Positions 1 to 64,000 of a stretch of 64,000 nt of DNA are shown here, one piece after another. The DNA is from Candidatus Bathyarchaeota archaeon (lineage in GTDB: Archaea; Thermoproteota; Bathyarchaeia; Bathyarchaeales; Bathycorpusculaceae): the NCBI GenBank assembly GCA_963715865.1, contig OY970280.1, positions 64,001-128,000 of the forward strand. Direction: 5' to 3'. How positions within the stretch are numbered: the stretch's first letter is position 1; each line of letters starts with the position of its first letter. The notes under the pieces are model-generated. The model had not been told where the DNA came from, ran no database searches, and was given only the letters and a program-made list of their open reading frames with translations. A program made the position numbers and the translations under genes.

Positions 1-724
1 AGATAACTCTGGCTTTTTTGCGAACAAAGAAAACAGACAGCAATACAATTGATGAATTGAAAATGTAAGGCAGAATTGAAACTAGCAGGCTCAATTTTAA
101 ATCCGAAATTATGGTAAATGAGGCTATAGTCATTCCAATGGCAAAGGAGCCTGAGTTGCCCACGAAAATTTTGCCTTTAAAATTGAAATAGGCCAAAATT
201 AGCCAGAACATTAAGGGTCCGAGCATTAGAATGTATGATGGTGATAGAGCCATTAATCCTATGATAACTATGGCTGGGCATATTGTTTCTAAACCGTTCA
301 ATCCGCCCAGTTGGTTTACAGTGTTTGTAACTATCATAACGATTAAGGGAATAATCACGTAGAAGTATATTGAACCGAACTGTATTGTGCCTACAAGCGG
401 TAGCGATATGGATGTTCTGGTTGATGGATTTGCAAGCGCGAAATATATGAGGGGTAATACGGCGATTAAGGGCATGAATGCTTTGTAGCGCCATTTTAGG
501 TCCATCCAGTCATCAAGTAAGCCCATAAAGCCGCCGAAAAGAATGCATGCGGCTAAGGTTAATGGTGCCGAAATAGGTGCTGATGCGTCTGCTGGATTTT
601 TTATGAATCCTGAGAAATAGAGAAGAAAAAGGTAAACAGTGGTGAATAGGACGTAAAGTACGCCTAAACCGTTGGAAATTAAAGGTTGGCCAACCTTATG
701 CTGATCTGGAACCTTTGGAAACAC
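1..724 (-). CDS. Polyprenyl-phosphate GlcNAc-1-phosphate transferase (MraY/DPAGT1/AglH family, GT4); 3' end runs off the window
   Basis: Not in ORF track. Manual translation from GTG at 724: MFPKVPDQHKVGQPLISNGLG...GLLDDWMDLKWRYK...NTVNQLGGLNGLE...FVGNSGSFAIG; open to position 1. Lies directly downstream of aglB. Confidence 0.85.
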   Translation of the reverse strand, partial: MFPKVPDQHKVGQPLISNGLGVLYVLFTTVYLFLLYFSGFIKNPADASAPISAPLTLAACILFGGFMGLLDDWMDLKWRYKAFMPLIAVLPLIYFALANPSTRTSISLPLVGTIQFGSIYFYVIIPLIVMIVTNTVNQLGGLNGLETICPAIVIIGLMALSPSYILMLGPLMFWLILAYFNFKGKIFVGNSGSFAIGMTIASFTIISDLKLSLLVSILPYIFNSSIVLLSVFFVRKKARVI

Positions 725-750
725 TCCGTCGCTTCCTTGCTTCTAATATT

Positions 751-3069
751 TTAGCCTGTGCCTGTTGTGCCTGTCGCTGCGTAGTATGCTGGCCAGTCGA
801 TTTGGTAGATAGCTACTATCGGTACTAGTCCGCCGTATTGGCCTGGTGATGTTTCTAAGCCGGCGAAGTAAGCTTCTTTAAAGTATGTTGGCGTTGTAGT
901 TGTTGCATCTGGCGAAATGCTGATTCCTGCCGCACTCAACGTGTTGCAATATTGTACTTCCGCATAGTTCATCAATTCGTATACAGTACAGTTCTCTCCT
1001 TGGTCGTTCCATTGCCACCGATTAGTTGTTGAACTAGTATTGCCAAATGTTGTTTCATTAGTCCATGCTGTTGCTGCATTCATGTAGCCTTCTTGTATTA
1101 GCCTATTCTTGGCTTCTCCTGAAATTCTTGCCATCCACACCCATTTTCCTTCGTCTCCATATCCGGCTGGATATGCAATGTATGATGAGCTGCCGCTGCT
1201 TGACTGGCCTATTTGGAGGACAGTGAAGACGAGGATGTAATTGACGCGTCCAGGATTATTATAGTCATTATAACTACCTAGCATTTGCATTGACTGGTTT
1301 TCGTTGCCCATGAATATTAAGCCTAGGTTTTCGATTTGTGTGCTATTTACTGTAGTGTTATCTGCAAAAGACGTTACGTTTCCAAGGTCAGCTAACCAGT
1401 TGCCGTAGTCCCACCAAGCAACTACCACATCTGTTGAGTGAGCGTTATTTTTTAGCCAACTTATCGCGTTAAGCCATGCGTCTACTGGTTGGGTGAGACT
1501 TGCACCGCCTAGTGGAAGGCTTGAATCGCTAATTGCTGTTGGTACGAAAGCTTGGTCGATGGCTCTTGGCATTCCGCCAGTTTGTGGTGAGAAGGCTAAG
1601 TTGGTTACCAGAATAATGAATATCAGGAAGACTGCGACACCGCTGTATTCCTTGCTTACGCGTGCTATTCTATGTTTTGTTTTTGCGATAACACGTGGAG
1701 ATTCCTGTAGCAAAGTGTAAAATGGTTTTATTAAGCTCAGAATACCAATTCCTGCTATGATGGCGAAGGCTGGAGCAAAAATGACTAGTAAGCGTATCAT
1801 TGAAGAGGCGAAATAAAGTGCTGTTACAGCGAAAAGCAACAGGAAAACGTTTCTGTTTGTAGGATTCCTTAATGTAAAGTATAAGCCGACAAGGAAGAAC
1901 AATATACCTATACCTAGTTCAATGTATATGTTTCCCCAAGCTGAAATTCTCTGTTCCGCAACTGAATCAATAAGAGGCGAAGTAGCTCGGATGAAGGGGT
2001 CTAAAACTGTATCGAATTTTCCAGCAACGCCACCAAGAAATCCAGTTAGCCAAAGTCCACTAAAACCGCCAACAATTACAACTAGTGACGAAATGGCTAT
2101 TAGAACCTTGGTTCTCATGGATATGTTATTCCGTAAAATTTCTGCAACTATAAGTACAATGAATACTCCAGCGACCGGAACTACTGCACCGTCAAATACA
2201 TAGTGAAGTCCAATATATGGAACCTTTGTTGCAATAGCTAATCCTAGACCAAAAGTTATGCTGTAACTAACCAAAAGCCGTTGATTATACCTTTTCAATA
2301 GAACCATTACAAAAGCAAATAGCGCGGCCAAGTCAAGCATGTAGTATGATGTACCCCAGCCTGCTATGAAATATGCTATAGCAGCGCCAGCGCCTAAGGA
2401 GTAAAATATGGATGAACGTAAAGACCTATTATTGTCAATCGACCTTAGAAACAGGAACATGAACAAAATAAGTCCAAGTACACCTGGGACTTCTGTGTCG
2501 AAGAATCCAAGAGAGCTTCTTTGTAGGAATGATGGTGCTAACGCCAAGAATAGCGCGGCGAATAAGCCTACTGCTTTTCCACCATAATCTTTGCCTACTA
2601 AGTATAATATTAGACAATCAATTACGCCTATGATGGCAGGTAGTATTGCGCAAAATGTCATTAAATCAATATTTGCGCCAAATACTTGGGTAATATCATA
2701 GAGTACTGCTGCTGTCATAGGTAGTGATGGCAAAGCATTAGTCATGTCAAGCCCAAAAGGATACCACTTTTGCATGTTAACCCAACCTGTCGGCCAATAA
2801 GGTGAAAGCAGACCGTTATTTACCATATGCTGGGTTATGCTGAATTGGTAGTAGGGGTCAAACTCGTTAAGAAACGATGTTCCTCCGGAAAGATTTTCCC
2901 AGCGTAGCGGTAAAATGCGGATGGTAAAGGCAACAAAGAGTATTAGAGCTAACGCGGAGTATGCTATTATTGAGCCGTGGCTTACTTGGATGCGTAATCT
3001 ACTGAAAGGTGCCAGGCGGTTACTGAGTCGTTCCTTAATTCCTTCCCCCACTTTAAGCCATCTCTTCAC
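751..3069 (-). CDS. aglB: Oligosaccharyltransferase AglB/STT3
   Basis: EFDPYY motif, many TM helices, WWDYG motif followed by DNTT...I. Confidence 0.95.
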   Translation of the reverse strand: MKRWLKVGEGIKERLSNRLAPFSRLRIQVSHGSIIAYSALALILFVAFTIRILPLRWENLSGGTSFLNEFDPYYQFSITQHMVNNGLLSPYWPTGWVNMQKWYPFGLDMTNALPSLPMTAAVLYDITQVFGANIDLMTFCAILPAIIGVIDCLILYLVGKDYGGKAVGLFAALFLALAPSFLQRSSLGFFDTEVPGVLGLILFMFLFLRSIDNNRSLRSSIFYSLGAGAAIAYFIAGWGTSYYMLDLAALFAFVMVLLKRYNQRLLVSYSITFGLGLAIATKVPYIGLHYVFDGAVVPVAGVFIVLIVAEILRNNISMRTKVLIAISSLVVIVGGFSGLWLTGFLGGVAGKFDTVLDPFIRATSPLIDSVAEQRISAWGNIYIELGIGILFFLVGLYFTLRNPTNRNVFLLLFAVTALYFASSMIRLLVIFAPAFAIIAGIGILSLIKPFYTLLQESPRVIAKTKHRIARVSKEYSGVAVFLIFIILVTNLAFSPQTGGMPRAIDQAFVPTAISDSSLPLGGASLTQPVDAWLNAISWLKNNAHSTDVVVAWWDYGNWLADLGNVTSFADNTTVNSTQIENLGLIFMGNENQSMQMLGSYNDYNNPGRVNYILVFTVLQIGQSSSGSSSYIAYPAGYGDEGKWVWMARISGEAKNRLIQEGYMNAATAWTNETTFGNTSSTTNRWQWNDQGENCTVYELMNYAEVQYCNTLSAAGISISPDATTTTPTYFKEAYFAGLETSPGQYGGLVPIVAIYQIDWPAYYAATGTTGTG

Positions 3070-3449
3070 ACATTAATTGCGAGTGTAATTATTTTTCTTG
3101 TTAATCTTAATTTATACACAATGGACATTTATTTATGGCTTTCCAAAATGAATCAAAATGGCCTTGGGGGTTTAAGGTAGTCTATTATGTGCACCACAAT
3201 CTAAGGACTAAACTTTAGAGCCCTTTTTAACCAGAAACTCTCTCAATTCCGCTAAAACAGACATAAAACAGTTTCAGAAATCCTGAAGGGCAAACTAACT
3301 TTAAACAAAGTTCTTTTTTCTATGAATCCTGTTTTGGACAGGCGTTGCATGGCTTCGGGTTAGGTACTTACCATTCCGGTTTTGACGGTTTTTCCCCGAT
3401 AAGTCTCTTCTGATAGGTAAATCAAAGCTTTTGTGGGTGTACCCAACTT

Positions 3450-3620
3450 TCAACGCTTACTCATGGGTTTAACTTCAACATCTATGGGTAACAATGAAAG
3501 TTTTCTATTGCATTTTGGGCATTTTCCACCATTTTGCGAAATAATTTCATCTGGTGGTCTAAGCTCAATGCCTTCATATAAAATATGATTGCATCCATGG
3601 CAAATAACACGTTGTGGCAT
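3450..3620 (-). CDS. 56-aa zinc-ribbon protein
   Basis: Not in ORF track. MPQRVICHGCNHILYEGIELRPPDEIISQNGGKCPKCNRKLSLLPIDVEVKPMSKR; two CxxC knuckles. Confidence 0.75.
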   Translation of the reverse strand: MPQRVICHGCNHILYEGIELRPPDEIISQNGGKCPKCNRKLSLLPIDVEVKPMSKR

Positions 3621-3768
3621 CCCAAATCCCCCGATAATAACATCCTATGGCATATTTATTGGTTGCTTAAAAGATTAACCTGCAACTGAAACAAGGTTTG
3701 GCGAGTTACTGTAAAGCTTATTTTAAGAGAAAGATTATTTGGAATGTTTAAGCGTGGTTTAACAGCGT

Positions 3769-5844
3769 TTGGGAAAATACACGTTAATTATCACTGAAAA
3801 ACCTGATGCCGCAAACAGAATAGCGATGGCTTTGGACGTTGATGGAAAAGCCAAAAAAATAGTTGATAGCGGCGTTACATTTTATCAAGCATACAGGAAC
3901 GGCGACATGGTTGTTGTTCCAGCTCTTGGGCATTTATACACGGTTGCAAGCAAGGAAAGAACTAAACGAGATTATCCAGTTTTTGATTATCAATGGGTTC
4001 CAAGATACCTAGCCGAACGAGGGGCATCAAAGATCCGTATTTGGCTGAAAGTAATTGCGAAACTAGCAGAAAACGCTGAAGAGTTCGTGGATGCCTGCGA
4101 CTTCGACATTGAAGGCAGCATCATAGGCTACTGTATACTCAAGTATGCTTGCGGCAGCAAAGAAGAAACTGCCAAACGCATGAAATATTCCACACTCACA
4201 AAAGAAGAACTGCAAGAATCCTACGCTCACCTATTGCCACATTTGGATTTTGCTCTCGTTGAAGCTGGATTGACAAGGCATGAAGTAGATTGGCTATACG
4301 GCATAAACCTGTCTAGAGCCTTAACAGTGGCTGCGAAAAACAGCAGCGGACAATACGCTACACTCAGCACTGGCAGAGTGCAAGGACCAACCCTCAAATT
4401 TCTGGAAGACCGAGAAAAAACCATAAAGTGCTTCGTGCCCACTCCCTATTGGAGCATAACCGCTAAAATAAACATAAACGGCACAGCTTACCAAGCTGAT
4501 TATGAAAAAATCCTCGAAAGCAAGCAAGAAGCAACGATAGTAGTTGATGCTTGCAAAACTAAGGAAGGCCAAATAGAAACAATAGCGGTAAAAGAGTTTG
4601 AGCAGAACCCACCGTTACCCTTCGACTTGGGCTCTTTGCAAAGTGAAGCTTACAGAATTTTCCGGTACACGCCGATGCGTACTTCAAACATCGCTCAGCA
4701 CCTGTACTTAGATGCATTAATCTCTTATCCACGGACAAGCAGCCAAAAGCTTCCGCCAGCAATCGGCTACGAAACCATATTGAGAAAACTGGGTAAAGTG
4801 CCTGCTTACGCGAAACAGGTAGCTGAATTACTCTCAAAACCAGCATTGAAGCCAAATGAAGGAGAAAAAGCTGACTCAGCGCATCCAGCCATTTACCCGA
4901 CTGGAAACCTGCCTGAAAAACCCCTTGGCACTGCTGAAAGAAATATTTTTGATCTTATCGTCTGCAGGTTCATGGCTGTTTTCGGTGAGCCCGCAGTTCG
5001 TCAAAGCGTGAAAGTAACATTAGGCATTAATGGAAACCATTTTCAACTAAACGGAATACGAACGTTAAGTGAAGGTTGGCTTCGATTTTACGAACCGTAC
5101 GTCCAGCTGAAAGATGTAACTTTGCCACCCTTAACTGAAGGTCAAAAAATTGCTGTTAAAGGAGTAGTTCTGAAGGACAATTTCACTAAACCGCCAGCGA
5201 GGTATAACCCTCGCAGTTTACTTTTGAAAATGGAAAAAGAGGAAATAGGAACCAAAGCGACAAGAGCAGCAATCATACAAACATTGTACGACCGCAAATA
5301 CCTCCACGGGACCGATAGTCTTGTCGTTTCTGACCTTGGCTTTGAAGTCATCGAAATCCTATCAAAGTATTGTCCAACCGTTGTCTCCCCTGAACTAACA
5401 AGAAATCTTGAAGAGAAAATGAATGAAATCCAGCAAGGGAAAGAAACAAAAGAAGTTGTCCTGCAAAATGCCATTGAAATCCTAAAGCCAGTCATATTAG
5501 AGCTTAAAGAAAATGAATCAGTTATAGGTAAACAATTAAATCAAGCATTAAAAAAAGCTCGGCTGGAAGAAAGAATAGTTGGTGCATGCCCAAAATGTGC
5601 TGATGGAAAACTAGTGATTTTACACTCGAAAAAAACAGGTAAACGCTTTGTTGGCTGCACAAACTATTTTGAAGGCAAATGTAACGCAGCCTTTCCACTG
5701 CCGCAAAGTGGCTCGGTGAAACCTTTAGGCAGCGTTTGCAAAAGCTGTGGCTGGCCCACATTACGGGTATGGATGAAAGGAAAGAGGCCTTGGAAATTAT
5801 GCCTAAATCCTAATTGCCCGTCGAAAGGAGCGAGCAACCAGTGA
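3769..5844 (+). CDS. topA: DNA topoisomerase I (type IA)
   Basis: TOPRIM (ITEKP, DFDIEG), STGRVQGPTL, catalytic ISYPRT, C-terminal C4 zinc ribbons. Confidence 0.95.
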   Translation: MGKYTLIITEKPDAANRIAMALDVDGKAKKIVDSGVTFYQAYRNGDMVVVPALGHLYTVASKERTKRDYPVFDYQWVPRYLAERGASKIRIWLKVIAKLAENAEEFVDACDFDIEGSIIGYCILKYACGSKEETAKRMKYSTLTKEELQESYAHLLPHLDFALVEAGLTRHEVDWLYGINLSRALTVAAKNSSGQYATLSTGRVQGPTLKFLEDREKTIKCFVPTPYWSITAKININGTAYQADYEKILESKQEATIVVDACKTKEGQIETIAVKEFEQNPPLPFDLGSLQSEAYRIFRYTPMRTSNIAQHLYLDALISYPRTSSQKLPPAIGYETILRKLGKVPAYAKQVAELLSKPALKPNEGEKADSAHPAIYPTGNLPEKPLGTAERNIFDLIVCRFMAVFGEPAVRQSVKVTLGINGNHFQLNGIRTLSEGWLRFYEPYVQLKDVTLPPLTEGQKIAVKGVVLKDNFTKPPARYNPRSLLLKMEKEEIGTKATRAAIIQTLYDRKYLHGTDSLVVSDLGFEVIEILSKYCPTVVSPELTRNLEEKMNEIQQGKETKEVVLQNAIEILKPVILELKENESVIGKQLNQALKKARLEERIVGACPKCADGKLVILHSKKTGKRFVGCTNYFEGKCNAAFPLPQSGSVKPLGSVCKSCGWPTLRVWMKGKRPWKLCLNPNCPSKGASNQ

Positions 5845-6065
5845 AATGCAAAATATGCAGTAAAGATGCCCAAGAAAACGGTTTTTGTATGCTGCATTTA
5901 AAAGCTTACCAAAATATTATCGATAAATTTGATGTATGGAAGAAAGCATCAGATACTCTTTGGATGGAATATTTAGTTGAGATTCAGAAAAATTCATTAA
6001 CTGGAGAATGGGCTAAAGAAGTAGCAAAGTACCTAATCAAGGAAGAGAACGGAAATGTCAAGTAA
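5841..6065 (+). CDS. Small hypothetical protein with CxxC...CxxH motif
   Basis: GTG at 5841 overlaps topA stop (GTGA); VKCKICSKDAQENGFCMLH. Confidence 0.65.
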   Translation: MKCKICSKDAQENGFCMLHLKAYQNIIDKFDVWKKASDTLWMEYLVEIQKNSLTGEWAKEVAKYLIKEENGNVK

Positions 6066-6477
6066 AATAAAGAAAAGTTCTTCATCTGTGTCCTTTTCGC
6101 TTAGTCGATGGTTCCGCAAAATCTCAACAGCCGCGCCTTCAACACTTATAATTACAGTGGTGGGAATTTCGTATGCTTTGTTTATTTTCGGCGGTGGCTT
6201 GTTTACTCTGATTAGTCATCCTCTCCCTTCAGCTTACTATAATGGAAAATTCTATTTCCTCTACCCAAGTCTCAGTTCACAATTCATATCAGACACTGTG
6301 GTTTCGATGATACTGTATGCTCTTGGCTTTATCGGTCTGTTTATTATTTATCAAAGTACAAAGAGCGCTTACAAGCCAAGGCAAGCTTACATGATGCTAG
6401 TCATAGGCGTAACATTTTTGCTTCTAGCATACATATTCTTGGAAGGTGCGATTTCTTTCAAAGCATCTGGAGGTTAA
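6055..6477 (+). CDS. Three-TM membrane protein resembling OSTC/DC2 (OST3/OST6 C-terminal region)
   Basis: SY..IFGGGLF.LI.HP...F..LSSQF..D.VV...L..LG..GL pattern parallels eukaryotic DC2 (SYF..TGG.IY..I.EP...GQY..EG); aligned by eye only. Confidence 0.6.
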   Translation: MSSKIKKSSSSVSFSLSRWFRKISTAAPSTLIITVVGISYALFIFGGGLFTLISHPLPSAYYNGKFYFLYPSLSSQFISDTVVSMILYALGFIGLFIIYQSTKSAYKPRQAYMMLVIGVTFLLLAYIFLEGAISFKASGG

Positions 6478-6482
6478 CCCTT

Positions 6483-7001
6483 TCACCAAGGGTTACTTTT
6501 TAACTTCATTTTATAAGCCAAGAAATTTGTGAATAAGTGGATAGGCGGAGTGATCAGTAAAACTGTAACTGCCAATTCCCATCTTATCATGACTAAAGGA
6601 ATCGAAAACACGACTGCGCCAACGACAAAGTCAACTTGATCAACTATGGGAAGAAAACCACCAGGGGCAATCCCTAATCTTCTCTTGAAAAAAGCACCTG
6701 CCAAATCGCCCAAAAGGGCACCCAACGGAATAAGCAGACTAAACAATACTGGGTAACTTTGAAAACCAAAAACCAAGCCTTCAACTAACCCCACACCGAT
6801 ACCAACACCCCAACCGAAGAAGAAGCCCCTGAAAGTTTTGTTATTTCCAAAAATTCGTTTTCCGTCGTAAAAGTTCTTTCCGAAATCCATCCGCGTTCCT
6901 CCTCCAGCAAGCACTGGCGTGGCGTTAGCGCAGTAAGCTGGGAAAATAAATTTCACGGCTTCTATGATTAACAGTGTTATTTCCATGTGGCCAACCATCA
7001 T
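6483..7001 (-). CDS. carS: CDP-archaeol synthase
   Basis: PAYCANATPV, DG.RIFG.NKT.RGF, GDL.G.F.KRRLG, DQ.DF motifs. Confidence 0.9.
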   Translation of the reverse strand: MMVGHMEITLLIIEAVKFIFPAYCANATPVLAGGGTRMDFGKNFYDGKRIFGNNKTFRGFFFGWGVGIGVGLVEGLVFGFQSYPVLFSLLIPLGALLGDLAGAFFKRRLGIAPGGFLPIVDQVDFVVGAVVFSIPLVMIRWELAVTVLLITPPIHLFTNFLAYKMKLKSNPW

Positions 7002-7697
7002 TCGTGGAATTTAGCATCTCTTATTCCGGTTTCACCTATTTGTACATAACAGGTAACTTCTTGCTTGTTTTCCCGTGTTTTTTCAAGAACCGCCTTGATT
7101 GTTTGAGGATAATCGGTAGGTTTCACAGCGATTATTGTGTCAGCCCAGAATTTTAAAACTCTGGTTGCGACGGGCGCAACACTAACATTCAGCTCATCGA
7201 AAACGCTTCGCACTTGGCTTGTTATTATAACGGGGATTTTTCGGATTTTTGCTGTTTGCGCTAAAATAGCTAATTGCCTGTTTAACTCGCGGTTTACGCC
7301 GAAGGCTTTTCCAGACAAATCAGCAACTTTTGCGCCATACAAAGACGTGAAGGTGTCAATTATTATTAAGCCAAAATTTTTTGTGGTGTAATCTTGAATG
7401 CGTTCTATAACTGCCGTTTGCTCCCTGAAATCCTTCGGTTTAATTAAAATGATGCGCTCGGCAACTTCGTCGAATCTGTCTGCTGAAACTTGAGAGAGTC
7501 TTTTAGCGGAAAAAGTGTTGTCGCAGTCAACAAAGAGAGTCTTGTAATTTTGCAACGCGCAACTGACGGCGCATTGTATTGCAAGCGTTGTTTTTCCAGT
7601 TTCGGGTTCACCATAAATTAAGGTAACGCTTTCGGGTGAGATGCCTCCGCCAATGTTGATGTCGATGCATCTGCAGCCTGTGTTCGATTTTAATCAT
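6998..7697 (-). CDS. radB: DNA repair protein RadB, apparently frameshifted near the 5' end
   Basis: Frame of ORF 6998..7555 extends upstream through TGC..ID..IGGGI and Walker A GEPETGKT. The only nearby ATG (7697) is one base out of frame. Confidence 0.8.
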
Positions 7698-7775
7698 GTT
7701 TTTGCACGTCAAGGATTATAAACTTGAAACTAGTATTGTGTTTTGCACTTAAACGTATACTATTAAGGTCGCTTT

Positions 7776-8432
7776 ATGAAAGAAAAAGTTGCGGTGGCAA
7801 CAGTCGAAGGAAAGGCCTACTTTCTAATTGTTAACGAGTTAAGAGAACAAAATATCTCCTTCATAAGTTTGGTTCCAGGTGAGCCAGTGCCTGCCGAGGT
7901 GAAAGTGGTTATGACAACTGAGAAGGAAAAGCAGTTAGTAAAGCATGAAAAAATACTAATCTTCAACAATGAAGGTGAGTTGGATAATTTAGTTAACGAA
8001 GTAAAGAGAATACTTCAAGGGAAAGAAGCCTACGAAAAAATAGTAATCGGCATTGACCCAGGTGAGGCAATTGGGCTGGCAGTAATTGCCGATGGAAAAG
8101 TTATTGAGGAAGGTAACTGCTTTAGCACACAAGAGGTAATTAACAGCATAATTAAGACAATAAGAAACGTTAATTTTTCATTAACTAGCGTTTCTGTTAA
8201 AATTGGGAATGGCGTTCCAGTCTACAAGGAATTACTCGAAGCCTTAGATGATGCTTTACCGCCTCAAGTAGCGCTTGAAGTGGTGGGCGAGGCAGGAACC
8301 AACAGACCCTTAAAAGAGAACAAGCGCAGCCGAGGAATCAGACATATTTCTTCAGCCATACAAATAGCTGGAAGAACAGGCTATATTATTCAAAGGAGGA
8401 AGGCAATTGCAACAAACAGTCGAATCCAATAG
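7776..8432 (+). CDS. Hypothetical protein with RNase H-fold-like (YqgF/RuvC-like) domain
   Basis: IVIGIDPGEAIGLAV first-strand motif, later VKIGNG, E..T and H..SA..IA. Confidence 0.55.
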   Translation: MKEKVAVATVEGKAYFLIVNELREQNISFISLVPGEPVPAEVKVVMTTEKEKQLVKHEKILIFNNEGELDNLVNEVKRILQGKEAYEKIVIGIDPGEAIGLAVIADGKVIEEGNCFSTQEVINSIIKTIRNVNFSLTSVSVKIGNGVPVYKELLEALDDALPPQVALEVVGEAGTNRPLKENKRSRGIRHISSAIQIAGRTGYIIQRRKAIATNSRIQ

Positions 8433-9489
8433 AACACTGTTAGTGGATGGTCCAGCATCTGTACAGGTTGTTTCTGGCAAGGCTGAAGTATTCGGTTACC
8501 AAGTAAAACAAACCGCAAGAATTTTAGTTCGTGAAGGCAAGCGACTGCCATTCTTTGTCCTTGAAAAAGCAGTTTTTGACGTTTCGTTAGGAGCGAACGC
8601 AAGCATTGAAGAAGTTGCTGGCAGCACAATTCCAGAGTCATGGAATAAACCTCTTGAAGCGGTTTTGAGCGTGCAGAAGAAGCCGGTGATTGTTTTGCTT
8701 TTGGGGAAAATTGATTCTGGAAAAAGCAGTTTCTGCACTTACTTAGTAAACAAGTTAGTTAACGAAAAATGTAGAGTAGCTGTTTTAGATGGCGATTTAG
8801 GTCAATCAGATATCGGTCCCTCAGGCACGGTGGGTTACGCCTTAGCTTCCAAGCCGGTGAGGGAATTGTATGATTTAAAATTGGAGAACGCTTTTTTTGT
8901 GGGTGTTACCTCGCCGATACTAGCAATAGCTAAAACAATTGAAGGCTTAGCTGCTATGAAGGCTGAGATTTTGGAGAGACCGGTCGATTTTGTGGTGGTT
9001 AATACTGATGGTTGGGTTACAGACGATGTTGCTGTAAGATATAAAACGCAATTAATCAAAGAGCTTAACCCTGACGTTACAGTTGGCGTTCAAGTAGAGG
9101 ATGAACTTGCGCCTCTGATTGCTAACCTAGAAAAAACCCCTATAATTGTAGTAGAACCCTCTGCTTCTCTTAAGCAGCGGAGCGCAGAAAAACGCAAAAG
9201 CCTGCGAGAAATGAGTTACGCAAGGTATTTGAAAGATGCAAAGTTGCAATGTTATCCCATTAGCCAATTGGTAATTGAAGAAAAATCGGCTCTACCGAAA
9301 AATGAAGATGCAGAAAAAGGATTACTTGTCGGGTTATATCGGAGCAAATTTTTAGGAATCGGTGTCTTGCGTGAAATTAATCAGGTAAGAAAAGCGTTAA
9401 AAGTTCAAACTGCAATTTCTGCTAAGCCGTCAAGGATTGTTATAGGAAGAGTTTTGTTAGATGATAAGCTTCGAGAAATTCAGGATTGA
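8407..9489 (+). CDS. Polynucleotide 5'-hydroxyl kinase (Clp1/Grc3 family)
   Basis: Walker A GKIDSGKS, DGDLGQSDIGP, NTDGW motifs. Confidence 0.9.
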   Translation: MQQTVESNRTLLVDGPASVQVVSGKAEVFGYQVKQTARILVREGKRLPFFVLEKAVFDVSLGANASIEEVAGSTIPESWNKPLEAVLSVQKKPVIVLLLGKIDSGKSSFCTYLVNKLVNEKCRVAVLDGDLGQSDIGPSGTVGYALASKPVRELYDLKLENAFFVGVTSPILAIAKTIEGLAAMKAEILERPVDFVVVNTDGWVTDDVAVRYKTQLIKELNPDVTVGVQVEDELAPLIANLEKTPIIVVEPSASLKQRSAEKRKSLREMSYARYLKDAKLQCYPISQLVIEEKSALPKNEDAEKGLLVGLYRSKFLGIGVLREINQVRKALKVQTAISAKPSRIVIGRVLLDDKLREIQD

Positions 9490-11414
9490 ATTTTGAAGAA
9501 ATTGCTTATTTCCCCAGCTAAAACGCCTTTGCCGTCAGGTAAAACCTTCATACCATTGCTAATCCATGATGGCAGGAAACTGCGGCAGTAATTTGTGGCA
9601 AAACGGTAATCTAAAAAGACAATGGCGCCTCGATCATCCAGCGTTCGTATGGGTCTGCCTGCGGCTTGAGAAGCCCGCTTCATAGCGGGCAAAACATAAC
9701 CGTATTCGCGCCCAAGCCCTGGAAAACATTTCTCATAATAATCAATCTGCGCTTTCACCCTCGGCGTCGGCTCCGCATACGGAACACCTACGACTATTAC
9801 AGAGTTCATTTGGTTGCCTGGAAAGTCCACGCCTTCCGAGGTTCTTCCTCCTTGAACACCGAGGAACACGGCGCCGTTTCGGTCGCCGCATGCTTTGAAG
9901 TCTGAGACCATTTTCTCGTTTGCTTTAGAAGTCATACCTCTTCGCTCATGAAATAGGGGTTTTTCTAAAATATTCTCCAGGCCTTCGGAGACCAGAGCGT
10001 TTAGTACTTCGAATGAGGCAGCGAAAATTCCAGTGTTGGTCGGAGTATTCTCTACTACCTCGTTTATTCGTTGTATGATTGTTTGGTACATTGCTGGGGT
10101 TCTTTTTTCCATGGATGTGGTGACGCCGAGGGAAACGGCTGAGAACACGTGTTCTTTTGGAAACGGCGATGGCACAATGCATTTCACAGTGCTTTGTGGC
10201 AGTTTTGTTATTCGTGCGTAAGCTTCCAGCGGCTGAAGAGTACCCGACATTATAACGTTAGCATAAGTTGATGAGAAAACAGGTTCAGTAATTTTCGATG
10301 GGTCCAGTGCAACAATTTCTAGTTTTGCTGTTTTATTTTTTTCTTTGTTGAGATAGCGACTTGCGACGTTTATGTATGAGTTGTCGCCTAAGGTTTCAAG
10401 CCATTTTAGCAGGAAATCGCCCATTGCATGGACATAGGAGCGTGGGTTTTTTCCCTCTGTCAACAAACTCTTCTTAATTGCACTGCCTGCTTCATGCAAG
10501 TGTTCAAAGAATTCTCTGGGATTAGAGACATTGCCCTGCTTTTGAATGATTTCAATAATTCTATCTGGCGAGATTATTTCTTCTCTGTAAACCTGGTCGG
10601 TTAATTTTTCCACTTCAGTTCTAAAAAATTGGGCAAAATTCTCAATGTCTTTGTTGCCGAACCTGTTGGCTTCTAATTCTGCCTGCTTCATCACAAAAAG
10701 CGATAGGGTGCTGCTTGAGATGTCAATAGCTGTCTCAGGCAAGTTATGCGCTTCGTCAACGATTAAAATTATTTTTTGCAGTTCTGATTCAAGATTTTTC
10801 AGAAATGCTGTTCGAATCACGGGGTCGAAAACGTACAGGTAGCTTAAGGCAACTACTTTGGCATCTGATAAAGCAGACTTCACAAGTTCGTATGGGCAGA
10901 TTTCTTTTTTCTTGCATATTCTAAGAATTTCAGACGCCATATATGGACGAGCTGCGACTTGCTGTTGAAGTTGAAGGTAATCGTAGGTTCGCTCGTCCAC
11001 GTTAATGTAGTAAGGGCATCTGCTTTTGGCTTTCAGTAACTCACAAACTTCCATCATTGACTTTGAGTCAAAAGCGCCTTTAGCAGCGAAAACGTTAAGG
11101 CACATTTCATTGCGCCCGCGAATGGAAACGCCTGCAACTGGGTGCTTCTTGTATATTGCTCTTAATTCTTCTATAACGCGGTCATGCTGCCGATGAGTCC
11201 GCGCCACATAAAGTATTTTCAAGTTTTTCTCGATGGCAACTGGTAAGCAAGCGGAAAGAGCTGAAATGGTTTTTCCCAACCCGTTGCTGCCTTCAATGAG
11301 TACAGAACGTCTCTCATGTACAGCGTTGAAAACCGTGTTCACAAACTCATCTTGATGGGGACGCACACTAGAGTAAGGGAAATACTCTGTAACTTCAGAA
11401 GGTAGCTTAATCAT
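9480..11414 (-). CDS. xpd: XPD/Rad3/DinG family Fe-S DNA helicase
   Basis: GSNGLGKT, four Fe-S cysteines, DEAH box, SGTL, SEGVDFPG, QAAGRPIR. Confidence 0.9.
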   Translation of the reverse strand: MIKLPSEVTEYFPYSSVRPHQDEFVNTVFNAVHERRSVLIEGSNGLGKTISALSACLPVAIEKNLKILYVARTHRQHDRVIEELRAIYKKHPVAGVSIRGRNEMCLNVFAAKGAFDSKSMMEVCELLKAKSRCPYYINVDERTYDYLQLQQQVAARPYMASEILRICKKKEICPYELVKSALSDAKVVALSYLYVFDPVIRTAFLKNLESELQKIILIVDEAHNLPETAIDISSSTLSLFVMKQAELEANRFGNKDIENFAQFFRTEVEKLTDQVYREEIISPDRIIEIIQKQGNVSNPREFFEHLHEAGSAIKKSLLTEGKNPRSYVHAMGDFLLKWLETLGDNSYINVASRYLNKEKNKTAKLEIVALDPSKITEPVFSSTYANVIMSGTLQPLEAYARITKLPQSTVKCIVPSPFPKEHVFSAVSLGVTTSMEKRTPAMYQTIIQRINEVVENTPTNTGIFAASFEVLNALVSEGLENILEKPLFHERRGMTSKANEKMVSDFKACGDRNGAVFLGVQGGRTSEGVDFPGNQMNSVIVVGVPYAEPTPRVKAQIDYYEKCFPGLGREYGYVLPAMKRASQAAGRPIRTLDDRGAIVFLDYRFATNYCRSFLPSWISNGMKVLPDGKGVLAGEISNFFKIQS

Positions 11415-12081
11415 TTTTATCCCCTAAACCATTTGAAGGACAGTAATTGTACACCGGGCATTCAATGCAATGGGGCTGTCTTGCTTTACAGTATTTTCTG
11501 CCATGCGCAATCAACAGCAAATGAACTGCTAAGTAATCTTTCGGTTGAAAAAGCGACTGAAGACTCAAGCGTACAGCTTCGTAATTGCCGTTTGCGGGCG
11601 CTAAACCAAGTCGCTTGGTCACACGGTTCACATGTGTATCCACGGGAATGGTGGGTTGGTTTGCTGAGAAGAGCAAGACAACATCCGCTGTTTTCGGCCC
11701 GACTCCGGGCAGTTCAGTGAGCATTTTTCTTGCCTCACCTAAAGGTAAAGATAAAATAGGCGCTAGTGAACCGTGAAATTTTTCCAGAATAATTTTTGAG
11801 GCAGTCTGTATTGTTTTAGCTTTGCTCTTGTAGAGACCGCCAACTCGAAGGCAAGCTTCAATCCTGCTTATTTCAGCATTTGCCAGCACTTCAGGCGTTA
11901 TTTCGAACTGCTTCGAGAGGTTTTCGAAGGCTCTCGCAGTATTGCGGTCAGCGGTGTTCTGTGAAATAATCGTTATAACTAAGGTTTCGAAGGGGTCCTT
12001 TTTTGATTTAACAAATTTAGGCATGTCTATGGTGTCTTGTAATTTTTGCAAGATTGTTGCGGCGCGAGTTTCAGTCGTCAT
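11407..12081 (-). CDS. nth: Endonuclease III (HhH-GPD glycosylase/lyase)
   Basis: LPGVGPKTADVVL, PVDTHV, C-x6-C-x2-C-x5-C Fe-S motif; ATG 12081 preferred over the track start. Confidence 0.9.
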   Translation of the reverse strand: MTTETRAATILQKLQDTIDMPKFVKSKKDPFETLVITIISQNTADRNTARAFENLSKQFEITPEVLANAEISRIEACLRVGGLYKSKAKTIQTASKIILEKFHGSLAPILSLPLGEARKMLTELPGVGPKTADVVLLFSANQPTIPVDTHVNRVTKRLGLAPANGNYEAVRLSLQSLFQPKDYLAVHLLLIAHGRKYCKARQPHCIECPVYNYCPSNGLGDKND

Positions 12082-12369
12082 CTTTTGGTCTTCGTCCCTC
12101 TCGAAAATCTTGCCAAAATATTGATTGGTCAAGCTATTAAATACCATCTGTGCGAAAAGGCTGAATGACAAACGGTCCCCTAATGGTCACGTTATGACAA
12201 CGTTAAAACAAGGCTTATGGAAATGCAGGTTTTCATGTTTTCAACGTTAGAATCAACCTCAAACCCTTGGAGCGTTGGAAAACGGAATTTGCTTTTATAG
12301 GAAAGGTTTTTAGTGTAGTTATTATATGAGACTGTGAAAAAGTGTATAGTGTAAAGTGAGGTTAACATT

Positions 12370-13098
12370 ATGTCAGTGTTTGCAGCACCAGGTGCATATG
12401 ACCGTGCAATAACCGTTTTCTCGCCTGACGGACGACTCTTCCAAGTCGAATACGCAATGGAGTTAGTGAATCGTGGAGCCACGATTTTAGGCATCCAAAG
12501 TCCAGAAGGACTTGTTCTTGGTTCCGAAGAAAACATCGAAGTCCTTGAAGAAGCAGGTTACTCGTGGAAAATCTTCAGGGTAGACGACCACATTGGCGCA
12601 GCAATAGTTGGTTTAAGCTCAGACGCCAGAATACTTATCGATCAAGCCAGGATATACGCTCAAAGTAACAAATTAACCTACGATGAACCCATCGATGTAG
12701 AAGTCGTAACCAAACGCATATGTGACATCCAACAAATGTACACGCAACATGCAGGTGTAAGACCCTTCGGAGTTTCAATAATTTTCGGAGGAGTCGACAA
12801 AACAGGAACAAGAGTTTTCGGGACACATCCAAGCGGAACCTACAGAGGATACAAAGCAACAGCTTTAGGCGCAGGAAGAGAAACCGTCCTACCAGTTCTA
12901 AAGGAAGAATACGTCGAAGGCATGACTTTGGAAAAAAGCATTAAACTCGCAGTAAAATGCTTAGTAAAAGCCCTAGAAGCAAGGCAGTTGCCGCCAAGAA
13001 TAAAGATTGCAATCATACCTACAGCAACTAAGAAAATGGAAATGTTAAACGACGACACTGTAGAAGGTTACATCAAAGAGCTGGGTTCAAGCAAGTGA
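12370..13098 (+). CDS. psmA: Proteasome alpha subunit
   Basis: YDRAITVFSPDGRLFQVEYA signature. Confidence 0.97.
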   Translation: MSVFAAPGAYDRAITVFSPDGRLFQVEYAMELVNRGATILGIQSPEGLVLGSEENIEVLEEAGYSWKIFRVDDHIGAAIVGLSSDARILIDQARIYAQSNKLTYDEPIDVEVVTKRICDIQQMYTQHAGVRPFGVSIIFGGVDKTGTRVFGTHPSGTYRGYKATALGAGRETVLPVLKEEYVEGMTLEKSIKLAVKCLVKALEARQLPPRIKIAIIPTATKKMEMLNDDTVEGYIKELGSSK

Positions 13099-13105
13099 AA
13101 ACTCG

Positions 13106-13795
13106 ATGAGTGAAAAGTTCACCGTTGCACGTTTAACAAAAGAAAACGAGCATTTTGAAATTCTAGTAAAACCCCAAAAAGCACTGGATTACCGCAACGG
13201 CAAGATTTCAGGAATAACCGATGTTTTAGCCGCTGAAATAATTTTTTCTGACGCAAACAAAGGCACCAAAGTTTCCGAGGAAGCAATGCGCAAAGCCTTC
13301 GGAACCACAGACCAATTAATAATTGCTGACATGATACTGAAGAAAGGAACGCTTCAACTTACAACTGAACAAAGACGCAAAATGATCGAAGACAAAAGAA
13401 GACAAATAATCGATTTTATCGCAAGACAAGCAGTTGACCCGAAAACAAATCTGCCGCATCCTCCAATGCGCATCGAGAATGCGATGGAGCAAATCCGTTA
13501 CCCAATTGACCCGTACAAGCCAGTGGAAGAACAAGCCAAAGAAATAGTAAAACTGTTGCGACCTATTTTGCCGTTAAAGATAGAGCAAATAACAGTCGCA
13601 GTGAAAATACCTGCCCAATACTCAGCAAGAGCTTACGGATCTGTCAAAACTTTGGGCACTATAAAACGGGAAGAATGGCGTGGAGATGGCTCATGGTATG
13701 GCGAATTAGAATTGCCTGCTGGATCATACGCCTCGTTGCTAAACAAACTTGGCGACGTAACTAAGGGAAGTGGAGAAGCAAAAATAATCTCTTAA
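13106..13795 (+). CDS. Ribosome maturation protein SBDS/Sdo1
   Basis: HFEILV, DP.TNLPHPP.RIE.AM motifs; standard operon position. Confidence 0.95.
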   Translation: MSEKFTVARLTKENEHFEILVKPQKALDYRNGKISGITDVLAAEIIFSDANKGTKVSEEAMRKAFGTTDQLIIADMILKKGTLQLTTEQRRKMIEDKRRQIIDFIARQAVDPKTNLPHPPMRIENAMEQIRYPIDPYKPVEEQAKEIVKLLRPILPLKIEQITVAVKIPAQYSARAYGSVKTLGTIKREEWRGDGSWYGELELPAGSYASLLNKLGDVTKGSGEAKIIS

Positions 13796-13823
13796 AAAAG
13801 TAAAAAAAGGATAGGTGAAAATT

Positions 13824-14534
13824 ATGCCAATATTCTTTGAAAAAAAACAGCTTGTAACGCCAGGAGAATTGCTTGCTGAAGGCGATTATTTAGCTGGCGA
13901 AAACACGTATATGGAAGGAAACAAAATTTGCGCCGCAAGAATTGGACTTGTGGATACTGATAATAAAAAAGTAAATGTTGTTGCACTTCGGGCTTTTTAT
14001 GTGCCTAAAGTAGGTGACATCGTGATAGGAACAGTCGTAGAAGTTGGTTTTAACGGCTGGACAGTTGATATTAAATCACCCTACTCAGCGCTCCTACGTG
14101 CATCAGACGTTTTAAGCAGGCCTTTCAAGCCTCAAAACGACGAGTTATCCCAAGTTCTGAACGCTGGAGACTTGATTGTCGCAAAAATCGCTTCGTATGA
14201 TAGAGCTCACGACCCACAGCTTACTGTTGGAGAGCCAGGTTTGGGAAAAATAACTCGTGGGCAAATTCTTAGGGTGACACCTACAAAGATTCCTCGTGTA
14301 ATCGGTAGAAAAGGCTCAATGATTTCCATGATAAAACAGGAAACAGGTTGCCAAATTATTTTGGGGCTTAACGGTGTCATTTTGGTCACTGGGAAAAGCG
14401 TGGAAGACGAGGAACTTGCTATAGAAGCGATTAAAAAAATTGATCAGGAATCCCACACGAGTGGCCTAACAGATCGTATCACACAGTTGCTTAAAGAAAA
14501 GAAAGTTAAAGTGGAGGAAAATAAGAATGAATGA
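13824..14534 (+). CDS. rrp4: Exosome RNA-binding subunit Rrp4
   Basis: VTPGELLA, S1 domain and KH motif [12 protein letters not shown]; SD GGTGA before ATG 13824. Confidence 0.95.
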
Positions 14535-15261
14535 GAAAACTGAAAAATTAATTGATAAAAAAGGTATCCGATTGGATGGTAGAAAAGCAGATGAACTTCG
14601 ACCCTTAAAACTTCAAGTAGGCGTTTTATCAAACGCTGATGGATCAGCCTATATTGAACATGGAAAAAACAAGATTTTAGCCGCAGCGTTCGGTCCAAGA
14701 GAAATGCATCCAAAGCATCTGGCTATGCAAGACCGTATGGTTTTGAGGTGCCGTTATCACATGGCTCCCTTTTCAGTGCAGGAACGCAAATCACCTGCGC
14801 CTTCAAGAAGGGAAGTTGAGCTTTCAAAAGTGATAAAGGAGTCTTTGGAACCAGCGTTGTTCTTGGAGCTTTATCCACGGACAGGTGTTGACGTTTTTGT
14901 TGAAGTACTACAGGCTGACGGTGGAACACGTTGTGCAAGCATTACTGCTGCTGCACTAGCCATTGCTGACTCGGGTGTTCCAATGCGTGATTTAGTTGTT
15001 GCTTGCGCAGCTGGAAAAGTCGATGACACCATTGTTTTGGACTTGTATGATGCTGAGGACAAGCTTGGTGCTGCAGATGTTCCAGTAGCTTTTATGCCTA
15101 ATTTGAATGCGATTACGCTGCTTCAGATGGATGGTATACTTACGCCTGAAGAATTTGAGAAAGCGGTGAACATGGCGATGGATGGATGCAAGAAAATCTA
15201 TGAGATGCAGAAGGAAGCTTTAAAGACTAAGTACATGGTTGTTAAGGAGGTTGAAGAGTAA
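14527..15261 (+). CDS. rrp41: Exosome subunit Rrp41
   Basis: [29 protein letters not shown]. Confidence 0.97.
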
Positions 15262-16052
15262 TGTCGTCGCTTGTTACTCGTGTTAGACTAAAGCAGATTG
15301 AGCAGCTTATTGAAAAAGGAAAACGGCTAGATGAACGAGGTTTACACGATTACAGAGAAATCAAGATCGAGCAGGGTTTGATTGAGCGCGCTGAAGGTTC
15401 AGCTAGAGTTTTGCTTGGCAAGACAGAGGTTCTTGTAGGCGTAAAAGTTGAAACTGGCGAACCATTCCCAGACACACCAAACGAAGGTGTACAAACAGTT
15501 AACGCTGAGCTTGTACCGTTAGCATCACCTAATTTCGAACCAGGACCACCTGACGAAAACTCGATTGAGTTAGCAAGAGTTGTTGACAGAGGCATCCGTG
15601 AGTCAAAAGCTATTGATACTGAAAAATTATGCATTGAGCCTGGGCAGAAAGTGTTCGTTGTCTTCGTTGACGTTTACGTGCTAAATCATGATGGAAACTT
15701 GATTGATGCTTCTGCGTTGGCTGCTATGGCTGCTTTGTTGAATACTAAAATGCCTAATTACGAAATCAAAGATGGCGAACTGAAGATTAAACAAGGGTAC
15801 ACTCCGTTACCGATGAAAAGTCACCCAATAACGGTTACAATTGGGAAGATTAACAATTATTTGATTGTTGACCCTTGGCTGGAAGAAGAGCAAGTTATGG
15901 ACTCGCGAATTTCATTTGCTTTCAATGACGACGGTAATATTTGTGCAATTCAGAAGGGTGGCTCAGGCTATTTCACACCGCAACAGATTTTAGAAGCATC
16001 GAAGATTGCTCGGGAGAAAGCAGCTGAACTGCGCAAGAAGCTTGATTGGTGA
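15261..16052 (+). CDS. rrp42: Exosome subunit Rrp42
   Basis: GKRLDER, AEGSARV.LG.T, GPPDENSIELARVVDRGIRES. Confidence 0.97.
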   Translation: MSSLVTRVRLKQIEQLIEKGKRLDERGLHDYREIKIEQGLIERAEGSARVLLGKTEVLVGVKVETGEPFPDTPNEGVQTVNAELVPLASPNFEPGPPDENSIELARVVDRGIRESKAIDTEKLCIEPGQKVFVVFVDVYVLNHDGNLIDASALAAMAALLNTKMPNYEIKDGELKIKQGYTPLPMKSHPITVTIGKINNYLIVDPWLEEEQVMDSRISFAFNDDGNICAIQKGGSGYFTPQQILEASKIAREKAAELRKKLDW

Positions 16053-16387
16053 AAAAGTTGCCGAAAACAAAGAAGGTTGGTCCAACACGAGGTTTAGGTC
16101 CACGTTACGGTTCGACAGTCAGGAAACGCTATATCAAAGTGATTACTGAACTCAAAAGGCCGCATAAATGCCCAAACTGCGGCTTTGTGAGAGTACGGCG
16201 TGAGAGCGTTGGCGTTTGGAAATGCAAAAAATGTAATTTCACTTTCGCTGGCGGAGCTTACACTCCAATGACTAAGCTGGGTGTTGTGGCTAGGCGTGCA
16301 GCTAAAGGTTTGCCCGTAGAGGAAGCGGCAAAAGAAGCGGCAAAGGCTGCTGCTGTTGAGCCGGCAACTAAAGAAGAAACCGAGTAA
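16046..16387 (+). CDS. rpl37ae: Ribosomal protein eL43/L37Ae with Ala/Glu-rich tail
   Basis: GPRYGSTVR, CPNC...C.KC, FAGGAYTP. Confidence 0.95.
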   Translation: MVKKLPKTKKVGPTRGLGPRYGSTVRKRYIKVITELKRPHKCPNCGFVRVRRESVGVWKCKKCNFTFAGGAYTPMTKLGVVARRAAKGLPVEEAAKEAAKAAAVEPATKEETE

Positions 16388-16465
16388 CCTCTTCTTTAAT
16401 TTTTATTTTTTGTTAGATTTTGTTTATTACTTTGAACTCCGTGTTTTAGCATAGGGAATGCTAAA

Positions 16466-16723
16466 ATGGCAATTAGGGCAAAGGCTAATGTGCGCTTAAA
16501 GTTCGCTTCAGAAAAACACCTGTCAACGCTTCTTAATGCCTTAATGCCAGAAGCTAATGCGCCAGTAACTAGACGAGCCACGGTAAAATTAGAAAAAGAC
16601 GGATTATTTCTCATGTTAACGGTTGAGGCTGAGGACACGGTTGCTTTGCGTGCAACGTTGAATGCTTATTTGAGATGGATAAACTCAACAATTAACGTAA
16701 TAGACGTGGTTGAACAAGCTTAA
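16466..16723 (+). CDS. pcc1: KEOPS subunit Pcc1
   Basis: AL.PE...V.AED..ALRATLNAYLRW; conserved position after rpl37ae. Confidence 0.85.
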   Translation: MAIRAKANVRLKFASEKHLSTLLNALMPEANAPVTRRATVKLEKDGLFLMLTVEAEDTVALRATLNAYLRWINSTINVIDVVEQA

Positions 16724-16825
16724 TTTGTTAGGCGAACAGTGCTTGGGGCAAGTTTATAGCCGCAACTATTTAAAAGGTTTAATCAGCTTGGTGTTTTTTT
16801 CAAGTTTTGTTGACTGAACATGTTT

Positions 16826-17083
16826 TCACTTGTATTTTGCTTTGAGTATTAGGATTATGAGAGCTTGGATGAAAGCTAAGGAGTTTGCAATCATAATCGG
16901 CAAATCGTTTAGGTAAACTCCATAAACAAACCATAAAAACACGCCGCCGCAATATAATGCGAACATTCCGGTTGAGATGTCTTTGGTTGATTTTGTCTTC
17001 CAAACCTTGATTAACTGAGGGAAAAGCGCGATTGTGGTGAAAGCAGCGGCGATTAAGCCAATTATTGTTATAGTGTCCATCAT
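16826..17083 (-). CDS. SemiSWEET / PQ-loop transporter
   Basis: FPQLIK..KTKSTKDIS, W.VYG, N, three TM helices. Confidence 0.9.
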   Translation of the reverse strand: MMDTITIIGLIAAAFTTIALFPQLIKVWKTKSTKDISTGMFALYCGGVFLWFVYGVYLNDLPIMIANSLAFIQALIILILKAKYK

Positions 17084-17173
17084 GCTCTTGCTTCTAGCTT
17101 ACATGCGATTGGTATTTAGGTTTCGTTATAAAACAAAATTGTCCAAGAAAAACGCAATAATTCGAGTTATTGA

Positions 17174-17296
17174 TTAACTGGTTATCCTATTTTTTGAGCC
17201 GTAGTTCACAACTATCTGGCAAGCCTTGTTGAAAGCAACTGCTGTTTCCACAAGCGAGTTTTCAAAAGGCAGCTTAACTTGGATAGTTCTGAACAT
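17174..17296 (-). pseudogene. Probable N-terminal remnant of TnpB (IS200/IS605 family)
   Basis: Not in track. MFRTIQVKLPFENSLVETAVAFNKACQIVVNYG then stop after 40 aa; resembles TnpB N-termini (RT.K.KL...L.ET...F..AC..V..YG). Confidence 0.5.
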
Positions 17297-17443
17297 ATTT
17301 TACAAACCGCAAGTTTTTCTATTTAAGTTTAATTAATAATCACGGTCAGCTCAAAAGTTAACTGTTCACTCGTCAAAAAGGTTTAAATAAATACTGTCTC
17401 ATTTCGTATATGCTTCAAGTTAAAAAACGGATGAAAATTTAGC

Positions 17444-17935
17444 ATGTCACAGGAATATCGCTATATACTTCGTATTATGGGTACAGACGTTCAAGGTACC
17501 CTTAAGGCTTCTTACGCGGTAGCACAAATAAAAGGCGTAAGCATGAGCCTCTCAAATGCAGTCTTAAAAAAAGCAGGAGTAAATCCTGACCTGCGCGTAG
17601 GCTTCTTAACAGAATCAGACATATCAAAAATAGAAGATGTTATCCGAGAACCAGCAAAATATAGCCTGCCAACTTGGCTTTTTAACAGGCGAAAAGACTC
17701 GGAAACAGGAAAAGATATGCACCTTTTAAGCGCTGACCTTGTTTTAAGAACAAAACAGGATATTGATGAAGCCAAAGAAATCAGGTCTTGGCGTGGATAC
17801 CGCCATGCTTATGGCCTGAAGGTTCGTGGACAACATACAAAAACCACTGGAAGAGCAGGCAAAGCCTTAGGTGTCAAGAAGAAGACCCTTATGCAGAGGC
17901 CTGGTGGAGCGCCACCCGCTGAAGGAGGCAAATAA
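17444..17935 (+). CDS. rps13: Ribosomal protein uS13
   Basis: IKGV, W..NRRKD.ETG, SWRGYRH.YGLKVRGQ.T.TTGR. Confidence 0.97.
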   Translation: MSQEYRYILRIMGTDVQGTLKASYAVAQIKGVSMSLSNAVLKKAGVNPDLRVGFLTESDISKIEDVIREPAKYSLPTWLFNRRKDSETGKDMHLLSADLVLRTKQDIDEAKEIRSWRGYRHAYGLKVRGQHTKTTGRAGKALGVKKKTLMQRPGGAPPAEGGK

Positions 17936-17937
17936 AC

Positions 17938-18528
17938 ATGGGAGACCCGAAGAAGCAACGTAAAAAATTCGATACTCCGCGATTCCGCTGGCGCAAAGAC
18001 ATCCTTCAAGAAGAGCTCAAACTTATTGGTCAATATGGCTTAAGAAACAAGCATGAACTCTGGCGCCATAAAACCACTCTATCAAAAACCAGAGGCATCG
18101 CCCGTTCACTTATCAGTAAAACTCCTGAAGAACGAGCAAAAATAGAAAACGAGCTACTCATAAAACTCAAAAAACGCGGTATCCTACAAGAAACCGCCGT
18201 GTTAGACAACGTTTTAGACTTAACAATCGAAGACATATTAGAACGCAGGCTTCAAACAATCGTTTTCCGCAAAGGCTTATCAAGAACAATCTTCCAATCA
18301 CGCCAACTAATCTCACATGGACACGTAACCATAGATAACCGCAGAGTAACTATTCCCGGCTACATAGTGCCAAAAGAGGAAGAAACAAAAATCATTTATT
18401 CACCAGAAAGCGCTGTTGCAAACCAAGCCCACCCATTACGCGTCGGATTAACAGTCGTAGCTAAACAACCAGAAATTAGGCAGCCTAGCCGAGGCCGAAG
18501 AGGCGGAAGAGGAGGCGGACGGTTCTGA
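17938..18528 (+). CDS. rps4: Ribosomal protein uS4
   Basis: [33 protein letters not shown]. Confidence 0.97.
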
Positions 18529-18929
18529 GCACCAGTAATAAACGAAACGAGAAATTTGCCATCGTCCACATCTTCAGCTCCTACAATAACACGTTAATCC
18601 ACATAACTGACCTTTCAGGCGCAGAAACAATCGCTCGCACAAGTGGCGGTATGTACGTAAAAGCAGACCGCATGGAATCTTCACCATACGCCGCTATGCG
18701 TGCAGCAACCGGCGCAGCTGAAGTAGCTCGGGATAAAGGAATAACCGCCATCCATATTAAAGTCCGAGCGCCAGGCGGTTCGGGACCAAGAACTCCGGGA
18801 CCAGGCGCTCAAGCAGCCATACGTGCATTGGCAAGGTTTGGTTTCCGTATTGAACGCATTGAAGAAGTTACGCCAATTCCCCATGACGGCACAAGAAGGC
18901 CTGGCGGCAGAAGAGGAAGAAGAGTCTAA
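18525..18929 (+). CDS. rps11: Ribosomal protein uS11, probable CTG start
   Basis: Conserved N-terminus ([22 protein letters not shown]) lies upstream of ATG 18651; the only plausible start is CTG 18525 overlapping the rps4 stop. Confidence 0.93.
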
Positions 18930-19034
18930 TCTTCGTTTTCCCTTCTTTATTAACAGAAAAATTGAAATAATGCACCTATATCTCTATTGAACCGCACAGC
19001 CATTATAGTAACCTTATTGGAGTGTCTCAGTCAA

Positions 19035-19850
19035 GTGAAAATAGAAATCCTTGAAAAAAACGATACCAACTTCCGCATAATCGTCAGAGAAGCGGATGTT
19101 CCGTTAATGAACGCTTTGCGTAGAATAGCACTTGCTGAGGTACCCACCATGGCAATAGATGAAGTTGTCATGATAGAAAACTCCTCAATTTTACAGGATG
19201 AAATAATTTCACATCGCTTGGGGCTCACTCCCTTGAAAACTGACTTGGACAGTTATAATCTTCCTGAAGAATGCCAATGCAAAAGCGAATTCGGCTGCTC
19301 TCAGTGTAGAGTAACGCTCACGCTGGACGCTGAAGCCAAGGAAGGGACAAGAACAGTTTATTCGGGAGAAATCATTTCGGAAAATCCTGAAATCATCCCT
19401 GTCTCAGACAAAATCCCAATATTAAAACTGGCTAAAAACCAAAAACTAAAACTTGAAGCTTACGCGCGGCTCGGAAGAGGCAAAAACCATGCAAAATGGC
19501 AGCCAGTTTCAATGTGTGCTTACAAGTATTTCCCAAAAATAACTGCTCCAACCGAGAAATGTGAACAATGCGCAAAATGCGTAGACATCTGCCCCAAGAA
19601 AGTGCTGACCATTAAAGATGAAAAAGTTGATGTCAGAGACCTCTTGGCATGCAACCTTTGCATGGACTGTGTTGAAGCTTGCCCAAAAAAGCCGTCACCG
19701 TTGAAGGTTGAATGGGAAAAGAACGCGTTCATAATGAATATAGAGTCAACAGGTGCGCTTCCACCAGAACGCATCCTCAAAGAAGCCTCCAAAACGTTAG
19801 GCAAACAACTAAACGAACTTGAAGAATTAATAAAGGCTGAACAGCAATGA
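19035..19850 (+). CDS. rpoD: RNA polymerase subunit D (Rpo3) with ferredoxin-like domain
   Basis: NALRR..LAEVP.MAID.V, HRLGL.P, AKWQP, two CxxCxxCxxxCP-type motifs; GTG 19035 preferred start. Confidence 0.95.
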   Translation: MKIEILEKNDTNFRIIVREADVPLMNALRRIALAEVPTMAIDEVVMIENSSILQDEIISHRLGLTPLKTDLDSYNLPEECQCKSEFGCSQCRVTLTLDAEAKEGTRTVYSGEIISENPEIIPVSDKIPILKLAKNQKLKLEAYARLGRGKNHAKWQPVSMCAYKYFPKITAPTEKCEQCAKCVDICPKKVLTIKDEKVDVRDLLACNLCMDCVEACPKKPSPLKVEWEKNAFIMNIESTGALPPERILKEASKTLGKQLNELEELIKAEQQ

Positions 19851-20209
19851 AAGAAACAAAAACCACAAACCCAGAATTAGTCCAGCTTATCCGTCTTCTA
19901 AAGAAAGAGAGCAGAGAAAAACAAGCAGGCATCTGGCTAGACGTAGCTGAACACTTGTCCAAGTCGCGGAGTCAACGCATCTCCGTTAACCTGAGCAGAA
20001 TAAACAGGAACACCAAAAGAAGCGACGTAATCGTTGTTCCAGGCAAAATCTTAGCCTCAGGCAGCCTAAACCACGCAGTAACAGTAGCATCATTTGGCGC
20101 TTCTGAGAAAGCGAAGGAAAAACTTGTTGCTGCCAAAGCAAAATACCTTTCAATCCCTGAGCTCTTAAAGAAAAATCCTAAGGGCGCAAACATCAAGATT
20201 ATTCGGTGA
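19847..20209 (+). CDS. rpl18e: Ribosomal protein eL18
   Basis: TNP, W..VA..L, VNLSRINR, VPGKIL. Confidence 0.95.
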   Translation: MKETKTTNPELVQLIRLLKKESREKQAGIWLDVAEHLSKSRSQRISVNLSRINRNTKRSDVIVVPGKILASGSLNHAVTVASFGASEKAKEKLVAAKAKYLSIPELLKKNPKGANIKIIR

Positions 20210-20661
20210 AAAAAATGCAAACAACAAAAACATCTGTCACACTGGTAAACGCTGAAGGATTAATCGTTGGCAGAATGTGCAGTAAAGTTGCCAAACGATT
20301 ACTAAACGGAGAACAAGTAATCATCCTCAACGCTGAAAAAGCCGTTTTCTCAGGTAAAAAGAAAAGCAAAGTGGCAGAAGCCAAACAATTCTTAGAAGTA
20401 GGTGCTCCAATGCGCGGTCCATTCCATTACCGAAGACCAGACCGTTTCCTACGAAAAACCGTAAGAGGTATGGTTCCGTTTAAGCAGCCAAAAGGCAAAA
20501 ATGCCTACAAAAGACTCAAAGTATTCATGGGCGTACCTATGGAGCTTAAAGACCAAAAAATGATCACATTCGAAGAAGCTTCTTCTGCCAATCTGAGGGG
20601 TCCACATTTCACCCTTGGAGAAATGGCAAAAGAAGTTGGATGGAACAATAGGATGGAATAA
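20206..20661 (+). CDS. rpl13: Ribosomal protein uL13
   Basis: GR..S.VAK.LL.GE, GP.H.RRPD...RKTVRGM.P. Confidence 0.95.
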   Translation: MKKMQTTKTSVTLVNAEGLIVGRMCSKVAKRLLNGEQVIILNAEKAVFSGKKKSKVAEAKQFLEVGAPMRGPFHYRRPDRFLRKTVRGMVPFKQPKGKNAYKRLKVFMGVPMELKDQKMITFEEASSANLRGPHFTLGEMAKEVGWNNRME

Positions 20662-20663
20662 TT

Positions 20664-21074
20664 ATGCCAGCAAAGAAAGTTTTAGTTGTTAGTGGAAAAA
20701 GAAAAACAGCAGTCGCCCGCGCCATAGTTAAACAAGGCGTAGGCAAAGTACGAATAAACATGACTCCAGTTGAAATTTACGAACCAGACATCGCTCGCGC
20801 AAAAATAATGGAGCCTCTGCTCCAAGCAGGCGGAGACATATGGCAACAACTAGACATGGATGTTAAAACCAGCGGCGGAGGCTACATGGGACAGGCAGAA
20901 GCAGCACGCATGGCCGTTGCAAACGCACTACTGAAATGGACGAAAAGCACTCATCTACGCACAGTATTCAGCGAATATGACCGAACAATGATTGCTGGAG
21001 ACTCCCGAACTAAAGAAACCAAAAAGGTCGGCGGAGCCGGCGCCCGAGCAAAAGAACAGAAAAGTTACAGGTAG
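20664..21074 (+). CDS. rps9: Ribosomal protein uS9
   Basis: GKRKTA.ARA, GGG..GQAEA, YDRT...GD.R, QKSYR. Confidence 0.95.
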
Positions 21075-21087
21075 GGCGAAAAAACAA

Positions 21088-21318
21088 ATGATTATTCCCG
21101 TAAGATGCTTCACATGCGGCAAACTGGTTGGAGACCAATGGGACGAATTCACAAGGCGAATCAAAACAGGCGAGAACGCAAGCGACATCTTAGACAGTTT
21201 AGGCTTGAAACGTTACTGTTGCAGGCGCATGTTGCTCTCTAACGTCGAAATCATAGATGAAGTTCTGCGCTTTTATGAAGAAACAGAGAAAAGAAAAGAA
21301 GCAAGAAACTTCTACTAA
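21088..21318 (+). CDS. rpoN: RNA polymerase subunit N (Rpo10)
   Basis: [12 protein letters not shown]...RYCCRRM; ATG 21088. Confidence 0.95.
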
Positions 21319-21339
21319 ATTTCTTTATTAAAGTAAAAA

Positions 21340-22143
21340 TTAGTGAGAATATAGTTTCTCGTATGGTCTCTTAGAGACTGGCAGTATTTTCTTGAATTTA
21401 GCGCCCAAGATTTCCTTAGGATCAGCGCCAAAGTGGTTGCAGTATTCCTTGACTAAGCTTTCAATCATCTGGATATCTCGCTTGCCAACTTCCATTATTT
21501 TGGTTCCGTTTTCTGTTTCAAGTATGTCGCCGCGTTCGTAGATTACGCCGCCATGTATTCCTGTGCCGACAAATCTGGCTTTGCATTTTTCGCCTTCTTT
21601 TAGGTTTAAGCCTAGGATTAGGATTATTCCGCCTGCCATGTACTCAGCGAGAAAGTCGCCTGCCGTTTGCCCAATGATTATCTGTGGGATTTTACGCTGG
21701 TACTCTTTCATGTGTATGCCAACCCTGTAACCAACGAAGTCTCGGACGAAGATTTTTCCGCCTCTCATCGAGTGTCCTGTTACGTCTCCAGCGTGGCCAT
21801 GAATGATTATTTGCCCCTCGTTCATTGTGTTGCCGCAGCCGTCCTGTGCGTTGCCATGTATCACTAGTTTTGGTCCGTTCATGAATGCGGCAAGGTCGTT
21901 TCCAGGTGTTCCGTAAACGTCTATTTGGATGTTTGTGTCAAGGTCGGTGCCGATATATCGTTGTCCGCAGACATTGTGTATTTCTATTCTTTCAACGCTG
22001 GTGCAGATTGCCTGTCTTAAGAGGCAGTTTAAGTCTTTGTAGTAGAGTCCCTCTGCATTGATTTTTAGCACATTATTTTCCTTTTGTACTCGCGGAAGGT
22101 ATTTTGCGTCGATTTCTATTACCTTTTTTTGTTGTTCAAGCAT
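21340..22143 (-). CDS. Glutamate synthase GXGXG domain protein
   Basis: GQRYIG, GTPGNDLAAFM, GNAQDG.GNTM, EYMAGG repeats. Confidence 0.9.
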   Translation of the reverse strand: MLEQQKKVIEIDAKYLPRVQKENNVLKINAEGLYYKDLNCLLRQAICTSVERIEIHNVCGQRYIGTDLDTNIQIDVYGTPGNDLAAFMNGPKLVIHGNAQDGCGNTMNEGQIIIHGHAGDVTGHSMRGGKIFVRDFVGYRVGIHMKEYQRKIPQIIIGQTAGDFLAEYMAGGIILILGLNLKEGEKCKARFVGTGIHGGVIYERGDILETENGTKIMEVGKRDIQMIESLVKEYCNHFGADPKEILGAKFKKILPVSKRPYEKLYSH

Positions 22144-22147
22144 GCTT

Positions 22148-23659
22148 TTACTCTCCTGCCATTTTTACGCCTAGAATCTTTAACTCAGTCCTCGTTAAGC
22201 CGACACCTCTGAGTGCTAGTCGGTTGCCTCGTAAGCTTTCGATGGCGTTTATGCCCATGCCGCCCATCATGTCTTTAATCTCTAAGCTCCAGCTTTGAAG
22301 CAAGTTAACCAGTCGCTTGGAAGCGATGTCGGGGTTGATGCGTTTGCTGATCCACGGGTCACTTGTCGCAATACCCCATGGGCATTTGCCAGTGTGGCAG
22401 CGTTGGCAAACAGTGCAGCCTATAGCTATCAAAGCTGCAGTTGCAATGTACACAGCGTCAGCGCCTAGCGCTATAGCCTTAACTACGTCAGCGCTGCTTC
22501 TTATGCCGCCAGCAGCGACGACGGAAGCTTTGTTTCTTATGCCTTCTTCTCTTAGGCGTTGGTCTACTTGTGCAATGGCTAACTCGATGGGTATGCCTAC
22601 GTTGTCTCTGATGATTTTGGGTGCTGCACCGGTTGCGCCTCTGACGCCGTCAAGAGCTATTATGTCTGCTCCAGCCCTTACCATTCCGCTGGCGATTGCA
22701 GCTGCGTTGTGAACTGCTGCGATTTTCACTGAGATAGGCTTAGTGTAGTTTGTGGCTTCTTTAAGCGCGTAAATTAACTGTCGCAAGTCCTCAATTGAGT
22801 AGATATCATGTTGAGGGTAAGGTGAAAGTGCATCTGTGCCTGTTGGTATCATGCGTGTTTTGGCTACGTTTTCGGTTACTTTTTCGCCTGGCAAGTGTCC
22901 GCCTATGCCTGGTTTTGCGCCTTGGCCTATTTTGATTTCTAGAGCAGCGCCTACGTCAAGGTATTTGGGGTGTACACCGAATCGTCCGGATGCAACTTGG
23001 ACAATGGTGTGAGCGCCATACTTGTAGAGGCTTTGGTCTAAGCCGCCTTCGCCCGTGTTAAAGTAGGTTCCACATTCGGTGGCTGCTCTGGCTAAGGATT
23101 CATGCACGTTTAAGCTTACGGCACCATAGGACATGGCAGAGAACATGATTGGCGTATCAAGGCAAAGTTGCGGAGTAAGCTGTGTCTTTAGCACTACTTC
23201 GCCGTTTTCCATTTCCAGTTCTAATTTGTCTGGTTTTGCGCCCAGATAAGTCCTAATCTCCATAGGTTCCCGCAGCGGATCGATTGAAGGGTTGGTTACT
23301 TGGCTAGCGTTTAGGAGTAGTCGGTCCCAGTAAGTGTAGTACGGTTTGTCACAGCCCATGCCTGTTAAGATTACTGCACCGCTTTCCGCTTGTTTTTTCA
23401 CGTCTCGGATTGCTTCCAGTGTCCAGTTGGCGTTGTCTCGGTTAGCGGTCGGGTTCTTTCTTATGGTAATTGCATGGGTTGGGCAGAAGGTTACGCAGCG
23501 TTGGCAGTTAACACAGTTCTCTTCCTTACTGCAGACCGTGTCAGTTTCTTCATCATAGTAATGTGTATCGTAAGTGCATTGGTTAACGCACACTTTGCAG
23601 CGTATGCAACGATTTTGGTCACGTTCAACTAAATATTCAGGAATCAAGTAAGTTTTCAT
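22148..23659 (-). CDS. Glutamate synthase FMN-binding subunit with N-terminal 2x[4Fe-4S]
   Basis: CxxCxxCxxxC twice, AMSYG, NTGEGG, QVASGRFGV, EIKIGQGAKPGIGGHLPG, C..C..C.TG.CP.GIAT. Confidence 0.95.
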   Translation of the reverse strand: MKTYLIPEYLVERDQNRCIRCKVCVNQCTYDTHYYDEETDTVCSKEENCVNCQRCVTFCPTHAITIRKNPTANRDNANWTLEAIRDVKKQAESGAVILTGMGCDKPYYTYWDRLLLNASQVTNPSIDPLREPMEIRTYLGAKPDKLELEMENGEVVLKTQLTPQLCLDTPIMFSAMSYGAVSLNVHESLARAATECGTYFNTGEGGLDQSLYKYGAHTIVQVASGRFGVHPKYLDVGAALEIKIGQGAKPGIGGHLPGEKVTENVAKTRMIPTGTDALSPYPQHDIYSIEDLRQLIYALKEATNYTKPISVKIAAVHNAAAIASGMVRAGADIIALDGVRGATGAAPKIIRDNVGIPIELAIAQVDQRLREEGIRNKASVVAAGGIRSSADVVKAIALGADAVYIATAALIAIGCTVCQRCHTGKCPWGIATSDPWISKRINPDIASKRLVNLLQSWSLEIKDMMGGMGINAIESLRGNRLALRGVGLTRTELKILGVKMAGE

Positions 23660-24798
23660 TAACTTTCTCCTCCAGCTAAGACTTCAGCAGTTTTTGGGTT
23701 GCTAGTTTTTAGTCTGCCCACCACTGGTTCTCCGCCTCTTGGGCACCAGAACTTGTCCAGGTTTGGAGAAACCAAACGCATGGCTGACTCCTCTGACGAT
23801 AAGTATAGGAAGTCGCCGTTTGAGCCAGCTACTAATGGTCGAAGTTTGATTCTGTCGGTTAGGCCTATCATTTCGCCATGGTGAGCAACGATTATGCTGA
23901 ATGGTCCATTCATTAGTAGGCTGCCGTAGGTTTGGCGCAGTGCGCTTAGAAGTTGTGCTTGTTTGGGTTCCATCTTGTCAATTTCACTCCATAACGGTGC
24001 TGCTAAGATTTGAGAAACCAGTTCGATTGGTAGGTGTTGTCTTCGCATGAGCAAGTCAACCGTGTATGCTAATACTTCGGTGTCTGTTTGCATGGTGCAC
24101 TTGTAACCATACATTTCCAGGTAGCGGCGGTTTATCCCATACGATGAGAGTTCACCGTTATGAACTACTGTCCAGTCTAGAATGTTGAATGGGTGCGCTC
24201 CGCCCCACCAGCCAGGAGTATTCGTGGGGAATCTGCCGTGGCAAGTCCAAAGGTATCCTTGGTAGTCTTCTAAGCAGAAGAACTCTGCAACGTCTTCCGG
24301 GTAACCTACGCCTTTGAATACGCCCATGTTTTTGCCGCTTGAGAAGACAAATGCCTTTCCAGTTTCAGTGTTAATGCGCATGATGGCTTCTATCACGTAA
24401 TCTTCTATCGTTTGGCCTTCAGGTCGGCGTTTTTTGGGTTGAACAAAGTACCGCCAAACTAACGGTGGGTCTTGAACGTTGGCTGGTCTTGTCTGCATTT
24501 CTTCGTTGTAGATTATGTCGAATTTTGAAGCGAGTATGCGGTCGGTTTTTTCTTTAGCGTCTTTGCTCAGGTACATTACGTGGAAAGCGTGGTAGTCTTT
24601 GAAGTCTGGGTATATGCCGTAAACTGCGAAGCCGCCGCCTAAACCGTTACCACGTTCATGCATGTTTGTTATTGCACGAACTGGATCCTTTGAAGAGAAG
24701 CGTTTACCTTCCGTATTCATCATGCCAAAAATGGAGCAGCCTGCGAAATCCTTGTCGTCTCCGAAGGGATTGATTATGTTTCTATCTTGACGGTTCAT
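23659..24798 (-). CDS. Glutamate synthase amidotransferase (Ntn GATase) subunit
   Basis: Propeptide then C-S-I-F-G, ERGNGLGGG, HGRFPTNT, HPF, VHNGE, TDTEV, D...LRP. Confidence 0.9.
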   Translation of the reverse strand: MNRQDRNIINPFGDDKDFAGCSIFGMMNTEGKRFSSKDPVRAITNMHERGNGLGGGFAVYGIYPDFKDYHAFHVMYLSKDAKEKTDRILASKFDIIYNEEMQTRPANVQDPPLVWRYFVQPKKRRPEGQTIEDYVIEAIMRINTETGKAFVFSSGKNMGVFKGVGYPEDVAEFFCLEDYQGYLWTCHGRFPTNTPGWWGGAHPFNILDWTVVHNGELSSYGINRRYLEMYGYKCTMQTDTEVLAYTVDLLMRRQHLPIELVSQILAAPLWSEIDKMEPKQAQLLSALRQTYGSLLMNGPFSIIVAHHGEMIGLTDRIKLRPLVAGSNGDFLYLSSEESAMRLVSPNLDKFWCPRGGEPVVGRLKTSNPKTAEVLAGGES

Positions 24799-24799
24799 T

Positions 24800-26080
24800 T
24801 TATTGCACCACACACATTTTTCTCTGTAAAGTTACTGGCAGTGTTGCTAAGCCAAAGTCGTCTGAGAGAAGCTTTTGCTTGAATTTTTTCACGTTTATGG
24901 CATTCTTCATAAGATAGAACAAGACGCCTGCTCGTTCAATGTAGTTCACAAGAGTCATGCCTACGATAACGTTGTTTTTAAGGACAAGTTTCTTGTACAC
25001 ATTGCGCTCCGCATAATGCTCTACGAGCACTTCCAGCGCTGGGTCTTCCTTAGGGTTAGCTAAACCTATGGAAACGATGGGAATGTCAAAGTACTTTAGG
25101 CTGCTCATGTTTGTGCCGCCCATGTACGTGGTTTTTTTACCTGCCATGTTATAGCCTGCAACTTGGCCTTCCAGGACTGCGAGGGGCCAGAGAGGCAAGA
25201 GGCGGTTCTGGTTCATAATGAAGTCGTACGCTTCAGCTACGTCGCCGCTGGCGTAAACATCAGTTACGTTTGTCTGCATCATGTTATCCACTACTATTCC
25301 CCTGTTAGTTTTCACAGCAGTTCCTGTCACCAGTTCAGTTCGTGGAACAACACCGATGGCTATAACAACAAGGTCGCAAGGTATTTGGTCACCCTTGGTT
25401 AAGATTACTCCGTCGACTACGCCTTCATTGCCTGGTTTGCCTAAGATTTTTTGAACAGACTGGCCAGTGACGATGTTGACGCCTGCCTTCCTAACGACAG
25501 CTTCCACAAGGTCTGACGCTTTCGCATCCAAGAGGAGGCTGAGAATTTTATCTTGCAATTCGACCATTGTAACTTTTAAGCCGCGTTTCAGGAGGGCTTC
25601 GGTTATGCTTATGCCGATGAGTCCTGCGCCTATGACTACTGCCGCCTTAGCGTTTATGCTATCAATTTTAGCTGCAAGCCGTTCAGCATCCTTGAAGGTA
25701 GTGAAGGTGAATACGCCATCCTTGTCTGAGCCTTCCATCTTTGGAACGAAGGGTTTGCCGCCTGTTGCAAGCAGCAACTTTTCATAAGCGACTTTTTCGC
25801 CACCTTCAAGCTGGACGGTTTTCTCTGTTAAGTTTAGAGCGGTTGCCTTTTTGCCTGTTAGTGCTTCTACGTTGTTTTCTTTCCAGAATTCGTCTGTTCG
25901 GCACTTCATCTTATTGAAGTCTGCTTTGCCACTGACAAAGTCGCTAATCATTGGACGACTGTATTGTGGACAAGGTTCTTCTGAAATTACCGTTATAGCG
26001 CCTACTGGGTCTACTTCTCGGATGGCTTCAACTGCGCCTATGCCTGCTGCTGAAGCGCCAACAATCACGTACTTTGCCAT
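24800..26080 (-). CDS. NAD(P)/FAD-dependent oxidoreductase
   Basis: GASAAG, LLLATGG, GAGLIG, YASGDVAE. Confidence 0.9.
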   Translation of the reverse strand: MAKYVIVGASAAGIGAVEAIREVDPVGAITVISEEPCPQYSRPMISDFVSGKADFNKMKCRTDEFWKENNVEALTGKKATALNLTEKTVQLEGGEKVAYEKLLLATGGKPFVPKMEGSDKDGVFTFTTFKDAERLAAKIDSINAKAAVVIGAGLIGISITEALLKRGLKVTMVELQDKILSLLLDAKASDLVEAVVRKAGVNIVTGQSVQKILGKPGNEGVVDGVILTKGDQIPCDLVVIAIGVVPRTELVTGTAVKTNRGIVVDNMMQTNVTDVYASGDVAEAYDFIMNQNRLLPLWPLAVLEGQVAGYNMAGKKTTYMGGTNMSSLKYFDIPIVSIGLANPKEDPALEVLVEHYAERNVYKKLVLKNNVIVGMTLVNYIERAGVLFYLMKNAINVKKFKQKLLSDDFGLATLPVTLQRKMCVVQ

Positions 26081-26524
26081 TTAGGGTTTCACCTCTTTGA
26101 ATACCAACGCTTGGTTGGGGCAGTTAGCAACGCATGCTGGCTCTTCGAGACCTTGGCATAAATCGCATTTGGCAACTACTTTGCCTTGTTGATCCATTTT
26201 TATGGCGCCGTATGGGCAGACCATTATGCAGGTCCAGCAGCCCATGCATTTATCTGGGTTATGAGTTACTAAACCTGTTTTTTCGTCTTTTTGCATTGCT
26301 CCTGATAAGCAAGCGGTTACGCATGGTGCGTCTTCGCAGTGTCGACATTGGATGGCGAATGATATGGGCTTGTTTACTTCTAGTCTTACTCTGCTTATTG
26401 GTTTGGGGCGTTCGCTGTTGTAGGCTTTGATTATGTCTTTTGATTTTGAGTGTTGGACTGTGCAGTAGACTTCGCATAATCCGCAGCCCATGCATAATTC
26501 TTGCTTTGCGATTATTCTTTTCAT
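26081..26524 (-). CDS. 4Fe-4S dicluster electron-transfer protein (DmsB/CooF-like)
   Basis: CMGCGLCEVYC, CRHCEDAPCVTAC, CMGCWTCIMVCP, KCDLC. Confidence 0.9.
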   Translation of the reverse strand: MKRIIAKQELCMGCGLCEVYCTVQHSKSKDIIKAYNSERPKPISRVRLEVNKPISFAIQCRHCEDAPCVTACLSGAMQKDEKTGLVTHNPDKCMGCWTCIMVCPYGAIKMDQQGKVVAKCDLCQGLEEPACVANCPNQALVFKEVKP

Positions 26525-26781
26525 TTATTTTAACTCCGTCAATATTTTTGTTTAGCGTGGACAAGTGAGCATGAAAATATGAAGTTCAGCGTCGCTTGTG
26601 CATGAAACACCCTTGCTTGTGGTTGCTTGGCTATCGTTTCTAATTATTACTTTACAGGTGTTTAATGGCATTTTTACCCCTCTTTTTATGAGAGCTAGCC
26701 CATCAAATAGCATGTATTCTATATAACTTTGTTGAAAATCATTTATATGTAAGTTAATGAACTATGTTATCTAAATGAAAC

Positions 26782-27903
26782 ATGTATCAGGTGAATGCTT
26801 TGGCAGAAAAAGACCTAGGCTATAGAAGAGTCCAATGCACAGGAAGAGGCTCATACATAATATCCCTACCCAAAGACTGGGTCCAAGACATCGGCTTAAA
26901 ACGAGGCAGCGAAATAGCCTTTAACCTCCAACCAGACTCCACACTTACGCTGGTTCCAAGAAAAATCAAAGAAAAAGAAGGCAGAGACAACTCATCTAAA
27001 CCCAAAGAATACTACATTAACGTTGACCCAAAGGAACCTCCACAATCTACCTTGCGCATGATCCGCGCGTTATACGCTATTGGTGCTGACATAATAAGAG
27101 TCCACTTCAGAAACACTCAAGACGCAGTAAAATACAAGAACGAAATAAAAAATCTGGCCAGAGACAACTTTCTTGGTTCAGAAATAATTGATGAAACATC
27201 AGACGAAATTACCCTTCAAATCCTAATAAAACACTCAGAATTCCCCATCGAAAAAGCTGTTAGAAGAATGGCTATCGTAGCACTCTCCGCAAACAGAGAC
27301 GCCATTGCCGCCCTAAAAGACAGAAGCACCACTTTATTTGACAGCGTAATCAACGCTCACAATGATGTAAACCGCTTAGGACTATACATCGTTCGCCAAC
27401 TAAAATACGGCATAGAACGAAACCTATACCGAGAACTCGGTTTTAGAACACCCAAAGAGTTTCTCTTGTACCGCATAGCAGTAAACGACATTGAAAACAT
27501 TGGCGAAAATGCCATGAATATCATAAACAATCTGGGTTCACTGCAAAAATTAATCAATGATGAAACGCTTTTCATAAAAGACCCCGTAGACGAAGAAATA
27601 TACAATCAACTAGTCAATTTCAGTTCACAAGCGCACCAGCTATACGAAGATGCCATAAAAGCAATGTTCAAAAGAGAATACAAGGATGCAGAAAAATTAA
27701 TTTCAAAACGGGAATCCATCTATCCACTAGAAAACGAGCTAATCATGCTGATGTCAAGCAAAAAACTAGACCCAAATGTAGCTTCGGTGCTACGCTTAAT
27801 TTTTGATAGTTCAAGGCGTATAATGGATTACAGTCAGAACATGGCAGAATTAACACTTAACCGCACCGTAGAAGAACTATGCACGTCCTTCGCCACAAAA
27901 TAA
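26782..27903 (+). CDS. AbrB + PhoU-domain phosphate uptake regulator
   Basis: RRVQ.TGRGSYIISLPK.W AbrB-like N-terminus; helical PhoU-like repeats. Confidence 0.85.
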   Translation: MYQVNALAEKDLGYRRVQCTGRGSYIISLPKDWVQDIGLKRGSEIAFNLQPDSTLTLVPRKIKEKEGRDNSSKPKEYYINVDPKEPPQSTLRMIRALYAIGADIIRVHFRNTQDAVKYKNEIKNLARDNFLGSEIIDETSDEITLQILIKHSEFPIEKAVRRMAIVALSANRDAIAALKDRSTTLFDSVINAHNDVNRLGLYIVRQLKYGIERNLYRELGFRTPKEFLLYRIAVNDIENIGENAMNIINNLGSLQKLINDETLFIKDPVDEEIYNQLVNFSSQAHQLYEDAIKAMFKREYKDAEKLISKRESIYPLENELIMLMSSKKLDPNVASVLRLIFDSSRRIMDYSQNMAELTLNRTVEELCTSFATK

Positions 27904-28018
27904 CAAACTCTCCACTATTTTGCTTAACTATTTACAATTTTATAGCGCCTTTTAATAAGGAGGCTATTGTTTTCCTGAGCCTAGAAAAGAAAAAAAGAAG
28001 AAAATGGTTGTTTTTATT

Positions 28019-28312
28019 TTACTTTTGGTATTCTTTGATGGATGTTGCGGGCATAGTAAGCGTTTCAGTTACGCCGTCGATTGAGCGGATTTTTTCGCCT
28101 ACAAAATGAAGCGCGTTATCGTTGCTGTCAGCTTCAAACCACACGGCAAAATCCCAGCTTCCGAAGACATTGTAAGAAGCGTTAACTCTTATGCCTTCCA
28201 TTGGCCTTTCAGATACAGATCTTAACGAATTAAAGAAGGGCTCTGTTTTCGATGGGTTCAGTTTAATTAAAACAAGGTATTTCTGCATGTTTTTTTGCAT
28301 TGTTTTCACCAC
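28019..28312 (-). CDS. Lrp/AsnC ligand-binding-domain-like (GYD-like) protein
   Basis: VFGSWDF...EA...KIRSIDGV.ET.T pattern. Confidence 0.65.
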   Translation of the reverse strand: MVKTMQKNMQKYLVLIKLNPSKTEPFFNSLRSVSERPMEGIRVNASYNVFGSWDFAVWFEADSNDNALHFVGEKIRSIDGVTETLTMPATSIKEYQK

Positions 28313-28398
28313 GCAATCTTATACTAAAAAAACATTTTAACATGTGTGACTGTAACCAGACCATAACAACTACGCAATTTTTGCGCTGCAAGCAATAA

Positions 28399-28713
28399 TC
28401 AGTTTGGTTGCAGAATTAAGAGTGCTTCCTTAATTTGAGCTTGGCATGCTTTGCATTTCTTCATAAATTCCCCATTTGCCAATGGACCGTTAACATCGCA
28501 AACGATTCTGGAGCAAGCATCATACGTAAAGCAGCACACTGGAAAACGTTCAGATTCTTTAAAGGCACCTTTAATAATTGACAATTGCGCAGCAACGTTG
28601 CTTGAAGCTTTTTCATTAGGCTCAGTGCCCATGAGCGATAGCTCGTTTAGGACATAGTCTAACCGTTTTTTTATGCTTGTCAACCCTTTACCCCGTTCCA
28701 CTTGAATGTACAA
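28399..28713 (-). CDS. Hypothetical Cys-rich protein
   Basis: 104 aa with CC..C..C...CxxC; no family recognised. Confidence 0.5.
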   Translation of the reverse strand: MYIQVERGKGLTSIKKRLDYVLNELSLMGTEPNEKASSNVAAQLSIIKGAFKESERFPVCCFTYDACSRIVCDVNGPLANGEFMKKCKACQAQIKEALLILQPN

Positions 28714-28822
28714 TAGAAGTATTAAAAAGTAATCATTTAATGAATAAAAAATTCAGGCAATTAAAGCGCATTAGCAAACAATTCACAAAATAAAACTAAA
28801 AGAAAAATTAAAGAAATTGAGT

Positions 28823-30475
28823 TTATTCTTCGCCTTCAGGACCGCCGGGCATTCCGCCTGGGCCACCTGGACCGCCTTTTGGTGATTTGGCTGTTATGAC
28901 GTCGTCTATGCGCAGTATCATGGCTGCTGATTCAGCTGCGGATTTGATGGCTTGTTCTTTGACTACGAGTGGTTCGATGACTCCGTTGTCGATGCTGTTT
29001 TGTAGTTTGCCTGTGAAAACGTTGATGCCTATGTTTTTGCCGTCTTGTGTGTCGTGTTTTGAGCGTAGTTCGACTAGGATGTCTATTGGTTCTAGTCCTG
29101 CGTTTTCTGCGAGTGTGCGTGGTATTACTTCGACTGCCTCTGCGAATGCTTCAACGGCTAATTGTTCTCTTCCGCCGACTTTTGTTGCGTACTTGCGTAG
29201 TTCTTTAGCAACTTCGATTTCTACTGCTCCTCCGCCTGCGACGATTTTGTTGTTTTCTATTACGTCTGAGATTACTGATAGTGAGTCGATCATGGCTCTT
29301 TCTGCTTCGTCAACCATTCGTTCGAGTCCTGCGCGGATGAGTATGGCTACGCTGTGTGGGTCTTTGCATTTTTCGACGAATATCATTTTGTCGTCGCCGA
29401 TTTTGCGTTCTTCAACTAAGCCTGCCATGCCTAGGTCTGCGGGTTTGAGGTCGTCTAGGTCGCTGATTATTCTTCCGCCTGTTGCTCTTGCGAGTTTTTC
29501 CATGTCTGATTCTTTTACGCGGCGTGCTGCCATTATGCCTTCTTTGGATAGGAAGTGTTGTACCATGTCGTCGATGCCTTTTTGGCAGAAGACTACGTCT
29601 GCTTTTGAGGCTTTGATTTTTGTAACCATGTCTTTCATCATGTCGGTTTCTTGGTCTAGGAATGCTTTCATTTGTGATGGGTCTTTAATGCGGATTTCAG
29701 CGCTGATTTCTGTTTTTTCTATTTCTAATGCTGACTCTAAGAGGGCGATTTTTGCGTTTTCTTTTATCTTTGGCATTCCTGGATTAACGACTTCTTTGTC
29801 AATGATTATTCCTCTGATAAGTTGAGTTTCAATGAGGCTTTTGCCTGTTTTCTTGATAAGTTGAATGTTATCTATGTCGGCTATTGTTTTGTCGCCGCGT
29901 TGCTCTGCAATTTGTTTGACTGCGTCGATGGATATTTCTGCTAGGTGCTCTCTTGCTGCGCCTACTGCTTTGCTGCTCATTGATGTTAATGCGACTTTGA
30001 GGAGTGTTTTGCGGTCGTTTACGTCAAGTGGAATGGCTATTTTGTTTAGGACTTCGATTGCTTTTTGGGATGCTTTTCGGTAGCCGCTGACTAGAATTAT
30101 TGGGTGGATGTTTTGGTCTAGGAGTTCTTCTGCTTTTTTGAGTAGCTCACTTGCTAGGACGACTGCGGTTGTTGTTCCGTCGCCGACCATGTCGTCTTGT
30201 GTTTTGGCGATTTCAACCATCATTTTTGCTGCTGGGTGTTCTACGTCTATTTCTTTTAGGATTGCTGCGCCGTCGTTTGTTATTGTTATGTCGCCAAGAG
30301 AGTCGATGAGCATTTTGTCCATGCCTCTTGGGCCTAGTGTGGTTTTGAGGACTTCGCCGATTACTCGTGCGGCCATTATGTTGTTTCTTTGGGCTTCTTT
30401 GCCCCTGCTTCTGGTTGTTCCTTCTTTAAGTATTAATACTGGCTGTCCTGAACCTGTTGTTGTTAAATACGCCAT
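28823..30475 (-). CDS. ths: Thermosome (group II chaperonin) subunit
   Basis: [37 protein letters not shown]. Confidence 0.97.
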
Positions 30476-30506
30476 ATTGTTATCCCTACTTTAATAGAAC
30501 TTGGTT

Positions 30507-30521
30507 TTATTTCGGAAATAA
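30507..30521. promoter_or_regulatory. Palindrome TTATTTC-G-GAAATAA in the thermosome promoter
   Basis: Perfect 7-bp inverted repeat between the minus-strand TTTATA box (~30541-30546) and the start codon. Confidence 0.4.
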
Positions 30522-30720
30522 GCAAAAAAGGCAACGGCAATATAAACTTTTACCCTTAAAGTAAGCTGGTTACGCTATGTGTTTAGGGGTTAGCGAGTTC
30601 TAGCTTATTGAACTGTAGAAGTGATTTCTGGCGAAGGGTTTTTAAGATTTTTTGTGGGTTGCTGGCGTTTGTTTCACGTTTCTTTTTGTGAACGGGCGTT
30701 GTTTTTGGTTGCTCTTATAC

Positions 30721-30771
30721 GTCACGCAAGTACATTGTTACTAGTCACGCAAGTTCATGGTTACTCGTCAC
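30721..30771. repeat. Imperfect 23-bp tandem repeat (about 2.2 units)
   Basis: gtcacgcaagtacattgttacta / gtcacgcaagttcatggttactc / gtcac. Confidence 0.8.
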
Positions 30772-30886
30772 TTTAGCCTAAGATCATGCTTGCCCGCCTG
30801 CTTTTTAAGTTAAAGCTACCTTTTTCAAAAATTATGCTGATTTGTACAACTTGCCAGTAATAGGGCTTATTTTCGTGCTGCAACGG

Positions 30887-31294
30887 TTAGATCCATGCTG
30901 TTTCGATTTCTTTGATTTGTTTAATATGTTGGTCGTCTGTGATGCATACTGCCTTGAGTGTAAATGCTGTGGCGGCAATCATGCTGTCTCCCATTGACAG
31001 GTGGTACTTGTGTCGTAGTTCCGCAGAGATTTCTGCTATTTGGTCGTCAACTGGGATGATTTCAAAGTCTTGTTTAAGGAAAGTGACTTTAAGTTTTGCG
31101 GTTTCTCGTCCTTCGGTAGCCATAGAGGTATTGTATAGCTCATGGATTACTATTGTTGAAACGTATTTTTCTTTCCTTATCTTTTCGTTTCTTATTTTTT
31201 TCCGTATGGTGTCATCTTTGGATCTGTAAAGTTGGGTGAAGAATCTGGTATCATAGACTGCTGCTTTATTCATCTTCATGCCTGAGCTTGTCAA
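30887..31294 (-). CDS. vapC: VapC/PIN toxin
   Basis: VYDTRFF, E, GDSMIAATA, TDD.H. Confidence 0.9.
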   Translation of the reverse strand: MTSSGMKMNKAAVYDTRFFTQLYRSKDDTIRKKIRNEKIRKEKYVSTIVIHELYNTSMATEGRETAKLKVTFLKQDFEIIPVDDQIAEISAELRHKYHLSMGDSMIAATAFTLKAVCITDDQHIKQIKEIETAWI

Positions 31295-31496
31295 GTAGTT
31301 TATCTATTTCTTCCGCGGTAGCAGAGTCTGAATATGCTCCTATCATGTCCCATATTGACTTTTTAGGCTTGAGTAGTATGCCTTCTTCTGTGTCAAGCAC
31401 TTCAAGTCTTGTGCCTTCTTCTATTTTGTACTTTTTGCGTAGCCGCACAGGAATGGTGGTCTGACCTTTTTTGGTTACGACAACTTCGGTTTCCAT
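31266..31496 (-). CDS. AbrB/MazE-type antitoxin
   Basis: VTKKGQTTIP..LRKK..IEEG; overlaps vapC. Confidence 0.9.
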   Translation of the reverse strand: METEVVVTKKGQTTIPVRLRKKYKIEEGTRLEVLDTEEGILLKPKKSIWDMIGAYSDSATAEEIDKLLDKLRHEDE

Positions 31497-31613
31497 CTTT
31501 TAACGCCGTATTACTTTTAGTAAGTATTACCTTTAAACTTTGCGGAGAAACTTGCTAAGTCGTTTGTGATCGGTTGCAAAGGCTTTTTAGCCTAAAGCTT
31601 CTCATGTTGACAC

Positions 31614-32177
31614 TTGGTGAGTGGTGTGAGCCAAAGTTTCCTCCTAGAAGCCAACGACTTCATCATGAAAAAGAAAATCCTATCTGCACGAGAACACTAC
31701 GACTTCGAAGACACAGCAGGCAACAAATTAGGCGAAGCCGACGGCAACTTCCTTCAGGTTCCCGCCAAATTTACCGTCAAGGACACTCATGGGTTAGAGC
31801 TTATGCACTTGCAGGGGAAGGTGTTCACGATGCGAAGCGAGTTTACTTTTCACGGTTCAGCTAATGAAGAGTTGGGCACAATAAAGAAGAAAATAGCCAA
31901 GCTCATCGGCGAAGAATTCTGGATAGAAAAAAACGGCGCCGAGTTCATGCGCATCTACGGAGACTTCACCGAGCACGAGTATCAAATGGAAGTCGATGGC
32001 GTCCCGGTTGCTTCTGTTCACAAGAAATGGATATCTGTAAGAGACCAGCTCGGAGTCTCAATAACAGGAGACGTTGATCACCGAGTGGTTATCGGAGCAG
32101 TGATTGTGATAGAACACGTAGAAGTTACAGAGAGGCAATCTTCATCAGGTTCAGGGAATATGAACATTCGATTTTAA
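31614..32177 (+). CDS. LURP-one/scramblase (Tubby-C-like) protein
   Basis: Repeated beta hairpins; GDFTEHEY, VA.V.KKW.S.RD. Confidence 0.75.
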   Translation: MVSGVSQSFLLEANDFIMKKKILSAREHYDFEDTAGNKLGEADGNFLQVPAKFTVKDTHGLELMHLQGKVFTMRSEFTFHGSANEELGTIKKKIAKLIGEEFWIEKNGAEFMRIYGDFTEHEYQMEVDGVPVASVHKKWISVRDQLGVSITGDVDHRVVIGAVIVIEHVEVTERQSSSGSGNMNIRF

Positions 32178-32242
32178 ATATTATCGGAGCGGTAATTGTG
32201 ATAGAACACATAGAAGTCACAGAAAGACAAACCTCGAGCTAA
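32089..32242 (+). repeat. Diverged direct duplication of the LURP gene 3' end (32089-32150 and 32181-32242)
   Basis: Copy 1 encodes IGAVIVIEHVEVTERQSSS; copy 2 encodes IGAVIVIEHIEVTERQTSS-stop. Confidence 0.9.
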
Positions 32243-32292
32243 TGCAAGTTATTTATACTTAAACCTTCAATTCCGTTTTAGGGTGCACACGG

Positions 32293-32586
32293 TTGAGCGA
32301 AGACAATAAAGAGATAATAAAATTGCTCCGTGAACAAAACAAAAACATTGAAATGCTCTGCAAGATTACGGCGCTATCTTTGAAGAAGGAGACGCCTCTA
32401 GAAGAAAAAAAGAAAGAAACCAAGCAAGACCAAATTCAAGTATTGGACGAACTTAACCTTCCTGATAGCATAATCGCATTAATAATCGGTAGCACACCAG
32501 GTTCTGTTCAGAACGCAAGAAGTCTTATGAAGGCTAAAAAAACGCCGAAACCTCCGCAAACAAACACTGAAGAAAATAAAGGGTAA
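32293..32586 (+). CDS. Small helix + HTH protein, paralogue of 34931..35257
   Basis: E...LRE....I..L.K..AL ... I..LD.L......IA..IG.TP..V pattern shared with 34931..35257. Confidence 0.75.
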   Translation: MSEDNKEIIKLLREQNKNIEMLCKITALSLKKETPLEEKKKETKQDQIQVLDELNLPDSIIALIIGSTPGSVQNARSLMKAKKTPKPPQTNTEENKG

Positions 32587-32643
32587 CGAGAAACAGCAAA
32601 AAATAGCTTAAGATCGGATTATTGTAGGTTGGTTAAGAGCAAA

Positions 32644-33396
32644 TCATGTAATTGTTTTTCTTGCTTTAAGAAACCTTGCAAGGTCTACTGGATCACACAA
32701 GACACCAAGATTTTCATTTCCAACTGATTTTCCGTATTCAACAAGCTCTGAAGTAACAGAATCTGCAACGTTTCTTGCCAATACAACCAATACATGCTGC
32801 GGATTAGTTCTATTGTATGCTTTGAGAACTTGATAGGCAATCTTTTCCCAATTAATTGTTCCATCAAGGCTCTTGGAACCTTTAACAACACAAGAAAAAG
32901 TAGTAGGCGTTCCCTTAACACGAACTGAGAAATGCTCCAGATCAGCGACCTCAAGGACAGTATCCTTTCCTCTGCTTCTACAATTTGTCGCGTTCTTTTC
33001 TCTCAAAGAATCCACTAAGGCTTCTTGAATCCTTTCCTCGGGAAGTGTTGCAAGTCTCGTGACGGATTTCTTTCCTTCTTCTATGGGAACGAGTAATGTC
33101 TCAGGAAAAACATCGGAAAAAGTTAGGGGCCCCACTTCACGATACTTTGATAACTGGTCAAGCATTTCATCGAGCGGTAGAACCTCAACAAGAGTATCAT
33201 AATTAATTTTGTTCAAAGAGTAGAATGGGCTTTCAAATGATTTTATGTTATCGACAAGTTCTTTCAGTGAGTGAGGGTCATTTTTTATAATGTGACATGA
33301 GAGTTTCGAGCTAAAATTATCATAATCTCTCCACCCGATAGATTGAATTCGATTAAGCACTCTATTGGTTATTGCTATTTCCAGACTGGGATTCAT
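32644..33396 (-). CDS. Putative restriction-endonuclease-fold (PD-(D/E)xK-like) nuclease, last gene of the wHTH array
   Basis: EERIQEAL helix, E.ADL...VVKG core, Mrr-like Q...AY; ATG 33396 overlaps the upstream wHTH gene. Confidence 0.55.
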   Translation of the reverse strand: MNPSLEIAITNRVLNRIQSIGWRDYDNFSSKLSCHIIKNDPHSLKELVDNIKSFESPFYSLNKINYDTLVEVLPLDEMLDQLSKYREVGPLTFSDVFPETLLVPIEEGKKSVTRLATLPEERIQEALVDSLREKNATNCRSRGKDTVLEVADLEHFSVRVKGTPTTFSCVVKGSKSLDGTINWEKIAYQVLKAYNRTNPQHVLVVLARNVADSVTSELVEYGKSVGNENLGVLCDPVDLARFLKARKTIT

Positions 33397-33790
33397 TTTC
33401 AGAGACCTTTGTTTGCGGTATTGGGAAGTGATCTCTAACGTAATCATCCATTCTCAAAGTCTTAGCCCATTGCGGTTTTGCATAGATTGGGCTTCCACCT
33501 TTAGTTTGCTCTGTGTCATATATCAAACCATGCTTATCCAAATGATCTATTGCGCGCCATACAGTTGGTTGTGACCCACCAACTTTTCCTTGGATTTCTT
33601 TTCCGCTTTTAATTCCATCGACCTCAAGAAATATTCGGACACGTATTAAGTTGCCAGCAAGCGTGTCAGAGACTAACTTTTCGTATTGTTCTCGATTGAT
33701 GTGCTGGCTAACTTCTTGGGATTGTCTAATTTCTTTTATTTCTTTTTTTATACTGATTATTTCTTTTGCCGTATCAGGTGTTTCAGGCAT
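33362..33790 (-). CDS. Coiled-coil + winged HTH protein (array gene 8)
   Basis: IF.EVDGIKSGKEIQ.KVGGSQPTVWRAI..L.KHGLI; SD GGTGA. Confidence 0.8.
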   Translation of the reverse strand: MPETPDTAKEIISIKKEIKEIRQSQEVSQHINREQYEKLVSDTLAGNLIRVRIFLEVDGIKSGKEIQGKVGGSQPTVWRAIDHLDKHGLIYDTEQTKGGSPIYAKPQWAKTLRMDDYVRDHFPIPQTKVSENESQSGNSNNQ

Positions 33791-33801
33791 TCAAATCACC
33801 T

Positions 33802-34107
33802 TTAAAATATCTGCTCATGAACTTGTTTACCATCCTTTTCAACGGTTCTAATTAAACCTTCGCGCCTTAAGGTGCTGATATATGAGCCAACGTATTCAGG
33901 CGTCTTTTTGAGTACTTGAGTTATGTCCTGAGTACTCTTACTTCCATCACACAGGTTGTAGATTTGCAGCTTGACTGTGCCTTCTTTTAGCAAACTTTGC
34001 TTAATTTGGGAAAGGTTTTGTTGATTTGCTAGAAGGAACAATGACTTTTGTTCTTCAAGAACTCTTAGAATATCATTCAGTAATTCTTTTTCTGATTTTT
34101 CAGGCAC
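33802..34107 (-). CDS. Coiled-coil + winged HTH protein (array gene 7)
   Basis: IYNLCDGSKSTQDI...LKKTPEYV..YIS.LRREGLI. Confidence 0.8.
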   Translation of the reverse strand: MPEKSEKELLNDILRVLEEQKSLFLLANQQNLSQIKQSLLKEGTVKLQIYNLCDGSKSTQDITQVLKKTPEYVGSYISTLRREGLIRTVEKDGKQVHEQIF

Positions 34108-34126
34108 TTATAGAACCCCTTTTTCT

Positions 34127-34492
34127 TCACTTTCTCTTAGTTGGTGATTGTACCTCTGGTTTAGAAATGCTCTGCGGAACTACAATGCCAAAGTCTTCTA
34201 AATCAAAGGAACGTTTGAACCTAGATCCGCCTTTTACAGGGATGCTTTCGCCTAACCCTTGTTTAAGCCAAGCCTGCCACATATCGAATACCGTTCTGGT
34301 ACTTCCGATATTAGCTGTTTTGGCAACTTCTACAGTACCACGTGTTCCATCACTTAAGTAATAAGCGAATTTTTTCTGCTCGGTGTCTAAGCTGTCTACT
34401 AGAATAGCCTTAACTTCTTTAATGCCTGCAAATTTTACCCATTTGAGAATTTCGCGCAGAATTTTAGTTTGCTCTGATTCACTATTACTCAT
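34127..34492 (-). CDS. Winged HTH protein, KWxKFAG paralogue (array gene 6)
   Basis: LKWVKFAG...YYLSDG.RGT.EVA...TV...W..W..QG...RF....LEDFGI.VP. Confidence 0.8.
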   Translation of the reverse strand: MSNSESEQTKILREILKWVKFAGIKEVKAILVDSLDTEQKKFAYYLSDGTRGTVEVAKTANIGSTRTVFDMWQAWLKQGLGESIPVKGGSRFKRSFDLEDFGIVVPQSISKPEVQSPTKRK

Positions 34493-34934
34493 TACTTTTC
34501 TGCTCCTTTGTCACTGTATCCAATAGTTTAGATTGCGTTTCCTTTTTTTCGTCTTCTTCATTACCTTTGGCCGACTTAACTTCGGTACTTTGCGTTACTT
34601 CCTGTTTTTCTTCGGCAAACAATAGGTTTAACCAAGAAGGAGGAATGTAATCTAACATTTTGTGAGGAGGTTCACGTTGCGCGTAAGCGACTAAGTCAGC
34701 CGCTGATGCACCATCAAGAAATCGAGATACAGTCATTGGGCTGATGCCAACTTCTTTAGCGATATCTTTAGGCATGCGTTTTCCATCAATCAAAATCCAT
34801 ATCTTTTTGCGCGCATCATTATCTGCGATTTTTCCAAGTTCTATGTCCAGTTGTTTTGAATTCGCAAGCAACAAAATCTTGGATATTTTTTTCAATTCAC
34901 TCAATACAGTGCTGTCTTGATTAGGTAAAGTCAC
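34485..34934 (-). CDS. Coiled-coil + winged HTH protein (array gene 5)
   Basis: IWILIDGKRMPKDIAKEVGISPMTVSRFL; GTG start overlapping the upstream stop. Confidence 0.8.
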   Translation of the reverse strand: MTLPNQDSTVLSELKKISKILLLANSKQLDIELGKIADNDARKKIWILIDGKRMPKDIAKEVGISPMTVSRFLDGASAADLVAYAQREPPHKMLDYIPPSWLNLLFAEEKQEVTQSTEVKSAKGNEEDEKKETQSKLLDTVTKEQKSNE

Positions 34935-35257
34935 TTCTTCGTCTTCTCCTTTGATTTATTGGTTGCTGACTCGAGAATTTCCATAACGCTAGCATTTTCT
35001 GTAACCTGAGGTTTACCACTTATCATTGATTTCTTTTCACCTTTTTTCTTTCTAATACTGCTAAGCACAACATTGATGTTTTCTGGCGTCTTGTTTAGAA
35101 GCTTAGCAATATCTACGGGTCGGAAACCAAGAGAATCCAACAACTCTATTTTTCCTTGCTCTCCTGTAATCCCTTTGACTACTTCCAATGCTTGCAACCT
35201 GAGGAGTTTGTCCATTTTATCTGAGATTTCTCGTAAGAGCTCATCAGTGGTGCTCAT
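34931..35257 (-). CDS. Small helix + HTH protein (array gene 4)
   Basis: DELLREISDKMDKLLRL.AL...IELLDSLGFRPVDIAKLLNKTPENINV. Confidence 0.8.
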   Translation of the reverse strand: MSTTDELLREISDKMDKLLRLQALEVVKGITGEQGKIELLDSLGFRPVDIAKLLNKTPENINVVLSSIRKKKGEKKSMISGKPQVTENASVMEILESATNKSKEKTKK

Positions 35258-35625
35258 TTTTTAGCCTCCAGCTTACTTTCTTCTGTGCTTTGCTTCTTAA
35301 GCTTCAATGAAGGGACAGCTATGCCAAAATCTTCAAGGTCAAACGCTTTTTTAAATCGCTGCCCACCTTTAACTTTGATAGGGTCCACAATCCCTTGTCT
35401 TGACCATGATTCCCAATAATTTCTAACGGTTCCATCACTTACATCCGCCACTTCGGCAATTTTTAGGGTTCCGTTGTTGCCATCGCTTAAGTGATAGATT
35501 AAACGTTTCTGTTCCGAATCCAAGGCTGTCGTGAGCACGTTTCGAACTTCTTTTGCTCCTGCAAATTTTGTCCATTTCAGCATTTCGCGCATTATCGCAA
35601 TAAGTTCATCCATTTGAGTGCTCAT
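35254..35625 (-). CDS. Winged HTH protein, KWxKFAG paralogue (array gene 3)
   Basis: LKWTKFAG...YHLSDG..GT..IA...TV..YW..W..QG...RF....LEDFGI.VP. Confidence 0.8.
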   Translation of the reverse strand: MSTQMDELIAIMREMLKWTKFAGAKEVRNVLTTALDSEQKRLIYHLSDGNNGTLKIAEVADVSDGTVRNYWESWSRQGIVDPIKVKGGQRFKKAFDLEDFGIAVPSLKLKKQSTEESKLEAKK

Positions 35626-36017
35626 TTCTGAGACTCTCCTTCTTCCTTTCCTTTGCTACTTGTATCAGGCTTACTGGCAGCTACACCCGTCTGTTCTTTC
35701 TTTTTCCTTTTTAGCTCTAATGGATTTATGCCTAATTCACGTAAAGTGAAAAGTGCTTTGTAGGCTTTCAGATAATCATTTGGGGGACTAACGAGCCCAG
35801 CTTCAACAAATTTACTTATCCAACCGCTAACAGTTGTTTGGGCGATTCCTGTTTCAGCTTCAATTTTCTGCTGTGATTTGCCTTCAGCTAGTTTTTCGTA
35901 AACTTGGGCTTTTTCTAGTGTATCTATAACCACCTTAGCAACGGACTTTGCTGCGGCAGCAGCACTTATCCGCAAGTAAGTTCGTATATCATTCAAAATC
36001 TTATCAGTTTCACTCAT
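35622..36017 (-). CDS. Coiled-coil + winged HTH protein (array gene 2)
   Basis: ATG 36017 (MSETDKILNDIR); VYEKLAEGKSQQKIE.ETGIAQTTVS.WI.KF.EAGLV. Confidence 0.8.
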   Translation of the reverse strand: MSETDKILNDIRTYLRISAAAAAKSVAKVVIDTLEKAQVYEKLAEGKSQQKIEAETGIAQTTVSGWISKFVEAGLVSPPNDYLKAYKALFTLRELGINPLELKRKKKEQTGVAASKPDTSSKGKEEGESQK

Positions 36018-36438
36018 TCTCTTCAACCTCAGGCTCTGATTCGTCTTGAGAATTTCCGACCGATTGTGGCATCGGCGGCACAGCAAGGCCAACGTCTTCC
36101 AAAGAACAAATCCGCTCATATCTACCCTGATAGCCGTTCGAGGGTATGACAATTCCTAGTTTACTCCATCTTTTCCAATAACGAGCAACTGTTTTGTTGC
36201 TTTTTATGCCTGCAAGCATAGCAACTTCTCTTGTTCCACGTCTTCCATTTGAAAGCTCATAAACCAGAGCTGCAGCATTGTCATTCAGTGCTTGGCTCAA
36301 AATAGTTTTAAGTTGCTGCATACCAGCAAACTTATTCCATTTGAGGAGCTCCGTTAATTTACTTTCAATATTTTTGAGAGCTTTTAATTCTTCTGACAAC
36401 TTTCCTCTCTCTCCCTGCGTATAGGGGATTATCGGCAT
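36010..36438 (-). CDS. Winged HTH protein, KWxKFAG paralogue (array gene 1; start may be TTG 36399)
   Basis: LKWNKFAG...YELSNG.RGTREVA...TV..YW..W..LG...RY....LED.G..VP. Confidence 0.8.
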   Translation of the reverse strand: MPIIPYTQGERGKLSEELKALKNIESKLTELLKWNKFAGMQQLKTILSQALNDNAAALVYELSNGRRGTREVAMLAGIKSNKTVARYWKRWSKLGIVIPSNGYQGRYERICSLEDVGLAVPPMPQSVGNSQDESEPEVEENE

Positions 36439-36627
36439 ATTTAAGTTTTATTGCAAAATTGAATTAACAAGGTCTTTTTATAAATCTTATATATAAACGT
36501 TAATTTTATCTATTCAGCCAAGTAAAAGTTAATCTTCAGAACGAATTATTGTCCCATCTAAATAGCGTTAGAAACCAGAAATGGGCGAAATGGACGGAGG
36601 TTTATCGCTGTTGCCAAAACACTGGTT

Positions 36628-37002
36628 CTACTTTTTTCGTATGTTGCATTGGAGCACTTTTGGGCAGATTAAGCATTCATCTTGTGTAAGCATGCTTTCT
36701 CCTGGTGCATGCAAGAGTCCGCTGAAGTGAGCGCATTTAGCTGGTGAATCGAAAACTGTGGGGTATTCGGTTGGTTTCACGCTTATTATTTTCGTGTTCT
36801 CGGTTAATATGTCAAGTTTTGACATGCAGTAGGGGCAAGCGTAATGCGTTTCTCTGGGAATCACGGATGTGTCTGTGATAACGGTTGGCTTATCGAATTT
36901 TTTCTCGCATCCCTTGTAGGGGCACTTGAGCTTTTCGTCGTGATGCCCGTGGAAAATCTGCAGTTTCACTCGCCTCCCTGATGCGAACATCGAATATAGC
37001 AA
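36628..37002 (-). CDS. Hypothetical multi-Cys zinc-finger-like protein
   Basis: CPYKGC, CPYC, C..F, CLICP...C. Confidence 0.6.
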   Translation of the reverse strand: MLYSMFASGRRVKLQIFHGHHDEKLKCPYKGCEKKFDKPTVITDTSVIPRETHYACPYCMSKLDILTENTKIISVKPTEYPTVFDSPAKCAHFSGLLHAPGESMLTQDECLICPKVLQCNIRKK

Positions 37003-37210
37003 TATTTAATAAACCTTTTCTTTCACCAGTACAGCACAAATACACGAGACAAAAAAGTCTCAAGCGAGATTTGGGCTCGCGACCATTAACTTACCAATGT
37101 AACATACAACTTTTCCCAAGAGAACGAATTTATCACAGGGAATGTGATGTCAGTAATTTCCGTTTTAAGCGTCAAAGTTTATATCGTTTAAGCGGGTCTT
37201 TTATGGTAGT

Positions 37211-37444
37211 GTGAAGTTTATGGTGGAAATTAAGGGTAGGAAGTTCACAGTAATTCTTAGGGAGGAACCAGAAGGCGGATACTCTGCGCAATGCGTGGAA
37301 CTCCCGGGAGCAATTAGCCAGGGAGAGAACCGCAAAGAAGCCCTCGCCAACATAAAAGAAGCCATTGAAGGCTATCTGGAAGCGTTCCCCGAAGAATTTG
37401 ACCAGCTTAAGCGGAAGAGAGAGCTGGTGGAGATAACTGTCTGA
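37211..37444 (+). CDS. hicB: HicB-family antitoxin
   Basis: EEPEGGYSA.C.ELPGAISQGE..EEALANIKEAI..YLE. Confidence 0.9.
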   Translation: MKFMVEIKGRKFTVILREEPEGGYSAQCVELPGAISQGENRKEALANIKEAIEGYLEAFPEEFDQLKRKRELVEITV

Positions 37445-37448
37445 AAAG

Positions 37449-37661
37449 TTGCCCTCTGTTTCTTGGAGCAAAGTCATTAAAGCTCTCACTAAAGCTGGAC
37501 TTAAAATAGTAAGTCAAAAAGGCAGCCACATATTTTTGAGCGACGGAAAGCATAAGCTTACAGTTCCATGTCACGATACTATCAAAAAAGGAACACTTCT
37601 CGCAATCATACAGCAGGCAGGATTAACCAGAGAAGAATTTCTCAAATTAATAAAAAAGTAA
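37449..37661 (+). CDS. hicA: HicA-family mRNA interferase (start possibly CTG 37437)
   Basis: L.KAG....QKGSH......TVP.H..IKKGTL..I..QAG. Confidence 0.9.
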   Translation: MPSVSWSKVIKALTKAGLKIVSQKGSHIFLSDGKHKLTVPCHDTIKKGTLLAIIQQAGLTREEFLKLIKK

Positions 37662-37662
37662 A

Positions 37663-37739
37663 TGGAGCCTCGAGCGGGCCTTGATCCCGCGGCCTGCTGC
37701 TTACGAGGCAGCCGCTCTACCGGGCTGAGCTATCGAGGC
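37663..37739 (-). tRNA. tRNA-Thr(CGT), CCA encoded, no intron
   Basis: GCCTCGA acceptor / TCGAGGC-T-CCA; anticodon arm GCTGC-CTCGTAA-GCAGC; T-arm GCGGG-ATCAAGG-CCCGC. Confidence 0.93.
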
Positions 37740-38079
37740 ACCATAATCGCTAATCAGTGAAAGCCATGTTTTTAAATGTTAATTAAAGCTTTGCGGGTAA
37801 GTGTGTATGCATTTGGCTTGGTCGTTTTGGTTTCGTGTTGTTGTGCTCAAGAATCTTTTTCTTTTTGCATAACATAGAACAAATCATCAGAACAAAGGTT
37901 CTTGCCAAGCCTATTTGGATCATCTAGTAGACCCGGGGGAGGCTGTGAGAGCACACACAAAAGCCTAACGGCAAAGCCGAGCTAAATGCTCACGTGAGCG
38001 TTTAAAGTAGTACTTTTAATTTGGTTAGGAATCCTTTTATATGGTAGTATCATTAACTAGCTGATGAAGGATGTAGAAA

Positions 38080-38307
38080 GTGCAGAAAATCGTTAAAGTC
38101 ACAAGAAAGGGACAGACAACCATTCCTGCGGAAATCAGAGAGAAGCTAGGAATAAAAGAAGGCGACGAGTTGGTCGTGGAAGCTATTGATCAAAGAGTAG
38201 TCTTCAAGCTCATACCTAGAATAGAGGAGTGCGGGGGAATCTTCGCGGGACATGCTGACATGGCAGAACTGAAAAAGGAGATTGACAAACTCCGTGAGGA
38301 ATACTAG
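38080..38307 (+). CDS. AbrB/MazE-type antitoxin
   Basis: VTRKGQTTIPAEIREKLGIKEGD. Confidence 0.9.
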   Translation: MQKIVKVTRKGQTTIPAEIREKLGIKEGDELVVEAIDQRVVFKLIPRIEECGGIFAGHADMAELKKEIDKLREEY

Positions 38308-38310
38308 CTT

Positions 38311-38709
38311 TTGAAGCAAGTACTGGATAGCAGGTTTCTCGTAGAATACTATTATTCTCAAGACAAGGAAACACAACAGAAAGCTAACCAGAAAATGAAG
38401 GAACTAATTCAAACAGGTAACGGGATAATCCCAACCATAGTTCTCTGCGAAACCATTCAGATAATCTGCTCAAGAGAAGGTAAAGATAAAGCAGAAATGA
38501 TCTATCTATCAATAGTGACAAGTGGAATGAAAATGGAGGACCTAAGTCCTTCCATCGCTAAGGAAGCTGGCATTCTAAAGAGTACATACAAGCATATTCC
38601 TGTAGGCGATTGCATCATTGCCGCAACAGCTATTAGAAATCAAGCTAAGATAATTTCAGACGATCCCCATTTCGATTCCATAAAAGAAACCAAACGCGCT
38701 TGGGTATAA
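38311..38709 (+). CDS. vapC: VapC/PIN toxin
   Basis: VLDSRF, E, GDCIIAATA, SDDPHF. Confidence 0.9.
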   Translation: MKQVLDSRFLVEYYYSQDKETQQKANQKMKELIQTGNGIIPTIVLCETIQIICSREGKDKAEMIYLSIVTSGMKMEDLSPSIAKEAGILKSTYKHIPVGDCIIAATAIRNQAKIISDDPHFDSIKETKRAWV

Positions 38710-38791
38710 GATTCAAAGCTGACCTAAATATCAGGCAAGCGTCAGTTTTAAAAGGCGTAAGTAGCCTAATCATATTATTTGTAGTTTTCAT

Positions 38792-39835
38792 TTGGAGAGT
38801 GGTTGTGTGGATAAAGATAAAACTGGAAAAGGCTTTCCAAGAGAAACAAGCACAGACATCGGTGAACGAAAAATAATCGAAATCGTCGCCAGCCACCTTG
38901 AAGTCATGCCTAATTTACCTGTACCTTTCGGAGATGATGTTGCCGCTGTTAACCTTGACCAAAAACAAGTCGCCGTATTAAAAACTGACATGCTTGTAGG
39001 CAAAACTGATGTCCCCCGAAACATGAGCCTGTGGCAAGCAGCAAGGAAAGCGGTGGTTATGAACATCAGCGATTTTGCTTCTAAAGGCGTCCAGCCCACA
39101 GCATCTCTTGTTTCTCTCGGGTTACCTAGAGATGTTATGCGAAAAGATATCGAAGAAATCGCGCGCGGGTTGAATGCGGGAGCACGTGAATACGGCGCTT
39201 ACGTTATTGGCGGCGACACAAGTGAAGCTTCAGACCTTATCATTTCGATTTCGCTTTTTGGAACAGCTAAAAGAGCAGCGCTAATGTTGCGTAATGGGGC
39301 TAAGCCTGGTGATGTTTTGGCGGTTACGGGTTTCTTTGGAAAATCAGCCTCTGGTTTATGCTTGCTTTTAGATAACTGTTCAGCGTCTCCGAATCTGCGT
39401 GAAGTACTATTGGGTGCAGTTTGTATGCCTAAAGCTAGGCTAAAGGAAGGATTAGCGCTTAGCCATTCAGGTGCGGTCTCGGCTTCTATCGACTCGAGTG
39501 ACGGCTTAGCCTGGAGTCTACATGAGATTGGAAAAATGAGTAACGTTGGTTTTGTAGTTAATAGTGTTCCTGTTGCCGATGAAGTTAGGCGCTTTGCTGA
39601 GTTTAACCATCTTGACCCTTTGGAGCTGGCGCTTTATGGCGGTGAAGAATACGAGCTTGTGGTAACTGTTAAGCCTAAAAGGTGGGTTGATGCTGAAGCC
39701 GCGGTTGAAGCGGTTGGCGGATGCCTTTTGCCTATTGGAAAAGTCACAAGGGATAGGCAGATGCTTTTAGATGTTGACGGCAAGAAACGTGTTATCGAAG
39801 CTCGGGGCTGGGAGCATTTTAAGAGTAAGATTTAG
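38792..39835 (+). CDS. thiL: Thiamine-monophosphate kinase
   Basis: GE..II, GDD.A, KTDMLV, NISD.A.KG, GGDT, DSSDGL, GGEEYELV. Confidence 0.95.
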   Translation: MESGCVDKDKTGKGFPRETSTDIGERKIIEIVASHLEVMPNLPVPFGDDVAAVNLDQKQVAVLKTDMLVGKTDVPRNMSLWQAARKAVVMNISDFASKGVQPTASLVSLGLPRDVMRKDIEEIARGLNAGAREYGAYVIGGDTSEASDLIISISLFGTAKRAALMLRNGAKPGDVLAVTGFFGKSASGLCLLLDNCSASPNLREVLLGAVCMPKARLKEGLALSHSGAVSASIDSSDGLAWSLHEIGKMSNVGFVVNSVPVADEVRRFAEFNHLDPLELALYGGEEYELVVTVKPKRWVDAEAAVEAVGGCLLPIGKVTRDRQMLLDVDGKKRVIEARGWEHFKSKI

Positions 39836-40397
39836 GTTGGCTGTCCAGCAGGTAATTGATTATTGTTATACATGACGCGGCTAAGTAAGGTTGTTTACCT
39901 AAACTGATTTTTTCGCCGTACCTGAGAGCGAATATTTCTGCTTTTTTGGGCAAGCCAACATGGTCACCGAGCACGAAAATGGCGTTGTCGGCAAGCTCTG
40001 TTTCAGCTATGTTTTTTCCGCCTTCCTCCAAAACGTACACATGGTGAGTTTGGGCTTCTGCTTTAAGCAGTGCTTCAAAGCTTGTCTTGGCTACGCTGAT
40101 GCCAGGGTGGGATTTGCCAGCGATTACTTTTCTCAGAATCTGCTGCCACGTATCCACATCTGTTCGCACGTCGTAGAGTTTGTTGCCGTCGATTTGGATG
40201 TGTAAGGGTGGGTTTGGTGGACCGTTCAATATGGCGTGAAAAGTTACGTCTCTGCGTAATCCATGAGATAGGAAAAGACTGGTAACTATGCATTCGTAGA
40301 CGATGTCTAAGCGTCCTGCGTTGTGTAGGTTGTTGAAGGCTGAGTCGGTTTTTCCCAAACGTGAGAAGAGGATGAATTCATGCGGCAAATGTTTCAC
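39819..40397 (-). CDS. trmY: tRNA (pseudouridine54-N1)-methyltransferase (SPOUT)
   Basis: GRLDIV..C...LFLSHGLRRD, L.EGG, FVLGDH.G, ISLG...YLA..CI. Confidence 0.9.
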   Translation of the reverse strand: MKHLPHEFILFSRLGKTDSAFNNLHNAGRLDIVYECIVTSLFLSHGLRRDVTFHAILNGPPNPPLHIQIDGNKLYDVRTDVDTWQQILRKVIAGKSHPGISVAKTSFEALLKAEAQTHHVYVLEEGGKNIAETELADNAIFVLGDHVGLPKKAEIFALRYGEKISLGKQPYLAASCITIINYLLDSQPKSYS

Positions 40398-40468
40398 TGA
40401 ATTAGGTGTATTGGTTTTGTTGCTTTAAAGTGCTTTTCGGACTAATTAAGTTCGACCGACAAAAGATT

Positions 40469-40822
40469 TTACCATAAAACTTTGATAAGGACATAAATGT
40501 TGTTTGCGACGACTATAACAAGGAATAGTATTATGCCAATGTAGGCCATTTTCAGTGTTTTGTGTGCAGTTTTGAACGATTTATAGTCTTTGTCTGCTGA
40601 CTCCAAGATTGTTTTGTCGACTAAAACAAAAATTAAGCCCACACAAACGGTTACTGTTAACTTTATGATTACAAAGGCAGGAATGCTTGTGCTGACTAAA
40701 CCTGCTATTAAAGGGTTGAGCTCTACTGTTCCGAAGTAGAGGGTTCCTATAACCGTGGTTAAGCAATCCATTGAACTCATAAAGATTAGAAATAGACATG
40801 GAATGGTTTGTGTCTTGGGCAA
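40469..40822 (-). CDS. DUF5658-like membrane protein
   Basis: D..TT.IG......ELNP, K, three TM helices. Confidence 0.7.
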   Translation of the reverse strand: MPKTQTIPCLFLIFMSSMDCLTTVIGTLYFGTVELNPLIAGLVSTSIPAFVIIKLTVTVCVGLIFVLVDKTILESADKDYKSFKTAHKTLKMAYIGIILFLVIVVANNIYVLIKVLW

Positions 40823-41253
40823 AAGTTGGTTTTTCTCCTTTCTTTTTGAGAAACGTTTTTTTTTAACTCTGGCTCAACTTTATGGAGGATGAGTTTAGTG
40901 GAGAATTCGCGGCTTTGTTAAGAAACGTATTATTTTGTGAGTTTTGCACCAGAGTGATGCGCAGAAGAATCATTCTGTAGACATTTGTAGCTTTGTTAGC
41001 ATTTATTTACATGTTAAATTGTGTTTTTATATGTTCACTTGTCTGAGTGAGGGACTAGTAGAGAACGGATAACTCGAAAACCTGATAATCAAGCTTGAAC
41101 GAAATAAATTTGCGGTGGCGAGGCGGAAAGCTTTTGTCGAGACAATTGAGGAGTAGGCTAGATTTGTTCGATCGCGTGAAAGTTTTGTTCAAACAATCCA
41201 GCCCGCCAAAAGGCGATGAATGTGAAATGTGATTTCTGAAAATATTTTGGTTT

Positions 41254-41661
41254 TTACAGTAGAATTCTTTTTATTATCCAAGCGTGAGTGGCGCTTTTTT
41301 CCATGAATACGCTTATTTTGTTTTCGCCTATGCTCATGCAGAGCACTTTGACGTTTTTGCCTTCGACGAGTATGCTTTCTGTTTCGCCTAGGTTGAATTG
41401 TTTAGCGATTTCCTGGCTGGAATCATGCATTTGAGTTGATAAGACGGCGTATTCGATTATTTTGTCCTGTTCGTTTAGGTCTATTATGGCTGATGTGTTG
41501 CTTCTTAGAATGTAGCCTATGACGCCTTTGAGTTTGCGTATTTCGGTGAGGCTTGCGCTTAGGCTTGCAAAGCCAGAGTTTTCCTCATCAACCGATGTCA
41601 CGGCAACCTCGTTGGTTAACGCTGTTTCGGCTTCGTTGGTGCTTGTTTTTGGCTTTAACAC
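41254..41661 (-). CDS. Roadblock/LC7-domain protein
   Basis: I..LKGVIGYIL followed by alpha-beta-beta-alpha-beta-beta-beta pattern. Confidence 0.75.
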   Translation of the reverse strand: MLKPKTSTNEAETALTNEVAVTSVDEENSGFASLSASLTEIRKLKGVIGYILRSNTSAIIDLNEQDKIIEYAVLSTQMHDSSQEIAKQFNLGETESILVEGKNVKVLCMSIGENKISVFMEKSATHAWIIKRILL

Positions 41662-41677
41662 TTTTGGTTCTCCTTGG

Positions 41678-42481
41678 CTATTCGATTACTGGTTTAACTA
41701 TTACGAGTTTGCCTTTGCTGGTTTGTAGAGTTTGAAGGATTTTTTCTGGAATTTGTATTATACCTTTTGCGTTGCAGTTTTTTTCTTTTATGGGTTTGAA
41801 TTTGCAGTTGGTTTTTTTGCCCTCTAAAGTTTCGATGTGTACCTGTGTGATTTGCTTGTCACCGTAGAGGTCGTTCCATTTTGCGATTACTTCGCTGTCT
41901 ACTCGCACGGTATCGGCGGGAACTAGTAAGCCTCCGATTTTTTCTATCATGAACTGGTTTACGGGTGGTTCTGGAAGAAGCAGTTCAGAACTAAACGATG
42001 CCGAGGTGTCGGGGGTTTGTTCATTATGGCTGGGTTCTTCGAGTGGCAAAACTATTTCTTCAATTGGTTTATCTTCATGCTTGGTGGTTTGGGGTAACTC
42101 GTTGTCTGAGAGTTCAGGGGCAATTTGGTCTACAAGCTTCACAACGGTGGGAACAAGGACGCGGGTTAATGTTTTGACGATTTTTTGGTCTGCTGCGCGT
42201 GAAGAAACGGTTGCTAAGTAACGGTTGTTCATGGATGTAATGTTTAGTTGGCTGTTTGCGCCTTGGATGGTTAGGGTTTCTATGCCGCCTATGGTTTCGG
42301 CTTGATCGGCTACGTTGTTGAAGGCGGTGATTAGTTTTTTGATTTGATCTTCGGTTGTGGTTTCGTTGCTGGCTACGATTTCGTCATTCTTTTTGAAAAT
42401 GAAGGTGTTTGTTATTTCTGGGCTTATATTTTTGAATTCATCTATAATGGTTTGCAGTGCGGTAGAATAAGCTTCGGTCAC
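41678..42481 (-). CDS. Roadblock/LC7-like domain + linker + possible double-psi-beta-barrel domain
   Basis: N-terminal roadblock-like pattern; acidic/Pro linker; C-terminal DTVRVD...IQIPEKI...L....G..V.VKP. Confidence 0.6.
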   Translation of the reverse strand: MTEAYSTALQTIIDEFKNISPEITNTFIFKKNDEIVASNETTTEDQIKKLITAFNNVADQAETIGGIETLTIQGANSQLNITSMNNRYLATVSSRAADQKIVKTLTRVLVPTVVKLVDQIAPELSDNELPQTTKHEDKPIEEIVLPLEEPSHNEQTPDTSASFSSELLLPEPPVNQFMIEKIGGLLVPADTVRVDSEVIAKWNDLYGDKQITQVHIETLEGKKTNCKFKPIKEKNCNAKGIIQIPEKILQTLQTSKGKLVIVKPVIE

Positions 42482-42506
42482 TGTTTGCTCCTGCCAGCTT
42501 GGCGGC

Positions 42507-42932
42507 TTAGGATATTTTGAAGAGGATGCGCTCTGGGATTCCCTCGTCTTCCAGCACTAGGTACTTGAGGCCTTCAGTGTCGCCGAGTTGGTCTAGCCAT
42601 TTTAGTGCTTCACGTACCTTTTGTAGGACTAGGAGTCGTTCTTGGTGGCTGCGCACTACGGATTCTATGGCTGTTAACTCGTGGAATGGGTTAGCGTCTA
42701 AGATGATGTTTAGTGTGCCTATTGTTATTTCGCCTGGGTTTTCAGTGGTTGGTTTTTTGCCTGCGAGTTTCATGACGACGTCGCGGATTTTTTTTGATTT
42801 TTCCGCTAAGGTGCGGATTTCGTCTAAGCGGCGCAGGTATTCGCCTAGTATGCTTTTGGTTTCGGATAATTCTTTGTCTAAGGATTCTGCTATTGCTTGT
42901 GCTGATGTGTATTCTTTTATTTTGGTTACCAT
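42507..42932 (-). CDS. Hypothetical coiled-coil protein
   Basis: Two long heptad helices; co-oriented with the roadblock genes. Confidence 0.7.
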   Translation of the reverse strand: MVTKIKEYTSAQAIAESLDKELSETKSILGEYLRRLDEIRTLAEKSKKIRDVVMKLAGKKPTTENPGEITIGTLNIILDANPFHELTAIESVVRSHQERLLVLQKVREALKWLDQLGDTEGLKYLVLEDEGIPERILFKIS

Positions 42933-43031
42933 GTTTTTGTGCCTCCAAAGAGGAAATAAGAGAAAGGGAAAGTTGGGTGATTTGCTTTTTCACCTTACCC
43001 CCGAATTTCTAATGTTCTAAAGGTTGGAATT

Positions 43032-43505
43032 TTATGGGTTGTACGTTGTTGCTGCTGAAACGACTGATGTACCTTTTGCTGTTATCAGTTTAACTGTGTA
43101 TGCACTGCCTGGACTTAAATGGCCAGTTAAAGTTATAGTAACGAATGCTGAAGAGGCTTTTGGAATTGTGTTAGCAGCAGGTGTTGGACTAGTAGATGTA
43201 GGCCACGTAGTAGTTTGGTCAATGGCAGCTCCGTTGATGTATGCTTGGCTTATGGTTATTAGGGTGCTACCTGAATTTGTTACAGTAACAACCAATTGAT
43301 CATCGGTAGTGCCAGATACAAATGCAACGTTTGTAACTGATACTTGCTCTGCTGATCCCATGAGTCCGATGGTCATTCCTCCCATCCATGCGGCAACGAC
43401 AACACTGACTGCGACGGTTACGGCGATGAGTATGATTGATGCGACTACGGGGCTTAGGGCTTTTGCGTTTTTCCTAAATTTTCTATAGTTCATTTTGTTT
43501 TTCAA
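43032..43505 (-). CDS. Archaeal type IV pilin (class III signal peptide)
   Basis: Basic leader KNAKA, then LSPVVASIILIAVTVAVSVVVAAW; SD GGAGG. Confidence 0.9.
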   Translation of the reverse strand: MKNKMNYRKFRKNAKALSPVVASIILIAVTVAVSVVVAAWMGGMTIGLMGSAEQVSVTNVAFVSGTTDDQLVVTVTNSGSTLITISQAYINGAAIDQTTTWPTSTSPTPAANTIPKASSAFVTITLTGHLSPGSAYTVKLITAKGTSVVSAATTYNP

Positions 43506-43792
43506 CCCTCCTTTGGATTTACTGAATACCCTTCACTTGTTTAGTCTTTTAAATATTATGACTCAATATACAATATTTTGTATATGTTCAACACAAATAC
43601 ACAATAAAACAATAGCTTTCTGGCTTTAACCCAAAGTTTACGACAAAATTTCGGGAAATCCATTTTTCAAACCTTAATTTTTCTGATTAAACTCAAATAA
43701 AGTGTTCCTCTATTTGGGGTGATGAGTGCTTGTGAAATTGTTGGAACATTTTCTTTTAGCCATTTCTCTTTGTTGTTTCTATGGCTTATGCT

Positions 43793-44218
43793 CTATTTTT
43801 GCGCCTTTTCAGCCTTCAATAACTTTAATATTTCATCAACAGTTAAGATTCTTATCCCTTTGAATACCACCAGAGAAAGCAGGTGTTTATCTCCTGATAC
43901 TATGCAGTCAACTTTGCCGTCAAAGGCCGTTCTTAATACAATATCGTCATCAGGATCTTTCTTCACGGCTTTGAAGCGCGACTTAACTCTAATTATCTTA
44001 GCAACTCTATCGATAATTCTCAAAAAAGCAATTACATCATCTTTATCAGCGTATCTTCTAATTCTCGGATCATCTGCAACTTCGCTGAACTCTTTCAAAA
44101 TATCTTTTGACAACACCAACTGGATTTGCCCCTCAACTACCTTATAGAAGAGTTCTTTAGGCTTTCCAGCCGTGATTAATGCCGAGACTAAAACGTTCGT
44201 ATCAAAAACTACTTTCAT
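43793..44218 (-). CDS. PIN-family toxin
   Basis: VVFDTNVLVSA, L.EF..V, DPDDD.VL..A, IVSGDKHLL. Confidence 0.9.
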   Translation of the reverse strand: MKVVFDTNVLVSALITAGKPKELFYKVVEGQIQLVLSKDILKEFSEVADDPRIRRYADKDDVIAFLRIIDRVAKIIRVKSRFKAVKKDPDDDIVLRTAFDGKVDCIVSGDKHLLSLVVFKGIRILTVDEILKLLKAEKAQK

Positions 44219-44530
44219 TTAGTAGCCTTCGCAAGGAAGACTTTTCTTTTTTCTGTGGTCTTGGATTACTTCGTTAATCTCCTCATTAATTAATTCGCCG
44301 TACTTTGCTATTTTCTTATTTACCCGTTTGTATATGGCTTCTAATTCTTTAGTTACGTTCGGCACCTCAAGCTTCTTCATGATAACGGCATCTTGGTAGC
44401 CATAAACGAGCAGCTTGGATTTTGGCCCTATACCTAGCTTCTTACGTATAGCCTGAGGTATTACCACTTGACCTTTTTCGCTGACTACTGTAACGTCTGC
44501 TTTTTCATTTTGTGACATGAACTCACCCAT
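44219..44530 (-). CDS. AbrB/MazE-type antitoxin
   Basis: VSEKGQVVIPQAIRKKLGI. Confidence 0.9.
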   Translation of the reverse strand: MGEFMSQNEKADVTVVSEKGQVVIPQAIRKKLGIGPKSKLLVYGYQDAVIMKKLEVPNVTKELEAIYKRVNKKIAKYGELINEEINEVIQDHRKKKSLPCEGY

Positions 44531-44724
44531 TACATATTCTTACTTTCTTACCTAAAAAGGTACCCATAACCGCCTCTGAATTGCAGAAAAAATCTCCGAA
44601 TAATAACTTAAAAATCCTTTTTGCTGTTGCTTCTTTAATAAATCAACATTTGTATAACACAAATACAATTCTACAAAAAGATAAAAGAAACTAGAAACAA
44701 AAAACACTGGGTATAATAGAGTTT

Positions 44725-45090
44725 TTAAGCGCCAATCTCGTCAAAAAGCCCGAGAATAAGCTTCGCTAGTTTCTCGCCAAACTCAGTCTTGATATAGTAC
44801 TTCTTCAGCGGATCGATACGTTCACTCTTAGCTAAACCTAACGATTCAATCTCAATCATCCTAGCCCTGAAAGTCCCATCGCTTAGTGTAAGCTTATTCT
44901 TGCGCATGAAATCTTTAGCTTCCTTCCATTTGCCGCGGCCAACATGAAGCAGCAACAAGCAGTCAATAGCATGATCCTTCTCCAGCATCGTTTTAATAGC
45001 AGACCACTTTGGCTCAGTAAGCACACGCTTAATCTTCTCTTCTTCAACATTCTTAACCATTTTCAAACACCTCTCCATATTCACATTCAA
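44725..45090 (-). CDS. Winged-helix transcription regulator-like protein
   Basis: LSDGTFRARM.E.ESLGL....YY..TE.GEKL. Confidence 0.7.
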   Translation of the reverse strand: MNVNMERCLKMVKNVEEEKIKRVLTEPKWSAIKTMLEKDHAIDCLLLLHVGRGKWKEAKDFMRKNKLTLSDGTFRARMIEIESLGLAKSERIDPLKKYYIKTEFGEKLAKLILGLFDEIGA

Positions 45091-45396
45091 AAATTCTCCT
45101 TAAGCTTTTAAACTATATTACGAATTACGAAACATATCTGCAGACGCCTTCCTCCCGAATTCATCTATGGCAGAACACCTTTATAAATTATACCAAGCGG
45201 GCAAAAACAGATGAAGCCGCAACAAAAAATAACTTAAAAATCGAATTACAATTATTAGAGCGGTAAATCGTTTAACACTGATCAGGGGAAAGGACATAAT
45301 TAAGCATGTTTTTTCTGCAAATAAAAAGACTTAACAAACCCAAAATTAACTTATAAAAGCCTAACAAATCATCAATCAATCTGAAGAGGCAAAAAA

Positions 45397-45978
45397 GTGT
45401 CTGTCAACACACAATATGAAGTCCCAACATGGAACCAAATATACGATATGCTACTTGACCAAGCCCAAAAAATCCAAGGCGACGGCTACAAACCAGACAT
45501 TATCATCGGCATCGCACGAGGCGGAATTGTATCAGCACGTATCCTGTCAGACCTCCTAGAGGTTCCAGACCTCGCCACCATCCAAATAGAGTATTATGCA
45601 GACATCGCCCAAACAAAACAAGAACCAGTTCTAAAACAATGCATACAGACCCAGCTAACAGACAAAAAAGCCCTCTTGGTAGATGATGTCTCTGACAGTG
45701 GCAAAAGCCTACAACTCGCAAAAAACCATCTGCAACAAGGCGCAAAAGAAATCAAAACAGCCACCCTATACGCTAAACCCCAAACCATAACAAAACCCGA
45801 CTACTACGAAAAACAAACAAGCCACTGGATAGTTTTTCCATGGGACGCCAAAGAAACAGTGAGAAAAATAATCCGAAAGCATGAAGGCAAACGTGCCACC
45901 AGCAAAGAAATCGCAAAACTTGTAAAAGCAGGCTTGCCAAAGCAATTAGCCGAAAAATTCCTAAAAGATATGCAGTAG
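45397..45978 (+). CDS. Purine phosphoribosyltransferase (type I PRTase)
   Basis: GIARGG, LLVDDVSDSGKSL, WIVFPW. Confidence 0.9.
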   Translation: MSVNTQYEVPTWNQIYDMLLDQAQKIQGDGYKPDIIIGIARGGIVSARILSDLLEVPDLATIQIEYYADIAQTKQEPVLKQCIQTQLTDKKALLVDDVSDSGKSLQLAKNHLQQGAKEIKTATLYAKPQTITKPDYYEKQTSHWIVFPWDAKETVRKIIRKHEGKRATSKEIAKLVKAGLPKQLAEKFLKDMQ

Positions 45979-45988
45979 GAGCCAAAAA

Positions 45989-46555
45989 ATGCTACATTAC
46001 TTAAAAGAATATGCTAAGTACGCGGAAATAACAGGCTACAGAAACATAAAGTTCGCTCAGGCAGAAGAGTTCCTGAAAGCAAACCGAAAAGAAATCCAAC
46101 AAAACACCCACACACAATTCTTCGACGCCGAATTAATCGCTACACAAGAGCACCTGTACTTCGCAGTCCTAAACGCATTACAAGCCTTCCAAAACAAAAC
46201 AAACATTTCAAAAAGCCCAGCCATGGAAACAATGCTTTACGCTTCTGCACAACGGCAAATACAAAAAGCCATCCAACGCTGCGGCATCAAACCAGAAACC
46301 ACAAGCATGGCAGTCATAATAATCGGCGAAAACCCAACCCAAATCGAAACCGTTCTTCAGGCAATCACCGCGTCCGTTGGCGTGGAACCTGACGAGAAAG
46401 TTTTGGAAATGTCAAAGGTTAAGGAAAAGAAAATTATCGAAACTTTTCAGATTACAGATGAAGAGTTAAAGACAGTTATGAAGAATGAAAACCGCCAAGA
46501 GGCACTGGTTAACCTAATTATCGAGCGAGTAGCCCTACTGGCAACCCAACTCTGA
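45989..46555 (+). CDS. cgi121: KEOPS subunit Cgi121
   Basis: E.MLYASAQRQI.KAI...G, IERVAL. Confidence 0.85.
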   Translation: MLHYLKEYAKYAEITGYRNIKFAQAEEFLKANRKEIQQNTHTQFFDAELIATQEHLYFAVLNALQAFQNKTNISKSPAMETMLYASAQRQIQKAIQRCGIKPETTSMAVIIIGENPTQIETVLQAITASVGVEPDEKVLEMSKVKEKKIIETFQITDEELKTVMKNENRQEALVNLIIERVALLATQL

Positions 46556-46557
46556 CC

Positions 46558-47139
46558 CTAAAGCATTTTCTCTTTAAGAACCGCCAAAATATCGCTGGGC
46601 CTCAGCAATGACATGCCCGTTAAACTGCCAAGAACCTCAATGAGCAATATGCGGTCTGGGTTCTCAAGGTCAGCTTTCCGTTTGATGTCTGATGCTGCTG
46701 CCTCGATGATGTCTTTTGAGTGAAGTGTAGTGAAGCGCTTTTCTACCGTAACCCTGAAAGTTTCCTCCTCGCCGATTCTGGCGGCTAGCTCTTGGGTTAC
46801 GCGCTTAATTTCCTCCAAATCAGTGGGCACAACCCGTTCAATGGGCAAAATGCGCAGGGCAAAGCGGAACTCGTAGGGGCGTTCTTTGAGGATGGCGCGG
46901 AACTTTTCTATCACTGCGCAAGGGTCCAGTGTGGTTTTGGCAACGATTAAGCCTCTGATTTTGGTCTTGCTGGCTTCTGCTTGGGCATCGCCTAACTCTT
47001 CTTTGAGCAGGTAGAGCAGTTCGTTGCACATTGGGCGCTCGTTTCCACGCGAAGTAGTTGCTAAAAGGTTGAAGTCATTAATCATGGCGGTTCTCTCAGA
47101 AGTGAAAGATGCAGACAGGTTATTTTTGCTTTCGCCCAA
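46558..47139 (-). CDS. THUMP-domain RNA-binding protein
   Basis: FRVTVEKR, ADLENPD...LIEVLG. Confidence 0.85.
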   Translation of the reverse strand: MGESKNNLSASFTSERTAMINDFNLLATTSRGNERPMCNELLYLLKEELGDAQAEASKTKIRGLIVAKTTLDPCAVIEKFRAILKERPYEFRFALRILPIERVVPTDLEEIKRVTQELAARIGEEETFRVTVEKRFTTLHSKDIIEAAASDIKRKADLENPDRILLIEVLGSLTGMSLLRPSDILAVLKEKML

Positions 47140-47156
47140 TAATTAAATGGCGTAGG

Positions 47157-47645
47157 TTAACCGCTTGGTTTGATTTCAAAGGTATAGTTTGTTGGGGCAC
47201 CGTAATCGACTGGTCCGTTAAAGGTAACGGTGAGTGTGTAGTTGCCTGGTTGAACGAGTGTTTGATTGCTTCCTGTACCTGTCTTCTGGTCCCAAACATG
47301 CGTTTCAAAGAGTATTCTTGAATGTGCGGGAAAAGACGGATAAGGGTTAGTATAATCAATACTAGCTCCTCGAACATCACTCTCTATCTGATACATTACG
47401 CTTGATGGGTAAAGTACTCGCCACTCATGCGGATTATTGACATAGATTGAGAATTGTACTTCTTCGCCTTGCAAGAAAGAAGGCTTGTCCGTTACCACTT
47501 CGATTTCAACTGGTCCCGGACCAGTCGGAGCGACATAAGTAAGCGTGTAAACCACATAGCTTAAGGCTGCTACAATCAACACTGCGATAATGGCGATTGC
47601 GTAGATGCGCTTAAATTTTCTCTTATTCTGATTTTGCAAATTCAA
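47157..47645 (-). CDS. Membrane-anchored Ig-like hypothetical protein
   Basis: Basic N-terminus, one TM helix, TDK..F..GE.V...W.Q...PGNY beta-sandwich pattern. Confidence 0.6.
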   Translation of the reverse strand: MNLQNQNKRKFKRIYAIAIIAVLIVAALSYVVYTLTYVAPTGPGPVEIEVVTDKPSFLQGEEVQFSIYVNNPHEWRVLYPSSVMYQIESDVRGASIDYTNPYPSFPAHSRILFETHVWDQKTGTGSNQTLVQPGNYTLTVTFNGPVDYGAPTNYTFEIKPSG

Positions 47646-48022
47646 TACCTGACAGACGCATGATTTTTTCGAATTTTATTTTTCTTTTTTTAGATATAAA
47701 AATTCGATGGTGTACTATTTTATGGACACTAATTTGCAAGAATTATAGGGGATAGGGGTTTAGGAGAAAGATAGCAACCTACCTTATGGGTTTTGTAAAA
47801 TGTTGGGTCAGCGATGATTGACGATTTCTCACAGCTTAAGCTCGAAGCCGTCGCCTCACATCATCCCGACACTTAAATGGGTCTTGAAGGATTTATTTAT
47901 TTTGATAAAATCGATAACTCTAGTAGATCTGCAAAGCAGTATGAGTTCACATGGGTAACTGTTTGTAATGTCGAGGATGTTTTATTAGTTGGAAGCGACC
48001 ATTTATTGTTCTTGAAGGTTAG

Positions 48023-48274
48023 GTGAAAATGAAAACTGAAGATGAGCTTTTAGCCAGGATCATTGTAAATCCCAAAATTATGGTTGGGAAACCTGTTCTT
48101 AAGGGTACACGAATCACTGTAGAGCATGTATTGAGATTACTAGCTCAGGGGCTGTCTTCAGAGGAAATCCTCAAAGATTATCCTCATCTTACAAAAGACG
48201 ATATTGCTGCAGTTTTGCTTTATGCTGCAAAAGTTGCCGGTGAAGAAGAAGTGTACCCGATAACAATTAAGTGA
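48023..48274 (+). CDS. DUF433 antitoxin
   Basis: P.I..GKP..KGTRITV, YP.LT..DI.A.L.YA. Confidence 0.9.
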   Translation: MKMKTEDELLARIIVNPKIMVGKPVLKGTRITVEHVLRLLAQGLSSEEILKDYPHLTKDDIAAVLLYAAKVAGEEEVYPITIK

Positions 48275-48281
48275 GTTATGA

Positions 48282-48320
48282 ATGAAATTTCTAGTCGATG
48301 AAAGCACCGGCATTGCGGTT
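48282..48320 (+). pseudogene. Truncated DUF5615-type PIN toxin
   Basis: MKFLVDESTGIAV, then AT-rich non-homologous sequence and an early stop. Confidence 0.7.
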
Positions 48321-48555
48321 TTGCTAAATCTTGCAAATAATAAAATACTAATTAGTTAATTTGTTAAAATAATAAAGTAGCTTTAAGTCATTAATATTAG
48401 GTTAAGGGCAAATTTTAGTAGAAAAATCAGTGCATTAAACATGTTTTTTCCCGAAAAATTCGGTTAGAATTAACGACACTTGACGAATCTAAACGTTTAA
48501 ACCGTCGCAAGGATAGGGTAAGTGATGCGTCTTATTTCGGAGGTGAAAAAGAGAC

Positions 48556-48624
48556 ATGATATTCGAAGAGGAAGATGAATGGGAAGAAGGCGAAGATGAA
48601 GAATGGGAAGAAGAAGAATGGTAA
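48556..48624 (+). CDS. 22-aa acidic Trp-containing microprotein
   Basis: MIFEEEDEWEEGEDEEWEEEEW; SD GGAGGTGA upstream, TTTAAA box further upstream, T-rich tract downstream. Confidence 0.6.
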   Translation: MIFEEEDEWEEGEDEEWEEEEW

Positions 48625-48810
48625 ACAAACCCTAAATTAAAATTTTTATATCTTTCTTTTAAGTTAAATTTTCGCCTCAGCGAGTTTGAGGTTAATTTTT
48701 TGAAAAACCGATGAAAAGCCTACGCAACCTTTATTTCGTTATTTTTAAGTTATTTTTTTCTGGTTTAGATTTATAACTTACTTGTTAGCTTCATTATTGG
48801 ACGTTTAGCC

Positions 48811-50610
48811 ATGACACGAATCGCTGTACTTGACCAAGATAAATGCAAGGTTAAAAAATGCAACCAACTCTGCGTTAGCTTCTGCCCTATGGTTCGGAGC
48901 CGAGTGGAAGCTGTCAGAGTGGAAGGAAACAAAGCAGTCATATCAGAGATACTCTGCAGCGGCTGCGGCATCTGCGTCAAAAAATGTCCTTTCAAAGCCA
49001 TCAGCATCGTCAATTTGCCAGACGAATTAGAAAAGGATTGTAGCCACCGGTTCAGTACAAACAGCTTCAAACTTTTCCGTTTACCCATGCCTGCGCCGGG
49101 AACGGTGCTGGGTTTGCTTGGACAAAACGGCATCGGCAAAACCACTACGCTTAAGGTTTTTTCGGGCGACATCAAACCAAACCTTGGCAAGTACGATAAC
49201 CCGCCAGACTGGCCTGAGATTATCCAGTATTATCGGGGTTCAAGCCTTCAAGATTACTTCCAAAAGATGAGCGAGAAAAAACTCAAAGTCAGCAGCAAAC
49301 CGCAGTACGTGGATAAAATTCCCAAAGCAGTCACTGGAAAAGTCGGCGACCTACTAGAAAAAGTTGATGAAAGAAAACAACTATACCCTCTGGCTGAAGA
49401 GCTTGAACTCAAAAAAGTTTGGGATAGACCGTTGGAGGTTTTGAGCGGTGGAGAACTTCAGCGTGTGGCGGTTGCTGCAGCGCTTAGCCGTGAGGCAGAT
49501 GTTTACCTTTTTGACGAGCCGTCAAGCTACTTGGATGTGAAGCAGCGGCTTGTGGTTGCAAGAGCCATACGCAGCCTCAAGGAACTGCAAAAAACCATAA
49601 TTGTGGCGGAACATGACTTAGCCATCATCGATTACTTGTCCGACCAAATCTGCCTCTTCTACGGCGAACCAGGCGTCTACGGCGTCGTCTCACACGTACA
49701 TGGCGTCAGAACGGGCATTAACATTTACTTGCAAGGCTACATTCCCGACGAGAACATAATGTTCCGCAAGGAATCCATCGTTTTCCACGAGAAACCGCCA
49801 ACCGCAGGCACCAACCTAGGTGAACCATTGCTGAAATGGGACAGCATGAAGAAAACTTTCAAGGGCTTCAAACTTGCCATTGAACCAGGCGAAATACGGC
49901 GAAGCGAAATCGTTGGTATCCTTGGACCCAACGGTATCGGAAAAACTACTTTCGTAAAAATTCTTGCTGGGCTTGAGGAGACTGATGATAAGCAGAAGCT
50001 TGGCGAGTTAACCGTCAGCTACAAGCCCCAGTACATCGCAACTGACTACGCGGGAACGGTTCAAGAACTGCTCATGAGTGTTGCTAAAGAAAACTTTACA
50101 TCCAGCTGGTACAAAACCGAGATTGCCCAGCCACTGCGGCTTCAGGTATTGATGGACAGAAATGTGATGGAGCTCAGCGGTGGAGAACTTCAAAAAGTTG
50201 CCATAGCCGCCTGCCTAAGCCGCAAAGCCGACCTGTTCCTGCTTGACGAGCCAAGCGCATACTTAGACGTTGAGGAACGGTTAAACATAGCGAAAACACT
50301 GCGGCGGGTTGTTGAAGCGCACGGCATACCAGCCTTCGTAGTTGAACATGATGTGGTGACGCAGGACTTTATTGCTGACCGATTAATGGTTTTCAACGGC
50401 GAACCGGGCGTGAGCGGCTTAGCTAATCCGCCTACAAGCCTAAGGAAAGGCATGAACACATTCCTCAAAGAAATGAACATCACGTTCCGCAGAGACTCAA
50501 TCACCATGCGCCCCCGAGTAAACAAGGAAGGCTCACAAATGGACATGTTCCAAAAAGGAATCGGCGAATACTACTACACCAAAGCGAAACCAGAAACAGC
50601 CAAAAAGTAA
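48811..50610 (+). CDS. ABCE1/RLI ribosome recycling ATPase
   Basis: N-terminal Fe-S cysteines, two GxNGIGKT Walker A and two LSGGELQ signatures. Confidence 0.97.
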   Translation: MTRIAVLDQDKCKVKKCNQLCVSFCPMVRSRVEAVRVEGNKAVISEILCSGCGICVKKCPFKAISIVNLPDELEKDCSHRFSTNSFKLFRLPMPAPGTVLGLLGQNGIGKTTTLKVFSGDIKPNLGKYDNPPDWPEIIQYYRGSSLQDYFQKMSEKKLKVSSKPQYVDKIPKAVTGKVGDLLEKVDERKQLYPLAEELELKKVWDRPLEVLSGGELQRVAVAAALSREADVYLFDEPSSYLDVKQRLVVARAIRSLKELQKTIIVAEHDLAIIDYLSDQICLFYGEPGVYGVVSHVHGVRTGINIYLQGYIPDENIMFRKESIVFHEKPPTAGTNLGEPLLKWDSMKKTFKGFKLAIEPGEIRRSEIVGILGPNGIGKTTFVKILAGLEETDDKQKLGELTVSYKPQYIATDYAGTVQELLMSVAKENFTSSWYKTEIAQPLRLQVLMDRNVMELSGGELQKVAIAACLSRKADLFLLDEPSAYLDVEERLNIAKTLRRVVEAHGIPAFVVEHDVVTQDFIADRLMVFNGEPGVSGLANPPTSLRKGMNTFLKEMNITFRRDSITMRPRVNKEGSQMDMFQKGIGEYYYTKAKPETAKK

Positions 50611-50810
50611 TTAATGCTTATTTCACATACTTGGACTCCAATCTCTGGCTATTTATACATGTTTATGGCAAAAGTAACCATTTCTCAAGCTACAGCCCTT
50701 TCCAGAATCAAGGGTTTTCTCCGCAAGGTGCAGTTAACTTAAAGAACAAGCAGCAAATATACTAAGCAATCTGCAAGAAATAAAACAAGGACAAGTGGTG
50801 TAAGCGGGAA

Positions 50811-52436
50811 GTGGCTCAAGCAACCTTTGAAGAGATTAGCGCTTCTGATTTTTTCTATAGGAACAGAGATATCGCAGGCTTCACCAACCCGTCCAGAGCG
50901 ATATTTGCTGCAATCCGTGAGTTAGTGGAGAACTCGTTGGATGCTGCTGAAAGCCAAAAAATTCCGCCAGAAATTTACATACGCTTATCATTCGAGGGAG
51001 AAGCCACCAAAGACACACAAATCTACAAGCTCCGCGTAGAAGACAACGGCAGTGGAATTCAGCCTCGGTTTATTCCCTCAGCTTTTGGGCAAGTGCTCTA
51101 CGGCAGCAAATACAAGCTGAAACAGATGCGCGGCACCTTCGGTTTAGGCGGAAAAATGGCTGTCCTTTACGGGCAAATTACAACGCATCAGCCAGCCTAC
51201 GTGACCTCGTGCACGGGGCAAGCGAAAATTTACAGTTTCAAATTAATGATGGACATCCAAAGAAACCGCCCAATAATTCTCGACCGCAAAGTCCTAATCA
51301 ACAAGGATAATTGGCGCGGAACCATAGTCGAATTCGCATTAGAAGGCGACTATCTTAGGGCAATGCCGAAAATTCTTGATTACTTCAAGCAAACCGCCAT
51401 GGTGAACCCGTATGCGAATTTGACGTTTGTTGACCCTAAAGGCAGACTGTACAAGTTTACCCGCGCCACCACAGAAATGCCTGAGCCGCCAAAAGAAACG
51501 CTGCCACATCCATACGGCGTAGACGTGGAACTGTTGCAACGTCTTATCCAAATTACACATTACAATAACATGTCAGATTTTTTGAAAGGTCACTTTCACC
51601 GTGTCGGTGACATAACAGCTGTCAAATTTTTGATTTTTTCTAACTTAATTTCATTTTCGTGCAATGAGCATGGTAAACTTGCATATGACCAAATAAAGTG
51701 GATTGAGAACCGACCCATTTGCCCTCAATGTGAGAAGGAAGCACAATCAAGTTCCAAGAATCCAAAACGGTTGTCTCACGAGGAAATTGTACGGTTAATG
51801 CAGAATCTTAAGAAGTACAAAGATTTCTTGCCGCCAGACGCCAGTTGCCTTTCACCTTTAGGCGAAGAACTGCTTAAAGCAGGTGTTACGAAGGAGTTAA
51901 ATCCCGAGTACCTTGTAGTTCACCAGCGTAAACCATCCACCTATGCGGGCCACCCATTCATCATTGAAATGGCAATCGCGTATGGCGGTGGAGTGCCCAA
52001 GCGTGGGTGCTTTGTGATTTACCGTTTCGCTAACAAAATCCCCCTATTGTATGATGAGGCAAGCGACGTTTCTTACCGAGTAATCTCCGCAATGAACTGG
52101 CGACGCTACAAGGTTGCACCTGATATGCCCATCGCCATTGTAGTGCATATTTGCAGCACGAAAGTGCCCTACAAGACGGTTGGAAAAGAATTCATCGCTG
52201 ACCGCCCCGAAGTACGCCGTGAAGTGGCAAATGCACTACGTGAAGTCGCCCGTCAATTGCAGCATTTCCTATCGCGTCAGGAGCACGTGCATATGGAGAA
52301 GAAGCGACTGGGAATTTTCAGCAAGTACCTGCCCAAAATCGCCCAGTTCTCAACTACGTTGGCTGGGCAAGAACGTGTTCCAGATATTGATAAGTTATTG
52401 AAGAGTGTGCAGAAGTATGGCGCAGAAGAAAGTTAA
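50811..52436 (+). CDS. top6B: DNA topoisomerase VI subunit B
   Basis: ELVENSLDA, DNG.GI, G.FGLG, R.ANKIPL, KVPYKT.GKE. Confidence 0.95.
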   Translation: MAQATFEEISASDFFYRNRDIAGFTNPSRAIFAAIRELVENSLDAAESQKIPPEIYIRLSFEGEATKDTQIYKLRVEDNGSGIQPRFIPSAFGQVLYGSKYKLKQMRGTFGLGGKMAVLYGQITTHQPAYVTSCTGQAKIYSFKLMMDIQRNRPIILDRKVLINKDNWRGTIVEFALEGDYLRAMPKILDYFKQTAMVNPYANLTFVDPKGRLYKFTRATTEMPEPPKETLPHPYGVDVELLQRLIQITHYNNMSDFLKGHFHRVGDITAVKFLIFSNLISFSCNEHGKLAYDQIKWIENRPICPQCEKEAQSSSKNPKRLSHEEIVRLMQNLKKYKDFLPPDASCLSPLGEELLKAGVTKELNPEYLVVHQRKPSTYAGHPFIIEMAIAYGGGVPKRGCFVIYRFANKIPLLYDEASDVSYRVISAMNWRRYKVAPDMPIAIVVHICSTKVPYKTVGKEFIADRPEVRREVANALREVARQLQHFLSRQEHVHMEKKRLGIFSKYLPKIAQFSTTLAGQERVPDIDKLLKSVQKYGAEES

Positions 52437-53505
52437 GATAGTTGAGAAAAGAAACGAGGTCATCAATGGGCTAAGAGCGTTTGGCACTAACATTTACAAT
52501 CAGCTAGACCAAGGCATCTTCCCAACCATTAATATGCCAAGCCGCTCCACTGAGAACATTAACTATGACCCAACACTTCGCCAGTACATTCTTGGGGAGA
52601 AAAGCGTTAGCCGCAGTGCCCGCAACATCCGCCACATTAAACCGTTCACGCAGTTGGCTTGGGCAGCAATGTTTAGCAACGAGCTCACGAGCCAACGCAA
52701 AACCAGCACGCTCAGGGATGTTTATTACTCGGCGCAAGCATACGAGATGACTTTCACAGACCAGCAGGAAAGCAACAACATCATCACCGACTTGGAGACG
52801 CTGACGGGTTTCGCGCGTGAGGATTTCAACATTTTCCCTGAAGAGCGCAGTGCCATTTTTGGCGACTTAACCATCGGCTACACCGTTCCCGGCTATGAAG
52901 GTAAAACGTTGAATTTAACCAGCCACCCGGACGGCGTGTTGATTGGTCCAGCGTTGACTTCAGCCGAGTTCATTAACACGAAAGCCGACAAAGTCATCGC
53001 TATAGAGAAAGGCGCCTTGTTTACAAGATTCATCGAAGAAAACGTGCATAACAAGCATAAGTCGCTTTTGATTTCGTGCGGTGGGCAGGCGCCAAGGCAG
53101 ACTCGCAGTTTCATTCGCCGCTTGCATGACGAGTTGGGTTTGCCAGTGTATATTTTGACTGATGGCGACCCGTGGGGAATGCATATTGCACAGGTTATTA
53201 TTTCTGGTTCGGCGAATGCGGCGCATTTGCGCGACTTAAATACGCCTGACGCTGTGTGGAGCGGAGTTTGGGCAAGCGACATCATTGAATATAAGTTGCC
53301 TACTGATCCGTTGGATGAAATGGACATTAAACGTCTATACGAGTTGCAGAAGGACCCAAGGTACCAGAATGATCCATTGTGGCAACGGGAAATCAAGCTA
53401 TTCCTAAAAATCAGGCGTAAGGCGGAGCAAGAGGCTTTCAGCCGTTATGGCTTAACGTATATCGTTGATGAGTATTTGCCCACTAAGCTAAAAGATACTA
53501 AATAG
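52417..53505 (+). CDS. top6A: DNA topoisomerase VI subunit A
   Basis: TLRDVYY, IEKGA, G.A.R, TDGDPWG, KAEQ.A. Confidence 0.95.
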   Translation: MAQKKVKIVEKRNEVINGLRAFGTNIYNQLDQGIFPTINMPSRSTENINYDPTLRQYILGEKSVSRSARNIRHIKPFTQLAWAAMFSNELTSQRKTSTLRDVYYSAQAYEMTFTDQQESNNIITDLETLTGFAREDFNIFPEERSAIFGDLTIGYTVPGYEGKTLNLTSHPDGVLIGPALTSAEFINTKADKVIAIEKGALFTRFIEENVHNKHKSLLISCGGQAPRQTRSFIRRLHDELGLPVYILTDGDPWGMHIAQVIISGSANAAHLRDLNTPDAVWSGVWASDIIEYKLPTDPLDEMDIKRLYELQKDPRYQNDPLWQREIKLFLKIRRKAEQEAFSRYGLTYIVDEYLPTKLKDTK

Positions 53506-53556
53506 CAAGAAATCAGTGAAAGTTAATAAAATTCTGACACTAATTATGTTTTCAAG

Positions 53557-53781
53557 GTGCTTATGTTGCGGGTCGGTGTTACGATACATAGAGAAGGCGA
53601 CTGGTATGTTGCAGTGGACACGGTGACTGGTGTGGCAAGCCAAGGCAAGAGCTGCGATGAAGCATTGAAGAATTTTCAGGAAGCATTTGAGCTTTGGTTC
53701 GAGAACGCGGAAGATTGGGAGAAAGAACGGGCATTAAAAGGCGAACCGGTTGCCACTATGGTTTTGGAAATGGAAGTTTAA
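53557..53781 (+). CDS. Orphan HicB-like protein
   Basis: EGDWYVA....GVASQGK..DEAL.N..EA.EL; no adjacent hicA. Confidence 0.8.
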   Translation: MLMLRVGVTIHREGDWYVAVDTVTGVASQGKSCDEALKNFQEAFELWFENAEDWEKERALKGEPVATMVLEMEV

Positions 53782-53928
53782 CTTTTTTCTGCTAAATTAA
53801 CGAATTTTTCAACTGTAATTCCCGCTTGAAATAAGATGCCGAGAAACTAGAAAATTCGTCCGAAAAAGAAAAGGTAAAGAAGTGATAGGCAAGTCGCTTT
53901 TTATTGTTTTTTGCGTTTCTTGTTGCGT

Positions 53929-54372
53929 TTACATCATTGGTGCTGCAACGGTTTCGGTTGCCATTGGTTTTTCTTGGTAAATTTTCATGGTTGCCTCGTT
54001 GTTTTTCTGATCCGTCATGCCTTCAACCCAGCCTTTAGTGTTGTTTAGCCAGGTGAGCCTTGGCGAGTTTGTCATGTATGTGACTTCACCTTTGAAGCTG
54101 CCGGTCATTGCGGTTTCTTGTTTTCCTGAGCCTTTGCCACTTATCATTATCACGTCACCTTCTTTGGTCATTTCCATTGCGCGGACTTCCCACTCGTTTG
54201 TGCCATCCATCTTCAGCTTGACATCGGCAGTTTCAATGTGGTTAGCATGGTATCTTCCTTTAACTTCTCCAATTGAATTGTACTGTATCATTGCCCCGTC
54301 CGCAGCGAATTCTTTTATGATTACCGCGTTTGTTTTCTCTTTTATTTCACCTAACAGGTCTCTTTTTTCCAT
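53929..54372 (-). CDS. Hypothetical beta-rich protein
   Basis: 147 aa with alternating beta-strand pattern; no family recognised. Confidence 0.7.
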   Translation of the reverse strand: MEKRDLLGEIKEKTNAVIIKEFAADGAMIQYNSIGEVKGRYHANHIETADVKLKMDGTNEWEVRAMEMTKEGDVIMISGKGSGKQETAMTGSFKGEVTYMTNSPRLTWLNNTKGWVEGMTDQKNNEATMKIYQEKPMATETVAAPMM

Positions 54373-54630
54373 TTAAAACACCAATTACCAAAACTATGGA
54401 AACCATTTATCTCTATGTGATTGTGTGGCAACACGAACATATCTTTGGCGGGAAACAGAACCTTGCGGGTGAATGGTCAGGGAGGTAGTTGCGTTTTATT
54501 TTTGGAACTATTGTTAACAACCAGCCACAACCAACCCAAAACCAAAAACCACCACAAACAACAAATAATTTAAAATAACCCCTCATGTTTAATGTAGCCA
54601 TTAACACGGAGAAACAGGGCGAAAACAACA

Positions 54631-54834
54631 ATGAGCGAAGAAGGCGACACATTCTGGGTATCCCTTGCCGAGAAATTCTTCGGAATAATCCTCATAATAA
54701 TCGGCGCAATAATGCTCTACTTCACAGCTACAAGCACCAGTGTGCTCGGCGGATTCAGTTTATTTTTCGGCATTCTAAGCTTAATCATGCTCATCATCGG
54801 CCTCTTTCTGCTTGTGGTTAGACCGCCAGAATAA
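54631..54834 (+). CDS. Small two-TM membrane protein
   Basis: Two hydrophobic helices in 67 aa. Confidence 0.65.
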   Translation: MSEEGDTFWVSLAEKFFGIILIIIGAIMLYFTATSTSVLGGFSLFFGILSLIMLIIGLFLLVVRPPE

Positions 54835-55000
54835 CGCTTTTTTCCTTTTCTCAGCCATCCATGCGGCAATCAGTAGCCAAACCTCAAGCCGCTAATAGAG
54901 GAGCCAAAACCAGGCCAACAATAAAAACGCTCCACCAGCATTTATAAACCAAAAAACCATTACACACACATAGACAACTTATAATGGAAGCGAACCATAC

Positions 55001-56788
55001 ATGCCCACACGCCAACCTATAGTATGTGTTTTAGGCCATGTTGACACAGGCAAAACCTCGCTCCTTGACAAACTACGAAAAACCAGCGTGCAAGCACGCG
55101 AAGCAGGAGGAATGACCCAACACATCGGCGCAAGCTTCTTCCCCGTCGAAACGCTCAAACAACTCATCGGGCCATACCTGACCACCTTTAAAACCGGGAT
55201 AGAAATCCCTGGCTTACTAATCGTGGACACACCGGGGCACGAAGCATTCACGAACCTTAGACGCAGAGGCGGAAGCGTCGCCGACATAGCCATACTCGTC
55301 GTAGACATTCTGAAAGGTTTTGAAGCTCAAACCTTCGAATGCCTCGAAATCCTAAAAGCACGCAAAACCCCCTTTATCGTTGCAGTTAATAAAATTGATC
55401 GAGTTCCCGGCTGGAATCCTCAGCAATCCACGCCTTTTTTGAAGTCTTACGCTTCCCAGTCGAGTTTTGTGCGTGAGGATTTGGATAATCGTTTGTACCA
55501 GGTTATGGGCGAGTTTTCTCGTTTAGGTTTTAAGACTGACCGTTTTGACCATATCCGTGATTTCACGGTTAACGTGGCTTTGGTGCCGACTAGTGCCAAA
55601 ACTGGCGAAGGCCTGGCAGAGTTGATGATGGTTCTTGTCGGCTTGTCTCAGCAGTTTCTTAAGAAGCGGTTGCAAACGACCGAGGGTGCGGCTAAGGGTG
55701 CGGTGCTGGAGGTTAAGGAGGAGCCTGGTTTAGGTTTGACTTTGAACACGATTGTTTACGATGGGACTTTGCATTGTGATGATTTGATTGTAGTTGGCGG
55801 TCGGGAGGGTCCGATTACGACGCGTGTTCGTGCAATTTTGGTGCCTAAGCCGTTGGATGAGATGAGGGATCCGCGGGACAAGTTTTCTTCTGTTGATTGT
55901 GTTTATGCTTCGGCTGGTGTTAAGGTTGTTGCGCCAGGTTTGGAGGGTGCGTTGGCTGGGGCGCCACTGTTTGCTGTGCCATCAGGTGAGGCGCCTGCGA
56001 AGTATGCTAAGCTTATCACTGAAGAAATCGGCAGGATACGAATCGCGATTGAGGTTGATGGTGTTATTGTTAAGGCTGATACGTTGGGTTCGCTTGAGGC
56101 GATGGCGGAGATTTTGAAGGCAAATAATGTGCAAGTGCGTATTGCCGATGTTGGCGATATTAGTAAACGCGATGTAATTGAGGCGTCTGTGGTGAAGTCG
56201 CGTGAACCGCTGGTTGGCGCTATCTTGGCGTTCGGCGTTAAAACGTTGCCCGATGCACAGGAGGAAGCTGCGGCTAACAATATCCCAATCTTTAAAGAAC
56301 CAATTATTTACAACCTGATTGACGCGTATTTGGAGTGGGCTAAAAATAAGCGTGAAGCGAAAAGCGAGCAGGAGTTTGAAGCTTTGGTTAAGCCTGGGAA
56401 AGTTATGGTTTTGCCTGGTTGTATTTTCCGTCGTGCAAAGCCGTCGATTTTTGGCGTGGAAGTGTTAGGCGGCCGCTTGCGTCCAAAGTATGGGCTTATG
56501 CGAGCTGAGGACGGCAGCGATTTAGGTGAAGTTGACCAGATTCAGGATCAGGGCAAAGCTGTGCCTGAGGCTAAGCAGGGAATGCAGGTGGCAATTTCGA
56601 TGGATAAGCCGATTGCGGGCAGGCACGTGTTTGAGAAAGATGTTTTGTTTGTGAAGGTTCCTGAGGCTGATGCAAAAGCGTTGTTGACGGCGCATTCGGA
56701 TGACTTAACGGCTGAAGAGCAAGAAGTGCTAAAAGAGTACATTGCGTTTATGCGTAAGAAGGTTCCTTTTTGGGCTGGTACGGTTTAG
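55001..56788 (+). CDS. infB: Translation initiation factor aIF5B (IF-2)
   Basis: [39 protein letters not shown]. Confidence 0.97.
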
Positions 56789-57378
56789 GCTTCATGCTTT
56801 TCTGTGAAGCATAGGGTTAGCATGCCGTCGATGCAGAAAGGCGATAATTTACCTTCGGTGTCTTGTCTTATGCATAGTTGTTTCATGTCACACTTTGGAC
56901 AGATGGCGCTGCTTAATTGGGCGGCGTTGGTTTCTAAGAGGTTGTTTTCTTTTAGGGTTTCGTAGGCGAATTTTAAGTATTTGCCTTCGGCAATGCGTGG
57001 CACGCCATATTTTGCTGCTTCCACACCTGCTTGGACGGCGAAGTGCTCGTATAGTCTTCTTGAGCCTTTTTTGGAGTTGCAGCTTTTGCATATCCAGACG
57101 AGGTTTTTCTCGGTGTTTGGTCCATTGTATTTTTGTGGTAGCAGATGCTCGAGTGTTAGGTTTGTGGTTGCTCCGCAGAATATGCATTCGTTTGAATATT
57201 CCCTTTCTTTGATGTATTCTCTGATTTCGTTCCATGAAATGCTGCCTTGCTTGAGTTGCTTGAACTTGTTCATTACAAAACCATAATCCTTTTTCCCGAT
57301 ACCTGCAGAGTCAGCAATGATTTTTGCGTACTGCCAATAAATTAGGTCTTTGATGCTTTTGACTACTGCTGGAGGCAC
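56785..57378 (-). CDS. HNH endonuclease-family protein
   Basis: CIFCG....TLEHL.P...G.....N....C..CN..K, extra C-terminal Cys cluster. Confidence 0.85.
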   Translation of the reverse strand: MPPAVVKSIKDLIYWQYAKIIADSAGIGKKDYGFVMNKFKQLKQGSISWNEIREYIKEREYSNECIFCGATTNLTLEHLLPQKYNGPNTEKNLVWICKSCNSKKGSRRLYEHFAVQAGVEAAKYGVPRIAEGKYLKFAYETLKENNLLETNAAQLSSAICPKCDMKQLCIRQDTEGKLSPFCIDGMLTLCFTEKHEA

Positions 57379-57534
57379 AATGCTTGCTCCTTAACGACAA
57401 GATAGCTTCTTTATTGTAGTTCTTTTCTTTTTAGCGTTTGCCATTACCTGGTTTAAACCATTTTTAGGCGATTTTAATTTTTTCTTGTCACTTATCGCTT
57501 AAGCCTCAGAGAAAACTTAAAAAATTTATGAAAT

Positions 57535-58149
57535 TTATACTCTTTTAGGTATTACAAAAACCTTAGTTTCGAAACCATTGATTATATCACTTAAATCTTT
57601 TTCAAATCCTGTTATATTCTTGATTTTTTCGGCTGGATCGTAAACTAGGCAATATAGCTTTTTGCAATCTGGGTGACCCTTGTAGTACGATTTATCAATT
57701 ATTATTTGTTCACGTACTTGTTTTTGCCCTAGCCCTTGGCGTGTCATTTTAGTTTCTATTGAAATTTTTTCATTTTTAAGTAGCGTGTCCATTCTTGGAG
57801 ATGCCCCAGCGTAACTAGGGCACCATTCTTCCATCCTGACATCGTCAAACCTTGTTTTTAACAAAGCTCGAAGAAGATCTTGAACATCATACTCATCCTT
57901 TATTTCCAGTGATCCACGTTGATCATATCGGTCCTTTAACTCTAAAGCTACCAAATGGAACCGTTCAAATAAACTCTGAACTATCTTATCAGGCACCTCA
58001 GCCTGCTCAGAAACTGTTAAGTTAAGTATTTTATCTGCTTCATTCTTGAACCTAGACGCCCGAACTAGTACGTCTTTAATTTGGTTTTCAATCTCGGGTG
58101 AGAAGGTTGTCTCGAAGTGCTTTGAAGATGTTCTCATAAACCTTTGCAT
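57535..58149 (-). CDS. PD-(D/E)xK nuclease (DpnII/MboI-like REase domain); start uncertain
   Basis: EYDVQDLL..LL...F.DVR.EE..PSYAG...RMD..L....I.IETK. Confidence 0.8.
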   Translation of the reverse strand: MQRFMRTSSKHFETTFSPEIENQIKDVLVRASRFKNEADKILNLTVSEQAEVPDKIVQSLFERFHLVALELKDRYDQRGSLEIKDEYDVQDLLRALLKTRFDDVRMEEWCPSYAGASPRMDTLLKNEKISIETKMTRQGLGQKQVREQIIIDKSYYKGHPDCKKLYCLVYDPAEKIKNITGFEKDLSDIINGFETKVFVIPKRV

Positions 58150-58690
58150 CTTCGGTTGCTGGAAGAGCGAGCTGAATATTTAAATTAATTACTACGCCAG
58201 GAGACGAATATGTCTGTTTATGCTGTTCGGGAATACCCTTTGGCTCCTCAGTTTTTTCGGTTTGAACTGCGGACGCCTTGAAGTCAGCAAAACCACACAA
58301 AATCTTGAGTGTATTTGCGGTTGCTGTCACAACCTGTTCCCCTCCTTCAGTTGTCGGACCAAAAAAGTCTTTTAGGGATTGGTCATCTTTGTCACAAGCA
58401 TCTGGATAAAGTTCAAACAGCTCACTATATGCTTTTTTTAAGGCACTAGCCATTATAGGTCCTGCCTTCTTAGAATCCCGAAAGTCTTTGTACTCTTGAT
58501 TAGGTGCTCCGCTTGCATCAATAAAACCAATAAATTGAAGAATTCCAACAATGGGTCTATCGTTGCTGCTTTTAAACCCTAAGGAGGGAAGCGTATTAGT
58601 GTTAATTTTTTGAGGTACGCCCATCTTTGGTATCTTCGCGATAAAATCCTTTAAACTTCCCGTATTCATTATGTATGGATATTTGCCCAA
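58088..58690 (-). CDS. DUF5343-like protein
   Basis: P.K.....L..LGFKSSNDR.I..IL..IGFID..G.P...Y..FR, AY..LF, C-terminal INLNIQL.LP.T.D..VY..IF. Confidence 0.75.
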   Translation of the reverse strand: MGKYPYIMNTGSLKDFIAKIPKMGVPQKINTNTLPSLGFKSSNDRPIVGILQFIGFIDASGAPNQEYKDFRDSKKAGPIMASALKKAYSELFELYPDACDKDDQSLKDFFGPTTEGGEQVVTATANTLKILCGFADFKASAVQTEKTEEPKGIPEQHKQTYSSPGVVINLNIQLALPATEDAKVYENIFKALRDNLLTRD

Positions 58691-58804
58691 TTTAAGCGCC
58701 TCTTTTACTTCTGATAAGCTGAGAATATTAGTTTTGCGGTTTTACGGTTAATTCACAGGCGTTTTTTGGCTAAATACCCAAATGAAGATATCTGAGACAC
58801 TTTT

Positions 58805-59098
58805 TTAGCCACCGCCTACTGGTGGCAAAATAGCCAACACATCGCCGTCCTTAAGCTCTGTTTCTAACCCGTTTAGTGTTGATGTGCTGGTTCCGTTGAC
58901 GAGGAATTGGAGGAAATTTTTGGGTTGTTCTGTTTTGCCGTTGTAGACATATTCCGTGAAGGGTTCTCCGTATTTTTGAGCCAGCGTTTTAAGAACCAAG
59001 TCAACAGTAACCTTCTCACCCTCGGAGAACGTTAGGGTTTCTTCTCTTTTATTTACGATTTCTCTAAGATTGGTGAAGAAGCGAACTTTAACTTCCAC
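58805..59098 (-). CDS. MoaD/ThiS/SAMP ubiquitin-like protein
   Basis: V.V.FF..LRE, LVNG, L.DGD..AILPPVGGG. Confidence 0.9.
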   Translation of the reverse strand: MEVKVRFFTNLREIVNKREETLTFSEGEKVTVDLVLKTLAQKYGEPFTEYVYNGKTEQPKNFLQFLVNGTSTSTLNGLETELKDGDVLAILPPVGGG

Positions 59099-59227
59099 CG
59101 TTGTTGCACCGTCAGGTTATGTATAGCAAAAATGTAGAAATTAACCATTATGGATAATTAACATCGCACGATGCAATAGTCTAGTAAAAAGCGGTCGTAG
59201 TCTAGTTTTGGTTTATGCTACCGTTGA

Positions 59228-60139
59228 CGATATCTCCACTAACACATTTCTTCGCGGCTTCTTTCTCCTTTTTTACCATTTGAAAATAGCATCTTGGGTT
59301 TTTTGGCAAAAAAATTAAATGCAAATAACAACAAACGGCTACCAATGGTGGCAAAAAAATGGTTGAAGTCTTTGACCCGCGGTTTAAGCAAGGGTCTGGT
59401 ATATTAATGTTAAAAATCCCTATTCTTGAACTGGAAACTTATGGATTGCCATGGAAAACCTTCGAGGGCGCTGTAATTGACCTAGAAACGAACGAACAGC
59501 CATTCTTAGACAACCTTAAAGGCGCTAACAGGTTTAAAAATCATACAGTAACCTGCTGTGGTTTTCTTGATAGAAATGCTATCGAAATTATTGCCAGGAC
59601 CGATGAATTATCAGATGAAAGTTTCGTCAAAGCAGTTAATGAGCGATTGAACGCAACCACCAGACCCTATCATGCATTCAATGCTGGATGCGACATGGCG
59701 CTCATTAGCAAGCTACTTAAAAGGCCCATTCCGTTTGATCAAGAATTGCAAAGGTTTGAGAGACAAAATAAAGAATACTACAGGCAAGACCTCGGGCTTC
59801 CAAATTTCGGTGACCCTTATCGAGGCCAAGGATATATAGCTGCTAAGGAATGGACACGTTATTTGGAAACTAGAGACATAGAGTGTATAAAAAAAATAAT
59901 GGCTCATAACTTTGCTTGCCTATGCACGGAATACGGTTTCCTGATAAAAAAGGGCTGTAGAGCGATTGACCCTCGGTCTCATGTACCTTTTTTCGACGGT
60001 AGAAGCGACCTAACATGCAACCAATAAGAAGACTTTCACTCTAAACATTAAAGAAATGGAAGCTTTCTTTTCCAACCCTTTGACAGGAATATTTGCATAT
60101 AGTGGGTGGGACTTGAACCCACGAATAGTGGAGATATCG
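59228..60139. repeat. 14-bp perfect inverted repeat CGATATCTCCACTA (59228-59241 / 60126-60139)
   Basis: Read directly; both copies are intergenic and flank one ORF. Confidence 0.8.
59359..60027 (+). CDS. RNase H-like (YprB/DEDD-type) exonuclease-like protein
   Basis: IDLET, FN..CD, HN..C...E motifs. Confidence 0.6.
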   Translation: MVEVFDPRFKQGSGILMLKIPILELETYGLPWKTFEGAVIDLETNEQPFLDNLKGANRFKNHTVTCCGFLDRNAIEIIARTDELSDESFVKAVNERLNATTRPYHAFNAGCDMALISKLLKRPIPFDQELQRFERQNKEYYRQDLGLPNFGDPYRGQGYIAAKEWTRYLETRDIECIKKIMAHNFACLCTEYGFLIKKGCRAIDPRSHVPFFDGRSDLTCNQ

Positions 60140-60636
60140 CCCGCAAATTCTCTTTTTTTCTGCCCTTTTTTAAAACAGAAATTCGCATAAAAGGAAGTCA
60201 TTAATGAGACCGAGGTCATAAACAATTTTTTGGAACTCGCTTGACGGAGTGTTAAGAATTTGATCAATTTTTTGATTTAACTGTTGCCCAATCGTCGGGT
60301 GCGTTTTTTGTAAGTAAGCGCTTAGGCAAAGTGCGGTGAGAGGTTTAATCCTTTATCCCAAACCCAAAATTTTATGTTTATACGAACACTACAAAAAGTT
60401 TTGGAGTCAGGTTAGAAATGCATTTTTTGCTTGCGTTTATAAGCGTGAGGCTTCTTCATGTAGCTGAAGAGTTTCTTTTGTTCTCTGGCTAACCCTGTTG
60501 AGTCACTGACTCTTTTCGAATACAACACCAAGAGGTAAAAAACAAATGTACATTAAGAGCGGAGCATCGGCTCAGAAAGAAAATAAGCGAGAACGTTCTC
60601 GCAAAGAACAAGTAGCGAAAACGAGGGATTCAATTT

Positions 60637-60843
60637 ATGGTTAATGTCGGTGACCAGATAAAATGTCCTGAATGTGAAACCATAGGATGTGTGGTTTGGG
60701 TCTCACAAGACAAGAAGACAATGGGTGTGCAGTGCCATAGGAGCCACCGAGAAGCGAGCAGACCAGAATCCAAATTCGGCGCGACAGTGGTTCCCTCGAC
60801 CAAGAATAGGAAAAACGTCGTTTTCCTAACAGCAGTAAGATGA
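60637..60843 (+). CDS. Small zinc-ribbon-like protein
   Basis: CPEC...C..SH. Confidence 0.6.
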   Translation: MVNVGDQIKCPECETIGCVVWVSQDKKTMGVQCHRSHREASRPESKFGATVVPSTKNRKNVVFLTAVR

Positions 60844-61059
60844 TAATGGCGACATAGACAACTTTTCCAACTCCTTTTTTGGGTTTAGAATCTGCCTGAG
60901 CGGGTGTGATGTACTTGGTAAATAAAAAAGCATTCAACGAAAAAAGCAACCTTGCGAGATACTGCTATAATGTACCTGGTAATGGCAAAGAAGCAAATAC
61001 TTAATTCTTTGATGTGTTCCATTATTATAAATTCATATTTTGAAAGGTGAGGTGTTAAG

Positions 61060-61185
61060 ATGCTATCTCGTGATTGTGACGGATGCGAAAGACAGCTTTT
61101 TGAGTGTAAACGTCGTTTTGCCCAGGTTTCCTTAGGCGAGAAAGTTTTTTGTCCAGACGGCACAGCTCATCTAGTCGACAGCTAA
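61060..61185 (+). CDS. 41-aa Cys/His microprotein
   Basis: Not in track. MLSRDCDGCERQLFECKRRFAQVSLGEKVFCPDGTAHLVDS; SD AGGTGAGGTG. Confidence 0.6.
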   Translation: MLSRDCDGCERQLFECKRRFAQVSLGEKVFCPDGTAHLVDS

Positions 61186-61424
61186 TAGTTAAAGTCAACA
61201 AGTAAAGCCATTACGACGACGAAATTAGTATTTTGGAAGGTTTTACTAAAACTAAGTTGTACTGCAAAGTTGTCTAACTATAATTTGAACTTCTAAAATT
61301 TTCGTTGTTTGGGTTTGGGGTATAATCCTTTATACAAGGAGCTATCGATTTTTTTTTCGAACATTTAAGTGTATGGTTTTGTGTTCCGAAACCTAAAATA
61401 AGCGCGTAACAAAATTATAGCCAC

Positions 61425-62693
61425 TTGAGGTTTAAAAGCGTGTCATCAATCATTGAAGACCTCATTGCCAGAAAAATCTTCAACAACCGAGGAGAAGAAA
61501 CAATAGAGGTTGACGTAATCACCAGTGGTGGTTTCGGAAGAGCATCCGCGCCCGCAGGAAAAAGCCGCGGAAAAGCTGAAGTGGTTTATTACCCGCAAGG
61601 CGGAGTTGAGCAAGCCGTAAAGAAAGTTGATGATTTAATAGCTCCTGAACTTGCAGGATTAAATTCTGATTTTCAAGAAGAAATTGACAGCACGCTGCAC
61701 GAAATCGACGGCAGCACAGACTTCAAAAACATCGGCGGAAACACCGCGTTCGCCATCTCTATAGCAAATGCCGAAGCAGCGGCAAACTCTCATGGTTTAC
61801 TTTTATTCCAGTTTCTCGGCGGAAACGCCGCAAACACCCTGCCTTTTCCGCTTGGCAACTGCATAAGCGGTGGACAACACGCAAGGGGCAAAGCGCCTGA
61901 CATTCAAGAATACCTAGCGTTGCCGCATGGTGCTGAAACTTTTCTTGAAGCTCAAACAGCCAACACTCAAATCCACAAGAAAATTGGCGACGCTTTGAAA
62001 AAGAAAAACAGCCAATTTAATGGCGGAAAAAGCGACGAGGGCGCATGGATAGCCAACATAGACACCGTTGACGCGTTCGAAGTCATTGCTAAAGCATGCG
62101 AAGAGGTTGGTAACGAATTGGATTTTGAATGCGGCTTCGGCATTGATGTTGCTGCTTCCTCGCTTTGGAAGCTGAAAGATGAAAAATACGTTTACGGTAA
62201 TGAAGATAAAAAACGCGACACAGCCGAACAACTCGAGTTCATGCTAGAATTAATTGAGAAATATCACCTTGCTTACGTGGAAGACCCGTTCCATGAGGAA
62301 GACTTTGACAGCTTCGCTGAGTTAACTCGCAAAGCTAAAAACTGTTTAATCTGCGGCGATGATTTGTTCACAACTAATACTGAAAGGTTAAATAATGGAA
62401 TAAAGATTAACGCTGGAAACGCCATAATAATAAAAGTCAACCAGATAGGCACATTAACCGATGCAGTTCAAACAATTGAAACTGCACAGCGACACGGTTA
62501 CGACCCAGTCGTGTCACATCGTTCAGGAGACACATGCGACTGGCACATAGCTCATTTGGCTGTGGCTTACAAGTGCCCCCTAATCAAAACAGGCGTAGTT
62601 GAAGGCGCACGCATAGCCAAACTCAACGAGCTAATAAGAATCGAGCATTTCCTTGGGAATAGAGCCAAAATGGCTGATTTAAAAATGCGCTAA
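61425..62693 (+). CDS. eno: Enolase
   Basis: GG.HA, DEG, EDPF.E.D, GDDLF.TN, K.NQIGTL, SHRSG, IKTG, K.N.L.RIE. Confidence 0.95.
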   Translation: MRFKSVSSIIEDLIARKIFNNRGEETIEVDVITSGGFGRASAPAGKSRGKAEVVYYPQGGVEQAVKKVDDLIAPELAGLNSDFQEEIDSTLHEIDGSTDFKNIGGNTAFAISIANAEAAANSHGLLLFQFLGGNAANTLPFPLGNCISGGQHARGKAPDIQEYLALPHGAETFLEAQTANTQIHKKIGDALKKKNSQFNGGKSDEGAWIANIDTVDAFEVIAKACEEVGNELDFECGFGIDVAASSLWKLKDEKYVYGNEDKKRDTAEQLEFMLELIEKYHLAYVEDPFHEEDFDSFAELTRKAKNCLICGDDLFTTNTERLNNGIKINAGNAIIIKVNQIGTLTDAVQTIETAQRHGYDPVVSHRSGDTCDWHIAHLAVAYKCPLIKTGVVEGARIAKLNELIRIEHFLGNRAKMADLKMR

Positions 62694-62709
62694 TAAAGAA
62701 GATGAAAAA

Positions 62710-63417
62710 ATGTCAGAAGACGAAATAAAAGAGAATCAACCAGTAGAAAACCAAGAGGAACCCATAGTAGATGAAAAGTCTCAGGAAACCCCACCTGCAG
62801 AGCAACTCCTCTTACCAAGAGACACCCTGCTTTCCGCAGGCATACACATCGGAACAAGAATGAAAACCCTAGACATGGAACCCTTCATCTACCGGGTAAG
62901 ACCAGACGGATTATTCGTTTTGGACGTTAAAAAAACAGACGACCGAATAAGAGTCACTGCGAAATTCCTCTCACGCTACGAGCACGCAAAAGTAGCAGTG
63001 GCAGCAACAAGACTGTATGCTCAAGAACCAGTCAAAAAATTCTGCGAATTAACAGGTGCAACGCCACTAATTGGCCGCTTCATACCTGGGCAACTATCTA
63101 ATCCGCAATATCCGGGCCGAATTGACCCTGAAGTCATAGTTGTTTCCGACCCAAGAGCAGACGCACAAGCAGTAAAAGAAGCCTCAAAAGTTGGAATTCC
63201 AATCATCGCGTTATGCAGCACAGACAACGAGTTCGCAGGCGTAGACTTGGTTATTCCCACAAACAACAAGGGCAGAAGAGCATTAGCGGTCATTTTCTGG
63301 CTACTGGCAAGACAGGTATTGCGAGAGAGAGGCGAATTAGCCGCAGACAAAGACCCATCAGTAACCATAGAAGATTTTGAAGCGAAGGTTACAAGGGAAG
63401 AGGAGGAGGAACCCTAA
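62710..63417 (+). CDS. rps2: Ribosomal protein uS2
   Basis: AG.HIGT, RPDGL.VLD, GRF.PG, DP..D.QA..EA, PTNNKGR. Confidence 0.97.
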   Translation: MSEDEIKENQPVENQEEPIVDEKSQETPPAEQLLLPRDTLLSAGIHIGTRMKTLDMEPFIYRVRPDGLFVLDVKKTDDRIRVTAKFLSRYEHAKVAVAATRLYAQEPVKKFCELTGATPLIGRFIPGQLSNPQYPGRIDPEVIVVSDPRADAQAVKEASKVGIPIIALCSTDNEFAGVDLVIPTNNKGRRALAVIFWLLARQVLRERGELAADKDPSVTIEDFEAKVTREEEEEP

Positions 63418-63421
63418 ACCC

Positions 63422-64000
63422 TTGCCGACGATTCGGCGTCCAACCGTAGCAGGCCAATTTTATGAAGGCGACGCCGAAGCGCTTAGAGCACAAATTAAAA
63501 CTTGTTTTCTCCACGAACTCGGTCCAAAAAAACTTCCAACCGTAAACTTGCGCAGTCACCCGAGAAACATAGTTGGCATGGTTTGTCCTCACGCTGGCTA
63601 CATGTACTCTGGTCCTGTGGCAGCATCTGCTTTTTACGAGTTAGCCTTGGACGGCAAACCTGACACAGTAGTGCTTATGGGTCCAAATCATACCGGTTAC
63701 GGTAGCGCTCTGAGCCTAATGCATGAAGGCGTTTGGCGTACACCGCTTGGCGACATTGACGTAGATACAAAAATGGCAAACGAGATAGCCCATGAAACTA
63801 GCATCATTGATGTGGACGAGCTTGCGCACCGTTACGAACACTCTATCGAGGTTCAATTGCCCTTTTTGCAGTTTCTTTACGGCAACTCGTTCAAGATTGT
63901 GCCAATCTGCTTCCTGCTGCAAGATTATGATTCCGCAGTTGAAGTTGGAAGGGCACTTGTTGAAGTTTTAGACGCCACAAACGCAGTAGTTATTGCTTCT
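63422..64000 (+). CDS. AmmeMemoRadiSam protein B / MEMO1 family; 3' end runs off the window
   Basis: Not in track. TTG 63422: MPTIRRPTVAGQFY...PHAGYMYSG...GPNHTG...EHSIEVQLPFLQ. Confidence 0.92.
   Translation, partial: MPTIRRPTVAGQFYEGDAEALRAQIKTCFLHELGPKKLPTVNLRSHPRNIVGMVCPHAGYMYSGPVAASAFYELALDGKPDTVVLMGPNHTGYGSALSLMHEGVWRTPLGDIDVDTKMANEIAHETSIIDVDELAHRYEHSIEVQLPFLQFLYGNSFKIVPICFLLQDYDSAVEVGRALVEVLDATNAVVIAS

Follow-up and report, generated by a model that had tools for sequence, protein, structure and literature searches.

The 64,000-nt window analysed here, from a Candidatus Bathyarchaeota archaeon (contig OY970280.1), carries a discrete inserted unit of 4.4 kb (about 32180-36610) in which eight winged-HTH (wHTH) genes precede a gene for a protein with a nuclease-like fold, and which on balance probably represents a poly-wHTH conflict system, with viruses or other mobile elements as its likely targets. 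The swapping of effectors among relatives makes an antiviral or conflict system probable. The array recurs with orthologous subfamilies, and the catalytic half of the terminal protein is exchanged behind a constant N-terminal domain (Ntd).

Eight small open reading frames (O1-O8) on the minus strand are followed by the 250-aa gene E, and a related HTH gene, P9, lies on the plus strand. The array comprises O1 (36010-36438, 142 aa, with LKWxKFAG ... LEDxG.xVP), O2 (35622-36017, 131 aa counted from the ATG that overlaps the O1 stop), O3 (35254-35625, 123 aa), O4 (34931-35257, 108 aa, an HTH with a basic tail and without a clear wing), O5 (34485-34934, 149 aa, GTG start, acidic tail, pI 5.6), O6 (34127-34492, 121 aa), O7 (33802-34107, 101 aa, GTG start) and O8 (33362-33790, 142 aa), all on the same strand as E (32644-33396). 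The junctions from O1 to O6 are, in order, ATGAGTGA, ATGA, ATGA, GTGA and ATGAGTAA, and gaps of 19 and 11 nt separate O6 from O7 and O7 from O8, exactly as a sequence-only reading of this DNA had described for its eight co-oriented frames. The same reading had the last small frame overlapping a gene of about 250 aa, and O8 and E indeed share 35 nt given an E start at the ATG at 33396 (MNPSLEIA), which is supported by homologues that are mostly about 250 aa long and align from there. These are real genes and not chance frames, since each has orthologues at 50-86% identity in the same order in other genomes, among them L001_a (68%) and L004_a (52%) for O1, L001_b and L004_b for O2, L001_c (81%) for O3 and L001_f (86%) for O6. 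The region upstream of the operon (36439-36530, minus strand) is a putative promoter judged from its letters, with a TATA-like stretch, TTTATATA, some 50 nt ahead of the ATG of O1; the leader is common to the L001 operon and that of the window, and TGAATAGA, TATA-like and CAATAAAACTTAAAT blocks recurred when the corresponding regions of L001 and L031 were aligned with it.

The products of O1-O8 are ArsR/MarR-like wHTH proteins belonging to six old subfamilies, arranged in the order A-B-A-C-D-A-F-G. The common layout proposed for the small proteins stood in most respects, as their alignment displays the N-terminal helix, the Y.L.DG turn, the IA and TV positions and the G[LI] wing, the exceptions being O4 (family C) and P9, in which the HTH is present and the wing is not evident. 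Most of the small proteins fell below Pfam thresholds; O2 matched HTH_28 at 1.2e-5 (25.7 bits, cut-off 25) and O5 matched the LacI HTH at 7.3e-6, while PADLOC models gave weak matches to the small proteins that were confined to the generic wHTH part. The AF2 model of O8 (pLDDT 82.9) has a long N-terminal helix (residues 5-31), the wHTH, C-terminal helices and a disordered tail, and its best Foldseek matches were SqrR, BigR, HlyU and CzrA (prob 1.0, TMt ~0.7), with a MarR/ArsR cluster of the Atlas at TM 0.77; the modelled fold of G is thus ArsR/MarR-like. Family A includes 663 clusters. Besides, the wHTH subfamilies are 67-82% identical to the copies of a congener, compared with 63% for ThiL in the same pair, so they are not hypervariable, as would be expected of conserved subunits of a complex more than of sensors engaged directly in an arms race.

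The array recurs over about 45 loci in which orthologous subfamilies keep the same or a similar order, and this order is retained among genomes whose E proteins share 40-75% identity. By our own count, F directly precedes G in about 30 of 43 arrays. A gene bearing the Ntd directly follows G in 42 adjacencies from about 40 loci, usually with overlapping reading frames, and in the arrays surveyed it is always the gene after G. Behind the Ntd, the C-terminal half adopts the REase fold in most proteins, and is replaced in others by HNH (L029, 7.5e-12; P0192, 8.9e-15), CHAT protease (P0196, P0212 and P0217), class III cyclase (P0209, 4.5e-19), AAA ATPase (P0214) or an unnamed domain. G lies directly upstream of the cyclase fusion in L037, and the L038 array reads A-C-D-F-G-[Ntd-AAA]; beside the CHAT fusions, G was not visible within their one short contig. 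In L056, a single gene within the array joins G directly to a Schlafen/AlbA_2 domain (1.6e-24), a Rosetta-stone case. Arrays without E end in a gene for HEPN_Swt1, HTH+Hypoth_Ymh, CHAT or a 391-aa D..ExK protein, and HEPN genes also occur within the E-type arrays L003 and L029.

The description of E as nuclease-like was borne out at the level of fold. Its AF2 model (pLDDT 87.7) comprises a helical Ntd (residues ~1-95) and a C-terminal domain (~103-250) with an Mrr-like PD-(D/E)XK fold, which was closest to AspBHI, AF1548, MspJI and FokI (VIA-align Z of 9.0, 8.9, 8.6 and 7.2, respectively) and whose nearest Atlas clusters were Mrr_cat. Searches with E against Pfam, NCBIfam and PADLOC returned no match, and among the Pfam families neither Mrr_cat nor EAD was recognised by sequence. 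The canonical middle acid is also absent: the family alignment shows conserved E120, Q124, D145, E149, D152, E154, K172 and Q189, with V170-V171-K172 in place of (D/E)xK and the valine maintained across the whole family, so catalysis would need a relocated acid, for which E154, E149 or E120 are candidates. Alternatively, the C-terminal domain may only bind DNA. The closest structures to the Ntd were HRDC-like helical bundles, with a Z of ~7 that small helical domains can reach by chance. Homologues of E make up 110 clusters, and 1.84 billion proteins held just 88 representatives.

In a genome of the same genus the flanking genes are adjacent and the unit is absent. At the left edge of the insertion (32181-32235, plus strand), 55 nt repeat the 3' end of a LURP-one-like gene at 85%; a repeat search located the first copy at 32089-32143, and positions 32182-32230 match the end of the LURP-one-like gene of the congener at 88%. 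The unit is single-copy in its host genome and patchily distributed: of 401 Bathyarchaeia genomes, 9 carry E and 21 carry family A, and among 40 congeners 1 has E. It often adjoins toxin-antitoxin (TA), restriction-modification and other defence genes in raw counts; VapBC and HicAB flank it in the window, and the flanks elsewhere include PIN, type II/III methyltransferases with ResIII, HinfI, GmrSD, MADS, AriA, Old and GajA-like genes. Several observations count against a defence reading: the missing middle acid of E, the lack of hypervariability in the wHTH subfamilies, the weak and generic PADLOC matches, the virus-like neighbours of some arrays, the housekeeping nature of roughly half the flanking genes (in raw counts, uncorrected for background) and the absence of an NTPase or obvious signal-generating core from the island.

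We propose that the eight translationally coupled proteins would be produced together and joined through their N- and C-terminal helices, the dimerisation elements of the ArsR/MarR-like fold, into a hetero-oligomeric nucleic-acid-binding sensor or scaffold. G (O8), the last subunit, would link this array to the effector, whose helical Ntd of ~95 aa would act as a docking adaptor for an interchangeable weapon, which in this island has the fold of an Mrr-like restriction endonuclease and a non-canonical active site. The effector would be held or silenced at rest, and the nuclease would be licensed for restriction or abortive infection once foreign DNA is engaged or an invader disturbs the array.

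Independent support for a conflict system comes from a recent preprint (bioRxiv 22 Oct 2026, doi 10.64898/2026.10.19.760177) in which poly-wHTH ('PRA-wHTH-based') systems are predicted computationally, and therefore the statement that no described system has such a layout is now only partly true. Both the systems of the preprint and the arrays described here comprise several (six or more) consecutive, fast-evolving wHTH genes with N-terminal extensions and variable downstream effectors, including HEPN and cyclase, and both are read as acting against selfish elements. However, the text of the preprint names HEPN, cNMP cyclase, HKD and TIR as effectors, to which our arrays add REase-fold, HNH, CHAT, AAA and Schlafen/AlbA_2 domains; the subfamilies found here are orthologously conserved in a semi-fixed order, which by the preprint's description sets them apart; and the ParA/Tox-RelA link was not seen here. 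The archaeal ParA-wHTH systems (PwHTH1; doi 10.64898/2026.10.19.760177) resemble G in the N-terminal helix (residues 5-31 of the G model), whereas the island has no ParA gene and no ParA-type family occurs among the flanking families found in two or more loci. The kind of system has thus just been proposed, and the invariant pairing of G with a constant effector Ntd, a dedicated adaptor pair, goes unmentioned in the text of that description. The Ntd also recalls the EADs of NTP-dependent conflict systems (eLife 2020, PMC7159879), which are small, non-enzymatic, all-helical domains joined to varying effectors (caspase-like, REase, HNH and others) beside a core component. EADs are homotypic, with a second copy on the core protein, whereas profile searches with the E family placed the Ntd on the effector only, so its partner, presumably G, would be heterotypic; moreover, the vWA-MoxR, GTPase and STAND cores of EAD systems are absent here. 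The catalytic domains of the type IV enzymes Mrr, MspJI and AspBHI share the fold of E ~103-250, but E has valine at the middle residue of D...(D/E/Q)xK, and its N-domain is neither an SRA nor an Mrr_N DNA-recognition domain.

Other explanations of the island can be weighed against a conflict system. It could be a TA-like addiction or regulatory module in which the nuclease (or HEPN, HNH or CHAT) acts as the toxin and the island is stabilised by wHTH proteins serving as antitoxins or autorepressors; dedicated sensing of invaders would play no part. Small HTH proteins encoded upstream of a nuclease-type gene and translationally coupled to it recall type II TA logic, VapBC and HicAB pairs surround the island, PIN genes flank other copies and the conserved upstream region could be an operator. 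We consider this unlikely, as one toxin would have no need of five to nine different HTH genes that diverged long ago and have been retained as orthologues, a cyclase or an AAA ATPase would be an atypical TA toxin, and effector-less arrays have been reported (doi 10.64898/2026.10.19.760177). A shade less plausible is that the unit belongs to a virus or another mobile element, with the wHTH genes forming a regulatory cascade or superinfection-exclusion set of integrated elements and the window holding a remnant cassette. In L101 a large-terminase gene (6.5e-18) immediately precedes the array, and the array of L069 adjoins HK97-gp10-like genes, and judging from such neighbours these arrays could serve mobile elements instead; the unit of the window has been cleanly inserted, with duplication of the end of the target gene, and in dark-matter islands of archaea wHTH and MarR families are known to be associated with viruses or plasmids (PMC4158269). 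Nonetheless, integrase, replication and structural genes are absent from the 4.4-kb unit and from most inspected loci, and IMG/VR yielded no relative when scanned for the pattern of the G family. Defence systems are often borne by proviruses, so this explanation overlaps with the conflict system that we favour.

The wHTH proteins might instead act chiefly by polymerising on invading nucleic acid and blocking its expression or replication, with the effector as a backup, as the preprint authors put forward for poly-wHTH systems (doi 10.64898/2026.10.19.760177), which would suit both the many DNA-binding-type domains with charged tails in the array and the reported arrays without an evident effector. 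This appears quite improbable here, given that nearly every array has an effector closely coupled to G and that the subfamily sequences are conserved and not quickly diversifying. The patchy distribution makes a chromatin-like coat, as the sequence-only reading had also suggested, improbable in the sense of a core chromatin function, and coating of invader DNA by the wHTH proteins is possible. Finally, an ordinary cluster of paralogous transcription factors for host genes, with an unrelated nuclease-fold neighbour, is highly improbable even though the small proteins share the fold of the ArsR/SmtB and MarR repressors, in which the N- and C-terminal helices present in O8 form the dimer interface. 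Those repressors are homodimers encoded by single genes, whereas the arrays here bring together six to seven diverged subfamilies that are coupled in translation and linked to an effector; the translational coupling, the patchy distribution of an inserted unit and the fusion of G to an effector-like domain in L056 also argue against it. The recurrent arrays and the G-Ntd adjacency, kept despite domain swapping, instead back a conserved, effector-tied system over scattered regulators. The ninth paralogue noted on the other strand is P9 (32293-32586, plus strand, 97 aa). This HTH protein is related to family C, its gene converges on E within the inserted unit, and it belongs to a family with members inside the arrays L028, L050, L051 and L104, and homologues inside or beside the array also in L033.

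The eight co-oriented minus-strand ORFs that the sequence-only reading had described as an operon were all present where it had placed them, with exactly the junctions it gave (ATGAGTGA, ATGA, ATGA, GTGA and ATGAGTAA, followed by gaps of 19 and 11 nt), and the last of these small genes (O8, 33362-33790) overlaps by 35 nt the nuclease-like gene E (32644-33396, minus strand), which starts at ATG 33396. The common layout held as well, since the nine small proteins (O1-O8 and P9, the HTH gene on the opposite strand) align over an N-terminal helix, a Y.L.DG turn, an IA...TV recognition helix and a G[LI] wing. Judging from the orthologues found in other genomes at 50-86% identity, one for each gene, the small ORFs are real genes. 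Against Pfam, O1-O8 and P9 gave weak HTH matches only, O2 scoring above the HTH_28 cut-off and O5 just below that of LacI. The ArsR/MarR fold was checked structurally for O8 only, the other small proteins being assigned by alignment and by these weak Pfam matches. O8 shares with ArsR/SmtB-MarR regulators the winged-helix fold with flanking dimerisation helices (Foldseek probability 1.0 and TMt ~0.7 to SqrR, BigR, HlyU and CzrA; TM 0.77 to a MarR/ArsR cluster in the Atlas), its long N-terminal helix and C-terminal helices being the ones that form the dimer interface in the ArsR and MarR families. The N-terminus of the O8 family is almost invariant (M-P-E-T-x-D-T-A-K-E-I in the family alignment A3), which is unusual at a protein start and hints that this peptide may be functional, for docking or processing.

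All-against-all BLAST together with HMMs made from the loci separated the small proteins into subfamilies A (O1, O3 and O6, with the signature LKWxKFAG ... R..R.F.LEDFGI.VP), B (O2), C (O4), D (O5), F (O7) and G (O8), which are mutually very divergent (13-37% identity in the small-protein alignment A1). P9 (32293-32586, plus strand) had been called a ninth paralogue; an HTH gene aligning to the common layout does lie there, and it represents a C-related family of its own. The order A-B-A-C-D-A-F-G-E is identical in the window and in a congener (locus L031), a further locus (L001, E 73% identical) carries the same genes with C and D swapped in order, and the window's run of eight co-oriented wHTH genes, with a ninth on the other strand, has counterparts of two to ten genes in about 45 loci, where the array order recurs with losses, gains and permutations and E identity falls to 35-40%. 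This recurrence at such distances argues that the paralogues are old and singly retained, and therefore not recent tandem duplicates. Between genomes in which E is 73-75% and ThiL 63% identical, the wHTH orthologues are 64-86% identical.

E is best read as a 250-aa protein from ATG 33396, because its homologues are mostly ~250 aa long and align from MNPSLEIA. The description of E as nuclease-like was borne out with regard to the fold but not with regard to the canonical active site. In the AF2 model (30-sequence alignment, pLDDT 87.7), residues ~103-250 form a restriction-endonuclease fold, with VIA-align Z scores of 9.0 to AspBHI, 8.9 to AF1548 and 8.6 to MspJI over 112-137 residues, 7.2 to FokI, and matches also to Can2, the Avs4 nuclease domain and Rpb5. 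The alpha-beta-beta-beta-alpha-beta core is that of PD-(D/E)XK / Mrr-like enzymes and the nearest ESM-Atlas clusters are Mrr_cat, and it is on VIA-align and the Atlas that the fold call rests, a Foldseek search against the PDB having returned no hit at E<=0.001 (best 4.8e-3). E shares this core with Mrr-like endonucleases but lacks their canonical D...(D/E/Q)-x-K triad: the family alignment (A2) shows E120, Q124, D145, E149, E154, K172 and Q189 as invariant and D152 as nearly so, and the residue two positions before K172 is Val in the aligned members (V170-V171-K172). Activity of E would therefore need a relocated acid, and the other invariant acids E120, D145, E149 and E154 might substitute for the middle one; relocated acids have precedent in Cfr10I-type enzymes. 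Residues 1-95 form a small helical domain (Ntd) whose best structural matches are HRDC domains, and since Z ~7 lies in the chance range for a small helical bundle the HRDC-like reading was set aside as a lead only. E matched nothing in Pfam, NCBIfam or PADLOC, and its family is small: clustering at 90% identity leaves 110 clusters, and a search of 1.84 billion proteins yielded 88 representatives. In one protein of 501 aa (P0159) a full-length E homologue continues into a C-terminal cupredoxin/plastocyanin-like domain (PF13473, 1.3e-8), perhaps a gene-call fusion or a true oddity.

The neighbourhood survey of about 45 loci recovered the conserved arrays with variable effector genes that the sequence-only reading had envisaged, with the effector half swapped behind a constant Ntd. 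This domain was found joined to HNH (L029, 7.5e-12, where the Ntd aligned to A2 with 99.4% probability, and P0192), to a CHAT protease (P0196, P0212 and P0217), to a class III nucleotidyl cyclase (P0209, 4.5e-19), to an AAA ATPase (P0214) and to several unnamed domains. Where enough adjoining DNA was available, these variants had the same architecture, the arrays reading A-A-[HEPN]-C-D-A-F-F-G-[Ntd-HNH] in L029, A-C-D-F-G-[Ntd-AAA] in L038 and G-[Ntd-cyclase] in L037, while the one contig read for the CHAT fusions (L036) is too short to include upstream genes. The survey counted 42 cases in which a gene with an Ntd comes directly after G, the two reading frames overlapping in most of them. In one locus (L056, 2451-3254, minus strand) a G-family wHTH is itself fused to a Schlafen/AlbA_2 domain (PF04326, 1.6e-24) within a second, divergent array, D-F-[G-SLFN]-A-C-C-C, beside a standard D-F-G-[Ntd-REase] array, and a wHTH-AlbA_2 cluster lies near the G model in the Atlas. 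Constant adjacency, domain swapping and fusion are standard comparative-genomic signs of joint function, and because all three occur here, the fusion once, we propose that the effector is docked by G by way of its Ntd. A complex prediction for E (A2) with O8 (A3) scored 0.00 with controls not run, and it speaks neither for nor against binding. A further gene of the same locus (L056, 8213-8935), considered as G-like, was dropped as a wHTH-CTP-dependent riboflavin kinase.

The genome that contains the window is complete, in a single contig of 2.35 Mb, and homologues of the studied genes are annotated as Candidatus Bathyarchaeota or Bathyarchaeia. The region is bounded by a thermosome gene (28823-30475) and thiL (38792-39835), and contains two VapBC pairs (30887-31496 and 38080-38709), a HicAB pair (37211-37661) and, between the latter and the second VapBC pair, a tRNA-Thr(CGU) gene (37663-37739, minus strand), which was the sole Rfam match; a stretch of ~80-120 nt around this tRNA is 87-96% conserved in two congeners and is present twice in L034. 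In another genome of the same genus (G187) the order thermosome, VapBC, LURP-one-like (31614-32177) and Zn-ribbon-like (36628-37002, minus strand) is kept, with thiL further on, and only ~540 bp take the place of the window's 32180-36610; therefore, the ten-gene unit is a discrete 4.4-kb insertion. Its right-hand border is the Zn-ribbon-like gene, which encodes a Cys/His-rich protein of 124 aa (CPYKGC...CPYC) without a Pfam match, 68-83% conserved in congeners. On the left, the 3' end of the LURP-one-like gene is duplicated (32089-32143 and 32181-32235, 55 nt, 85% identical); because the second copy, just past the stop, sits at the island's edge and is nearer to the congener's gene end (88%), this arrangement suggests that the island arrived by recombination at the gene's 3' end. 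When direct and inverted repeats were sought as operators or att sites, only this duplicate stood out. The match to the thiL orthologue of G187 (L034, 9154-10207) is split in two and contains a TAG and a TAA; the gene may be broken or the assembly faulty here.

The system is single-copy in its genome and patchy elsewhere: among 401 genomes of the class, E occurs in 9 and family A in 21, and of 40 congeners only one has E. The other copies lie in unrelated neighbourhoods, often by PIN toxins, type III RM, HinfI RM, GIY-YIG genes and transposases, GmrSD or a STAND ATPase. Among 107 flanking ORFs, PIN (5) and AAA_21 (3) top the Pfam census, as raw counts in which many neighbours are housekeeping genes, and PADLOC returned MADS, AriA, Old, GajA, TmtA and MTase matches. 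Two arrays adjoin virus-like genes: L069 has an HK97-gp10-like gene, and in L101 (genome G368) an A-B-A-D-A-F array comes directly downstream of a T4-type large terminase gene (9771-11225, minus strand; PF03237, 6.5e-18) and may for this reason be inside a provirus. A G-family pattern scan of IMG/VR viral contigs found no relative, and the contig pattern scan with alignment A4 returned two loci only.

The sequence-only reading had offered two roles, a DNA-sensing complex acting on the nuclease against invaders and a chromatin-like coat. The latter, as a core role, was rejected as unlikely because of the patchy distribution, whereas recurring arrays, effector swapping and the inserted patchy unit uphold a conserved array-effector conflict system. 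We therefore regard a multi-subunit wHTH module with a docked, exchangeable, G-coupled effector, serving as a conflict system, as moderately probable. Within it, the wHTH subunits would form a hetero-oligomeric assembly, which accounts most economically for the predicted O8 fold, for the translational coupling and for the fact that every subfamily has been retained. The authors of a recent preprint on comparable systems prefer a model in which invader DNA is coated and the effector serves as backup (doi 10.64898/2026.10.19.760177). For the present array we incline towards a guarded effector, because the coupling of G and effector is tight and the subunits are moderately conserved (67-82% identity between window and congener, where ThiL has 63%). 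A fuller proposal, which we hold tentatively and consider rather unlikely, is that of an ordered hetero-oligomeric wHTH machine without an NTPase, in which a set of diverged DNA-binding subunits, and not one sensor alone, would read the invader and license the weapon and the invariant terminal G would dock interchangeable effectors via a heterotypic adaptor domain not recognised before, amounting to a distinct archaeal immune architecture.

The sequence-only reading had also recognised no named defence, partition or ESCRT system with this layout. PADLOC-DB 2.0 indeed gave no significant match, with nothing for E and only weak matches of the wHTH part to the HTH of Csa3, CasR and CARF proteins (E 1e-4 to 0.07), but the layout itself is no longer unprecedented. 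The closest description is that of the poly-wHTH systems, runs of six or more wHTH genes with variable N-terminal extensions, accompanied in most cases by a HEPN effector and otherwise by a cyclase, HKD or TIR one, reported in one purely computational paragraph (doi 10.64898/2026.10.19.760177, 22 Oct 2026); compared by description only, the likeness lies in the multi-wHTH runs and the variable downstream effector. The same preprint describes archaeal ParA-wHTH systems, in which the wHTH has an elongated N-terminal helix, and the PRA-wHTH family, which was originally recognised upstream of ParA-Tox-RelA (doi 10.64898/2026.10.19.760177). An adjacent ParA-like NTPase distinguishes ParA-wHTH (PwHTH1) from the island in the window, which has none; none of the inspected loci showed a ParA/Tox-RelA context, and no ParA-type family is among the 25 of 109 flanking Pfam families listed (those shared by two or more loci). 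With the effector-associated domains (EADs) of NTPase-centred conflict systems (PMC7159879) the array shares the logic of one small helical domain, itself not an enzyme, that is joined to different effectors (here REase, HNH, CHAT, cyclase, AAA and unnamed domains), but those systems have a homotypic second copy and an NTPase core, both missing here: in the window's genome E is the only match of the A2 profile, and the ENtd HMM matches only the effector gene in arrays.

We found no earlier description of the rule that couples G to the Ntd, of this set of effectors or of the conserved order of the subfamilies. The locus offers a compact, well-delimited multi-wHTH example (4.4 kb, 10 genes) and a testable rule, namely that G and the effector Ntd always accompany each other, whereas the catalytic half varies and has been drawn from no fewer than four identifiable enzyme classes (five when CHAT is counted) as well as from unnamed domains. 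A physical coupling of the two would provide a new adaptor pair, a route to NTPase-free sensor-effector systems and an experimental footing for the poly-wHTH class.

Family A is far larger than E (663 against 110 clusters), and A-family arrays without G and E end in HEPN_Swt1 (L108, L110), HTH+Hypoth_Ymh (L109) or CHAT (L105). A family of 391/392 aa (L069, 8124-9299; L070, 8864-10042; 53% mutual identity) follows A-B-A-D-F arrays without G; it lacks an Ntd and matches nothing in Pfam, its 391-aa member gave no significant hhalign match to A2 (probability 1.9%), and it shows a central coiled-coil-like region and, from sequence only, a D..ExK pattern in its C-terminal SDISL...AECKFW. Thus, the A-B-A-D-F core is common to the arrays and the end module is variable. 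Effector types named for poly-wHTH systems recur in HEPN_Swt1 (L003, L029, L108, L110) and the cyclase (P0209/L037), with REase, HNH, CHAT, AAA and SLFN as further types; no TIR effector was seen among the array loci surveyed. An alternative effector of ~278 aa (L065) gave a sub-threshold lead to Mrr_cat (0.86) in the Atlas feature search. In L004, a 245-aa protein (3833-4570, plus strand) combining a weak N-terminal winged-helix signal with a PLD/HKD domain (PLDc_2, 1.6e-14) is encoded in the orientation of the array, 0.9 kb upstream of it, and is possibly a second effector of a type named in the preprint.
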